Assembly (NCBI GenBank): GCA_964106645.2
Contig: OZ067040.1
Length of the DNA stretch: 64,000 bases
Reading direction: 5' to 3' (one strand)
From: Podarcis pityusensis
Lineage: Eukaryota
Position 1 is the stretch's first letter, and each line of letters begins with the position of its first letter. Both the position numbers and the translations under genes were made by a program. The notes under the pieces are model-generated. The model had not been told where the DNA came from. It was given only the letters and a program-made list of their open reading frames with translations, and ran no database searches. This document shows positions 1 through 64,000 of this stretch, piece after piece.

Positions 1-896
1 AGGGGACCCAATTGGCATGGGTTTTTGAGGGGTCCTATTTTCAAGTCCCCCTGGTGAAAGTAAAGGACCCTGGATGGTTAAGTCCAGTCAATTTTGACTT
101 TGTCCCCTGGTGGTGGCAAAGGGGGGGACCTTTGGTAAAGATTACTGAAATAGATCCTATGTTTCCTATCTAGCTTGGATCTATTACCAGATTTGCATGG
201 CACTGCCCCTTCCAGTCAGAGCACCTGTTTGTGAAACAAAATTCATATATGGGCTTGGAAAATAATAAATCTATGAATATGAACATTAATTTTGAATGAA
301 AATTACTTTTGTTCCACAAAAGATGTTCATCTGAAGGGTAAATGAGGTAAATCTGCAAAGGCAGCATAGCTGGAATCCACTGACTTTGCCATCCCATCTC
401 CTCATTTGCTCTGGTTTGGAGGAGAATAGGAATGTATAGCTCTTGATTTTACTGAATATGACTAGCTGGATTCTGCATCCACAGCTCCGCACATTACCCC
501 TCGGGTTAGCTTTTGATCCCCTTTCTCTGAAGCAGGCAGAGCTACTAATAGGTTAAAATGGTCTGGCTTACAGAGTTTTCATCAGATTTGTCAGCCTCCA
601 TTTGTATCTAGGGTAAAAACCTGAAGCAATTTTGAAGAGCTGAGATATTGAACTTTCAGAGCTGAGATTCATAGCTGATGTGTGCTGTACTATATAAGTA
701 ATAAAGGAATGCATAAACAGCCGGTAGTGCTCATGATTATGAAGTAGTTTTCAAATATTAAATATTACGGATTATTTTTTTTCTAAATAAAAATAGCAGG
801 CCATCACTTTGCATGCTTTAGAGAGATAATCATTTTTTAACATAACTCTACTCTTTCTCCGCACAGAGCATGCGGAACATCTTTTGTTTGGCCAAC

Positions 897-1262
897 TGTT
901 ATGTACTGAGTTGAATAGGATCCAAACTGCAGCAGTCTGATTGGTCCTAGAACAATAGGATCCAAATTGCAGCAGTCTGATTGGTCCTAGAACAATAGGA
1001 TTCAGAATGCAGCAGTCTGATTGGTCCTAGAACACTGCAGCAGTATGATTGGTTGGCAGGAACCACCCAATCATGCTCCAGATATAAGTGAATCCACAAC
1101 CCGATTGGCTTACAGTGGAATTCCAGAATTAGCCAATCATGTGCAGCCCATTGTGTAAATAATGTATATAAAGCACTTTGAGGGGACTTTCATTCATTCC
1201 TCCTCACCAATATGAGCTGAATAAAGAGCATGAAATCACTTTGCGACTCTGAGTATATTTCA
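897..1262 (+). mobile_element. Solo LTR (366 bp) with an internal 40-bp tandem repeat
   Basis: TG...CA ends; 5-bp TSD CCAAC (892-896) / CCGAC (1263-1267); several CCAAT/ATTGG boxes; TATA-like GTATATAAAG at ~1165; AATAAA at 1220-1225. Confidence 0.85.
914..1034 (+). repeat. Three 40-bp tandem units inside the LTR U3 region
   Basis: AATAGGATCCAAA(C/T)TGCAGCAGTCTGATTGGTCCTAGAAC-like unit starts at 914, 954 and 994, followed by a partial copy. Confidence 0.95.
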
Positions 1263-1964
1263 CCGACTAATCTTTATCTCTCCGCCCCAGAGGCCAACTT
1301 TGATAGTTTACAGAGTTGCCTGTGAAGAGGGATTGATTGTTACACCACCCTGGAAATTGCAGCTCTTAGAGGTGAATAGCCATCTCCTAACAACTCCCAG
1401 CATCCTACAGGTTCCAGAATACCTTGAGCGACTCCATGCCTGTTTAAAGTAGTAGTATGTTGCTTTAAATGTATGGTGTGAATGTGGAGCTAGTCTGTAT
1501 CTATACAGTGTTTGAATTGTTTTAAAGATTTTTTTAAAGGATGTTTTTATTGTTTGATCACTTGTTTGCTGCTCTGAGATCCTCTGGAAGGAAAGGTATG
1601 ATATAAATTTAATAAAGTAAACAAAGAAGGTAGACCTCAGAGAGGGAGATCTGATGCTTTCTTTGGACCTTGAGATGCTCTCCCTTGGGGCAATCGAACT
1701 GGAGCATCCATTTGCAATTCTATATGCAACTTTCCTGTAAAAAAGCCTTATTCACCAAAGTTGGACTTGCATGTAAGTAAACAAAGTTGATATTGACCTA
1801 CATGGGATATTATCACTGACAGTTGTCCAAAGCCAAACAATATGCTCATATTATTATTTATTAATATATGGATCACTTAATGCCAAATTAGGTTTCTAAG
1901 CCGTTTACAAAGTATAAAAAGGCTTTACAGAGGCAATAAAGTATAAACATCCATAATTTAAATA

Positions 1965-2214
1965 CACCCATATCTTGGTTTTTGAACAGCTTAATTCTCG
2001 AAAGTTTTGGCTCCCGAATGCCACAAACCCGGAAGTGATTGTTCCGATTTGCAATCTATTTTTGGAAGCCAAATGTCCGACGGGGCTTTCACGGCTTCTG
2101 ATTGGCTGGAGGAGCTTCCTGCATACAATCAGAAGCCATGCTTTGGTTCCCGAAGGTTTTGGAAGTCGAACGGACTTCCAGAATGGATTCCGTTCGACTT
2201 CCAAGGTACGACTG
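1965..2214. mobile_element. Tc1/mariner-type (Tigger-like) MITE, family A, copy 1
   Basis: TA flanks; right end CCAAGGTACGACTG and a degenerate left TIR; colinear with the copies at 10663 and 33053. Confidence 0.85.
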
Positions 2215-4591
2215 TACGCTATAAAAGAATTGCATTAAAGCATAAAATATAAAAAAAACAATGTTCTCCTGACAGAAGCCCAACTCTGATCTTTTCTCAG
2301 AGCAATTCCATTTTCCAGGTATTTTCACCCTACACTATTTTCTTCATTCTGAAACTATGAATGTGTTGTTTGTTTGCTTATTATTAAATCCATTTATTAG
2401 TCTCCTAATAAAAACATTTCTCTAGGCAACATAAAGCCACAAAATTAAAGCAATGATCTTACAGCTCAACAAAACCAAGAGAAGCCCACTCAACAGTAAT
2501 TCTCTAGTAAAATCAACAAAGCAAAGCAGCCAATCTACTAGCAGCAGAGCAATCTCCAACAGCTAAAACTGATCAACTAAAAACATATTTATTTATCTAA
2601 AGCCTTCAGGCTTTAGTTGGTGTTGGTTCTGGAGCAGATGATGTTGATTGTACATTGCTGCAGATTTGTGATTTGATATTAGGCTGTTTTTATATACTCT
2701 ATTATTTATGGTATATTGTACAAGCTGTGTTGTCAGCCAGTCTGTGCGCCTATTGAGGATGAAAGATGTAAAAAAGGATGTAATAAGTAGCTGCCCATCT
2801 AAGGCTGGAATTGCCAATATGAGTACCAGTGTGCCCACTATTACGTCCTACAGTGCCCACAAGGTATCCCCTCAAAAATCCACAATACATTAGAGCTCAT
2901 TTGATTTTCCTTCTCAGATCCTGTTTGTATTGGCTCAATCTCTCCAAATTGAACACCGCCCCCCCTTAAACACAGCCATATTTTTTGGGTGCCAGGACGG
3001 GACGACTATCTTTTTTCTGTTCTGAATAAAAGAGAGATGCAAAGAGTTTCTGCCTCTGAGTGAGGATGGTGGTGGTTAATGTGCTTTCTCCCCTATTGTT
3101 AGGGTGGGGATGGGATTATGCCTGCATCATTTTGAAGACCTGCATGTCCTTTCTGCTTTTGTAGTTGTGGCAGCCATTTTATGTTATCCATGGTCCCACA
3201 GAAGACTGACAATCGCAGCAGTCTCTCAAAATTCCAAATATGCCTATTGGCACAAGAAGGTTGACGACTCCTGACATAAGGGAATAAAATGATAATTAAG
3301 AAATACAGACAGGATATTAAATTATGTTAAAATGTTAGGCCTGAGAAAACTTTTAAAAGTCTCCAGTGACATTTTTTTTTTTTTTTTTTTGCTTTTAACC
3401 TTCAACATGTCTGGTTCCTTAATTATGGGGTGTTGGTTGCACTCTACAAGTTGATACATACCTGCAAAAAGGAAGAACCATTTGTGTAAAAACTTGCTTC
3501 CATGGGTCAATCTGAGTCCTATGTTCACTTCTTCAGCATTACTTTGAGACAGGGCATGCCCCCTCATTTACAATTTATTCTGTATAGCATGTGAAAATCA
3601 TGTTTTGTTTTCCAGTCTTTTTGTGACATGATAATAGTATGTGGTCTGTCAGAATAACATGAGAGGGCACACGAATGTCTGTGTATACTTGTGTGCTCAG
3701 CTATTTGGCTGACTATGCCTTTGGTATGAAGACAGCTTTGTTTAACTTCAGTTATTAGGGATGGGGGGGAAACTGTCAATTTCAATATTTCTTGGTTCCT
3801 CATTTCCTCATCAGGTTGCACTTAAAGAAAAGGCCATCATGAAAATCCATCCACATTTTAGTGCAAATTTCTCCTAAGGCAAAATTGCATACAACTTTTT
3901 TTTTTAACATACACATTTTTTATTTTATTTTTGCAAACTGAATTGACTTTCTCCCCCTCCTTGTTTGTAAGATAAGTGAACATACTTGTCTCTGCATGAC
4001 AATGGTCAGCAACTAAAGTCCTAGTCTACACATGCAGCGGAGGTGGGGGTGGGTGGGATTCTAAGAGGCCTAAAATGGTGGAATGGACTGTACCACTTTA
4101 TGCTGCAGATGAAAAATTATATTTTGGAATGTTTCACTATGTGGGAAAGAATTTTTTTAAATACCCCAGAGAGAATGATTGTAGATCAGTCTCTCCCCAA
4201 TCATGTTCGTTTCCCAGAAAGTTTTCCCACACAGATGAGTCTTCAACAATGTGACCGACTTTTTTCAGTCTAAAGTGATATGATCTAATAGTCTATTCTC
4301 CCACTTTAGTCACGTTCTGCTGAGTGTGAGGCCGGTCTTAAGTTGGCCCACAAACAAAAACAGAGCTTACAAAAGCTGGTTTGCCATAAACATAATGTAC
4401 AAAAAACATATTTCCCTAGAAAAGTGCCTTTCCCCGTCATCCCATTGATGCCTTTTATTTTCAGCAACCTCCCAGGCTGCTTGCTGCCACCACTGCCTTA
4501 CAGTCAGCTCAACAGTAGCATGAAGGAAATCTGACACATGCCTTTTGTACTGAAGCCTCTGCTATAACAAGGTGAGCTAACCTATTCATAC

Positions 4592-5386
4592 CACCGTTAT
4601 TCCCAAATGTAACTTCACTAGTAATAGATAGTAATCACGGTCCCCTCCCCTGGGACCAGAAAAGCTGAAGCAATAAATGTGTCTCTGAGATAATGTAGCC
4701 ATATTTTCTAATCATATTTCTAATTTCACTACCTTGTTATATAAAACTTGCTCAGATTGGGGAGCAAGAGCAGACAGCCTATGGGATAATAACAAGTCAC
4801 TCAGCTGCTGTGGTTCGAAAATTGCAAAGCAGTATGAAAAAGTTACATAAAACCCCAAGGTTGCACCGCCTGGGTACTTCCTGAGAGGTACAAATGCATT
4901 AGGGAGGAAACAGGCACAGAGAACCATCTATTTTCATAGACCTGTCAGCATTTTAACCGGAATGTTGTACACATACTTCTGCTGGAAAAGGTAAAGTGTT
5001 TGTTAAGGCACTTTCCAAATATAATACACGCTGAGCACAGTGACAAGGTCTGTAGTCACTTTGTTCAAATTGACATTCCAACCTTGTATCTGCCCACTCA
5101 GTCTTGATCATGGAAGACTTGAACAATAGTGCATTTAAATAAGAAAAAAAACAGAAACCAAACCACAGCATCGTATGAATACCACAGACACAATAAGGGT
5201 CCTGAGATGATCTCACAGGTCTCATGTCTAACTGAGTGGAAGCATTATTGTTACCTCTCGTTGCCAACTGTTACCTAGAAACTGTTTTTCGTCATTTCTC
5301 CTTGCTCTTTGGCACCATTTATCTTCTGTACCGACTACATTTCCTGTCTTCTGTGTGGTGCACGAAGACACCTCATGGGCATTTGC
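4592..5386 (-). other. Weak candidate exon cluster (5255-5386, 4977-5117, 4847-4880, 4733-4778, 4592-4664)
   Basis: GT-AG bounded segments that join in one open frame, but two introns are only 68 nt and several splice sites are weak. Confidence 0.2.
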
Positions 5387-5422
5387 CTGTTCACAGGATG
5401 GTGTTTAATTTATAGTGCATTG

Positions 5423-6092
5423 CATACCCTCCAACATTTCTCCAATGAAAGTAGGGAAGCCCCGTTCCAGTTCCCTTCCCCTTGAAAGTTAATGACAGGA
5501 TCCAAAGCTTCATTTAAGAATGTTCCTAATAGAAGTTGAGTAATGTTTGAAGAATTGTGTTTTTATTTGTTAGTTATTAGTACCCTAGTCAACAAAAATA
5601 GATTACTGTAATTTCAGTACTGTATTTCAAACAACAACAGAAATAGAGGTCTTGGCATAATAAACAGGGGAATAAACTTTGTTTGTATGTATCATTCAGC
5701 AAAGTACACACAATAACTAATGAGGCCCAGAAGCTGCTGCAATACTGCCAGGATGCTGCCTACCCTCCAACATTTCTCCGATGAAAAGAGGGACGTCCCA
5801 TTTCATAATGATAATTTTACTATTTATACCCCACACATCTTACTGGGTTGCCCCAGCCTCTCTGGGCAGCTTCCAACATATATAAAAACATAATAAAACA
5901 TTAAAAAAAACTTCCCTATACAGGATTGCCTTTAGATGGCTCAGGGGTCGGATAACTCCACACCCTCCAACATTTCTCCAAGAAAATAGGGACATCTTAA
6001 GGAAAAGTGGGACATTCCAGGATCAAATCAGAAACCAGGATGGCTTCTAAATCAGGGACGTCCCTGGAAAATAGGGATACCTGGAGCGTCTG
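5423..6092. mobile_element. Composite hAT-like non-autonomous element
   Basis: Left end CATACCCTCCAA, right end CTGGAGCGTCTG (imperfect TIR); the terminal motif CCCTCCAACATTTCTCC recurs at ~5427, ~5763 and ~5963; GGGAC subterminal motifs; no clean TSD. Confidence 0.6.
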
Positions 6093-6715
6093 GTATTGTG
6101 CAAATATACAAGTGGTGCCTGTCATCGAATGCTGTGGTGTGGAGTGTGGATCCAGGCAGCCATGTCATCAGTCATCTTTTCCCCTCGGTTTTCCAATTTT
6201 CCATACCCAGTGAGCATACCCATCCTTAACTGGGGCTACTTGAGGACTTATCCCTTTAGTATTTTCCCCTAAATAGTTTTTGATAATTTTTCAAACTTGG
6301 GGTTCTCTGCCTATGCCCCCACTTCCTGTGCACAGAAAGTGCTATTTTAGCTACATAAGGACCAGCACTTGAATAGTACATTTTCCAGTAATATAGTGTA
6401 TGCTATTAGTGTGTAGAAATGATGCTATAAAAAGTTTAAGGAGAGAAACATCGCACACAAAGTGAAGGCTGGAAGAGAAGGAACAAGAAGCTGCAGGTTC
6501 AGCTGTAACAGAAAAGCAGGAGCAGTGGTCTAAAGGCAGTCAAGACTGACCTGGCCATGCGGTTGGGAAAAGTAAGTAAGCAACCTGCTTAAGGGAGAAC
6601 CAGGAAAAAGTCTGCTCCCACCATCCACACAATGCTGTGCCTTTCAGCATTGTTGCATCTGGCCTGGGGCAGGGGCGGGAGAGAGATGCTAGATTCCTGC
6701 TCATGCACATGAAGG

Positions 6716-7208
6716 CAGAACTTCATTTTAGCCAGAACTCACTGGAACTCAATTCCAGCACCTCTCAGGTGGGTGCCATTGCCATTATAAGAGAACAAGG
6801 AAGGAGTTCATGCTGAGTTCCGGCACTTCTTTTTCTGTGATGGGCTGAACATTGATTCTTGGTATAACAGAGTATGGTCAATAGCGTTGGCTGAGAAACT
6901 AACATGACAGGTGAGAGCAGCAAAGGGCAAACACAATCCATATTCCTTTTATAACATGTGGCAAATGTTTATTGAATACATAAATTGCTCAGACTGTGGC
7001 AGGAATCCACCTAGCACTCACGGGAAAATGTGGTGTGATCTCTTGGAGTAATCAAATGAAACTTCAGCACATGGCATGATAAAAGTCTGTAATTTTAATA
7101 GGACAAGTTACTTGTTGTTTACTGTTGTAACAATTGTTTTCTCAAAATTTATCTTCTGTACCATGAAAATAAATAAAAACAGTATTTAGAAAAAGAAAAG
7201 AAGCACTG
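6716..7208. mobile_element. hAT-type MITE split by an L1 insertion
   Basis: CAG...CTG ends, repeated (C/T)GGAACTC/GAGTTCCGG motifs, 8-bp TSD CATGAAGG/GCTGAAGG (6/8). Confidence 0.65.
6837..7200 (+). mobile_element. 5'-truncated L1-clade LINE (ORF2 C-terminus and 3' UTR)
   Basis: Translates WYNRVWSIALAEKLT*QVRAAKGKHNPYSFYNMWQMFIEYI, resembling the L1 ORF2 extreme C-terminus; AATAAA and an A-rich tail at ~7168-7200. Confidence 0.75.
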
Positions 7209-7549
7209 GCTGAAGGCTTTATATGCATTGGTCACCCCCCTAAGGGCCTCTTTGGCCATTTTCTCACAGCTTCCCAGCTTGGTGTCTGTTCTAGAACACT
7301 ATTGTCAGATGCTTTGGGGCTGAGTAAGATTTGTTTTGCCTGCCTGCACCTTGCTCAAGCAGGTTTTTTCACCTACTCTGTAGGGGGTGTTAGTTTTGGG
7401 TGGTCATTGTTGCTAAATAGGTTAATTTGTTTGCGTGTCTGTGTTGGTCACACTGTTGGCAGGGAGGTCCAGGAAAGGTTAAGGTTAGATGAGGTAACAA
7501 GGTGACACCTATGAAGGTGAAGGCCATTTCTGGAGCCTAACTTCTGGAA

Positions 7550-7964
7550 ATGGAAGTGAGAGCTGGACCATAAAGGGGGCTGATCGCCGAAGAATTGATG
7601 CTTTTGAATTATGGTGCTGGAGGAGACTCTTGAGGGTTCCATGGACTGCAAGAAGATCAAACCTATCCATTCTGAAGGAAATCAGCCCTGAGTGCTCACT
7701 GGAAGGATAGATCCTGAAGCTGAGGCTCCAATACTTTGGCCACCTCATGAGAAGAGAAGACTCCCTGGAAAAGACCCTGATGTTGGGAAAGATTGAGGGC
7801 ACAAGGAGAAGGGGACAACAGAAGACGAGATGGTTGGACAGTGTTCTCGAAGCTACCAGCATGAATTTGACGAAACTGCGGGAGGCAGTGGAAGACAGGA
7901 GTGCCTGGCGTGCTCTGGTCCATGGGGTCACAAAGAGTCGGACACGACTAAAGGACTAAACAAC
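7550..7964 (+). mobile_element. Bov-B (RTE clade) LINE, 5'-truncated 3' end
   Basis: Encodes DAFELWCWRRLLRVPWTARRSN and MRREDSLEKTLMLGKIEGTRRRGQQKTRWLD; (CAA)n tail; 9-bp TSD AACTTCTGG (7539-7547 / 7965-7973). Confidence 0.95.
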
Positions 7965-10109
7965 AACTTCTGGGTTTGGGGCTTTTACCCTGACTTGGGT
8001 ATTCTGAAGGCTCACCTGCCACACTTGTTTGGCACAAAGGCCTCCCTTCTCATCATAATGTGGGTCCCCAGCCTTGGAGCCATGCCTTGCCAGGCAGCTT
8101 GGTATGGGCAGGGTTTGATTCAACCAAGGCTGAAGTTAAGTTAGCTTCCTGCTCTTCTCATTTCCCCTGGAGATATTGTAAATAAAATGTACCCCTAGTT
8201 CACCTCAGGAATCGAATGGGTTGAAAGACTAGAAATGGTGTCTGAATGGGCATAACAAGACTTTTTAAAGCATTGGCCTTAGCAGGCAGAGCGGCACCAT
8301 TCGAACTTGCTTTAGTCACCGACATGTCTTGGGCAACTGGTTTCTCATTTTATACCGCTTTACAATTCTGCCCATGGTAACATCAATATGAGTTGTTCTA
8401 TCAATACTGAAGAAGAGGACTGGCCTTGAAAGATAAAGCTAGAGTTATTGTTAGAACTTCTTTCTGTGCTACCTTTTAGCCAAAAAGGCCCTCAAAGCAC
8501 ACTATCAAAGTCAAGTAAAAATGTAATTTACAACAATAAAAGTGTGAGGGCATGGAGGATAAGTTATAGGCAAGAAGAACATGTGAGGCTTTAGAAGTTG
8601 TTGACTGCTACGAACACTTTGAGATTAAGATAGGTGCCTTAATTGACAATTTTCCTGTTTTATATTAAATTAGTGGTTTCTTAAGGGCTGTGCTCAAAGG
8701 TGACCTTCAATATATTCTTTGGAATGAATGGCATTTTATCACTCTATTAATTATTTAATCTATCTTTTAATTAGTACTACGACATTTTCCTGCCGTAATT
8801 TTTAATAGTAAAATATTTGTGAAATATCACTTAAAGGAATGCTATAGCATCATTAGCACTATGATGCCTTTTTTTTTTTAACGGGGGGAAAAAACTTTCC
8901 TGTCACCACCAATTTAGCAAGGTGCTGGCAGTGACCAGAAAGTGTTTTTAATTATATGTTTATGCGTTTTTAAAAATAGCATTTTAACACTCTTTCATAT
9001 AAGTGGTATTTGGCTAATAGTTGGTTTTTAAAATATGTATATAAAGAAATGCTTTTTAGTCCCCTAATTACAGTTTTTTAAAAAATCAGTGATGATACAA
9101 AGGTGCATAAAAGTTTGCACTGACTGCCCATATACTTCAAGGTTCATTATTCTTATATAATTTACAAGGCCATTAACTTGAGTCAAGGATCCCTTAAGGG
9201 CCACTTGATTATTTATATCCCTGAGGTCTTCAGGGGAGCCATTGTTTGTGGCCCCCCTTGGCTTGGATGTTACCTCACATCCACCAGCAGCCATATTATG
9301 GCCCCGATCTTGTGGCACTCTATTCCATCTGAGATCAAACAGGCTTCCTCCTCTCTGTTGAACTCCAGAGCCTAATGCAGACTTTTTAAAAATCCAGTAG
9401 GTATTTTTTAAGCCATTTCTGAATTTATATTTAGTTTTCAACTTATTTCATCTCCCTTGCATTTTTGAGCTTGCTCTACACTGCTTACAATCACAATTAA
9501 ATTGTCAGAATAAAATAATAAATAATGTTCCAGAGTGCCTTGGAGAGGGGTGCTAACTCACTTCTTCAGAATAAGATTTCCTAAAGGATGGGGCTCCAAA
9601 GAAAAAGCAGACTTGGAACTTTGAGGGAGAATGTGCTGATTCCTTCAGTTACCAGACAGAGTATGAAAGTAACATTGGAAAGAGATGAGTGAATCAGTGG
9701 GTTAGGGCCAAGGAGAGAACTCAACAGTAGAGAGGACATTTGTGGGTCTCATCAGTTATAGTCTCAGTTCACTATATGTGGCCCTGTATTCATGCTGCAG
9801 ATTCTGGTATATGCACCTGTATCAGAGAAACTGCTGGACATGATCTGTCTGAAAGAGGAATATTCTCATAGAATGAAGTTATGGACATGGCTTGGGGAAA
9901 AGTCTTGTCACTTTATCCATGGGTAGCAGAGGCAGGAAGACTTTGTTTCTTGTTAATCATGTTCAGTGATTAATAATGAACTTCTGTATTAAGCTAGATT
10001 AAAAATGCATACAATGTGCTGTTGTGAAAAATTGTGTGGTGTTATGACATTCTCTTTTGGGACGTGCCTTTTTGAAGGCATCTTTTTGAGGAAACATATG
10101 GTGTTTTGC

Positions 10110-10510
10110 TGCATTTTTGACCCAAGAAGTTAAGAGCTGCTGGATTCCAATCCATAAAATGGCATTTAAACATTTGAAGGAATTACTGATAAAAACACCT
10201 GTGTCCAAGCATAACAATGTGGAAGGACCAATGACTGTACTACTAGATGCCAGTTCTCTGAAATTAAGTGCTGTATTATTGCAGAAAGCACACCTGTTGC
10301 ATATTCTTCCAAAACACTGGCAACTACCCAGCAAAATCATGCTTGAAGAGAAAAAGAAATGTTGGCAACAAGGTTTAAATATACAAAATCCCACCCGTAT
10401 ATATTTGAAATAAACAGTGACTGCAGAAATAAACCACAAACCACTGTGATTTTCAGAAAACCTTTGTATACACAATACACAAGAATCATGTATTGTCTGG
10501 TAATGCTAGA
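10110..10510 (+). mobile_element. Decayed Gypsy/Ty3 pol fragment (RT connection and RNase H)
   Basis: Frameshifted translation W..IHKMAFKHLKELLIKTPV...LLDASSLKLSAVLLQ / PVAYSSKTLATTQQNHA*REKEMLA / TVTAEINHKPL matches the DAS, EKE and (T/N)DHKPL RNase H motifs. Confidence 0.85.
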
Positions 10511-10662
10511 AGAATATCACCAAGAGTGATCAATCAAACAAAGAGGTAAGCATTACTGCTGCTCTTTGTAGGCTGTATAGGGGTTTGAAAAAGATGCACA
10601 TTCTTCCATCTCATTCATTCATTTTATGTGTATGTCGCTTACCCACAACAAAATCATGCTTA

Positions 10663-10911
10663 CAGCCGTACCTTGGTTGTCGAACGCCCTGGTACCTGTC
10701 CATTTTGGCTCCCAAACGTAGCAAACCCGGAAGGGAGTGTTCTGGTTTGTGAACGTTCTTTGGAAGCTGAACATCTGACGGGTCTTCCTCAGCTTCTAAT
10801 TGGCTGCAGGAGCTTCCTGCAGCCAATCGGAAGCCACACCTTGGTTTCTGAAAATTTGGAAGTCGAACGGACTTCCGGAACGGATTCTGTTCGACTTCCA
10901 AGATACCACTG
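10663..10911. mobile_element. Tc1/mariner-type MITE, family A, copy 2
   Basis: TA|CAGCCGTACCTTGG ... CCAAGATACCACTG|TA. Confidence 0.9.
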
Positions 10912-11383
10912 TACATGAATGAAAGCAGGAATACATTTCAAACAAACACTACAAAACCATCTTCACAATAATATAGCATAACAATAACATAACAATTTCA
11001 TAATAACATAGCAGAACAATAGCAAATATAGTAACAAACAAAAAACAACACAGTTTAATACTATAAATACAAAAGTACTTAAAAAAATGTGCATCATCCT
11101 ATAGCAGAAATAACAAAGGAGCTTTGCTGTTTCACCTTAGCTCTCCCCTGGTGTTGCTCACAGCCCCTCTTCCCCAGCAGCTTCTAGACACTAAAACTTA
11201 CCCACTATTTCTGCCAAAGTATTTGCTCCTCACAAGAAAAGCATTCTCTCCGCCCCTTACACAGGCAGCAGGGCAATCAGATGTACTGTGGTGGGAGTTG
11301 TGTTTGGTTTAATTAAGTGAAAAGTGGCGGCCAAGAGATCTTCTTTGCAGCCCAGTTGTATTTTCAAAGCTCAGAACATGCAC

Positions 11384-13670
11384 TTAACAGCACGAGGTTC
11401 TCTGTGCAAATGCTTCAAGCCCAGAAGCAGCTCCTTGAATTGCCATGTGATGCTGCAAGGGGGAGTTTTGATTTATTATTCCTACTATTGAGGAAAGCAG
11501 TTCTTGGCAACACCACTGAATAGTTTAAACCTAGAAAATATGTAATTTTGAGATCAGTAGTTGTAAGGGTTGCACAATGTTGAGCAAAGCCTCTTCCCTC
11601 CCCAAACACTTCAGGCTTCTCTGACATTATTTTACAAAATCTGCAGGAGATATTATGAACAGTGAGTCATAAGGGATATGGCACACAAATAGCACCAAAA
11701 GTATCTTGAATCCAAGTAATTCTCAGTCTACTCAGAGTATGACTTAGTTGGATACAACTCTTTGTCCTTTTGCTTAACAGACAATTTTGATGAATATGAC
11801 TTACATTCAGCATGCGGTCACACTCCAAAACTGCAATCATTCCAACTGAGTTGACACATCTGATAAGACTTTCAGGGGAGTCTCTCCTTTGACTCCAAGG
11901 ATCTCATAGAGATCATACCTTGTCTTGGAGTGTTCTGAGACACCCCAATTTGACTTGTGGTTTGCATGACACCTCTGTACATTCTTTGGAAAAGATGAAC
12001 TTTTCTTCATATTCTTGTATCAACCAAAGCTGCTGTTGAATAATAAGGGGGAAAGCAGATAAAGAGAGATAATGATTAGGCCTATATAAATTAATTAATC
12101 TTCTCATCAGAACAGACAGCAGACATAATTTTAATGCACCCTTCTCATGCTTTGTGGAAGGAGTACAAATTGTCTCCATTAATTGTCTTCCATTTTATTC
12201 ATGGGCAATGTTCAGCTGTGATGATCATTACATGTTCAGGTGAACCCGCCACGAGGGCTATAAATCAAAGTTATAAATTAGTTAAATGTAAAACATCCAA
12301 TTGAAAGGGTTTTCTAATAAAAAATAATAATCAGCTGCTTGCTGTGAAAAATAGTCAGTGTTACAAAGTCAATCAAAATGTGTTCATATGCCAGTTCAGT
12401 AGGTAATTCATTAGCTTTCATGACCTTAGAAGCCACACAATGCCTAACAGAGGAAACATAATGATACTTACAGAGCAGTACTATGCACGTCAACTCAGAA
12501 GTAGATTTTAGTGAGTTGAATTGGACTTACTTGCTCAAGTGAGTATCATATGTAGAGTCATAGAAATGTAGAATTATAGAGTTGGAAGGGACAATGAGGC
12601 TCCTTTCGTCTAACCTCCTGCAATGCAGGACTCTCAACTAAACATCCCTGACAGATGGCCTCCCAGTTTGGTGTCATCTGCAAATTTGATGAGCAGCCAC
12701 TCAGTTCCTTCATCCATATTGTATATAAAGACATTGACAAATGTAATCTCAAATACAGTATGTGTGGTCTGAGGAGATACATAGATGGGGGCAAACATGC
12801 ACTTACACAAATTTATACAGTACTTTACTCTCCAATGCAAATTCTCAGAGCACCTTACACACACACACACCCCAGCAACCTAACCAACTTATCTAAAAAG
12901 CCTGTGGAAATTGGGAGCAGAGGCATGACAACTGGTTTTTCACCTGGCACTGAACAGACAACAGATTCAGAACCAGGGTTCAGGAAGAGTTCCAAAGCCA
13001 GGGGCTGGATCTAGACACATCAAAAAAGTGTGTTAGGAAAATGTGTTGTAAACCTCAAAGTGGGAAATCACACTGGCGAAAGACGGAACTCCACAGCACC
13101 GTCTGGTGTCACAGTGTTATAACACATATAAAACACTTTTTCTTTACCGATGTAGCTGAGTCCAGGGTGTCAACACAGATAACGCCATATCTTCAGTCAC
13201 CACCCAGCTCACCTTTGGTGATAGTAGGATCTGGAGAAGGTCTTTCCTTAGACCTTTATCCATTCTTCCTGTGAAAGTAACCGACACAAACAAGGATTTC
13301 AAGAGACACAAGTAAAAATGGTAAAGCTCTATTTTGCTTACATGTAGTGTAGGACAACATATCCTGCCTTAACAGGCCTTCTTATGTAGAAGGGGCCTTC
13401 TTAGGGATGTAAGCTCTTCATAAACTTTCTCACTCATTCCCCTATGTTTGCTACTGATGCCGCACAATCAGTTTGCTGCTTCACAGACAGAAAGAAACAT
13501 TTTGAACTGTATTCAGGCTGTGCAGGATTAGGATTAATACATGTTGTAGCGGCTGACCCATCTCTGTAGGTCATGGAGTTCTTTTGTACCTGTTCTTTCT
13601 TGAGCAGTTGCCAGAATGGCAGCAAAGACACAACGCTTCCACATCTGTTTCAGAGCAGGCAGCATGGGAG
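11384..13670 (-). other. Candidate spliced coding unit (exons 13590-13670, 13213-13268, 12885-13010, 11919-12032, 11384-11515); product unknown
   Basis: Pyrimidine-rich YAG acceptors and GT donors (including AAG|GTGAGC and AAG|GTATGA); phases 1,0,0,0 give an open 167-aa frame from MLPALKQMWKRC. No expression evidence is available. Confidence 0.35.
12557..12740 (-). mobile_element. Internally deleted CR1 fragment
   Basis: CR1 3' tail (TCATAGAA...GAGTTGGAAGGGAC) joined directly to the RT segment [12 protein letters not shown]. Confidence 0.85.
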
Positions 13671-14239
13671 CTACAGAGAGATCTGAGCCAAAATCACAGC
13701 CCATGCACTCGGTGGAAAGACTGATTTCCCCATTGTTCAGGTGGATTTTTCAAAATAAAAAAAATTAAAAGCAAAAGCCTTTTAAAATCTCTATTTATAC
13801 ATGATAAAAATAAGAATGGCAGGAGCCCAGAACAAAAAATGTTATTGGAACATCAGCTAACTCCAGTGGCACATTATATTTTTTTTTGCTAGACAATGCA
13901 ACAGGCTGTGATTAGTAATCTTAGCATGCATGGAGCAGCTCTTATTTATAATAGTGGCATAATAATTTCCTTCACAGCTGGCAAAGCACTGGATATTTGT
14001 TTCTCTGAGATAAAGTGTAGCCTTCTGACAGAAACCTTAGTTGTTCGTAATGATACATCCCCTAAGTTTCAGTTGCCTTTCAGCTATGCAGGTAGTTTCA
14101 GTTAAATGATGAATTCTATTACATGCCAGGAGAGCAAATAGCAGAAAAGCTAATTTACAGCTTCTCTTCTTTAATAGCTGAGTACTGGAAATTGTGGCAC
14201 ATGGCCATGAAAATTAAATAGCTCTTGGGTGGGATCCAG

Positions 14240-14432
14240 ACTTCACTTAGAGTAGACCCATTGAAATGAATGGGATGCAGGTTAGGCAGGACTAAGTGAA
14301 TTCCCATTTATTTCAATAGAGCTACACTAAGCATGACTAAAAGCTGCAGTCCCAACCATGTCTACTCAGAAGTTGGTCCCACTGACTTCAGTGGTGCTTA
14401 TTCACAGATAGGAGGTGTTAGGATTGCAGGCT
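14240..14432. mobile_element. Two adjacent old palindromic MITE-like repeats
   Basis: Hairpin AGAGTAGACCCATTGAAATGAATGGG...CCCATTTATTTCAATAGAGCTAC, then GCTGCAGTCC...GGATTGCAG; related copies near 12480, 22160, 30343, 42000 and 55840. Confidence 0.6.
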
Positions 14433-15336
14433 AAGTTTGTAACTAGTCCACTAACTTTTATATTATGAGCTGGATTCTATTGTCATTGTGAAACAATTCC
14501 TCAATTCTGGCCTGAAGTCACACTGAATCAATGGGGAGGGGGGAGTCTCAAACATGTTTCTTCGTACTCAGCACATGCAAAATCTAAATTTTGTACTTAA
14601 AACTCAAAAATTCCGCACTTGGAATAAATTATGCAAATCAGTGCAATTTATGCCAGTTTTACTTATTTTCCCCACAGTGTGCTTTGTTTAAATGATGTTT
14701 GAATAACCGCATAGCCATTTTTCATGTTTAGCTTTGGAAATCAGCAGTGGAATGAGAAAATGAGAACTAAAAGCAGGACACAGGCATATGCCGAAATTCC
14801 ACCAAAATGCCAAAAACCTGCAACACCTTCTGGTGTCGATCCCAGAATCCCTGCTTTCTTTTTCTTTGCTCTTATTGTTCAGGAGGTATGCTTGAAAATG
14901 TATGAGATGAACGAATGCAGAAATCTTTGAGGCAGCAAGGGTTTCTGAACAAGATTACCAGTAGGCTAGGCTTTAATGAGATGTATACTTCCTTGGCTCT
15001 GCCCATGTCATAATGTCATGCATGTTGTTTTCTTTTATTTCACTGAAATGACTCTAATATTCTCCTTTGCTGCCTCTTGTAGCTTGAACTCCTGTGTGAG
15101 AGCACTGCTCTAACCTCCATTGAGACCTCCCTCAAAACATTTCCATGAAGCCTTTTAAACAACCCCCTTGTGCCCATTCCTTGCCAAACTAACAACCTAT
15201 CCTTCCCGTGTTGACCTCTCCCTCCATTTTCCTCACCTTCCTCTGGTTTACTTGTGATTATTTGGAACTGTATAAGCCTCTTGGAGCAGGGACTTGACAA
15301 ACCTGTACTTTATAATGGATTATATGCATAACTGGG

Positions 15337-15360
15337 ATTATTATTATTATTATTATTATA
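15337..15360. repeat. (TTA)n microsatellite
   Basis: Read directly from the sequence. Confidence 0.9.
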
Positions 15361-16331
15361 TGTAGAATAAGAAATATGACATTTTGCTTGCTTTGCATAT
15401 TTTATAGAGGTTTTGGCTAAAATTTCCAGGGTTTTTAGTGGAGAGAACACACAGATGTATGACTAAATGAGGACTATATAAAGTAGGGAAATATAATTGG
15501 GCAGACTCAGAAGAGGAACATGTACCTTCGATGGGTGGAAACGTCCTTTTTTATCTAGCTTCTTTGATGCCATCTGTCTCCTGAGCAATGCCGCTTTTCT
15601 TTCTAGACACACGTACCATGCTATGGAGTTCCTGCTAAGTTAAAGTTCAGAGCTAGTAGATTATTTCTGCCATTGTAATATATGGTACATCCTGTCAAGA
15701 TGACTTGAAGCAAGAGGCTTTTGAGGTTCTGCCTTGCTCAATGTTCTGCATCGTGGTCTGTTCCCTGCACCCACCCCCCTCCTCGCAAAGCAAACAAATG
15801 CTATTGTAACCTTTGCGACCAGAAATGAGTTGCAAGATAGCTCCACCTTGTCACACTCTTCCAACTTAATATTATTGATGGGGATTTAAAGAAAGAAAAT
15901 TAATTACAGGCTTGAGTTGTTTCCCATCCTATGCAGCCATCGCTTTCTGCTTCAGTGCCTGCTGTCACTTGTCCCTCAAGAAATACTAGCTTCAAAGACC
16001 GGAAGATAAATAAATAAGTGAAAGGTGCAGCACAGGGAACTCTTCAGAAATAAAACCCTGACAGGAAGTCATGGCCAGTGGAGAAAGAATCTATTCGGTT
16101 TTGCAAAGCCCTTGTATATATGAATAAACTTCAGAGTGCACACGTCAAAGAATTATTCAGGGAGTGTTCCACTTCGTGTGCTGAGAAGGGGACTGTGTAT
16201 AAGTTGGTTGACTAAAGTCCACTATGAATTTTCTCTTCTTCGGTATCAAGTTAAAGCAACTGTTAAATGCTGAGGTTACGAAATAAAGCCTGGGCAACAC
16301 TGTCAAGCTACAGCAACAGATTACTCTAAAG

Positions 16332-16472
16332 CAGGTGTGAGGAATGTTTGGTTCTCCTGATATCATTGAACTACAACTCCCATCAGCCCCAGCAAACATG
16401 GCCAATAGCCAGTGATGATGGGAGTTGTAGTTGAGAAACATCCAGAGGGCCAAAGGGTGCTCCTCACACCTG
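16332..16472. mobile_element. hAT (Charlie/MER3-like) MITE
   Basis: Perfect 12-bp TIR CAGGTGTGAGGA; 8-bp TSD CTCTAAAG/CTCTAGAG; internal hairpin ACTACAACTCCCATCA...TGATGGGAGTTGTAGT. Decayed relatives near 34140, 40195, 40785, 42693, 44750, 55345 and 55910. Confidence 0.9.
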
Positions 16473-17282
16473 CTCTAGAGTAATCTGTAGCTTGGCAGCC
16501 AAAGGTTCCCTACGCTTGCTCTAGTGCGTGTGGTCATCCTCTTTCCCAACTCTGCAAGTTTCTTCTCTCTACCATGCTTCCACTATCACTTCCATGCTCT
16601 ATTACTTTCTTCAACTTCTTTATCTGCCATTTAATTGGTTACTGGTGGTAGGGAGTCTTCATCCTTGGTGTGTACCTGTCACTATGACTTAAGTCATAAA
16701 TCTACTCAGCCTAAGAAATGTTGTGAGGACCATCGATAGCATGCGATACATTTTGCACATCTCACTTGCTTCTGCAGAGAAACAACAGAAATGTTTTGTT
16801 TTTTTTAGAGGTTCAGTAATACCATCTCTGAATGAGCATCAGATAAGAGAAATTACTTAAAGGTGAGCCATACGGCTGCCCAGCTCTGCCTCTGCAGAGC
16901 TGCATATCAGTAAGCTAAGCATGTTGCAGGAGCCTTATTTATCATGTCATACCGCAAGGTAGCAGCTAAAAAGCAAAGCCTTGATGAATCGGCAATAGAG
17001 TCCTTCATCAATGTGATGCTCCTGTTGCTTCATTTGTGTGCAAAACCACAGGCTGCTACTCAGGGCTGCAATTTATACTATATAATTTTACTGATCTCTC
17101 TCTCTCTCTCTCGATGGTTCAATATTTGGAATCAACTTAATTCTCTCAGCACATATTTTGCTTTCAGATATTCCAGCTACACTTCAATTGAATGTGTGCC
17201 AAAGGCTGAACCAAAAGCCCTGTGTTTTCTTCCATGGTGTGAGTGGGGCTGTGCCTGTGTGTGCACTGTGAAAATCTGCAAG

Positions 17283-17583
17283 AAAGTGCTTCTTCACACA
17301 GCACATTATTAAATTATGAAACTTGCTTCCATAGCAGGCAGTGACGGCCACCAACCTAGATGGCTTTAAAAGAGGACTAGACAAATTCATGGATAAGAAG
17401 GCTATCAAGAGCTGTTAGCCATGATGGCTATGCTTTGCCACCAGCAACGCTTCTGAATACCAGTTGATGGAAACCACAGGAGGGGAGATGTTCTTGTGCT
17501 CAGGTCCTGTTGGCCACTGCGAGAACAGGATCCTGGACTCGATGGGCTATTGGCCTGATCCAGCAGCTCTTCTTATGTTCTTA
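17283..17583 (+). mobile_element. CR1 LINE 3' end (older lineage)
   Basis: ORF2 end (LDGFKRGLDKFMDKKAIKSC*), 3' UTR GGACTCGATGGG...GATCCAGC and a TTCTTATGTTCTTA tail. Confidence 0.85.
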
Positions 17584-19773
17584 CAAGGACAACCCCTTCA
17601 TACAACTGGGTGCATGGAAGCTTCTGAGTAATCTGGAACTGTGACCGCACAGGTTTCCATATTGCATGGAAGCCTTGGTGTGTAAAACTATACACCGGAA
17701 GGCTTTGTCCCTATAGATGCTCACACTGTAGCTATGGACACTACTGTAGACAGCTGCCATTCTGTGCAACCCAACTCACATGCTGGGAGTGTTCCTGAGT
17801 AAATAATCTCAATAAGACCATTGTATACCAGAAAAGAAAAGCTCAGCTGCAAAACCCAACCCAGATATTGAATTCTTGTGATTTCCTAATACTATGCTGG
17901 CAGAGAGAGACGTCACACTTAATTTCCAGATCTATTTAGGATGTAGGATCATGTACACTAGCTGCAAAATGCATCCAGGTATTTTATTAGGACAATCCTT
18001 GAAGTGCCAAATAAACAGATCAACAATCAACACTCCTGTGTTTGAAAATATTTCCTTTTGTTGCTGTGGGTTGTCGTCTTTGCTTGAATAATCTGATGTT
18101 CTTTGCGGGCCTCTTCTACATTACACCTTCTCAATGGTACTATAGGCTGGATTGTGTAAATCAGTCCATGCGGTTTGTGGGTGGTCCTGCTTCACAGCAA
18201 ATGGTTGACTGAGATGGTACTTTTTCTTCATTCAAGTCCTATCCTAAGATGTTGGTGCTGTTCCAATGTTTTCAATTGGAATAAGCCAGTGTTTTGTGAG
18301 CAACCCCCACACTTTTGCTTCAGGGAGAGAAATTTAATTAATAGGATATATTCCAACTACTGCAATTCCAACTACTCTGACATAATAATTGGTTGGTATA
18401 TTACCTTGCATGTGAGCCCTACCTGTAGAGCTGTGTGCAAATAGCCTCACAAAATTCTCCACCCTTATTGCAGACAGAGAAATCATGGAGCGGAGGGAGG
18501 GAACAGAATTTCAGCAATTTTCTCAGTGGGAGGAGAAATTCTCTAATACTTTTTTTTGGTGGCTCGGATCACCATAAGCAGTGGCAAGAGCATCTTTCTT
18601 TTTTAAAGGGTTTCTTTTGTTGTGCTTCTTTTTATTACCGCTGCTGCACAGGGTTACAACAACAAGGGAGTTGGCAGCTGTGCCACTCTTTTGCCTTTGC
18701 TGCAACGCCCCAGTCCCTTGTGCCATCCTAGGGTGCTGTGTGGAAAAGGGGGAAACGGCAGCCACCACCAACATGGTGGATAATTTTAGAAAGCGGCCTT
18801 CTTTTTCTAAGGAGGTGGGAAAATAGAGAAGTGTCCTAAAATTTTGTCAGAAAAGGTTGTCTTCAGAGAATTTTTTTGCTCTGCTCTATCTACACAGCTA
18901 TAAATAATCAAACCATGATCCTGTTTATGATGTTGGTTTTGTAACATCTTCCTAGGCTGACTTCTTTTTATGTATTATATCATCTGTCTTCAGTTTGCTG
19001 CAGGCAATTTGATTTGATGGGAGTTCAAAAAGCTGCAACAGCAGTGTTGTCGAGACCCAAACCCTTTGCAGAGTATATATATTGAAAAATAAATGACACT
19101 TCCTCCTGGTGATTGTGTATGTGTGAAGTGAAATCTGTTATTTGCATAGGAGAAAGATCACACTTAAAAACAACATCAGAGTTCCAAGGGAGCTACTGTG
19201 GAAACATTGCTGCTCTGATCAACACAAGCAAAGGGGTAATGAAACACACTCATGGGATTGGGTCCTACTTGCAGCAAAAGATGATTCATGTCCACCCCTC
19301 CCCCCAATCACTTAATGTGCACATTTATTGAGTCATCAGAATCCATTTAGCACTCTTCTAGCCGGAACAAATCCCTCCAGTTTTGGGAGATGGGTACATG
19401 ATACAGACAGTCCATAATGAAAGTGTTAACAAGCACCAAACAGGGACAATGGGCTGAGGACAGCATCCTTTCACTGATCATTCCTATCAAGGCTGACAGC
19501 ATCAAATGGTGGGCATAAACTCTCATCATTCTGCATTTGATGACTCATCGCTGAATAACTAAGCTATCTTCATGAAAAACACTGTGTTGGAAGTGATACG
19601 TAACTATGATGTTTGGAATGTAGTACTGTAGGAATCTCTTGAAGACTTTTTAATAATGATATGCCTGTGCAACTGCTTAACATTTTCTTGTGTAGCCAGC
19701 TATTTTAGTGATTGTTTTGTACTGCTTTTAATGATTTTTCTTTTAAAAAAATGTTTTTATATTGCTGTACACC

Positions 19774-20108
19774 GTCTAACGGAATATACTGAAATGGCAA
19801 AATTGACAATGAAACAAAGAGGAAGAAACAACAACGAATTTAAGGAAGAATGGAAGATGTTTATTGCATATATACAGAAGCATTGTACTCAAGTTAATAC
19901 ATTAGCAGGGTTTTAAAATTACTTGTAATTTTGTTATGAATGGATTATAGGTAATACAAATGGGTTTAAACTTAGCAATGGACATGTGGTACATTGATAA
20001 ATAATGGAACCAAGGAAGGGACTAGAGGGAAGTCAATCTGTGTGGGGTTTTTTTGTATTTTTGTATTTATTTTTGTTATTTTTGGAAAATTAATAAAATA
20101 TTATTAAA
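19774..20108 (+). mobile_element. 5'-truncated L1-clade LINE
   Basis: TEYTEMAKLTMKQRGRNNNEFKEEWKMFIAYIQKHC (ORF2 C-terminus), T-rich UTR, AATAAA; 16-bp TSD TATATTGCTG(T/G)ACACC at 19758-19773 / 20109-20124. Confidence 0.9.
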
Positions 20109-20153
20109 TATATTGCTGGACACCACCCTGATATTTTATGGCAGGGTGGAAAA

Positions 20154-20162
20154 AAGTAAGTT

Positions 20163-20193
<31 letters not shown>
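20154..20193. repeat. (AAGT)n microsatellite
   Basis: Read directly; probably the tail of an older LINE end interrupted by the L1. Confidence 0.9.
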
Positions 20194-20196
<3 letters not shown>

Positions 20197-21455
20197 TAGT
20201 AATTTCAAGGAAGTCCTTTGAAGCCATTCTCTTAACATGGATGCCTGTTCAAACTTAACAGATTCCTAATCCTCCCTCCCTTTATGTTGCCATGAGACTG
20301 TTACATTATTTTGTAATATGACATGGATGATGCTTTAAATATTGTACAGCACCATGGAAAAAACTATAATGAGGTGTGACATTTTTACTATCATTCCAAA
20401 GGCTTGTGTTCACTTTGTATTGATAATTTTTTAAAAATGCTTTGGGTTGTATGTGTGTGTGTTTGTTTGTTTTTTAAAAAAAAGAAAGGCAGGTTTACAT
20501 TATATAAAAGTAAAGTGGTCTCCATTGGAGTATTAGGAAGCCTATAATTTTATGTTCACGTCTTCTGCCTAAAACATTTATGGTGTCATAAGAACTACTT
20601 AATGAATGTACTGCCTTGTAATACTCCACGGGGTATACTTTATTCTCTATTACAGCTTTTGTGTCTGCAGATATTTCTAAAAGATCAGTGCTAAGAAAGC
20701 AGAACTGTTACTGATCATGCATGTTTATTAGGAGGTGTCGGTCATGGAGAATGCCAGTGCCTTCAAAGCCTCAAAACTATGTAGATCTTTTTTTACAGGT
20801 AATTACGCACAGATAAGAACTGATGGCTGCGGGGATTTTCTACATTTTGCATATTACACTTGATAATAATATATTGGTATGCTCTGAGGCAGTGTTTCAC
20901 CTGATTCTGTAATCTGTCTTTATGTGTTAGGCTGCTCAGTGTTATGTCCTTGCATTTCCCTTAATCCTGTGTTGGACAAATCCATGTTGATTGCTTCTTT
21001 TCATACTGTGAGCACAGAATTTGTACATGATTTGTATAAATAATGGCAATGATTAATGATTATTTAAGAAGAGCTGAACAGGACACAGGACTGAACTTCT
21101 CAATGATGTGCCTGTTGCATTTATTTTCCAAATTTCCTCCACCATTTGAGGTGGTTGTTAGGGATGTGCAAAGCCCATCGACACCAATCTGGCCCCGATC
21201 TGTACACCCCCCCCCGGATTAGGCTGATCTGTCCCTTGCTGCTCTGGGAACCTGCTTTTCTTCCCCATTCTCCTTTCTTCTGGAAAGTACCAGGTTATAC
21301 TGCATTTAAGTATAGTGAACAAGACACCATATTAAATGCAGTGAATCTATAGTAAAATGTAGGCTCTAAGCAGGAAGGCAGCAGAGGATGATTATAGTGT
21401 AGATAAGGGGAGAGGGAGAGTCAGCGCAGACTCTGAAGTTAGGGGGAGATTAGAG

Positions 21456-21589
21456 TAAGGTTACCAGATTTTTTTTCAATGAATCCAGGGGCACTTACCA
21501 ACTTCCTACTAAATAGATGGATTTTGTCAGGGGACTGATTTGTAAATCCGGGGACTGTCCCCGGGAAATGGGAACGTCTGGTAACCATA
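21456..21589. mobile_element. hAT MITE
   Basis: TIR TAAGGTTACCAGA / TCTGGTAACCATA; perfect 8-bp TSD GATTAGAG. Confidence 0.9.
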
Positions 21590-21951
21590 GATTAGAGGCT
21601 TCTGTGGAGAGCTGTCTGCTGTTGGTGGATTGTTTATGGTGCAGCTGCCCCATGCCACAATGAACAAACAAATTAGGATAGAATTGGTCAGAAATTTATC
21701 ATGTTCTTTGGATGGATGGTAAGAACATCCATTTTACCTGCTGCAATTTATCAAATATGCCTGCACAGAATACTTGAAAATGTCAAATGTGTCAGTGTAA
21801 TCTTTACAATCACTTCTTGAGATTCAAGATGTTGACACAGGAACACAGAGATAGTAATTTGATCTCTTCAGTTTTTGAAGCACCACACCAGGAAAATAAC
21901 CTCTTCTGTGTGCTTATATTCTTTGACAAAGGACCATTCATGAATGATCTC

Positions 21952-21953
<2 letters not shown>

Positions 21954-21986
<33 letters not shown>
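21954..21986. repeat. (TA)n microsatellite
   Basis: Read directly from the sequence. Confidence 0.95.
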
Positions 21987-21989
<3 letters not shown>

Positions 21990-24900
21990 CTTTATGTTTA
22001 AGATTTGACATATTCATAACTTTCTTCACACGACGCTTTTCTTTCTTAATGAAAAAAGTTGTTCTTTGTAATAACAATGGGCTATTTGTTGAAAGCCCAC
22101 TTTCTTTTCTTACATATAGAATTCTGTTTTGAAAGTTAAAAATACCGGGTGATTTTCAATCTTACTCAGAGTAGACTCACTGAAATCAATGGACTCACAT
22201 TATTTAAGTGTATTGATTCCAATGAGCCTATTCTGAGAAAGACGAATGTTGACGGTTACCCACAGACAACAAAGAGGATGAACATACATTACATTACAAC
22301 TAATTAAGGGGGAAATTAATCTCACTTATTATAGTCCATAGTGCAGGGATCACCAACTTCTTTGTAACTTTGTGTGCTTATAGAACCTAATGTAAACCTG
22401 AAGTGAAGTGCAATGCTGAGTTGACAGGAGTGTCAGCCTATGGCACAGAGGCAGAAGGTCTTGAACACCCAGCATTTTCCAAGCAAGCACCAGTAACAGA
22501 GCTAGCAAAGAGCACAGAACAGACAATAAGGTGATACATTACTTCAGCTTCTCTTCCTCAAACCACCATGACTGAAGAGTCCTGGTAAAATCATTAGAAT
22601 CTAGACATGTCAGTCACTCTCCTTTCACCCTCTACCCACCCTGACATTTTCCCTATATTGCAGGGTTGGGGAGAAATGTTTCAAATTTTGCAGATATGCT
22701 GTCCACAGCATTTTGTTTGTTTGTTTTTTTTTAAATCCAAATTTCTAAAGAATGCTGGAGAGATCCAGCTTTGGCTCATACAGGCCTTGAATCTGCCAAA
22801 AACGAAAACAAAAAAACCAAACAAACACCCAATTTGTCAATTTTGACTAAGTTCCAATGAAATAATGGGATTGATTGCCAGCTAACATCATCTTATTGGT
22901 CAACATTAACCTAAAAAATAAACAGAACAACATTATAGTGGGAAAGTACAGCAAGGAAGAAGAAAAGAGAGAGAGAGAAATTCTAGTCAACTGTTTTTAA
23001 AATGGAGGTGTTAAAACTATTATCTCAATGTGGATGTGGAAAATGGCAATTTGTTTACCTTTGGGGTTACAAAGAAGACATCTGTTTTTCATAAGATTGG
23101 TAATTATGTAATTATAACTTATTAGCACCCACATGCACAGGGTGTTTTGTTCTACTCAGTGAACTGACTAATACAATATTTACTGACAAGTACAATGTTT
23201 ATTGCCATGAACTTCACTATGTAAATTGCCATGTCAAACAATATTTTGAGTGCTTGACTCAGAAAAAGAGAGATAATTTGGAAAAATAAAATACAAGTAG
23301 GCTGGAGTTTGTTCTGTGGGAAGATGCAGATGACCATTTATCCCATGCTAAATGCTTGGAAACTCACTTGGAGAAACATACAAAGACATGGGAAGCCAGT
23401 CATCGGAGTGACCAGCTATGAGAAGATTTACACTGTTTTGTACAAACAATTGGAAAGGTTGGGTAACGATGACAAGGGGATGAGGCAGAATTTGCCAGCA
23501 GTGAAGCAGTGGGGCTGAGGATTCAGCCTCCTGGCAATGGCAACACTGCCACTTATTGGGATGTGGCAGAGGCAGGGCAGTGGCATGGTCAGGGTGTACC
23601 AGTAAAGCCAATCAAATACACCTGCTGGTGCCTGTGCCACCCCAACCTCACCACCCCTCTGCTCCCATACTGTCATCCCTCCTGCCAACATCACTTCATA
23701 CTACAGACACCCGCAAGTAAGAGGTGCATATTAACTTGATGACTTTTTACATGAAAGAATCATGAAGGGAGGATATCTGACTTCTGGGACTAAAAATGGC
23801 AGACAGTGTCATTGTTTATTGTTATGGGCTTCTTACTGGTTACAAGACTAGCCAAGAAAATTCTCCTTAAATCCGAAGAACAAGACTGGAGTCAGGGGAA
23901 AGGATTAGTCAATCTATGGAAATTGGTTCCACATCTCTTCCTTTCATTTTCAGTGTGAGGAACTGAATCAACAAGAATTTGTCCTATCGTCATTTCATTT
24001 TTAGCAACGAAAGCACACACCTCCCGACTGTCATATTTGTCAGTTCTCATTATGCAGTGCAGAGGCTGCAGGTCAGAGGCCTGTGGCAGGTGCCTCAAAC
24101 CACCACTGATCAACTAATGGGAACAACTAATGGAATTGGAGGCATGACCTGTATGTTATTTTTCAGGCTGCCAGCTCCTAGCAAAACAATGACTTTTGCA
24201 AACCTGTTTCAATATGCAACATCCCACTTGCGGATTGTTCAAGATATTCATTGTATTTGCTGAATACAGCAGAGTAAATGGGCTGTCAGCGCCCCCTTGC
24301 ACCATTTTGGAACCTATCATGAAGGCTGCAGCTGATCCTGAAGGTTAACTGAAGTTCCCATATTTAGTTCACTGTAGTACATAGACAGATGGATTTACAG
24401 TAGGTGTGTGTGTTTGTGTGCATCAATATCTATCCCTACATCTTATTGAACATTAGACAATATCAGTTCACTCTCACTGAACCAGAGTACTGAATATTTT
24501 GGGATGTCTGATTTCTATTTAATATAGAAATTAACTGTCACCACTGCTCTGTTCAATGCCTGATTTTAGGAGAAAGGAAGAATAGTATCATTTCATGGCC
24601 CTATTTTGAAATCTCTTGATTTTAATGAAGCTTACTCTGATATATGGTATGAGAATTTAACCTTAGGCTTAAAATCAGAATCACATTTGGATCAAGGAGA
24701 AGGGTTAGTCTATCCATGAAAGTTAAAAATAACATAATTATGATTCAGGGTGATTGATATGTTATATGTGAATGGGTGTAATAAAACCAAGATGGCTACT
24801 TATTCTAGGGGAAAGCAGGTTTGGGGGTGGGATTTAAACCACATAAGAAGTAGGTAAAAAAGTATGCTTAGAGCTTTTTGCACCCATTGCTTTTCTCCCT

Positions 24901-25193
24901 ATCAACTTCCCATCCCAGTGTGAAGGTGTCTACTTACCTTCACAAACATGTACCTGGAACCTGCCCCCTCTGAATGAGTTATAATTCCTAAATTCTTAGC
25001 TTTCATTTTTGTTAAGGGTTGAACATGAGATACAAGGCAAAATCTAGAAACTATCATTTTGTACATGAAAAACTCCCCCTCCTCCAAAAATTCACATGAA
25101 CAAGGGTTAAGCAGACACACCTCACACTGCTTTTCTGATTCAAATAATGTTCTCTTGGAGGTGCTTTTCTGTAAAAGAAACAACTGTTGAGGT

Positions 25194-25246
25194 TTTGTAA
25201 CATGTATCCACATGTCATGTATTTGTAACATGTACCCACATGTCAT
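25194..25246. repeat. 28-bp tandem duplication
   Basis: TTTGTAACATGTA(T/C)CCACATGTCAT(GTA) occurs twice. Confidence 0.85.
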
Positions 25247-26190
25247 TTGGACATGGTGTTGATATTTGAACACACACACCCTTCCCGGAACTACTAATAG
25301 CATCACGTTTAAAACTCAAAACAATTTAAAGCACCAGGTATCAGCAGGTTAATTTAGTGAAGGAAGTTAAGCACAAATTGAAAAACAGTCTTACATGGTA
25401 GGGAAATCTCAACCCATCTGTGCTCTTCTTTGAAGATGTAGCACTCTTAGGAACTATGAACTCTAGCTAGGTAGAGTGTTTTTTTTTTTTATTAATAAAA
25501 TAATTGAAGCCCCAAGAATCCCAAAGACAGAGTCAATAATCTGAATTGTTCCATAAAAGAAATCCCTTTTGATTATGCTTACTAATCATTTTCCCACTTA
25601 GAAACACTTGCTATGCAAATTATGAATTAGGTGTATATGGGCACATAGGGAATAACAGTACTGAAACTTTTAATTATTAAAATAAAAATAAAGTTTGAGG
25701 ATATGCAATAAAGTTTATATCATTATGAGAATATTATACAGTAGTTGTGCTTACTCCTTATTTTATATCAGCAAAATAAAATGAAAATGACAGAAAGTTT
25801 TCTCAAGTACTGGGTTCACTCCATGATGAGTTAAATGCTTCAGCTGGCCATCTGAGTGCAAGCCAAACTCAGTGTGCTGGATCCTGACTCACACTTCTGC
25901 CAATGTTAAGGACTCCTTCCATTCACAAAAAGGACTACAATCCAGTGGACAGCGGCATCACTGGAAGGAGGAGGGGAAAGGTGGTTTTCACATATTTCCC
26001 TGGCAGCCCCTCACAACACCGCTCATGGTGTTCAAGAGAGTCCTTCAGCCTTCCAGAACAGATTCAGGGTTGAAGGAAGAAATGGTGAAAAGTGATTCTA
26101 CTGCAGTCCATAAGGACAACCAGCAGAAGCATCCCTTAAGAGGAATTCCATTTACAGGAATTCTGGATCCAAGTCCATTATAGTGTGTGT

Positions 26191-26429
26191 TAGGCCTGGG
26201 CACAACCCAATCTGGGCACCCAATCCAGACCTCTGGATTGCACCCAACTTGGCCCAGATCCACCTCCAAATCAATTTGACAAAGCAAATTGAAAGCCTGG
26301 CAGCCATGGATGGCGGCACATGGTCCAACACAGGGCAATCCAGGGCTGTCTTGACCCAACTTAGCTCAAGCCCAGATCCTCCTGAATAGGCTTGCTTCTG
26401 TTTGGGATTTGGGACCTGGCACAGCCCTA
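26191..26429. mobile_element. Probable hAT MITE
   Basis: TAGGCCTGGGCAC ... GGCACAGCCCTA imperfect TIR with CCCAA/CCAGA subterminal repeats; TSD degenerate. Confidence 0.5.
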
Positions 26430-27724
26430 GCTTGTGTGATCCACTAACAACAGCCCTGCCAAAAAAGAAAGAAAGAAATCCCCAGGAAGTTAATGTCCTC
26501 TAGAATATGCAAAGTAATGTATCCCTTTGGGATCACAGATGGCCATTTATGAAATGCCAATTCTCCACATTGTTCAGGTAACCACATCGTTATCGAGCAA
26601 GCTTTCATGAGCTACTGGGTGGTGACACAAATTTAACCACATCCTCTGGATTTGCCATTGGGTGTAGTTGAGTGCTTAAATTATTTTTTGGCATCTGAAT
26701 TTGGATTCTGAATATTGGCATATTACCAAGCTGTTCTATCAACTGTCCAAGAATAAAGAGTAACAATTATCTAAAGAAGTACCATAAGTATCACACAGTC
26801 AGCTATTTGACTGCACACATAGCTAGTTAAAAGAGGAAACCAGAGGAATTTGGCTTTAATAGACTGAGGGCAATCTATTGCTGTGTTGAAGTTTCTTTGA
26901 AAATCTATTATGCAGATCCAACGGTATATGATATTTGTAAAAGGGCTAATATTAGCATGACCATGATTTATTTTAGATAAAACCATATATTTCTCCAAGG
27001 CACTCTCTTCAAAGCATCATTATTACTTTATTAAATACTACTTTTGCCTACTTGGGCTTAACAAACAAATCTAATGGCATGAAAGAATTTAATTTCAGAG
27101 CTAAATGATAATTTGTCAGGCACTGTTAATTCACGTAATTCAAAGTTAATTATGTTTGCTGTATTAGGGAGTGCTGTAATTTTGGTCTGTTCAGCTGCAG
27201 CTTTTCTAAAATTGTACAGTTTGATTTGGCAAGTCAGATATTGAAAGCTTATGGAAAACATATATAAAATTGGGATGCACACTTTTTATAAAGGTGCATT
27301 TAAATGCTAAATAATAATATTTTCCCATGCCCACATATATGCATTTAAGAACAGCTAAGTCAAAATTTCAGAATTTCCCAAGATACCAAATGTGCAAATC
27401 TGTGGTTTGCTAAATGTACATCCCAATGCTGAAAGAAAGATCTGTAAAATGGGTGTTGTTTCTGATTATTTTTTGGATGGATCTAAGACTGTAGAACATT
27501 TTGGCTGCTGGACTGTTTTGATGGTCACCAATTAGCCACCACATGGAACTTGATAAATCTTCTGTTTTCATTGCTTGCCATAAACTGCAAAAACAAGTAA
27601 TGTGAGCTGAGCTTGGTTAGGTGGCCAAAACGTCAAGCAGTAATAGATACTCAGACAAACTTTGATTAGAACTTTATTTCAGGATTATACTACACCGAGC
27701 ATAACCCTCTTCTTTCAATATTTT

Positions 27725-28110
27725 CACAGAATCATAGAATTGTTGGAAGGGAAGCCCAAAGGTCATCTAGACCAATCCCCTGCAAAGCAGGAATCTCAGC
27801 TAAAGCATCACTGAAAGATGGCCACCCAACCTTTGCTGAAAAACCTCCAATGAAGGAGAACCCCTGACCTCTTTAGAGAGTCTGTTCCACTCCCAAACAG
27901 CTCTCACCTCCAGAAAGTTCTTCTTGGTGTTTAGTCAGAATCTCTTTGCTTGAAACTTGAATCCATTGGTTTAGGTTCTAGCCTTCAGAGCAGGAGAAAA
28001 TAAGCTTGCTCCATCTTCCATGTGACAGCCCTTGAGATATTTGAAGATGACTGTCATCAGTCTCCTCTTTACCAGGCTAAACATACCCAGCTCCTTCAAC
28101 CGTTCCTCAT
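27725..28110 (-). mobile_element. CR1 LINE 3' fragment
   Basis: CAGAATCATAGAAT tail; colinear with the 3' part of the CR1 at 62312-63369. Confidence 0.9.
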
Positions 28111-28953
28111 TTTAAACCCTTCCCCAGCAATTATTTTACTCACAATTGCTTCACCAACCTGATTATAAGAACATGCCCCCCACTTTAGTTATCTGGCTTC
28201 TTGTTATATTTTCATGTTTAATATCCACAGCATAGTGAGTGAGATATTTTGTTATATGTAAAGAAGACTTCAAGCTATAGCAAAGAAACTTCTGAAGACT
28301 GGTGGGTTCATTTATGTCCTATAATTACTGTGTGTAGAACTACAACTTGGCTCCAGGCCTTGGTTAAGTACACAATGAGTCCAGTAGCAGAGACATTTCC
28401 TCACAGTTCTATTCAGAGTCATAAATCACAGAGCTTCAGGGTGACACAGATTATTAATAAAGTCAGTTTTGTGGGGAAATGCTTGATTCCATTAGGTCGG
28501 TCCTGTCATTAGGGGAAGATAAGATTAGGCCTCTGCCTTGAAGTGCTGTATGTGCCTTTGGCCAAACTGAAATTAAATATGAACTCTTGTGTACTTTGTA
28601 GTAGAAATGCTATTGCCATCAAAAGAATTGGCTGCCTGTTGTACTTATTTAAGGAAGAGACATAGGTTGAAATTGAGCAGTAGAGTCCTGTATGTATTAG
28701 CAAGCTCTTCGACTGTTGCTGGCAATGGCAAAGGGTCCTCTTGTACCTATGGAACTCTTCCAGAGTCAACAATGGGCGTCTTGTATGTGCACCAATTATA
28801 TTGTATCTGGGTTTTCCTTCTGGTGTGCCCTTAGAACCATTTGTAACAGTCTCTCTCAGCCAGATGTGTCCTCGGAAATTTTATTCACATCTAAAGTTTC
28901 CTGAAAATTGAACACTGCAAAATACAACACTGTCCCATATGATGGGATATGAT

Positions 28954-29343
28954 GGGACGCGGATGGTGCTGTGGTCTAAACCACTGAGCCTCTTGGGCTT
29001 GCCGATCGGAAGGTCAGCAGTTCAAATCCCCACAATGGGGTGAGCTCCCATTGCTCTGTCCCAGCTCCTGCCAACCTAGCAGTTCAAAAGCATGCCAGTG
29101 CAAGTAGATAAATAGGTACCGCTGCAGCAGGAAGGTCAACAACATTTCAGTGTGCTCTGGTTTCTGTCACGGTGTCCCATTGCGCCAGAAGCAGTTTGGT
29201 CATGCTGGCCACATGACCTGGAAAGCTGTCTGTGGACAAACGCCAGCCCCCTTGGCCTGAAAGCGAGATGAGCGCCACACCCCATAGTTGCCATTGACTG
29301 GACTTAACCATCTAGGGGTCCTTTACCTTTATGTTTTACCTTT
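28954..29343 (+). mobile_element. Sauria SINE, near full length
   Basis: GGGACGCGG head with tRNA-like A/B boxes, conserved GATAAATAGGTACC core, (ACCTTT)n tail. Confidence 0.9.
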
Positions 29344-29454
29344 ATATCCCGTATTATCTACATGGGTAGATACACAACTTTTTTTGGGCAGTTCTTCAAC
29401 TTAGCTTATTCTCTACACAAGCAAGATTCTGGTGGTGGATCTGTTCAACAGATG

Positions 29455-29635
29455 AACCTACTGTGTTCCAAGTTAGACCATTAGTCTAACTAGACCTAGC
29501 ACTGTCGACACTAACTGGCAGCAGCTCTCTGGGATTTGAGGCAGATATTTCCCCCCTCCCTGCCTGGAGATGCCAGGGATTGAACTAGGACATCAGCATG
29601 CAGAGCATGTGTTCTGTCATTGAACCACAACCCTT
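29455..29635 (-). mobile_element. Old tRNA-derived SINE with a CR1-like tail
   Basis: Reverse complement gives GTGGTTCAATGACAGAACAC...GTTCAATCCCTGGCATCTCCAGG head and a CR1-type tail; a fragment also lies near 43470-43545. Confidence 0.65.
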
Positions 29636-30004
29636 AGAGAGGTTGCAACTGCAACTACATTTAGTGGAACATAAATCTTACTGCACTTTGCATCCACAGG
29701 ATTGGGCTGCATGTCTGCTTATTGTACTCTAGAAATTGTTGGATGCAGCCTACAGACAGACATATCCCATGTATCTTCGCATGGTTCTACCAAAGCACAA
29801 ATGGGAGAGCTTTGTCAGAGAGCCCCAACACACTGGGAAAGGGTTGCATGATACCACTGAGTGCTTTTCACATTTATGGAGGATGAACTTTGACAATACA
29901 GGTCAGAACACTGAATCTCCAGCTAGAACCCCATCATAGTATATTTGCATGGATGGTGTAACCATGCACCTAAATAAACACTATCAGAATTGATAGGTCA
30001 GAAG

Positions 30005-30271
30005 TAAGGATGGGAAATTTTTTTAAGGCACTACCTAATTCATACTTTCCAAAATAGTACATACAAATGCATATTTTAATGAGAATAAGTAACATACACA
30101 AATGTTTTATATTAGGGGGAATTATATTAGGGAGGAATTCGCACTAAAATGCTGATGAATGAGCTTTTTATATATATTAAAAAGTGTGAACTGTGGAGAG
30201 CTGAACTGGGAAGAGATTGGAAACATAATAAATGGAGAAAAAACTTGATTTGATAGATTTGCCCATCCCTA
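30005..30271. mobile_element. hAT MITE (TAGGGATGGG-type ends)
   Basis: TAAGGATGGGAAA / TTGCCCATCCCTA; TSD GTCAGAAG/GTCAGGAG; longer relative at ~36780-37165. Confidence 0.75.
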
Positions 30272-31805
30272 GTCAGGAGCGAGATGTTTCATGCATATAA
30301 TCTAAACCACAAGATTATGGGTGGTAGCTAATTATGTTTTATTCAGAGGAGACCCACTGAAATTCATGGCCGTGATTAATTTTAATGGGTCTATTCTAAG
30401 TTAAACTGAATACTGTCCTATATGTATAGATTTTGCACTGGGTGCCCTGATCTCTCTACTGGTTTCTCAGACTTACTGCATATTCTTACCAGCCTCCATA
30501 AACTTTCTGGCTGTGTTTTTCATAGTTCCCACAGCTGCTGGAGTTCAGCAGGCAAGGACTGCTGTTTGTTTTCTGATGCGAGCAATGGAAAGCCATGGAA
30601 AATGTAGAAGGCTTGATTAAAATGCAGCCTCCACTCACTCATACACTCTGGTTAAGCACCGTTGCTAACCTGCACCACTGATGCAGTAGCTGACTAGAAG
30701 CAGATGCTTGCCAGAGATGCTACATGTCAAGGAACTCAGCAGCAGGGATTAATTAAAAGACCACAGGCATCTATAAATCTGTGAACAGTTCTTCAGGAAA
30801 AAGCGGAATCTTCTGCATAGAAAAATCCTATGGCTGCTGCTAGAAAGAGAGCTTGGTGGTTCTTTGTTCACTTCCCAGTTATTCACAAGAGCACACGCTG
30901 TGTTGCAGTCAAATTAAGCAGCTGTTGAGCTGCTGTTTGCATTGAAGCATTTCTACTTAAAGAACTTCAGTTGGAATTCTTCTCCCTGAAGAAGAAAAGC
31001 CACATCATTTGGTTCCCCCAGGTTAGGTTAGTTGTTGTTGTTTTTTAAGTACATAGTAGGTTTATAGATGCTTCACCTTCTGCTGTTGAATTAGAGTATT
31101 TGATACTAGAATGTCTTTAGTGCAACCTCAATAATCTGAAATTTGAGAAATGGACTTTTTTGAGGAGCAGCATAGTCCTGATAGATACAGCTACAATCCA
31201 GAGGGATGAAAAAACACACAGGTGTGTTTAAATGCTCACTGAAATCAATGATGCTCAAGAGTTTAATTGCCTAGGTCTCTAAGTTTTTATTGTTTGATAT
31301 TTTATCACTTTTTTATTTTGTTGGGAGCTGCCCAGAGTGACCAGCCAGATGGGTGGGGTATTAATGATTTATTATTGAAATTTCATGTTTTTAATAGCTA
31401 GAATTAAGTCTGTGCTAAACAGATTTGGCTTTTACAGGCACACCAGGAGACACTTTTCTGAGGGGAAAAGTGCTTCTGTAAAGTTGAAAGGCCAACAATC
31501 ATGTGGAATTGATAGGTGAGGGTGGTGCAGATCTTCACCTGCGGAAAACCCCATGGGGAAAACTTGTAGGTACTCTTCACATATTATAATATCAAATTAT
31601 TCTAGTGTCTTGTTTGTGGGAGAGTGCAGGAATGAAGACATTTGCTCTGCTCCCTTATCCCTGTTTTAATCACCCTCTATGAATTGGAGGATGACCTTTA
31701 CATGTAGAGGTGTCTTACATGCTTTAGAATCTGCAGGGTTTAAAACCTGAGGGGAGATATAGAAGCATGGGGACTTGCTGTATATTTAATCTAACTATGA
31801 CTAGT

Positions 31806-32650
31806 TGTGATTCAAGGACCTGCCACCCGCTTGGGGATAAGAAAGACACATGGACACAGTATATTAGGTTAATAGGCTAAAAAAGGCCACAACTTTATTG
31901 ATTACAGCATGTGAGAGGTATTGGCTTAGGCATTGGATAAAACAACAGAGCATGGCTCCACCCCCTCAGGGAGGGTTGAGTCTAACAAGGGTTAACCACC
32001 AGTGGGAGGAGCCTGTTGATGCAAATACAACTGAAAGCTCCCCCTGATGTCACCGGGGGTCGTGCCATGGCCCTATACACCAGCAAGGGCATCGGACAGG
32101 ATCCATGACCATTGGATTCCTTCACCAGAATACCCATAAAGTGGAGGGGTAGGCAATGGCCACACCCTACCCTCCAATACACAAACATATTCCAGTGCCT
32201 AACCGCCAATACCTAAAAGTTGTGACAATTTGCTACAAGGTAGGCGGCAAACCAAGTGGCCGGTGCCAATTTGCCAGTTGGATAAAAATTCTGACCAGGC
32301 CCCTTGGACAACCAAGACAACCAACCACAGGTCCATAGCAATGTCAAGAACCAAGCAAAGAACTAAAGGGAAAGTGGGTGGGTGATCCAACAAAAACTAG
32401 CAGTGGAATAAAAGGGAAGTGCTGCTGCGGCCACATGTGAGCAGCAAAACCCCGCCCCAAGCCTCCACCTGATTGGTTGGCTACCTGGGGGTGTGGCGCG
32501 GCAGCCAGGCCAGCTGGGCAGGGGCTGGAATGCCCCCTGCCAACGTGGGAAACGGCTCCTGCTCACAACTCCTCCCCTCTGTAAAGGGGCTTTCTATGAA
32601 TAGCCACAGACAGGAGCCAAAGATCCTGCTCACCTACATGCTCACCAACA
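31806..32650 (-). mobile_element. Probable solo LTR (about 840 bp), left boundary uncertain
   Basis: GC-richer block; minus strand starts TGTTGG at 32650; CCAAT and GC boxes at ~32450-32480; minus-strand AATAAA at ~31894; no clean TSD. Confidence 0.55.
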
Positions 32651-33052
32651 TGCAAGGACTTATAGGATCATTGTAACAAGCAACTGGTGAGTACAAAAGA
32701 TGTGGCAATCAGACCTCAGAACTAGAAAAGCTAAGGCCAGGCAATCCACTGACCAGTGCAGTCCCATCTGTTTCCCCTTGCTTCCTACCCCCCTTAGTCC
32801 TTTTGGAAATAAAAGGAAGGAAGGTTAAGGAAGTGGGTCAAATGGTTTATAAGTGTCAGAAGCACACTAGCAATTTAAGATATATCAATTGCCTTCAGAA
32901 AGAAAAAAAGTTTTCTAGGGGTGACAACACATGACTGCAAATGGAAGCTGTAAATGAAAGAAGGTAGTAGAATCAGAATGTCAAGGTAGAACTGCAAATG
33001 CAAATTGGAATGATGCACATATTTTTCTTTCACATTTAAATTAAGACAAATA

Positions 33053-33274
33053 CAGTTGTACCTTGGTTTTCAAATAGCCTAGTTCTCGAACGTTTTGGCT
33101 CCCGAACAATTGAAATCTGGAAGTGACTTTTCCGGTTTTCGAATGGAAGTCGAACATCCGACGGGGATTCCATGGCTACCGATTGGCTGCAGGAGCTGTG
33201 CTTTGGTTTTCGAACGCTTTGGAAGTCAAACAGACTTCCGGAAACGATTCCGTTCAACTCCCAAGGTACAACTG
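33053..33274. mobile_element. Tc1/mariner-type MITE, family A, copy 3
   Basis: Perfect 14-bp TIR CAGTTGTACCTTGG with TA TSD. Confidence 0.95.
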
Positions 33275-33288
33275 TACTGGATAGGTCC

Positions 33289-33460
33289 GTTAGAGCAGAG
33301 TGCTGATAATGGTTAGAGCAGAGTGCTGATAATGCCAAGGTTGAAAGTTTGATCCCCGTATGGAACAGCTGCATATTCCTGCATTGCTGGCGGCTGGACT
33401 AGATGATCTTCAGGGTCCCTTCCAACAGAAGGTTCAAACAGAAAATTCTGTGATTCTGTG
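33289..33460 (+). mobile_element. tRNA-Ile-derived SINE with a CR1 3' tail
   Basis: GTTAGAGC..GTGCTGATAATGCCAAGGTTG..GTTTGATCCCCGTA resembles tRNA-Ile; then GGACTAGATGATCTTCAGGGTCCCTTCCAAC and ATTCTGTG repeats. Confidence 0.85.
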
Positions 33461-33587
33461 GATAAAGGTTTGATGTATACAGAAACAAGAGGAGGTTTCT
33501 TACTGTGTTCAGAGAAGGCAGTGGTGAGAGTTAAAATCCATCTCACAGTAAGCTCAGGGTCTAGATATGTTTTCATCTTCATTAACC

Positions 33588-33589
<2 letters not shown>

Positions 33590-33628
<39 letters not shown>
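33590..33628. repeat. (TA)n microsatellite
   Basis: Read directly from the sequence. Confidence 0.95.
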
Positions 33629-33631
<3 letters not shown>

Positions 33632-35708
33632 CCACTCATTTGCATTTTATTTACTGAAGGTACAAAATGTCAAATTTTAATTGGCTCAGGAGGGCTTGGT
33701 ACAACAAAGGCTCTCCTCAAAGTAGCCGAAGATTTCAGACTAGGTCAATAGCAGTCTCCCACTGCAATTTCCCATAAACTATGTGCATCAGTATGAATCT
33801 ATTCACTGAAAAGCAAAACAGGGAGTCTTTGCTTGCATTTCTGCCTCAGAATAACAATTGCCATTGTCTGTGATGCAAAAGACAGAACAGAAACATTGAC
33901 CTCAACATTTACATTGTGCCACAGCTATATTGAACAGAATTCAATAAGCCAAATCCTGCTGCTCAAATATGTCTAACCAAAGACATAAGGATGAAAAAAA
34001 GAGTCTCTGCATGCTCACTGCTCTGAACAGAATATACTAGATTAAGTCCAGCCCATCATATATTCACAACAAAGGCATTTCCTTTGGTAAGAAAGGACAG
34101 GACATAAAAGTTATAAAGATAAATAAATATGCCCTGAACCAGCCTTCACCAACCTGGCCTCCTCTAGAAGTTTTGGATCACAACTTCCAACCAGCATAAT
34201 CAATCAATCATTTTATTTGTATGCTGCCTTTCCAAGTATAATTGTTTAATTGTACATTAAAATGGAAAATAACTCTGTATAGCTCTATGTGTACTGCTAA
34301 ATGCATAGCATGGAAACTTCTTCTGTAGCAAACTAAACAAAGCAGTTGCAGAGAGCCTAACAGTTGATAATTAAATCAGAATGTATCTCTTCTGCTCTTT
34401 CACAGTGTGTTTAACTTTAAATCACATGGGGAGTATTTAGTTGCAAATCTCCATTTTGTGTGCGGTAGTTCTTTGTTCTCAAACCACTAATGAGGAAGGT
34501 GTGTTAATGATCTCCCTTCAGGAGAACAAAGCCTCAGGCTCTGTTTGGAGTAATTTTTATATTTCATAGATGCTGTACCTGTGCTTGAACAAACATGTGA
34601 TATTGTGCAACTATTTGGATGTAACATTGTTTTGTGCCTGTTTTGAAGAAAGTTCTGTTCATAAAGCTTTTGAACCATATTTTTGGGCTGAGCAGTTTTT
34701 AATTCAAGAAGAGTCAGTTTTCATTCATCCTACTGCCTCCATATGCACAATATTAACAAACACAATACATTTTACATCTAGAAGAGTGTAACTCTAATTT
34801 AAAATACATGGGGTTGTTTCCATTTATGCCCTTCTGCTAGGCCTCCGCTAACAGAGAGTGAGGAGTTATTTTCCCCCAATTCCGTTCTTCTCTTGCAACC
34901 TTCCACACTTCCAAAGGGTCCCCCAACTCCCATAGCAGACTGTTAGGGAACTGATGCAGGGAAGAGGGAGAATTGTTGAAACTCACTACCCCTCTTTCTA
35001 TTAACGAAAATTCTCCAGGACCTGAATGAATAGCAAGAGTAAGTTTAATCCATATTTAGACTTTTTTCCCCAGTTGTGATTGTATGGTGTTCCCCTATCA
35101 CCACCAAAAATTGCTTGGGTTTTGGGTGGGAGGAAAGACATTTTCTTTCCAGTCTGTCACAGAATGAATAAACTGTTTCTAAACTTAGGATAGCTCACAG
35201 TCGATGAAATGATACACATTGCAAATAGCACTCCACTGGCAAGCAGTCAAATCACAGCAGCTCTTTTAAAATCCAACTGCTTGCTTTCAAAAGATGTTTT
35301 TCTACATTTATTCTCCATGATGAATGAAGAGCAAATGTTGACAGAAGGTATTCAGTGCTCAAAGTAAAAGAATATTCTCAGTACTACTTATATAGAATTT
35401 CGGGTGTCCACTGACAACACAAAATTTAATAAGCATTGCAATTAGGTTTTAAAGTTTTTTCCTCCTCCAAGTGAACAGACATTGCCTCATGGTGATGCTT
35501 TATTATAATGACCATAAAGAGAACATGTGCAAGATTTTCCCCCCCGGTGGCTTTGATAAAAAAAATGTTGATGTCATGGTAGCAAATAGTTGCATTTCCT
35601 GTCATAAAGAAACAATAGCTGCATTTAATTGATTTGCTGCTCTTGGCCCCTAGTACATGAATTTTAGCCAAGTCAGTGGTTCCTTGGCCAGTATGTTTCA
35701 TGCTAAGT

Positions 35709-35854
35709 CAAGGGTGCCAACCTGAACAATCGATCACAAGACACCGCACACACACCCCATTTGAATGGCAATGCCTATCAACTTTGGGGGACGGCCCCCT
35801 CAGATATGTTATGGGGAGGCAAAGGGACCTTGGCCCCAAGGAGTTGCTCCTATG
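35709..35854. mobile_element. hAT MITE, family B (inverted relative to the copy at 46025)
   Basis: CAAGGGTGCCAAC ... GTTGCTCCTATG; TSD TGCTAAGT/TGCTAAGG. Confidence 0.8.
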
Positions 35855-36199
35855 TGCTAAGGGGACATGCACAAGATACCTATTACTTATATTATAATGA
35901 CTTGAAAATAAGCAGAGCCACTATTTCTCCCACCCGTCCAGCTAAATAAATAAATAAAATCAGAAAATGTTTCTCTCTCCTAATTTCTTAGCCAATCTGA
36001 ATTTGAATATACAGCCTAGATTTTGTTTGTTTGTTTGTTTGTTCGATCTTCTGACGTTTAGCAAAACTTTTTAGACAGCTGAAGGACAAGGGGCGCCATA
36101 CGCATGTTAATCAAAGCCCTGCTCGATTAAGTGAAAGGCACAGCTTATTCTTCATCCTGGCCTCACCATGGAAAACCAGACCCTTATAGGGAGCCCACA

Positions 36200-36700
36200 A
36201 GCAAGACCTGAATTCAACAGCCAATTGTGATTCCAAGCAGAGTCAGACATTCAGATGCATCCTGCTTCCAACAGCGGAGGTTGAACATAAACATCATGGC
36301 TAGTAGGCATTTGATAGCTTTATCCTCCATGGATTTGCCTGACCCTCTTTTAAAGCCATCCAAGTTGATGGCCGTCATTACATCTTGTGGAGTGCAGTGT
36401 GAAGAAGCACTTTATTCTGACTTTCTTAACTCTTTCAACATTCAGTTTCATTGGATGACCCTGAGTTTTAGTATTCTGATACAATGCATAGTTTTATACA
36501 CTTCTATCCTATCCTCCTCTTACTGGCCTTTTTTCTAAAGTAAAAAGTTCCAAATGGTGCAACCTTTCCTCACAGGGAAGTTGCTCCACCCCCTTGATCA
36601 CTGTGGTTGCCCTTCTCTGAACCTTTTCCAGTTCCATGATTTTGGATGAAGCAACCTGAGCTGAACACAGTATTCCAAGTGTGGTGATACCACAGAATGG
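36200..36700 (-). mobile_element. Decayed CR1 ORF2 3' fragment
   Basis: Minus-strand ELEKVQRRATTVIKGVEQLPCEERLHHLELFTLEKR. Confidence 0.85.
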
Positions 36701-37287
36701 GATTACTAGCTCACAAGCCTTTTCATGGTCCTCCATTTCATCAGCCACAAAAAAGAGGTCCTCTTTTCTGTCTTTGGTAGAGATGAGGGAGAACCATGAT
36801 TCAGTTCACATTTAAAGCCAAATCTAAATTTAATATAAGAACCAAAACACAACCATCCTTTGAAATTCTTGGGTGTTTGAATTCTGTTCTCCAGCCAAGT
36901 AATTTGTACAAGGATACTTTGTTAAAAATCACATATTAGTGAAAATAAAATACAAAAATGCTTTATAGAAGGGGGACTTGCTTTCTATGATAAACTGCAT
37001 ACATTTTTTAAAATATATATTAGGAATAATTTTCACTAAAATGCTACTGAATTTTCATGAGGACCTTTTTTTTTTAATGCAAACTGAGGTGGAAATAAGG
37101 AGAACTGAATTCAAGACTGAAGAAACGATAAACTGGGGGAAACCAAAATCGACAGATTCTCCTTGGTATGGTTTGTGTGGATGCCAGGGGAGAAGTTACT
37201 CACTGCATGCAGCATGCAGCATAGGGAGTGGGGAGAGAGACGGGGCCCACTGAACTGAACATAGTAGAAATTAGTTTATGATGAAAC

Positions 37288-37735
37288 TGTTAGAATTCCT
37301 GCACCGTGATTGCAGTCATGGGATTATTGTCTTTTACATGACGGTATATGTTTTGACTCCACAAAGTGGGAAGTGACGGAGACAGGATGTTTGTGTTACT
37401 GTATTCCGTGAAGTGGAACTTTTGTCCTTTGTTCTTTTTCTCTTTGCTGTCTGAGGCTACAGAGAGAGGGAGTTATGTTGCAGTGCTCCGTGTGTGTTTA
37501 TATGTAAATAAAGTAGATTAGCCAAAATGCTGAGTTGCTGGGGTTCTGTCATGCAAGCTGCGAAGATTCTGCAGATCCCTAAGTGTGCCAATGTCTGGTG
37601 GCATCGGTCACTGTGATTTTCCGGCAGAGGAAAGCTTTTGAAGCTCCCAAACGATCGACCAGGAGGGAGGGAACATGCCAGTCAGGCATGTGTCTCTACC
37701 AGGGTCCTACTCGAGTGTAGGATGTGCTCCTAACA
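37288..37735 (+). mobile_element. Solo LTR (448 bp)
   Basis: TGTTAG...CTAACA inverted ends; perfect 5-bp TSD GAAAC; AATAAA at ~37507. Confidence 0.9.
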
Positions 37736-39829
37736 GAAACATGAATAGGATTGTACTGTTAACCTGAATATAACCAAATTATTTAGCACAAATCAGCCCA
37801 GTACCACTTTCACGATATCCCTCCCCAATCCCCTCTAATTTTCAGTTGCATCTCGCCCTCTTCTGTTCCTGTTCATCTCTCAGCTAGATGGTTTTCTGAC
37901 CTGTGCAGTCTTTTCAAATCCCATTTCTGACTCTTCCTGTTCCTTTCTTCTGAGATAAATTTAATTGCCCTAATAGCATAACTCAAGGAATCCTTTACTG
38001 AAATTAAAGACTTGGTGTTTTCTTCAAGAAGCGGGTTTCTCAGAGAGCTTGATACTTTAGTTGCAACTGTGTTTAAGATTCCATCTATTGATTAATAGCC
38101 ATCTGCTATGTAGCTCTTTCTGACCACTAATAAAGTTATAGTGAAGTAATAAACTAATGTGAATTAAGTACAGCACTGGAAGTGCCATTTAATCATTTCG
38201 CCAAAGCCTTTACCTTAAGCAATGGTCTCGGGTCTTGAAGCAAACATCTCATTAAACATGGACAACTTTCTTAATTTCATATAAAACAAAAAGGAAACAG
38301 GTCAGTAGTGGACATCTAAGTGCATCTCGTTCTACTTGAATGCTGTGTCCTGGGCCAAAATCATTAAATGGCTGGTGAAGAGGACCGTGAAGGACAGAGC
38401 TGTAAAATACCTTTGCCTGGGAGTCTTGTGAATGAAGGCACACACTTATTTGTTAAAAATATCAAAAAAGCACCTCAGTCAAGTTTGTTCCAGATCCCAG
38501 AAGGGTGCAGTAAATAACGAAAACCAAATATTAATTACAACAAGTAACATAACAGAAATTATATTTGTAAATTTGGCAGCTGGCAGAGTGGCAACGGTAG
38601 GGTTGCTGATGGTTTTAGCAAGATGTTCAGAATCAGCTTGCAATCACTGATCAGCTTGCATACCTGTGAATCTAAATGTTTCATCACCTGTGTTTATTTC
38701 AGGAAGACAGTTACTATCAAGAGTATGATGAGTAGCACAACTTACTACATCAAACAAAGCATCACCAGCAGGTCCTGCAAGATAACATACAACACTGATG
38801 CCCAGGATGTCGTATATATCTAGATCTATACCTATTGTGCTCATTTCCTCCTTATGGACTTCCCATGGATTTCTGGGTGGCCACAGTGAAAACAGAATGC
38901 TGGATTAGATATGATTTGGGACTCTGATTTTCCTGGTGCTGCCAACTATTTCCAAACTGTTCCATTCAGGCATGAGGCAGAGGAAACCAGCTGAAATTCT
39001 CAGGAAGTAACTTTCTCTGCCAGATACCATATTCTTTCCCCCTTTCTTGCTCCTTGACTGTTAGGTTGCTTAGTATCAGAAAAGGAAGTTTATTCATGCT
39101 CTGTCATGAAAATCAGATTTTGTTCTTTAACAGGCACTGAAGGGTGAAGATCACCACTGTGTTAAAATGCTTCTCAGAACTGAGAGCAAAGCACAAGGTT
39201 TTTTCATTACACAAGGATAGTAGAGAACAGGGGGGAAAGTGAAACTATTTATGGCTTACACTTCATTGCAGTAGGTTCCAGCTCCATTCCAATGAGTGGG
39301 GCAGTCTGAATAATTTATTACGGCTTGTGTTACCTGTGGGTGTCAGTGTGCCCACCAGTTCCTCCTATGGCATCCATGAGAGGTCTCAGTAAATAATCAC
39401 TTAAAAATCCACAATGCACAAGAGGCTTTTCCTCACCTTGCTCAGTTCCTGTCTGCACTGGCTCATCCTCTCCTACATTGAACCTTACACCTCCTTAAAC
39501 ATGCCCCTGCTTCACTTGCAAGGATTGGACACCAACACCCATTCTGAACAGAGGAGAAGGTCATTGAGTGAGCACAGTGATGGCTTTTGCCCCATGGATA
39601 GAGGGCGTGCCTGTGCCATTTTGTGGTCCTGTCTCAATCCCTCTTCCCAGGGAATTTTGAGAATTGTAGCTCTGTGAAGGGAATTGCAACTCTCAGCACC
39701 CTTAACAAAATACTCAACGCCCCCCCCCCCGGATTCTTTGGTGGAGGCAATGGCTGTTTAAAGTGCTATTATACTGCTTTTAAACATGCTGTGCAGATGG
39801 GACCTTACTCAAACTATTAAAGTAGCAGT

Positions 39830-40184
39830 CCGGTAAAGGTAAAGGGACCCCTGACCATTAGGTCCAGTCGTGAATGACTCTGGGGTTGCGCGCTCATCTC
39901 GCTTTATTGGCCGAGGGAGCCGGCGTACAGCTTCCGGGTCATGTGGCCAGCATGACTAAGCCGCTTCTGGTGAACCAGAGCAGTGCATGGAAATGCTGTT
40001 TACCTTCCCGCCGGAGCAGTACCTATTTATCTACTTGCACTTTGACGTGCTTTTGAACTGCTAGGTTGGCAGGAGCAGGGACCAAGCAACGGGAGCTCAT
40101 CCCGTTGCGGGGATTCGAACCGCCGACCTTCTGATCAGCAAGCCCTAGGCTCTGTGGTTTAACCCACAGCTCCACCCACATCCC
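39830..40184 (-). mobile_element. Sauria SINE, full length
   Basis: Reverse complement of the Sauria head and tail; 11-bp TSD AAAGTAGCAGT (39819-39829 / 40185-40195); many CpGs retained. Confidence 0.95.
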
Positions 40185-40408
40185 AAAGTAGCAGTTAGGC
40201 AACCCCTATCCTTTCATATGTTGCTGCTTGCCACAATTTCCATCACCCTTGACCATTGGCCATGCTAACCAGGGCTGATGGGAGTTGGGACTGCAATGAG
40301 ATCTGGAGGGTTACAGGCTTCTTCTGTATACTGAAAATATATGTAGCTTAAAATATGACTTTCTGCCTCTCTCTATCATTCATTTTGAGGTCACCCACCA
40401 CACTTTCT

Positions 40409-40760
40409 TGGCGCTGTGGTCTAAATCACTGAGCCTCTTGGACTTCCCAATTAGAAGGTCAGCGGTTTGAATCCCCACAATGAGGTGAGCTCCTGTTGGT
40501 CTATCCCAGCTCCTGCCAACACAGCAGTTCGAAAGCATAAATAGGTACTGCTGTGGCGGGAAGGTAAATGGCATTTCTGTGCACTCTGCTTCTGACATGG
40601 TGTTCCATTGCACAAGAAGCAGTTTAGTCATGCTGGCCAACATGACCTGGAAAGCTGTCTGTGGACAAACGCCTGCTCCCTCGGCCTGAAAGCGAGATGA
40701 GCGCTGCACCCCAAAGTCACCTTTGGCTGGACTTAACCATCCAGGGGTCCTTTACCTTTT
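40409..40760 (+). mobile_element. Sauria SINE, slightly 5'-truncated
   Basis: Colinear with 28954-29343; ends GGGGTCCTTTACCTTT. Confidence 0.9.
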
Positions 40761-43001
40761 TCCCCCCACCTATCTGTTTAAGCCAAGGATTGTTTTCCTG
40801 ATCTTGTTGGAGTATAGCTCCTCTCATCTCTGACCAGTAGCTATGCTGTCAGGGGGCAATGGGAGTTGGAGTCCAGCACTGAGAGGGCCGCACATTCCCT
40901 ATCCTTATTTGACGTGACAGTACTGCAATATCCTCTCAGTTTTGTACGTTTTATGTATGTACAAGTGCACCACAGCTGTCATTTTCTGAAATGCAATTCA
41001 TATTCACGCACCCAGTTTACGAAAAGAATTCCTTGTATTACCATTCTACATGTGAGAAGCCTGGCCATAATATATCAGACTTACTGCAGCTCAGCATGTC
41101 AAAAAGTGAAGGGCCCATTTGACAAAACTATGAGAATGAAAACGAGTGAAATGGAAAGAGGAGAAAATGATTGGTATTCTTTTACTGGGGAGGCAATGAA
41201 ATCTCTGAGTTTTGTTTTAGGCATAAAACATTCCACACCATTGCATTAGCAACAGGCAGTATAACATCACACTACATCATCTCCATTTCAATCCTAGAAT
41301 AATAATGCCATCTCAGGCATAACCATTAATTCCTAACAACATTAACTTTTTATTTACCTCCTTCCTACCTTCCGGGCGTCCAGGCAGCATGTCACTGTTC
41401 TAGATGCCCTGCAAATTTCGATGTGATCTGTGTCCATATTAGTAGCCTTTTTTTAAAAAAAAAAGGTTGGTGTCCTCATCTGTCTCTGTCTTTAAGCAAG
41501 TTTCTTTACTCTCGATGCAAATTTAAACTGAGAATTGAAGTGCTGATTTAAACTCATGAGGTTCTGGTGGAAGCAGTAGAGGCTCATTATATCTCCCATG
41601 ATGTGTTGCAGTTTTCATCATGATTGAAACCACTCTGTAAGTGCCTTTCTTTCCTGTATAAGTGCCTCTTTTCTAATTGAAGTCTCAAATTCATTTGACG
41701 AATTGCTTGACAATTCTGGGACACACACACACATCTTTTGGAGCTTCGTATAGTAATAAAAACAGATGATCTCCAACATCTAATCAAACTGGGTCATTTG
41801 ATACTATAATTAAAATCACTTTATTATGAATGTAGATTTCATTTTTCTTTTTTTTTAAGGAAATAAGACCAGTGACTTCCCAGCATGGGAAACACTTCTT
41901 ATTCTTAATTAGATCCTATAATGCTCACTGGAATATTTTTGTCACGATGCTTTAGATCTTTCCTTTAAAGTGAGTGTATTGGCAACACAATTTAAGATTC
42001 AGTCTGCAATCCTTTGTCAGGTGGAAGCAAGTTCCATTAAAATCAGTGTGGTTTACTTCAAAGAGGAAGATCAAGTTGCATAGGCAGGAACTGTAGGCAA
42101 AGTGTGCCAAATACATTCGGAGACCTGAGTCTACAGATTTCAGAAGGCAGCTATCTGCACACTTACCTGGGAGCAAGGCTGTCTGAATAAAGTAGTTCTC
42201 TGCATTGGATAGGATCTGTGATGAAACCTCTAGACATTTTGAGTTGTCCCAGAAACCCCCAGGAACATGTTCATACATAGAAATATAAAATGTGATCGAG
42301 GCATCATGAATACAGTACACAGCAGTTTCCAGTGACATTCTCACGTTGTAGGAATGTAATTTTTTACTTTGCTGTTTTCCTTACGCTAGAACTTATATTG
42401 CATTTGTTTAGAAAAGTGGTCCCCACTAAGAGGTTTTGCAGGTTAACCAGGATCATGTTACCGATGTGGCTTAACAGCAAGGATACACCAGCCTTCCCCA
42501 CATTTCTAGCTGATTGTGGAAGATGGGTGGAGATCCATGGGACCACATGTGGTCAACAAAATGTTGCACATACTCATTTCTTTAAAACATTTTTTTGAGG
42601 GGGTTCATTTTCACAGTTCTCAAGGATGGGGCTTTTGGCAGTGAGCTGTATAAGCAGTCTAAGGTGTGTGGTTTTTTTTGCTCTGTTTTGAACCAGGAAT
42701 GTGGAACAAGTGGTCTTTCAGATGTTGCAGGAGTCCATCTCCCATCATTCCTGTCCATTGGCCAGACTAGCTGTGGCTGATGGAGTACACAGGTTTCCCA
42801 ACCCCACATCCTCTTAGTCTTCCAGTGCTGTGGCCACACTTTCTGCAATGCCCTTATGCAGTACCCTTCACGTGTTGCAAAATGTCTCCCTTCTCAAAAC
42901 TTGTGAGGAAATTGGAAGGAAATTGGTGCAATTCAGTCATCTTGCCCATAGTCAGAGACGGTAACAATCCTGAAAACCAGTTGCTAGAAACCACATGGAG
43001 A

Positions 43002-43257
43002 GGGGAGCCAGTGTGGTGTAGTGGTTAAGAGCAGTAGTCTCGTAATCTGGAGAACCGGGTTCGCGTCTCTGCTCCTCCACATGCAGCTGCTGGGTGACCT
43101 TGGGCCAGTCACACTTCTCTGAAGTCTCTCAGCCTCACTCACCTCACAGAGTGTTTGTTGTGGGGGAAGAAGGGAAAGGAGACTGTGAGCTGCTTTGAGA
43201 CTCCTTTGGGTAGTGATAAAGCGGGATATCAAATCCAAACTCTTCTCTTCTTCTTCT
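43002..43257 (+). mobile_element. tRNA-derived CORE-type SINE (Squam3-like) inserted in a CR1 3' UTR
   Basis: A box TGGTGTAGTGG, B box GGTTCGCGTCT, CORE-like GGGTGACCTTGGGCCAGTCAC, (TTC)n tail. The family name is from recall. Confidence 0.85.
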
Positions 43258-43370
43258 GATCAGGTCCTGCTTGCTTATTTCCAACAGGCACCTGGTTGGC
43301 CACTTTGAGAACAGGATGCTGGACTAGATGGGCTATTAGCTGATCCAGCAAGGCTTTCCTTATGTTCTTA
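43258..43370 (+). mobile_element. CR1 3' tail (continues from ~42975-43001)
   Basis: GAGAACAGGATGCTGGACTAGATGGG...TTCCTTATGTTCTTA, colinear with 17460-17583. Confidence 0.8.
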
Positions 43371-43717
43371 GGAACGGACTTGTGTAAGCAACCAGTGTAA
43401 GGCTCAAATGGACCAGTGTAAGGGAAGGTTATTTTGATTTGCTTTCAGATGGGGGATTCGCCCCCCCCATCCCAGTTCTACATGGAGATGCTGGGGATAA
43501 AAATGGAAACCTCCTTTGCACGGACGGCCTGCCCCTGAGCTACCCTGGCAAATGTATATGACTATTTTATTGGAATTTGAAAAGTAGTAAGCAAATCTAT
43601 GGCAGCAAATTCATTTTCTTTGCTAGAATAAGAATCAAAGTATTCTAAGAGTGAATAGCTATTGCAATGGATGCATATTGATTTTGGAGCATGCAGAGTA
43701 TCCCCCCCCCCTTTAAT

Positions 43718-43807
43718 CATAGCTGTCAACGTCTCCCTTTTTTTAAGGGAAACTCCCTTATTCCGAATAGGATTCCTCGCAAGAAAAGGGAAAAGTTGAC
43801 AGCTATG
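43718..43807. mobile_element. 90-bp MITE (probably hAT)
   Basis: Perfect 13-bp TIR CATAGCTGTCAAC; TSD imperfect. Confidence 0.85.
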
Positions 43808-45446
43808 TTTTAAATCCCTGTTAGATCTATAGCTAAACTATACCGTAAGGGTGAATCCACATACTGATGTACATCCAGTTTGTAGAACATCAGGGAAATT
43901 CAAAATTAATTGTATGCTCAAATTACATGAATAGTTGTTTTGTGACTTGTGTTTTCAGAATAGTACAGTTCTGCATCTCTTCATTCCAGTGTATCCCTAG
44001 AAAAGTCTACAAAAACACACTACCCTAGCAAAGCCTGTGAGTTATTTCTTTATTGCTGTGCCAAGGAAGTTGTGGAGAGATAATTTCAGGTCTGGATTCT
44101 TCTTTATCAGTTTGTAACGATTTCCTACACAAGCCTTCTCTGTGGAAAATTTTGTCATTTCAAACCCAATTTCCAGAGAAATAGAACAATTGTTTCTTGC
44201 CACACGGGTTTGCAGAACTGCTTTTTAACTTCCCACTCCATCGTTTGCTCTGCTGATTGCTTTTGCTACATCTCTGTTTATTTTGCAATAGGTGACTCAG
44301 ATATGTTCTAGTTTGGGAGCTTATTGAATGTTTGCTGATGTTTGACATGTTCTGGTGAGCTCCTATGTGCTCAGCATAAAAGTAGCAGCATGGAGCTTTG
44401 AACTCGTAGCTCAATCTGTTCTGTAGCTAAGTGGAATTTCATCGCCTCATTTTCTCCCCTCACTTTGTAGCTGCTAATATATTACAAATATTGAATTCAG
44501 TTTTAGGGAATTAGATCAGTTGCTTCCCAGCATAAGAGATGTGGCGTTATTAGATTATGTGGAGATAACTGCTCCGAGCTGAATCCTCAACTACCAGCTA
44601 GAGAAGAGCATTCAGGAGTTACCTGAGCACTGTGTACCAAGCTCCCCATTTGCACTGCTCTGCAAAGCATTTCAAAGAATTCCACTGTGATAGATCACTG
44701 ACTTAGTAAAGATCCACGAAGCCTGGCTCCCTTCACCATTTCAAATGCTTAACTACAACTCCCATTATCCATGGCCATTGGCCATGCTTACTAAGGCTAC
44801 TGGGAGTTGTAGTTCAGCAACATCTGGATGGCCAAAAAGCTAAAATGAGATCCAAAATGAATTTGAATCTTTATTATAGACGCCTCAATAGTTCTGACAA
44901 GGCTCACCACTTTCTCAGGGGGCTTTTCTCTTTGTTTTGGCAGTACCTGATGTCTCAGGTAAGAAGAAATACCCCATGGGAGGATGAGGGGAATACCTCA
45001 TGTCTCCAGCTGAGGGAACCAGGACAGCAACCGTGAGATATCCTTCTCAAATGCATGTAGCCTCGGTGCACATTCTCAGTTTAATACAGGCTTTACAGGC
45101 TCTTAGAGTTAAACTGGCAGAAATTAAATTAGATCAATTTATACTCCACTGATACATGCCCGTATCATTGTCAGGAGTAATGATTTATTGGAGCTAGTGT
45201 AATTCAGTCATTTATAAATGTTGAAGTTCCTGGGCTGAAACTGTGAGTTTGAATTTAGTGTCTGTAGTTCACAAGGATAGCACAGTGCCAAGTAATTTTC
45301 TCTTTCATATGACCAGTGGCATTTCAAATTATGTGCTGCTGTTGTGTAGGAAAATCAATTAACATGATTGTAATAACCAGTGGAATGCTGCCAGTCAGCA
45401 CTGGGAGTAAGATACATCATCTAATGGAACAGAGAACCAATATTTA

Positions 45447-45615
45447 CCGTATTTTTCGCTCTATAACACGCACCCGACCATAACACGCACGTAGTTTTTA
45501 GAGGAGGAAAATCCGTAGGCATGCCACCCGTAGGCATTCCCTCCATAACACGCACAGACATTTCCCCTTACTTTCTAGGAGGAAAAAAGTGAGTGTTATG
45601 GTGCAAAAAATACGG
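45447..45615. mobile_element. Tc1/mariner (pogo-like) MITE
   Basis: TA|CCGTATTTTT ... AAAAATACGG|TA; ATAACACGCAC subterminal repeats. Confidence 0.9.
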
Positions 45616-46024
45616 TAATTTGGATACTTACACTTGAAGGTGCCTTGTCATGCCTGTGACGGTTGGGTTGCCAACTTCTCTCTTTTCATATTTCAATAAA
45701 CACAAATGGTATGGAATATATCATGTTGACATTAAATATAAAATACCTCTCCCCAAATGCCAATATGCCTCTTTTTAGGGACAGAGTATTGATCCGCAGA
45801 GTGATGAATATGCTGTTTGTGTAATGACTGGTAAGAATAAGGTCAAATCTCTACTTCTACAGCCTTGGTTCTCAAATGGTGAGGCAAGCATCTCTTTAAG
45901 GATGTGCAGATAATTACTAGGTGAGACATTAGCACTTTTCCAGTACACCCACTCTTTTCCAGTGCATTGTGGGAATTTTTGTCCACTTCTTTCTGTGCTT
46001 GGCTATCACTATGCTGATTGTATC

Positions 46025-46211
46025 CATAGGAGCCAACTCCTAGGGGCTGAGGGGTCTTCAGCCCCCAATAAAATACTTCAGGGGGCCGCCCCCCCCATAG
46101 TTGATGGGCATTGTTATTCAAATGGTATGTGTGCACTGCATCATGTAATCAATTATGCAGGTCAGAGCTTACCTCCCCCCCCCCCATATTTCATTCAAGT
46201 TGGCACCCCTG
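46025..46211. mobile_element. hAT MITE, family B
   Basis: CATAGGAGCCAACT ... AGTTGGCACCCCTG; perfect 8-bp TSD ATTGTATC. Confidence 0.9.
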
Positions 46212-48287
46212 ATTGTATCACTATGGTCTAACATGATGGCCCCTATTTTTATGTGGCTTTTGGATTCTCCCTGACTTTTTTAAAAGTCACTTTTGACCAG
46301 CTTCCCACTATGCTTAAGATAGTCGTGGGTGCTGTCAATCAAGTAATTTATCTGCCTTTGGATTTAGTCATCTTGGGGGAAAGTTCAAACAACTTGTCTT
46401 TAACTCCGGGAAGTTTAAGGAAGCTTCCAAAGGTTAACGGTTTACACACTCTCACACACACACACACACATGACTGTATCCATTCTGGATGTGGCAAAAG
46501 CATGTTTGTCATGGTTTTATATATGCTTCTACTTTTCTCCTTCTCTCCAATTGAAAGACGGGGATTTTTTGTTTATTTTATGCCACCTTTTAGAATAATT
46601 TCCCACAAGATGGCTAACAGAAAAATATAAATGCAATTGAAATACTGACCTACCTTACATATATATTGGTGCATTTTATATTATGATTGCTGTCAGAGCT
46701 AGGATTGGATCGCCCTGATTCCAACAATGTTCTCACTATCCTACACTGAATGTCTGTGAAACTATTATTTTAAAAAAAGTATCCTGGGCTAGATTGACCA
46801 AGGATCTGATGTAATTGAAGGCAGGTTTATATATTGAAATGCTGATGCGTTTTCTCTCATTCCTGCTCCCCATCAATAAGGATATATTGAGCCTGAGTGA
46901 ATATCCCCAGACAAGAGTAACCTCCATAAACCTTCTCAATTATATTGTATGCTACCCATGAGGGCCACCTCCAAGTGACACATATTGTTTAGCTTCAGAA
47001 GAAGAATCTGGCTTTTATGGGAGATTACTGATGTGCTAGTTTAGGTTCAACAGAAGGTTCAACAGAAACATATTCATAAGCAACCCTTTCATCTCAAACA
47101 GCATCTGTGGATGGTGGTAGGCTTTATTGGCTTGGTTATCTGGCTCCTGCTTCTGGCTTGATCAGAAGAGAAAATGACAAGCACAACACTAGATTTCATC
47201 CAGGCATACAGAAGTAGTTATGGGCACACACAGGATTTTCCCTGAGATGCCTGGCATGCTGCATTTTTCATGAGAGAAAAATGGGGATTGCATGGCATCT
47301 TTTTCTGGAACATATTGTAAAACTGAGTTATTGCGAAGGCCAGACCACACTCATTACACCTATTCTAGAAAATTGGTGGGAAGCTGTTGCCAGTTATTTC
47401 CATACAGTCCTAGAGCACAAGTCATTCCTCTTGTCCAAAAGTCTTTTGCTTTTTCCAGCCCGCTTTTGAAAAGGAACCTGGAGTCGCAGTTGATTATCGA
47501 TGCTAAACGAATCCAATTAAAATAGTGTTAGCAAAATGTTTTACTACTCCATGACAAACCCAAGATCTATGGAAGGGCATGTGCTTGACGTTAGTTCAAG
47601 CAGACACATGGTTCTCCTGGCCCACTTTCAATCTGCTGCAAGACTTTTATGGAGCTGACTTTTAAGGTCTCTTTACGAGTCCTGCCTGTCCATTTAGATG
47701 TCATTCATAAAAATTAATGACTAAGAATAAGATTGGCAGGGTAGGGATTTATGAGTGAGCTGCTGAATTTATTTCTTTGGCTCCACAAGACACAATATGC
47801 ATTTTTATGTAGTTATTCGCCCATCCTATTGCGTTCTGTTCATGTGTGATGTGATCACGATATAGTTGCTGTTCCTGCCACTAACATGGACTTGCTTAAA
47901 TGACAGATGATGAGAGAAAGCAGTCATTTGAAGATCAGGACATTGATGTGACTCTACCCCGTATACTTTTGGAGAGTTGTTTAAAATTAGGAATTATGGC
48001 TGCAATCCTATAGTATAAAGTTAGCCCACTGCCAGCACATCAAATTGGTGACACTGGACTAGATAAACCAATGGTCTTCCTCTGTAAGGAAGCCTCACAT
48101 ATTTATATCAATCAAGCTGTCTTCAGCTGGATTTGAGCAGCCTAAGAGTGTGCAATTATCTTTTACTTTAGAAACAAGACAGCTGTGGTGTGTATAATGC
48201 TAGGAGTTAGTCAGAAGGTTGATGAGGAAGCTGACAGGTCCTTCAGTCAGAAATATCACCTACTCTATGCCTTACATTAGCATTCTC

Positions 48288-50492
48288 GAGGACTTCCGGG
48301 GAGGCGCCTCCGGCAATGGCGGAATTCCTCTGACCGGGAGGAATCTGCTTCGTGGAAATCTGGGTCTGGCCGCCACGGTGAAGGCGGAGACCCGTTAAAA
48401 TCACAGGTGGGAGAAGCCTGTGAGCGTGGAATTCGGTGGGCACCTTTTGCGCCTCTCCCACTCGCAGGGAACCCCAGTTTTTGGGGCTCCGGAGCGACGT
48501 GGGGTGAGCAGCGCGGTGCATCGAATCGTCTGCTTCTTCCATGGAGCGAAGCCGCATAGCTGTTGCCGGAGAGTGCTGACCTTTTCCTGTGGGCAATTTG
48601 ACTTTAAAGTAATTACCCGTGAGTAAAGCTGAAATGGAAGAATTGGATTTCTAAATGTTTAATTTGGTATCGTAACGGAGAGGTTCAAAACAGGAAGTCC
48701 GCCTTCCCCTTTTGAAAATAGCCTGAGGCAATGAAGTTGCAAGCTGGAGTCCTGGAAGGTCTTTTGTAAAAGATTAAATTTCCAATGGTAAAGAACATTA
48801 AACCCCCTCTTGGAGGCAGGAGAAGAGAGGGGGAAGTTGCGGATTGAATATGCCTGCGGGAGAGAGCGAAGAGACTTAAAACACCGCCGCTCTGACCCTG
48901 GAAACGGGCTGCTAGTAGGACTGACGTCTTTTGGAATGTTCATTGACAGCGTTTAGAACGTTCATTGACAGTTAGTCAAATAAGAGAAATACATTGTTTC
49001 TACTGTCTCCAGCTGCTTTAAAAAGGAGTAAAAGTAACTGAAAATTGAAACTAAGTTGAAACTAATCTTGGATTGTTTAAAAGAGGATACTATTGACTAT
49101 TACAAATAGAAACTGTTTCCCCCTAGTGGAAGCCTTTGAAACCGGTTGCTTTACAAGAGCTGGGCTAGGGGAATTTCCAGCTGCAAGTTAAAAACCGTGA
49201 GACTCTGGGACTGACCTTGAATCTTTTAAGTGTTATGGTAAATGGAAGAGGAAAAACAGACCAGTCAACTGTTGACAAAACATTAAGGTCTGGGAGGACT
49301 TGGTAACAATCCAGGAGAGGTCTATCATTAGGCCCTCCTGCTCTATCTGTTGTTGTCTTTGTACCAGTATATTTAAAACCAAGGGGAATGTCAACAGAAG
49401 AGGCTTTAGTGGCTGCATTATACAAGATAAATGACTCATTGGATCAGCTTCACAGGAAAATGGACATGATAAATGCGAAAGTGGATGTTTCAATTACTAA
49501 AACTAACTTAAATACAGAAAGTATAAATAATACCAATATAGAAACCACCCAGAAATTGATACAAGAACCTATTTTGATATGGCAAACTGTGGAGGAAGTT
49601 AGGGAGAGCTGTTGTTGCTGAGGGTAGAGTGACACAACTGGAGAGAAAGAGAAAGAGAGCCCCAGCCCTACAGAGGCAATTTGATGATCATAAGTTGACG
49701 CTTGCTACGACTGAACTTAAAGAAAAACAGACGAATTTGAGGATTAGAGTTCACCTTTGGTGGACATGCCCAAGGATTAAGACACTCTGGGAGATGATTC
49801 ATAACGAAATGAAAAAGGTATTTAAATATACCCTTTAGAAGAAACCAGAGGCCTTTGTCCTGGGCATGGTCGGCCAATTGGTGTTAAAGAAGGATAGTAT
49901 TTTCTTCATGTATGCAACAATAGCAGCAAGAATACTAATTGTGAAGTACTGGAAGACACAAGATTTATCCATTCGGGAAGAATGGCAGATGAAGTTGATG
50001 GACTATATGGAATTGGCGGAAACAACTGGCAGAAATCCGAGACCAGGGAGAAGAGTCAGTGGAAGAAGACTGGAAAAAGTTTAAGACTGTTTATAGAAAT
50101 ACTGTAAAATAATGAATGTTAGAAAAATGTTGGAATGAAGTTATATGGCTTTAGTAGAAATATTATAAGGAATCAAGTATAAATAGATTAATAGTGTATT
50201 AAAGGGAAAATAAGGCTAGAATATGTTAAGATAATTATAGGATAGAAAACAGAGGAAGATGGAAAGGAATTGCTGAAATAATTAACAGAAGTGGAAAACA
50301 AAAAGGGAGGTGTGAGGAGGTCGTGGAAATAAGGGAATGAAAAATAAGACATTGAAATTGTTTTGTGTTTGAAATGGTTTGTGTCTTGCTTTGTTAGTTT
50401 TATGTTTTTCTTTTTTGTTCTTTCTTTTTTTTGTTTTTCTGTTTTGTTGTGTTTAAACGGTTGAAAATTAATAAATATTATTTTTTTAAAAA
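48288..50492 (+). mobile_element. Internally deleted, 5'-complete L1-derived element (2.2 kb)
   Basis: 15-bp TSD TACATTAGCATTCTC (48273-48287 / 50493-50507); CpG-rich 5' UTR; ORF1-like coiled-coil remnant ending NLRIR; ORF2 C-terminus HLWWTCP...AARILIVKYWK...EEWQMKL; T-rich UTR, AATAAA, short A tail. Confidence 0.9.
49388..50100 (+). pseudogene. Disrupted ORF1 N-terminus / ORF2 C-terminus fusion of the L1 derivative
   Basis: ORF pieces 49388-49621, 49629-49838 and 49866-50084, separated by stops and a frameshift. Confidence 0.75.
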
Positions 50493-53470
50493 TACATTAG
50501 CATTCTCAAGGTCTTAAAACAGGAGAATCAGCTATGTTAAAACTTAGGCAAATGTCATTTACATTGCCTTTCACCATGTCTTAAATAGGTTATATATTAT
50601 GGGTGTCTCCTTGTGCAAGGGCACCGTGAACAAATGTGAAAGAATCTTCCTGGGCACCAACAGCACATTCAACTTCTCACCCACTAATGTATTTTGGAAG
50701 AATGAAAGCTCTATGAAAGCCACCCACATCACCATATAAACCCCCATCACCACCACTACTGCCGAAAACTTCTTCAGCTCTACCTCTTAACTGATGTCCA
50801 CAGCATGAACACGAATGATTGCATAGGGACATAGACAGTATGATCCAGAAGCAAAAGAGATGCATCATTCCATGGTGGAAACAAGAAGGAAACACCCAAA
50901 GGAACCAAGGAGCCCTGCCTCTTAAACTCTAGGTAAGTGCTGGAAAGATGTTGGGATCTTCTCAGAAGTGGCTTGTTAGTTGAGGCAGAGCTGTTGTGCT
51001 AGCTTCCTGGGGATGGATGAGATGTTGTGTGGTACAAACCAGCATTCCTGCTGGAGCATTTGCATAGTGCCAACCTCCCCTCCCCCTCCTCTGGATCTTA
51101 TGCAGCTGCATCCATTGTTTTCAGTCCTGAGTGCTATGCCTATATCATGCATCACAGCATAGCTTGTTGTTGTTTTTTTTCATCTTGTGAGGTGTCCCAG
51201 GGAATACTGAAGTCCAGACAATGTGCAACAAACCCACATTCTCACTATGTGCTGAACGTTGGTTTGACCTTTTCTGCCTTCTTCAGAGAGCTATGTACTG
51301 ATCCTTAATCAAAAAGTGTTGTGGATGCTCCCTATCTGTTTTCCTTTCTCACAACACTACTTCCCTTCCCATTTGATATGTTAAGCCTATTGCCAGGTGG
51401 CAGTTTCCTCCCCCTAAACGTAGCCTCATTTATGTGCTACCTGGCCTGCTTTAGCTTTTCCTCTAGCCATGCTTCTTACAGATGGCAATCAGTTTCAAAG
51501 GAAATAGGTACCTTTTTCTAATTAAAAAAATGCTTTCCCATAAAAACTGGAATCTAGTTTCCTTCGAAATTTAGATTTCCAGTAAAAGTCCAGTTCAAAC
51601 TGGCTGACCGTTCAGTGCGTTTCCTGATCCTCTTTCTTTATTTGTTCTGCAAAGTATCTATCACTTTAGCATGGAGGTAGAGGTTAAGGATGGGTCTTCT
51701 GATCATCCATATCATGGACCTCACAAAAACCTGAGATCCATTTTCCATGCTGCCTTAATAAAATGCAAAAAAAATAAAATAAATACCTTGCTGTAGTTGT
51801 TTTATTGTTAGGCACACATAATCTTATGAATAAGCAAGCTGCTCTGCAGCCGTTCAAACCCCTCTTTCTTATCTTTCACAGAAACAAAATCTGAATAATC
51901 ATGACCATATGGAAAGCAGACTTTTCCTTCACATAGTAGTACACACACTTGTGTTGGCTTATACTAAATTGTTCAACAGTTCTACTGAACTCTTTAATGA
52001 GCAGCAGCAGAGGGATCTTCAGGTTCAACTTGTTAATTAGCCATACGGCTTCTGGCGAGTGTTAGGTCGTAAATAATTGATTTCAAAGGTGTACGGCATA
52101 CATGATATTACACAAAGATGATCTAATGAGCAAAGAGGTTTCCCAGAACCGTTTTCAAACAATACAGATGGCATAGCAACTGAATGGAACCCTGATTCAC
52201 TTGGAGGGCAACAGTATGATAGACAGAAGCATGAGACTATTTTAGCTGCTATATATATCACACACATGTATATGTGTGTGTGTAAAACTATAAATGGACT
52301 TTCACGTGCTGTAGGCTCTGATTATTGGTTTTCCAAAGGAAAGGTTATACCTGTCTATGTGATGTGAAAAGCAAATATATGATAAGTTTATTTTGCTTAC
52401 AAGATTGATTTTTTGTTTGTTGATAACCTTTTCATTACTTAGCTGACACATAATACTTTGGGAAAATGTAGGAAAGCACTTATTTTTGTGTTATGCTGAA
52501 TCTCTAGCAGGGCCTAGGAAATGTGCACATAGCAACCGAATTTCATATATTCTCTGGTCGCTGGCATAATCTCCAGTAGGCCATGGGGCATGGGTATATC
52601 AGCCAGATTTTGCACATTCTCCAGCCATCACTGAACACTCTGCAGAAGGTCTTAGGGAATGGGCATATCTTGGCTGCACTGTGACCAAAAAATGTACAAA
52701 ATTCAGGCGAGATATGCACATTCCCCAAACCTATTGGGTATTATGCATTATGGCTGGGGAATGTTAAAAATTACACATAATGAACCGGAAATGTGGATCT
52801 TTATGGAAAGATTATGTGAACATTCTCCATGAGGACTGGTGAACAATGGCCAGTTTTTATGCACATTATTTGCACAAATTACATTATACATTGTTATTTT
52901 GCTTGTTATGCCCAATCTAAAAATAAAAAATTGAGTGCAGAGGAAGAAATGGGGTCATCATAACCATTTGGCACCAAACAATAACGGCACTTATTCTGTG
53001 GTTAGGTAGGTCCTTTGTCCTATTGATTTTGCATCAGTGGCATGGTGAAAGTCTTCCCATAATTTTTAGTTTAAAAGGTGGGAACTCTAGTTGTGCACAC
53101 ATATCTGTGTTGTCTAGGCTTCAATAGAGAAATATATGTGCCATATTCCTTAGTTCTCCATACACGCAGCAGAAATAACAGATGTTTACATTTACAACAG
53201 TGCAATTGAGAGCCTTACCTTGTCTTTTTTATTATTAATTCTTGAAATGAGAAGCACTAATGATAAGCTTCAACTAGATAATTATGAGACGTTTAGTGAA
53301 TGGTGCCTTCTTAGAACATTTGTTATAGTCAATTACTTCCTGATAAGACTTGTTTTACTAGGTTTATTAATTGAATTATAATCAGTTTACACAGACTCCA
53401 TGGAAGAAATTTGTGCTGACAAGGCTTCATTTCTAAAATTATCACCTAATGGAAAATATATATGCATTTA

Positions 53471-53512
53471 TATGCATATATATGCATAACATGTTATGCA
53501 TATATATGCATA
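53471..53512. repeat. Perfect 42-bp AT-rich palindrome
   Basis: TATGCATATATATGCATAACATGTTATGCATATATATGCATA equals its own reverse complement. Confidence 0.95.
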
Positions 53513-56500
53513 ACATTTTCATAGGAACAATTAAGTCTGTGTTCAGAAATGATGTTAATAAGGCGAAAAAATGTGGGCACAATCCGAAGTAAGTCAGGCA
53601 GGCCTAAATACCATTGTATCCGATTGGATTCCAGCGCAGAAGGCCATTAAGCCCAATTGATTTTAAGGTGCCATTTTAGCAGTTGTCTTCAGGGCACCAG
53701 ATTCAACTAACCCAGGGTGCTGGTGGGAGACAGCACAGGGACTTCCGCTAGCACAAGGGGGCTTTTCTCCCTCTCATCCCATGTCCCCCCAGTGCCTCCC
53801 CAATTGGCTCTGGGGGTTTCAGGAGAATAGGAGGGTGGGAGAGAAAAGATTGTCCCATCAAGCAAGCAAAAATGGTTGTACTGACAGAGCAATCATCTTA
53901 GTGTGACACTGAATTCCATCAAGTGGGTTTTAAGATCAGAGTGTGGAGCCTAGAACACCACTGGCTACATACCGGTAGATGTTAAGAAGTAGCAGTAGTA
54001 ATGGGTGCAGTTTGTAAGAATTGCAGCAAAATTTTACAAAAATATTATGTCAATGCTGTAAAAAAAAAAAAAGGAGCAAGTTTAATGTATTTGCATTATG
54101 TGCAGGCTGATGGTTAATGTAGTTACTGTTCTTGTGGCTGAGCACAGATATTGGTTCCTCTCAGACCTTGCTTGTTCTTCAAACCTGCTTATAAATCAGA
54201 GGGGAGCAAATCTGATTACACTTCACAGGTAAGATTCACCTTCTGTTGTGTGGGCAGGGCGGTCCCTCCCCCTACCTGGCTGATGCCCTGGCAACGCCTC
54301 CCCAGGCAGGATTGGGCGATTGGCCGAGGTAGGCAGAGACCTCCAGGTATCTAGCCTGGGGAGGGTGAAGCCAGCCCGTACTACCGGGAGCCACACTGTA
54401 GTGCGAAAAAATCCATTCATCTTAAATAATTTTAATTTCATGGTGACTTATAGTATTTGGGATACTGCTGAGTGAGAGTATAGGGTGCTTGTCCATTTTA
54501 GGTCATCTTTCCCTTGCTCCCTTTTCTAAATATTTGTGGTATAAAGACAGTGATTCGCTCTCAGTTATCTGGGCTTCTCTGATAAATTGTGGGTTACAAA
54601 TGTAAGCAAAAAACAAAAACAAAACCCAAACCCAAACAAATAGTATTTAATATTGAATGCTAAACCAGCAGCATGAATTAGCAGATTGACTTAAATCATA
54701 TTAAAAAACCCCAAAACGAAACAATGCTCCTGCGTTCCACTGCACAGAAACTGCACACCATGGATCTTGAAACCAGTGCCAACGACATAACAGAATGGAA
54801 TGGCTCATCTGCTTGCTGTGGTCTTATTTCCTGGCACTGTCCCTTATGCCACCATACCAGCTGCTGTTGGCTCTACTGCATCAGAACATAGAGCTGCACT
54901 GGGGACTTCTGCGAGATTACTGGGAATGACACGGTGTGATTTCAGGGACACTCTGGGGAATTAATGATAGTCGCCATCAGCAGTCAGGATCTGGGAGGAG
55001 ATCTAGTAAGTAAAGCTTCCCTCAACCTTGACGCCCCCTCCCACCATTTCCACTGCCCTTGAACAGCAGGGCAAGATGGTGGGGGCAGGTTTTATTTCAG
55101 TCCTAATCAAACCGTGTTCCTAGGAACAGCTTAGCAATGCAGCAGTAAAGGCACTAAGAATGAAAGGAAGTAGAAAAGATGAAAAGAGCAAACTGGGTAG
55201 CTGCCTGCCTCTTCCACACTTCTTGTGCACATAACATTTCCTTAGCTATGGTAACACTGAAGCAGATCTGAGTATAAATGTCAGGATGCCAACTGACTTA
55301 ATTTATATAATGTTGAGCTCCTTTGTAAGCGTTTAGTTGTAACAAGTGTGGTGAGACTTTGGCCCACCAGATATTGCTGAACTGCAGCTCCCATCATTCC
55401 TGGCCTGCTTGCAGGGCCTTATGGGAATGGTAGTTCAGCACCATCTGGTTTCCCAAATCTGAGTCCCCAAATCTGATTTATAGGATTTCTTACCTGCCCT
55501 TCACCATAAGCTGAGATCTTGGAGAAAATTCCATCAGTATAATCCAGTATGGCATGGGGACAACAACTTCCCATCCATGGTTTCCCTCCTGAGACGGCTT
55601 TGCCATTGCTCTTTTCCTAATGGCACACTGTGGATGGAAATAGCCTCTATTAAGATTAACCAGAGTAGAGTGGTTTCAAGAAGAAATCATGGCTTGGGGT
55701 GTTCCCAGCTATTCATGCCAACCCTCAAGTTGGATTGTGTCATTGTCTCCTTTGATTTCATTGATAAGTCAAATATAATTTCAGCCAACGTAGGGTTTAC
55801 ATTTGCATTGGAGACCAGTTTAAACTCAAACAGATGTGCAATGCAGTCCTAAGCATTCTTACTTCACAGTGAATCACACCACTTTTAATGGGAGCTGCTT
55901 TCTAGTACAGACAGCCTTCCCTGTTCAGGTGCCTTCCAGATGTTTTGGACTCCAACTCCCATCAACCCAAGCAAGCATGGTCAATGACTAGAGATAAAGG
56001 GAGCTGCAGTCTAAAATATCTGGACAGCACCAGGCGGAAGAAGTCTGCCCTAGTACCCATGCATGGAATTTCAGCATTTGCTTTGGGAGCTGGGCAGGGA
56101 GGGAAATGCCTATATTTCAAGGAATGAATAAAACTATTGTTTAGAGCCATAGGCCACCACTATATCAATACAGCAAGCAATCATTTCTAACATATTCAGT
56201 GCATGTGTGTGTGTGTGTATCTACTCACAAAATGAAGCAGAAAAATAATAATCCCCACAATGTAAATCAGGAATTGCCTCTCTTCAGTGAACCATATAGG
56301 TGTTAAAATTACAATAGAACAGAAGCACATCCCACTCAGCCTTCTAAGTTTTGTTTTGTTTTGTTTTTTGTTTATCCTGGCTCATATTTTCTTAGCTGGC
56401 AGAGCACATTTCAAGAAAGAGCTTGAAGAGATTTTTGGCCAAAGGCCCCCCCTAGGGAAGGAATCATTCTTCTACATAAGATTTTTCTTCTCTTATTTTT

Positions 56501-57109
56501 AGAAAAATCCATCTGAACCATTCATTTGATATCTTAAATTTTAATCGGATGATAGAGAGTATTTCTGTGCTGGCATGAATGTCTTGAGGCATAATATCAA
56601 ATTAGTCAAAGAATTCTGAAGAGACTCTGAAATGCACTGCAAGATTCAGAAGACCAAGCTTTTACTTCTGTCAAGTGTAGGCATATCAGAGTGTTTTATA
56701 TTAATATGCTTTAAGAATGCATTTGATGACAGTATGTATCTGCCTTAAGCTATATCCGGCACTCAGCCTCTGTACATAAGCATAAACAAGCTTCTTGGAA
56801 ACAGTCACTCTGCTTTCATTAGAGAACTCAGTTGTGTCTCCTCTTTTTATAGCTCTAAGTAGAGATGAATAATTCACAATGACTATGCCATTATCAAAAT
56901 ATCTATTCTCAATAGCAATGAGGAATCCTCATCTGCCCCTTTGAGTTTGATTTTAGGGGTTCCCAACGCTGAAAAGTCTGGGACCTTACCCAGTCTATGA
57001 TAAATATTAAAACAGCTATTCTGTGTCATGCAAATTCCTTGATTGCCTTAAATAAAGTAAATTGAAATTTCCAATTTCTATTATGAACGCCTCTAAATGC
57101 TCTCCTTGA

Positions 57110-57648
57110 TTCCCCCTTCTGAAAACAGCCAATTTTAGAGCCAGTTACCTGTCAACCTCCAGCCAGCCTCATCTAGATTTGCTTTTACTGAGCTGCATGT
57201 TCAAGCTATGCCATCCACCGTCCTAGACGAACGATATAACAGGGTGCCATACGAAGACAGACTCTGCATATGTGGGCAACCACAGGTGGAAGACCTGTCT
57301 TGCACTATTTACTATAGTGCCCACTATGCAGTACATTGGACCCAGGAGATAATTTCTCACCTTACCATCCATACAGGAAAGATGTCTCTCCCCAGCAGAG
57401 AAGGTCCTATGGCATTTTACTAGTGATGTAAATGCTTCAGTGACTCATAAAGTTGCCCTTTTGCTTTGGCGGCCAAAAGGATCAGAAAGAAAACCTTGGA
57501 TATATAGCTGTGAACTGTAAGGGAGACGCAGAGATCTAAATAGAGACCATTATTTGTGGCGCGACACCCCTTTTGCTTGTATTTATTTTTGATTCAGATT
57601 TGTCATGGCCAATGGCTAATACAATAAAGTTATTTGGTTTGGTTTTGG
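57110..57648 (+). mobile_element. RTE-X-like LINE 3' fragment
   Basis: MPSTVLDERYNRVPYEDRLCICGQPQVEDL / HYLL*CPL Cys-His motif; AATAAA and a (TTGGT)n tail. Confidence 0.75.
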
Positions 57649-58661
57649 TATGAGCTTGAAATTGAGAAAGAGTGGCAGTCTAGAGGCACCCTAGGTTTGC
57701 TCTGTCCTGTGACAAGTATGAAGTGGGGTGGAAAGCAAAGTTGGAGGGTTGTAACTGATTAAAATTTGTTCTGAGCTTTTTCAGGGATCAGATCTAGCCT
57801 TCAAACAACCAGTTTGGCCAATTCTGACTTAAAAATAGGAGTAAATATAATTTGGCTTTAAAAATAAATAAACAAACAACCAACCCAGAGAAAGGAATGC
57901 TTATCTCAACTCATTATGCAGGGTGGTTCCATTAGAAATAATATAGCTTATTATAAAGGCATAGATATTGTGCACTGTTGCCCCTAACCAAAATGTTAAA
58001 TATGTATTTACCCTTTAGCTTATAGAGCTGTCAACTTAAAGAACGTATGAAATGTAATAGTCAAATTTTACTTTTGCCAGGAGAGAGCTTTCAAGAACAC
58101 CATCTGCTTGCTAATGTCACCTAACGAAATCAGGATTGCCATTTTCTTGAGCAGGTACCAAGTGATATTCCTGAGCAGAAAAGCAATATTGTCATCTATT
58201 TTGGGGTGTGTGTGTGTGTGTGATTGGAGGTGGGGAAAGGAGCCAAACAAATGTGCTGCTATTTTTGGTCTTAAATTGCTTTGCTCATTTTTCACAAGAG
58301 GAAGAATCAAATCTCATTTCAAATTATATTACCCACTTGTTAGGGCATGGATGATTACTCACCTGTGTAAAAGCTGCAGGTTTACAAAAGATGAAACACA
58401 CCCCGAAGCAGGATTTTGGAGATTATAAGAAGTGGCACTGTGGTCTGGGAGTTGTCTTCTCCGGGGAATATTGAAGTGGGTTAAGGGGATGAGCGAATCA
58501 GGTTGAAGGCTTTGACAATGAAATTTCATGTGAAAAGGTATCAAATTGGAAAAGCCTTTGTTTTGTTTTGTTCCCACTCTTTCACTTCTCTGAAACATGT
58601 ACTGTTTTTACAGAACAGTTGCTCAGCACTGGGAACCACTTGGGAAGCAAGCGGTGAGCAC

Positions 58662-59000
58662 GGACTTCCGGGGTGGCGCCATCGGTAATGGTGGACTCTC
58701 TCTGATCCGGAGGGACTGGCTCCACGGAAAACGGGTCTGTTCCGCTACGGCGAAGCGGGGACCCTTCAAAAAATCGCAGGCGGAGGAAGCCTGTGACCAT
58801 GGGACTCGGCTGGCACCTTTTGCGCCCCCCCAATCCGTAAAGGAACCCAACTGCGGGCTCCGGAGCGAAGAGGGGTTAGTGGCGCGGTGCTGAGAGTCAA
58901 CTGTTTCTTCCGTGGAGCGAAGCCGCACAGTCGTTGCCGGAGAGCGCTACCTTTTTCCTGGGACAATTTGGTTACAAAAACAACTACCCGTGAGCAGATC
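58662..59000 (+). promoter_or_regulatory. CpG-rich internal promoter-like 5' UTR of the L1 derivative (also 48290-48620)
   Basis: Both copies start GGACTTCCGG (ETS-type site), followed by AATGG(C/T)GG (YY1-like); CpG density is far above the flanks. Confidence 0.55.
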
Positions 59001-59634
59001 AAACTTGGACAATTGGACTTTAAACAACGATCTGTGAGTAGAAGGGAAAATTGGATTAGAAATTCTTCTTAATTTGGCACTGAAGCGGGAAGGTCTAAAC
59101 AGGAAGTCAGCCTTCCGTTTCTTGTAGATAGATTAAAGCAAAGACATGGCAAACTAGAGTTCAGAAAATCGTTTGTAAAGGATCAACTTTCATCATCTAA
59201 AACTACTGAACCCCCTTCGGAAGCAGGAGAAGAGGGGGGATTTTTCCCCGATGGTTTAAACTTGCAGGAGAGAGTGTAAAGAAAAGTAATTTTCCACCGT
59301 CTTGAACCTGGGAGCAGGATGTCAGGACAGACGTTTTTAGGAAGTTCATTGACTATAGACAAATGTTTTTGACAGATAGTTAAAAGAAGAGAAACATAGT
59401 GATTCCATTGTTCTCTTTCGCATTTTAAAGGAACAAATACTGACGAAATATCTGAAAAAGGAAACTTTGTTGTTAGATCTGCTGTTAAAAAAAAAGAAAA
59501 GAAAAGAGATTGATACAAATAGAAGTTCTTCCCCTAGAGGGAGCTTGTGAAACTGTTATTAAACTTGAACTGGGGAGCTTCGCAGCTGCAAACAGATTAA
59601 GATCGTGGGAACAGACTTCTGACCTTGCATAACA

Positions 59635-60267
59635 ATGTATTCAGAGGCTCTGGTGCGTGCTTTCTGTAAGACAAGTGCTTTATTGGAACAGTTACATGAG
59701 AAGACGGATTTGATGACTGTGGCGATTAGAAATTTTGGACAGGTAGTGGGTATCTATATAGAACCCACCCAGGAATCAACTCAGGAGTGTGTTCTGACAG
59801 ATCAGATGAGGGAGGAGATCGTTGTTGGACCTCGGGTGGCAGAGATGGAGGGAGCTGTGGCCCAGCAGGAACATGAGTTGTTGGATTTGACAAATGAACT
59901 TGGAAAAAGCCAGATTTGGAGAGATAGAGTTTTGTTGGGCTTGGAGATGGGGGGCTGGATAGACCCCCCTATGCAGGGATGTCTTGACTTTTCAAGTCTG
60001 GCAATGGGCCGTGAGGAGTTTGGGGTTGTGGGGGTCCCCAACTTTGGAGGGACTTTGAAACATGCTTTTAAATACCACATGGAGTTCAGTGTGGATTATG
60101 GAAAAGGGGCTGATCTGTCGAGAAGGGACAAAAATACTGTCAAGTTGGAGTTTCCACGAGTGAAAGGACCAGGAGACAAAGTAAAGTACAGGTATAAATA
60201 TGAAGAAGATCTGTGGAAGGGACATGGAAGAGACTTAAGGGCCTCGGACATAAGATTACCAGGTTAA
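59635..60267 (+). CDS. Intact 210-aa ORF in the ORF1 position; ORF1-like N-terminus, remainder unrecognised
   Basis: ACAATG start; SEALVRAFCKTSALLEQLHEKTDLM aligns with EEALVAALYKINDSLDQLHRKMDMI of the sister element. Confidence 0.5.
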   Translation: MYSEALVRAFCKTSALLEQLHEKTDLMTVAIRNFGQVVGIYIEPTQESTQECVLTDQMREEIVVGPRVAEMEGAVAQQEHELLDLTNELGKSQIWRDRVLLGLEMGGWIDPPMQGCLDFSSLAMGREEFGVVGVPNFGGTLKHAFKYHMEFSVDYGKGADLSRRDKNTVKLEFPRVKGPGDKVKYRYKYEEDLWKGHGRDLRASDIRLPG

Positions 60268-60589
60268 TGAACTAAATGGATGAGACAGAAAGGACTGACA
60301 AAACCCGGGACCAGGAGGAAGAGACGTTGGAGGAAGATTGGAAGAAAGTTTTTTAAAAAAATTCTATTTAGGATTGTTTTGTAAAATTAATGAGTATTAG
60401 AAAAATGTTGGAACAAAACTATTTGGCTTTAGCAGAAATGTTAAAAAGAACTATGCAAGAATATGTTATGGTTATGAGAAATTGGTATAAATAAGATTTA
60501 AGTTTTAACTTCTAGGGTCTTTTATAGTAAGATAAGGTTAAAATAAATTAAGGTAATTTAATGACAGAATATTATGAAAAATGGGAAGG

Positions 60590-61370
60590 TGTCAGGGGTT
60601 CAGGGACAGAGGCACAGGGTAGGCAGGAGATGGAGAGCGATGGGGATGAATCCCAGGACAGCGAGGAAGAGGATGACAATGACTCGAGAGATTCCATGAG
60701 TCTTTCCAGCGAATCAGAGGATTCCCAGAAGGGGGCGCTGGTGGTCAAGGCCAGGGGAGCCCCAGGGGGGACGTGTCAGGAGCAGGGGGCCAGCGGGGGA
60801 TCCCAAAGTGGCAGCTGGGCGTCAGGACCAGCCTCCCCGCCAGAGTGCAGCGAAGGGGGTGGAGGTTTCAGTGTATCAGGGGAAGCGGCTCCGGCAGCAG
60901 AGAAAGGAGGGAGGTCGGAGCAAGCCACCCTCCCGGAAGGGGAGGGGAGTAGTGAAGGGAGTAGTGTAGCTGTTAAAAGGAAGGTTAGAGGTTGGGCGCG
61001 CGCGCCAAGTTCAAATGTAGAGGCGCGCGGAAGTACAGGGAGCCCGGAGGAGGGGCCAGGTCCCAAAGCCCGCAGGAGGGGGGAAGAGCAGTCTGATTCC
61101 GCGTCAGAGGAATCCAGGAGGGGCGAAACCCCAGCGGGCAGAAAGACCCTGCGGAAAAGGAAAGAGAGAAAGAGGTGGAGCAGCGCAAGCCTCTTAAACT
61201 GGTGCAGGGGAGGGACGGATTCAGAGGGGACTTCAGCGGTCTAAGCCTAGCAGACGTAGGGCTGCGCGCCTCGGATGTGAAGCAAACAATGAACTGCAAT
61301 AAACACTTTTGTATATAAGAAGAGATAGGCGTTGGTCTTTTGTGAGCTGAGACTTGAGGCAGCCTTGACA
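60590..61370 (+). mobile_element. Solo LTR (781 bp) inserted in the L1 3' UTR
   Basis: TGTCAGGGGT ... AGCCTTGACA inverted ends; perfect 5-bp TSD GAAGG (60585-60589 / 61371-61375); AATAAA at ~61298; the empty site is visible in the sister element near 50260. Confidence 0.95.
60630..61244 (+). CDS. LTR-embedded 204-aa ORF (227 aa from the upstream ATG at 60561); acidic/Ser-Gly-rich with a basic NLS-like tail
   Basis: Strong Kozak context GAGATGG; no stop from the first LTR base to 61244; MESDGDESQDSEEEDD ... RKTLRKRKERKRW. Confidence 0.45.
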   Translation: MESDGDESQDSEEEDDNDSRDSMSLSSESEDSQKGALVVKARGAPGGTCQEQGASGGSQSGSWASGPASPPECSEGGGGFSVSGEAAPAAEKGGRSEQATLPEGEGSSEGSSVAVKRKVRGWARAPSSNVEARGSTGSPEEGPGPKARRRGEEQSDSASEESRRGETPAGRKTLRKRKERKRWSSASLLNWCRGGTDSEGTSAV

Positions 61371-61820
61371 GAAGGATTTGCTGTTATAATTAATAACTGG
61401 AATACAAAAAATGGAGGTTTGAGGAGGTCGATGAAATAAGGCAATGACAGTTAAGGATTTGGGAATATTGGATCTGTTTTTAATTGTTTGTGGTTTACTT
61501 TTGTTTTTTGGATTTTGATGTGTTTTGTCTTTTTTATTTTTATTGATTTGTATGGTTTGACTGCTGTTTGCTTTTCCTTTGTTTTTTCTTCTTCTTTGTT
61601 TCTTTGTTTTTTTTGTAACTTTAAAATGCTTAATAAATATCATTTAAAAGGGGGGGGGGGAAGCAAGCGGTGAGCATGAAAGCTGCAGTTATATTGCGTA
61701 TTTTAGCTGCATACAATTGACATCATTTCCATACCATTCTCATGAGCATGGGCCAAGCTCCAATTGCACGTGCAACCCGTAAACATTATTCCATTCTTCT
61801 CATAAAAGGCTCCATAACTG

Positions 61821-61822
<2 letters not shown>

Positions 61823-61859
<37 letters not shown>
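61823..61859. repeat. (AAT)n microsatellite
   Basis: Read directly from the sequence. Confidence 0.95.
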
Positions 61860-62311
61860 CTTCAATTGCTACTCTGGGATAAAATCAGATTTATTATACT
61901 GTGTTTCAAGGTAAATCTGAATCAAATTCAGCTGTGTGTAGGTCATGCACAGCTAACATAATACAGCAATGCCCAACCTCCCAGCAAATTTCCTGTACAT
62001 TCACCACCACCACCAATCCCATTGATTTTGGTAACAGTGGAAAAAATAAAACAAATGAAATAGATGCAGGGCTGGGGTGTGTCTCTCTTTACCCAGCTCA
62101 ATACCCTGATGGCAATGCAAATCACCCCCTCCCCATAGATCAGACTGGTCAGCTGAAGATGGTGTGTGTTTGTGTGTCTCTGTGTATGTCCCTGTGTGTG
62201 CTCATGCAAGAGTATGTGGATGTGTGGAAAAGCTATATGCACTGCTGGCATATGACCCCCAAGAGGATTGGCCAAGGGACAATGCAACCCTTGGACCAAA
62301 AAGATGGATAC

Positions 62312-63369
62312 ATAGAATCATAGAATCATAGAGTTGGAAGAGACCACAAGGGCCATCGAGTCCAACCCCCTGCCAAGCAGGAAACACCATCAGAACACTC
62401 CTGACATATGGTTGTCAAGCCTCTGCTTAAAGACCTCCAAAGAAGGAGACTCCACCACACTCCTTGGCAGCAAATTCCACTGTCAAACAGCTCTTACTGT
62501 CAGGAAGTTCTTCCTAATGTTTAGGTGGACTCTTCTTTCTTGTAGTTTGGATCCATTGCTCCGTGTCCGCTTCTCTAGAGCAGCAGAAAACAACCTTTCT
62601 CCCTCCTCTATGTGACATCCTTTTATATATTTGAACATGGCTATCATATCACCCCTTAACCTCCTCTTCTCCAGGCGAAACATGCCCAGCTCCCTTAGCC
62701 GTTCCTCATAAAGTATCGTTTCCAGGCCTTTGACCATTTTGGTTGCCCTCCTCTGGACACGTTCCAGTTTGTCAGTGTCCTTCTTGAACTGTGGTGCCCA
62801 GAACTGGACACAGTACTCCAGGTGAGGTCTGACCAGAGCAGAATACAGTGGCACTATTACTTCCCTTGATCTAGATGCTATACTCCTATTGATGCAGCCC
62901 AGAATTGCATTGGCTTTTTAAGCTGCCGTGTCACACTGTTGGCTCATGTTAAGTTTGTGGTCAACCAAGACTCCTAGATCCTTTTCACATGTACTGCTCT
63001 CAAGCCAGGTGTCACCCATCTTGTATTTGTGCCTCTCATTTTTTTTGCCCAAGTGCAATACTTTACATTTCTCCCTGTTAAAATTCATCTTGTTTGTTTT
63101 GGCCCAGTTCTCTAATCTGTCAAGGTCGTTTTGAAGTGTGATCCTGTCCTCTGGGGTGTTAGCCACCCCTCCCAGTTTGGTGTCATCTGCAAATTTGATC
63201 AGGATGCCCTTGAGTCCATCATCCAAGTCGTTGATAAAGATGTTGAATAAGACCGGGCCCAAGACAGAACCCTGTGGCACCCCACTAGTCGCTCTTCTCC
63301 AGGATGAAGAGGAACCATTGATGAGCACCCTTTGGGTTCGGTCAGTCAGCCAGTTACAAATCCACTGAG
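62312..63369 (-). mobile_element. Young 5'-truncated CR1 LINE (RT C-terminal half and 3' UTR)
   Basis: [31 protein letters not shown] and [17 protein letters not shown] in one frame with two nonsense codons (62918, 62483); (ATTCTATG)n tail; TSD TGGATAC. Confidence 0.97.
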
Positions 63370-64000
63370 TGGATACCAGGAGGCCTGTTCCGCAGTTAGG
63401 GCCAGGATGTTTTGCCGCTTCAAGCGGAACGGGAAATGCCACTGCCCACTGCTGCCCCCTCCTCCTGCCTCCACATCCTCCATGCTTGCCCACCAACACA
63501 CCGTGGCAGCCACATCAGTGGGAGGCTGTGGAAGAGCCTGTTATGCAGCAACTCAGAGCAAGGAGTTAACATGTGGTTGCCCCAATTCTGTGGAAGAGCA
63601 TTCCTGTTGTGAAGTGGCAGGCATCTGCAACTTGCCCTATCTGGAAACGGTTGAAGAAATTTTAGATAAATGGGTCTTTGCCATGGGTGTCTATTTTGTA
63701 TGGTTTGAGTTTGGTTTTAAATGTATCTGCTGGGTTTTTTTGTGTTTAAATTGCATAACTATTTTTTTGCTGTTTGTATTGTAGAGTGCCCTGAGGCAAT
63801 TATATGCAAGGCAATTAATAAACTGGTGAGGAAGAAAAGAAGGTTAGCGACTTTTATGTAGGTGATACTTCCCTCCACATTGCCAGAACTATGTTTAACT
63901 GAAACTGCCTTTGAGTGTAAAAGTACCCTGAAGACGAAATGAATACAGTTCGAAATTCACTGAATTACTTTATGCAGTCTGTATTTTTACTTGATTTTTG

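Follow-up and report, generated by a model that had tools for sequence, protein, structure and literature searches.

The 64,000-nucleotide stretch of Podarcis pityusensis DNA analyzed here (the window) carries on its plus strand a solo LTR of 781 bp (60590..61370; termini TGTCAGG...CTTGACA), assigned to family A, a young Ty3/Gypsy chromovirus. The LTR is flanked on both sides (60585..60589 and 61371..61375, plus strand) by the target-site duplication GAAGG, confirmed by an empty site, since 60584 is directly followed by 61371 in a contig of run X17. The solo state was presumably left by LTR-LTR recombination. The insertion resides in an older repeat with a LINE-like 3' end (58662..61660, plus strand), and the LTR flanks are collinear with a second copy of this host repeat inside the window (approximately 48290-50500). 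The host repeat is a 2.2-kb, high-copy sequence with a GC-rich head and a T-rich end, its two copies being 71–76% alike in blocks; a 214-codon frame in it (59623-60267) has no match in Pfam. At 62483-62917 (minus strand) lies the 3' part of a young LINE, which we take to be CR1-like, 97% identical to many copies and with 41,412 candidates across the genome.

The reading frame inside the LTR

One plus-strand frame is open from the second base of the LTR (60591) through 217 codons to a TAA stop at 61242-61244, and these codons (60591..61244) represent Pol residues 1322-1538 of full-length copies, i.e., the C-terminal tail of integrase, carried here as a passenger. Its intact state within a solo LTR is probably owed to the youth of the LTR. 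Thus, the solo LTR, its GAAGG duplication and its long open frame, as described in an earlier note on this DNA, were confirmed, and the same is true of the in-frame ATG in a strong Kozak context (60630..60632, plus strand; G at -3 and +4) and of the polarized product (net charge of -13 over codons 1-50 and of +10 over codons 126-217). The ATG is kept in 7 of 13 representatives, the codon at this position being ACG, ACA, ATA or GTG in the other 6. Downstream (all on the plus strand) are a basic cluster KRKVR (60975..60989; V128, R130, K131 and V132 invariant in 13 copies), a candidate half of a nuclear localization signal (NLS), a second cluster RKRKERKR (61152..61175; R188, R193, K194 and R195 invariant), a candidate NLS, and the motif WSSASLLNWC (61176..61205), whose L-x-W core after the basic cluster is also present in two distant clades, as LLCW and WLCW, on different codons.

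The LTR peptide yielded nothing significant in Pfam, an AlphaFold model of the tail was uninformative (mean pLDDT of 40, low even across the chromodomain), and an ESM Atlas search with the chromodomain plus tail returned chromodomain clusters only, at 0.75–0.83, to be read as leads. An antisense frame of 154 codons (60776-61240, minus strand), which has its wobble positions in common with the sense frame, is taken as a shadow of the latter.

The openness of the LTR by itself is only moderately unlikely. When the LTR was shuffled by mono-, di- or trinucleotides, a frame of 217 codons arose with P of 0.0015–0.005 on the plus strand and of 0.03–0.06 when counted over six frames; the question of chance openness, raised as a caution earlier, is settled by the comparative data.

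Continuation of pol into the 3' LTR

A genome search with the LTR gave 1,743 candidates, and the 40 that were scored are 99–100% identical, and hence uninformative on selection. All six LTR pairs examined delimit 6.5-kb elements with 5-bp target duplications and 0–3 differences between their LTRs. The Pfam order in Pol is RVP_2, RVT_1, RT_RNaseH, Integrase_H2C2, rve and SH3_Tf2-1, and gag encodes a Ty3_capsid domain and a zinc knuckle (Pfam); gag and pol are the sole ORFs of at least 300 codons in family-A copies, and env is absent. The pol ORF is in the -1 frame relative to gag, with a G GGA AAC slippery site and a hairpin in all seven copies in which both ORFs were found (10 examined). The parent is, therefore, a Ty3/Gypsy chromovirus and not an ERV, two assignments between which the earlier note had not chosen, and it is filed as Tf1/sushi-type by domain order, PBS and LTR termini rather than by phylogeny. 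The family-A chromodomain is degenerate and, at 21.1 bits (Pfam Chromo, E 2.9e-4), falls short of the cut-off of 25.1; those of distant relatives, at 43.3 and 30.6 bits, exceed this cut-off, align to HP1 and align without gaps to that of family A.

In two of the six full-length family-A copies, pol is a single frame of 1,538 codons that passes the integrase, the degenerate chromodomain and the polypurine tract and extends through 655 nt of the 3' LTR, so that the ORF begins upstream of the 3' LTR, one of the points raised earlier. The pol stop falls at LTR position 655, which is the stop seen in the window. In the remaining four copies, the breaks in pol precede the LTR, within which the frame stays open. 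The tails of Podarcis proteins P0004, P0005 and P0003 led to three further young families with stop-free pol-to-LTR frames of 1,551–1,594 codons (23 of 150 matches for family B, 16 of 150 for family D, and 6 among the 150 matches listed for family C), other matches in these families being mostly solo LTRs, 5' LTRs or broken copies. In the UniRef Pol P0004 of Podarcis muralis, the tail is present through the final residue. Across families, the LTR frame measures 209–232 codons and the stop is homologous. Among 150 LTR pattern matches in the loci examined (top-scoring and, hence, biased to intact; counted by eye), 133 are open to the stop, 11 broken, 4 cut by a locus edge and 2 false; on the earlier question of stops in relatives, 133 open frames thus stand against 11 broken ones among 144 assessable matches. 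The representatives used for comparison are top-scoring open copies, which biases openness itself.

A search with the SH3 family extended the comparison to more distant chromoviruses. Among the 14 loci examined, 8 continue into the LTR as far as the terminal motif, 5 are interrupted either ahead of the LTR or inside it, and 1 belongs to another, decayed lineage. One clade, with 72% (RT) and 61% (integrase) identity to family A, extends for 109 codons into a 432-bp LTR with an omega of 0.48 (8 copies; 2 delta lnL of 12.5), and a third clade extends for approximately 83 codons. In all three clades L-x-W comes after a basic cluster at the end of the frame, and the stop lies 17–22 nt past the start of the self-primer, i.e., into the inferred R. 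The ENA protein P0017 matches in layout. A tail profile search of 1.84 billion representatives returned 10 matches, the named ones all from Podarcis and none from plant proteins. A PSIP1 exon of the host genome has 100% identity to P. muralis and 99% to Lacerta agilis, as would be likely for a lacertid host. A decayed chromovirus with a canonical-looking chromodomain (L142 / L169; L142 read by eye), in which the frame ends before the polypurine tract, is the sole tail-less contrast seen.

Selection on LTR codons and the inferred transcription start

A codon model applied to 13 natural copies (177 gap-free of 239 columns) gives an omega of 0.293 for the LTR frame (2 delta lnL of 155.6 against omega 1), the dN/dS below 1 for which the earlier note had proposed to look. 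By segment, omega ranges from 0.17 to 0.44 and is lowest (0.17) in the last 27 codons, without which it is 0.32. The shifted sense frames show omega of 2.43 and 1.42, and the antisense frames 1.91, 1.85 and 0.37; the last value probably reflects the wobble positions which that frame shares with the sense frame, and is thus expected. In 12 of 12 frame-blind DNA alignments to the window LTR, third positions are approximately twice as diverged as first and second positions. Of the 177 columns, 63 show no amino acid change; silent variation is possible in 60 of these and occurs in 44. The families compared are 54–95% identical in protein.

Within six full-length copies, omega is 0.05–0.11 for the enzyme core, 0.12 for the chromodomain, and 0.323 for the non-LTR linker vs. 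0.320 for the LTR part, which, given these two values, evolves like the rest of the disordered tail. These estimates assume one tree, and families recombine, as in L116, an element with a B-like 5' LTR, a D-like 3' LTR and a PBS that fits its 5' LTR; recombination between families could blur the omega values but is unlikely to have created them. Overall, the LTR codons are under purifying selection as protein. Chance openness of a G-rich, T-poor young LTR, which the six-frame shuffle P and the 99–100% identity of the closest 40 copies might seem to favor, is refuted by the frame being in phase with pol and by the homologous stop, the frame lengths of 209–232 codons, the omega of 0.29, the third-position excess and the divergence of the families; short of an erroneous codon alignment, we consider it very improbable.

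In full-length copies, the bases after the 5' LTR pair, as an 11-bp duplex, with a word at LTR positions 634-644, AGAGGGGACTT, which is an 11-nt self-primer complementary to the PBS and marks the inferred U3/R boundary (61223..61233 in the window, plus strand). In all but one of 59 junctions (some loci overlap), at least 10 of the 11 positions are paired; this pairing shows covariation (changes on both sides, with four primer variants each having a matching PBS), and is found in the distant clades as well. Such self-priming is of the Tf1/sushi type (accessible part of PMC6317226). A putative TATA-like word, TTAAA (61194..61198, plus strand), not kept in all families, overlaps Leu-Asn codons 25–29 nt before the inferred start, and an AATAAA polyadenylation signal, which sister families have too, follows at 61298..61303 (plus strand). 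In Tf1, the primer is the 5' end of the RNA. Transcription would likewise start at 61223, 19 nt before the stop and approximately 590 nt downstream of the ATG. With the start at the self-primer, U3 would be wholly coding and transcribed only in the 3' LTR, and expression of the frame from a solo LTR is likely precluded because almost the entire frame would precede the point at which the promoter of that LTR initiates.

This arrangement bears on the suggestion of a separate accessory protein made from the ATG at 60630, be it by way of splicing, of internal initiation of the RNA or of transcription from solo LTRs. In MMTV (sag) and lentiviruses (nef), U3-overlapping coding belongs to separate genes with their own start and a spliced RNA, whereas the frame described here is the end of pol in an element without env and has no conserved start. 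The strong Kozak context in the window, the presence of some in-frame Met in every family and a donor-like GTAAG after the 5' LTR in families A-H would suit such a protein. Nevertheless, 6 of the 13 representatives lack the ATG, and the 13 have no Met position in common; codons that precede the ATG, and those that precede the LTR, show the same degree of constraint; transcription is inferred to begin past the ATG; and the AAG of GTAAG is dictated by the self-primer, distant clades having GCAATC and GTTTGC at this place. No joint starting at GTAAG was found among 15 of 19 joints in contigs from four possibly-RNA runs of relatives, contigs which span the element but are uninformative on transcript starts and on the strand. 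Altogether, an accessory protein appears improbable. Thus, the proposal in the earlier note of an accessory nuclear protein in U3 holds insofar as the LTR is coding and selected and a nuclear role is plausible, but its own start and its separate existence give way to a Pol C-terminus, and the sag/nef analogy is replaced by that with plant CRM elements.

A second alternative is that the frame is kept free of stops chiefly by demands on the RNA or DNA (avoidance of decay by shortening the 3' UTR, or promoter elements), the peptide being a tolerated and possibly cleaved-off spacer. The position of the stop 17–22 nt after the self-primer start in three clades, by which translation spans exactly U3, agrees with this view, as do a tail omega five times that of the core and the L-x-W codons, which are equidistant from the inferred start in two clades and lie over the TATA-like word. 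However, mere openness would give an omega near 1, many columns are invariant in protein while most of those able to vary silently do vary, and omega reaches its minimum in the last 27 codons. L-x-W, moreover, is encoded with TTA, TTG, CTT or CTG for its Leu and stands at another distance from the primer in L170; since the Leu codon varies, it is a protein-level motif, even over the TATA-like word. We accordingly assign a low probability to this explanation.

Possible function and relation to known systems

Our overall reading, held with considerable confidence, is that the frame constitutes the last 217 codons of a lizard Ty3/Gypsy chromovirus pol gene, which crosses the polypurine tract and all of the inferred U3, and that it likely provides a disordered integrase tail for nuclear import and chromatin tethering. 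The frame is continuous with pol, shares its layout with sister families and distant clades, is under purifying selection and has a degenerate chromodomain just upstream; the targeting role of the tail is proposed by analogy. Genomic RNA would extend from the self-primer of the 5' LTR to the polyadenylation signal in the 3' LTR and would thereby carry the 3' U3; Gag-Pol would be made via the -1 frameshift at G GGA AAC, and the protease would free an integrase with approximately 350 residues past the chromodomain, 217 of them from U3. The basic clusters may then act as NLS, and short motifs may bind host chromatin factors, standing in for the lost methyl-lysine cage of the chromodomain, a proposition for which we see an even chance.

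At the three positions that we take to form the cage of HP1, families A-H have N, R/K/E and T/F, yet their chromodomain is conserved. Chromodomain types I and II have been described (available text of PMC3059260). Directly after the chromodomain stands a pattern F-x8-FxGF, of which the F, F, G and F columns are invariant in a gap-free alignment (16 copies, three family groups), and the F, F, G and F of F-x8/9-FxGF do not vary among the 16 segments that were picked by this pattern in three clades. It is single in families A-H and tandem in distant clades, with shuffle P of 0.023 for one motif and of 0.0005–0.001 for two, for a pattern chosen after it was seen. The surrounding linker is acidic in distant clades and Ser/Thr-rich in families A-H; helix prediction is unreliable here. 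Among individual loci, F-x8/9-FxGF lies between chromodomain and LTR in L033:1410-1484 (minus strand) and, with two each, in L143, L145, L165 and L170.

A TIM is defined by a helix anchor, an acidic or Ser/Thr linker of 8–16 residues and FxGF (accessible portion of PMC9987994), and known LEDGF and HRP2 partners need FxGF, as far as the accessible portions of PMC9987994, PMC11740969, PMC11910589 and PMC10854676 state. In hydrophobic anchor, linker length and FxGF, the segments fit this published definition and are thereby candidate LEDGF-binding TIMs; the likeness refers to the definition only, since PDB searches (with a double-motif segment and with a 16-segment FxGF profile) did not retrieve LEDGF-peptide constructs. 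The TIM/IBM of IWS1, JPO2, KMT2A, POGZ and JIL-1 likewise combine a hydrophobic anchor, an acidic or Ser/Thr linker and FxGF, single or tandem (accessible portions of PMC9987994 and PMC11910589); the family-A linker is Ser/Thr-rich, not acidic, and the motif lies upstream of the LTR, outside the window.

Among the top matches of the young families, 36 of 131 (A), 35 of 105 (B), 30 of 68 (C) and 43 of 129 (D) insertions are no more than 1 Mb away from a chromosome end, i.e., 27–44% vs. 2.7% expected, and mostly at one end per chromosome. Among the controls, 6 of 150 matches to the CR1-like LINE are near ends (tied matches are mostly on C1 and C2), and the same applies to 13 of 147 older SH3 matches, 61 of which are on C19; these controls are not age-matched, and duplications inflate some counts. 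Most older SH3 matches examined have tails too, with less end bias, and so offer no tail-less control. This distribution suggests integration targeting, although tethering by LEDGF would rather predict gene bodies than chromosome ends. Young A-D copies cluster at 0–1.6 Mb of C2 and at the right ends of C5, C6 and C7. C19, a chromosome of 38 Mb, may be a W chromosome.

More speculatively, a motif-studded tail filling U3 may have replaced chromodomain reading altogether: FxGF TIMs would hijack LEDGF/HRP2 or another factor with a TFIIS-N domain, the basic and L-x-W end would provide nuclear import and a second tether, and copies would be steered to chromosome ends. We consider this extended scenario rather unlikely as a whole. 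HIV integrase uses the same LEDGF/HRP2 domain. If true, plant centromeric CRM would have its counterpart in vertebrates, and a mobile element would be seen to imitate the TIM of its host.

Among known systems, family A resembles Tf1/sushi-group (V-clade) chromoviruses in its Gag, PR-RT-RH-IN order, Tf2-type SH3, chromodomain, self-priming PBS and 5-bp target duplication. Its termini TGTCAGG...CTTGACA fit the TGTYANR...CNTNACA given for this group (accessible part of PMC3601003). It differs in having a chromodomain without an aromatic cage and a pol that runs approximately 350 residues past the chromodomain, through U3. In plant CRM group A, as described in the accessible parts of PMC3059260 and PMC3605345, the polyprotein frame enters the 3' LTR as well, and the LTR encodes the integrase C-terminus with a putative targeting part. 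There, however, a CR motif downstream of the PPT replaces the chromodomain and priming is by tRNA-Met, whereas family A has a degenerate chromodomain upstream of the PPT, self-priming, a vertebrate host and coding that fills the whole inferred U3; the likeness is likely convergent. Ty1 integrase has a disordered C-terminus with an NLS and a targeting domain, and the Ty1/Ty5 tails, which are long, disordered and Ser/acid-rich and contain NLS-like basic clusters as well as short motifs for targeting, are like that of family A in these features (available text of 10.1101/2022.07.13.499880). Both are Ty1/copia elements, unlike the Ty3/Gypsy family A. To our knowledge, the LTRs of Ty1 and Ty5 do not contribute to these tails.

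Thus, Pol running into the 3' LTR is known from plant CRM and disordered tails from Ty1/Ty5, and the case of a vertebrate self-priming chromovirus is apparently new in the literature searched; no vertebrate Pol-into-3'-LTR case and no retrotransposon TIM was found in this literature, although Repbase, Dfam, subscription papers and supplements may mention the overlap. Thousands of lacertid solo LTRs with a selected 200-codon frame mislead gene annotation, and such frames are ready coding material for exaptation. An LTR that is promoter and gene at once has its evolution constrained by the protein. If the tail targets integration, it offers a tractable young vertebrate case of chromovirus site choice after loss of the methyl-lysine cage, and the FxGF motifs open the LEDGF link to peptide assays.

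Fragments of the LTR frame appear under the name "hypothetical protein" several times in Podarcis. LTRs of one family are nested within another at L007-L009, L022 (C13) and L076, and four C13 copies have one common target duplication (segmental duplication).
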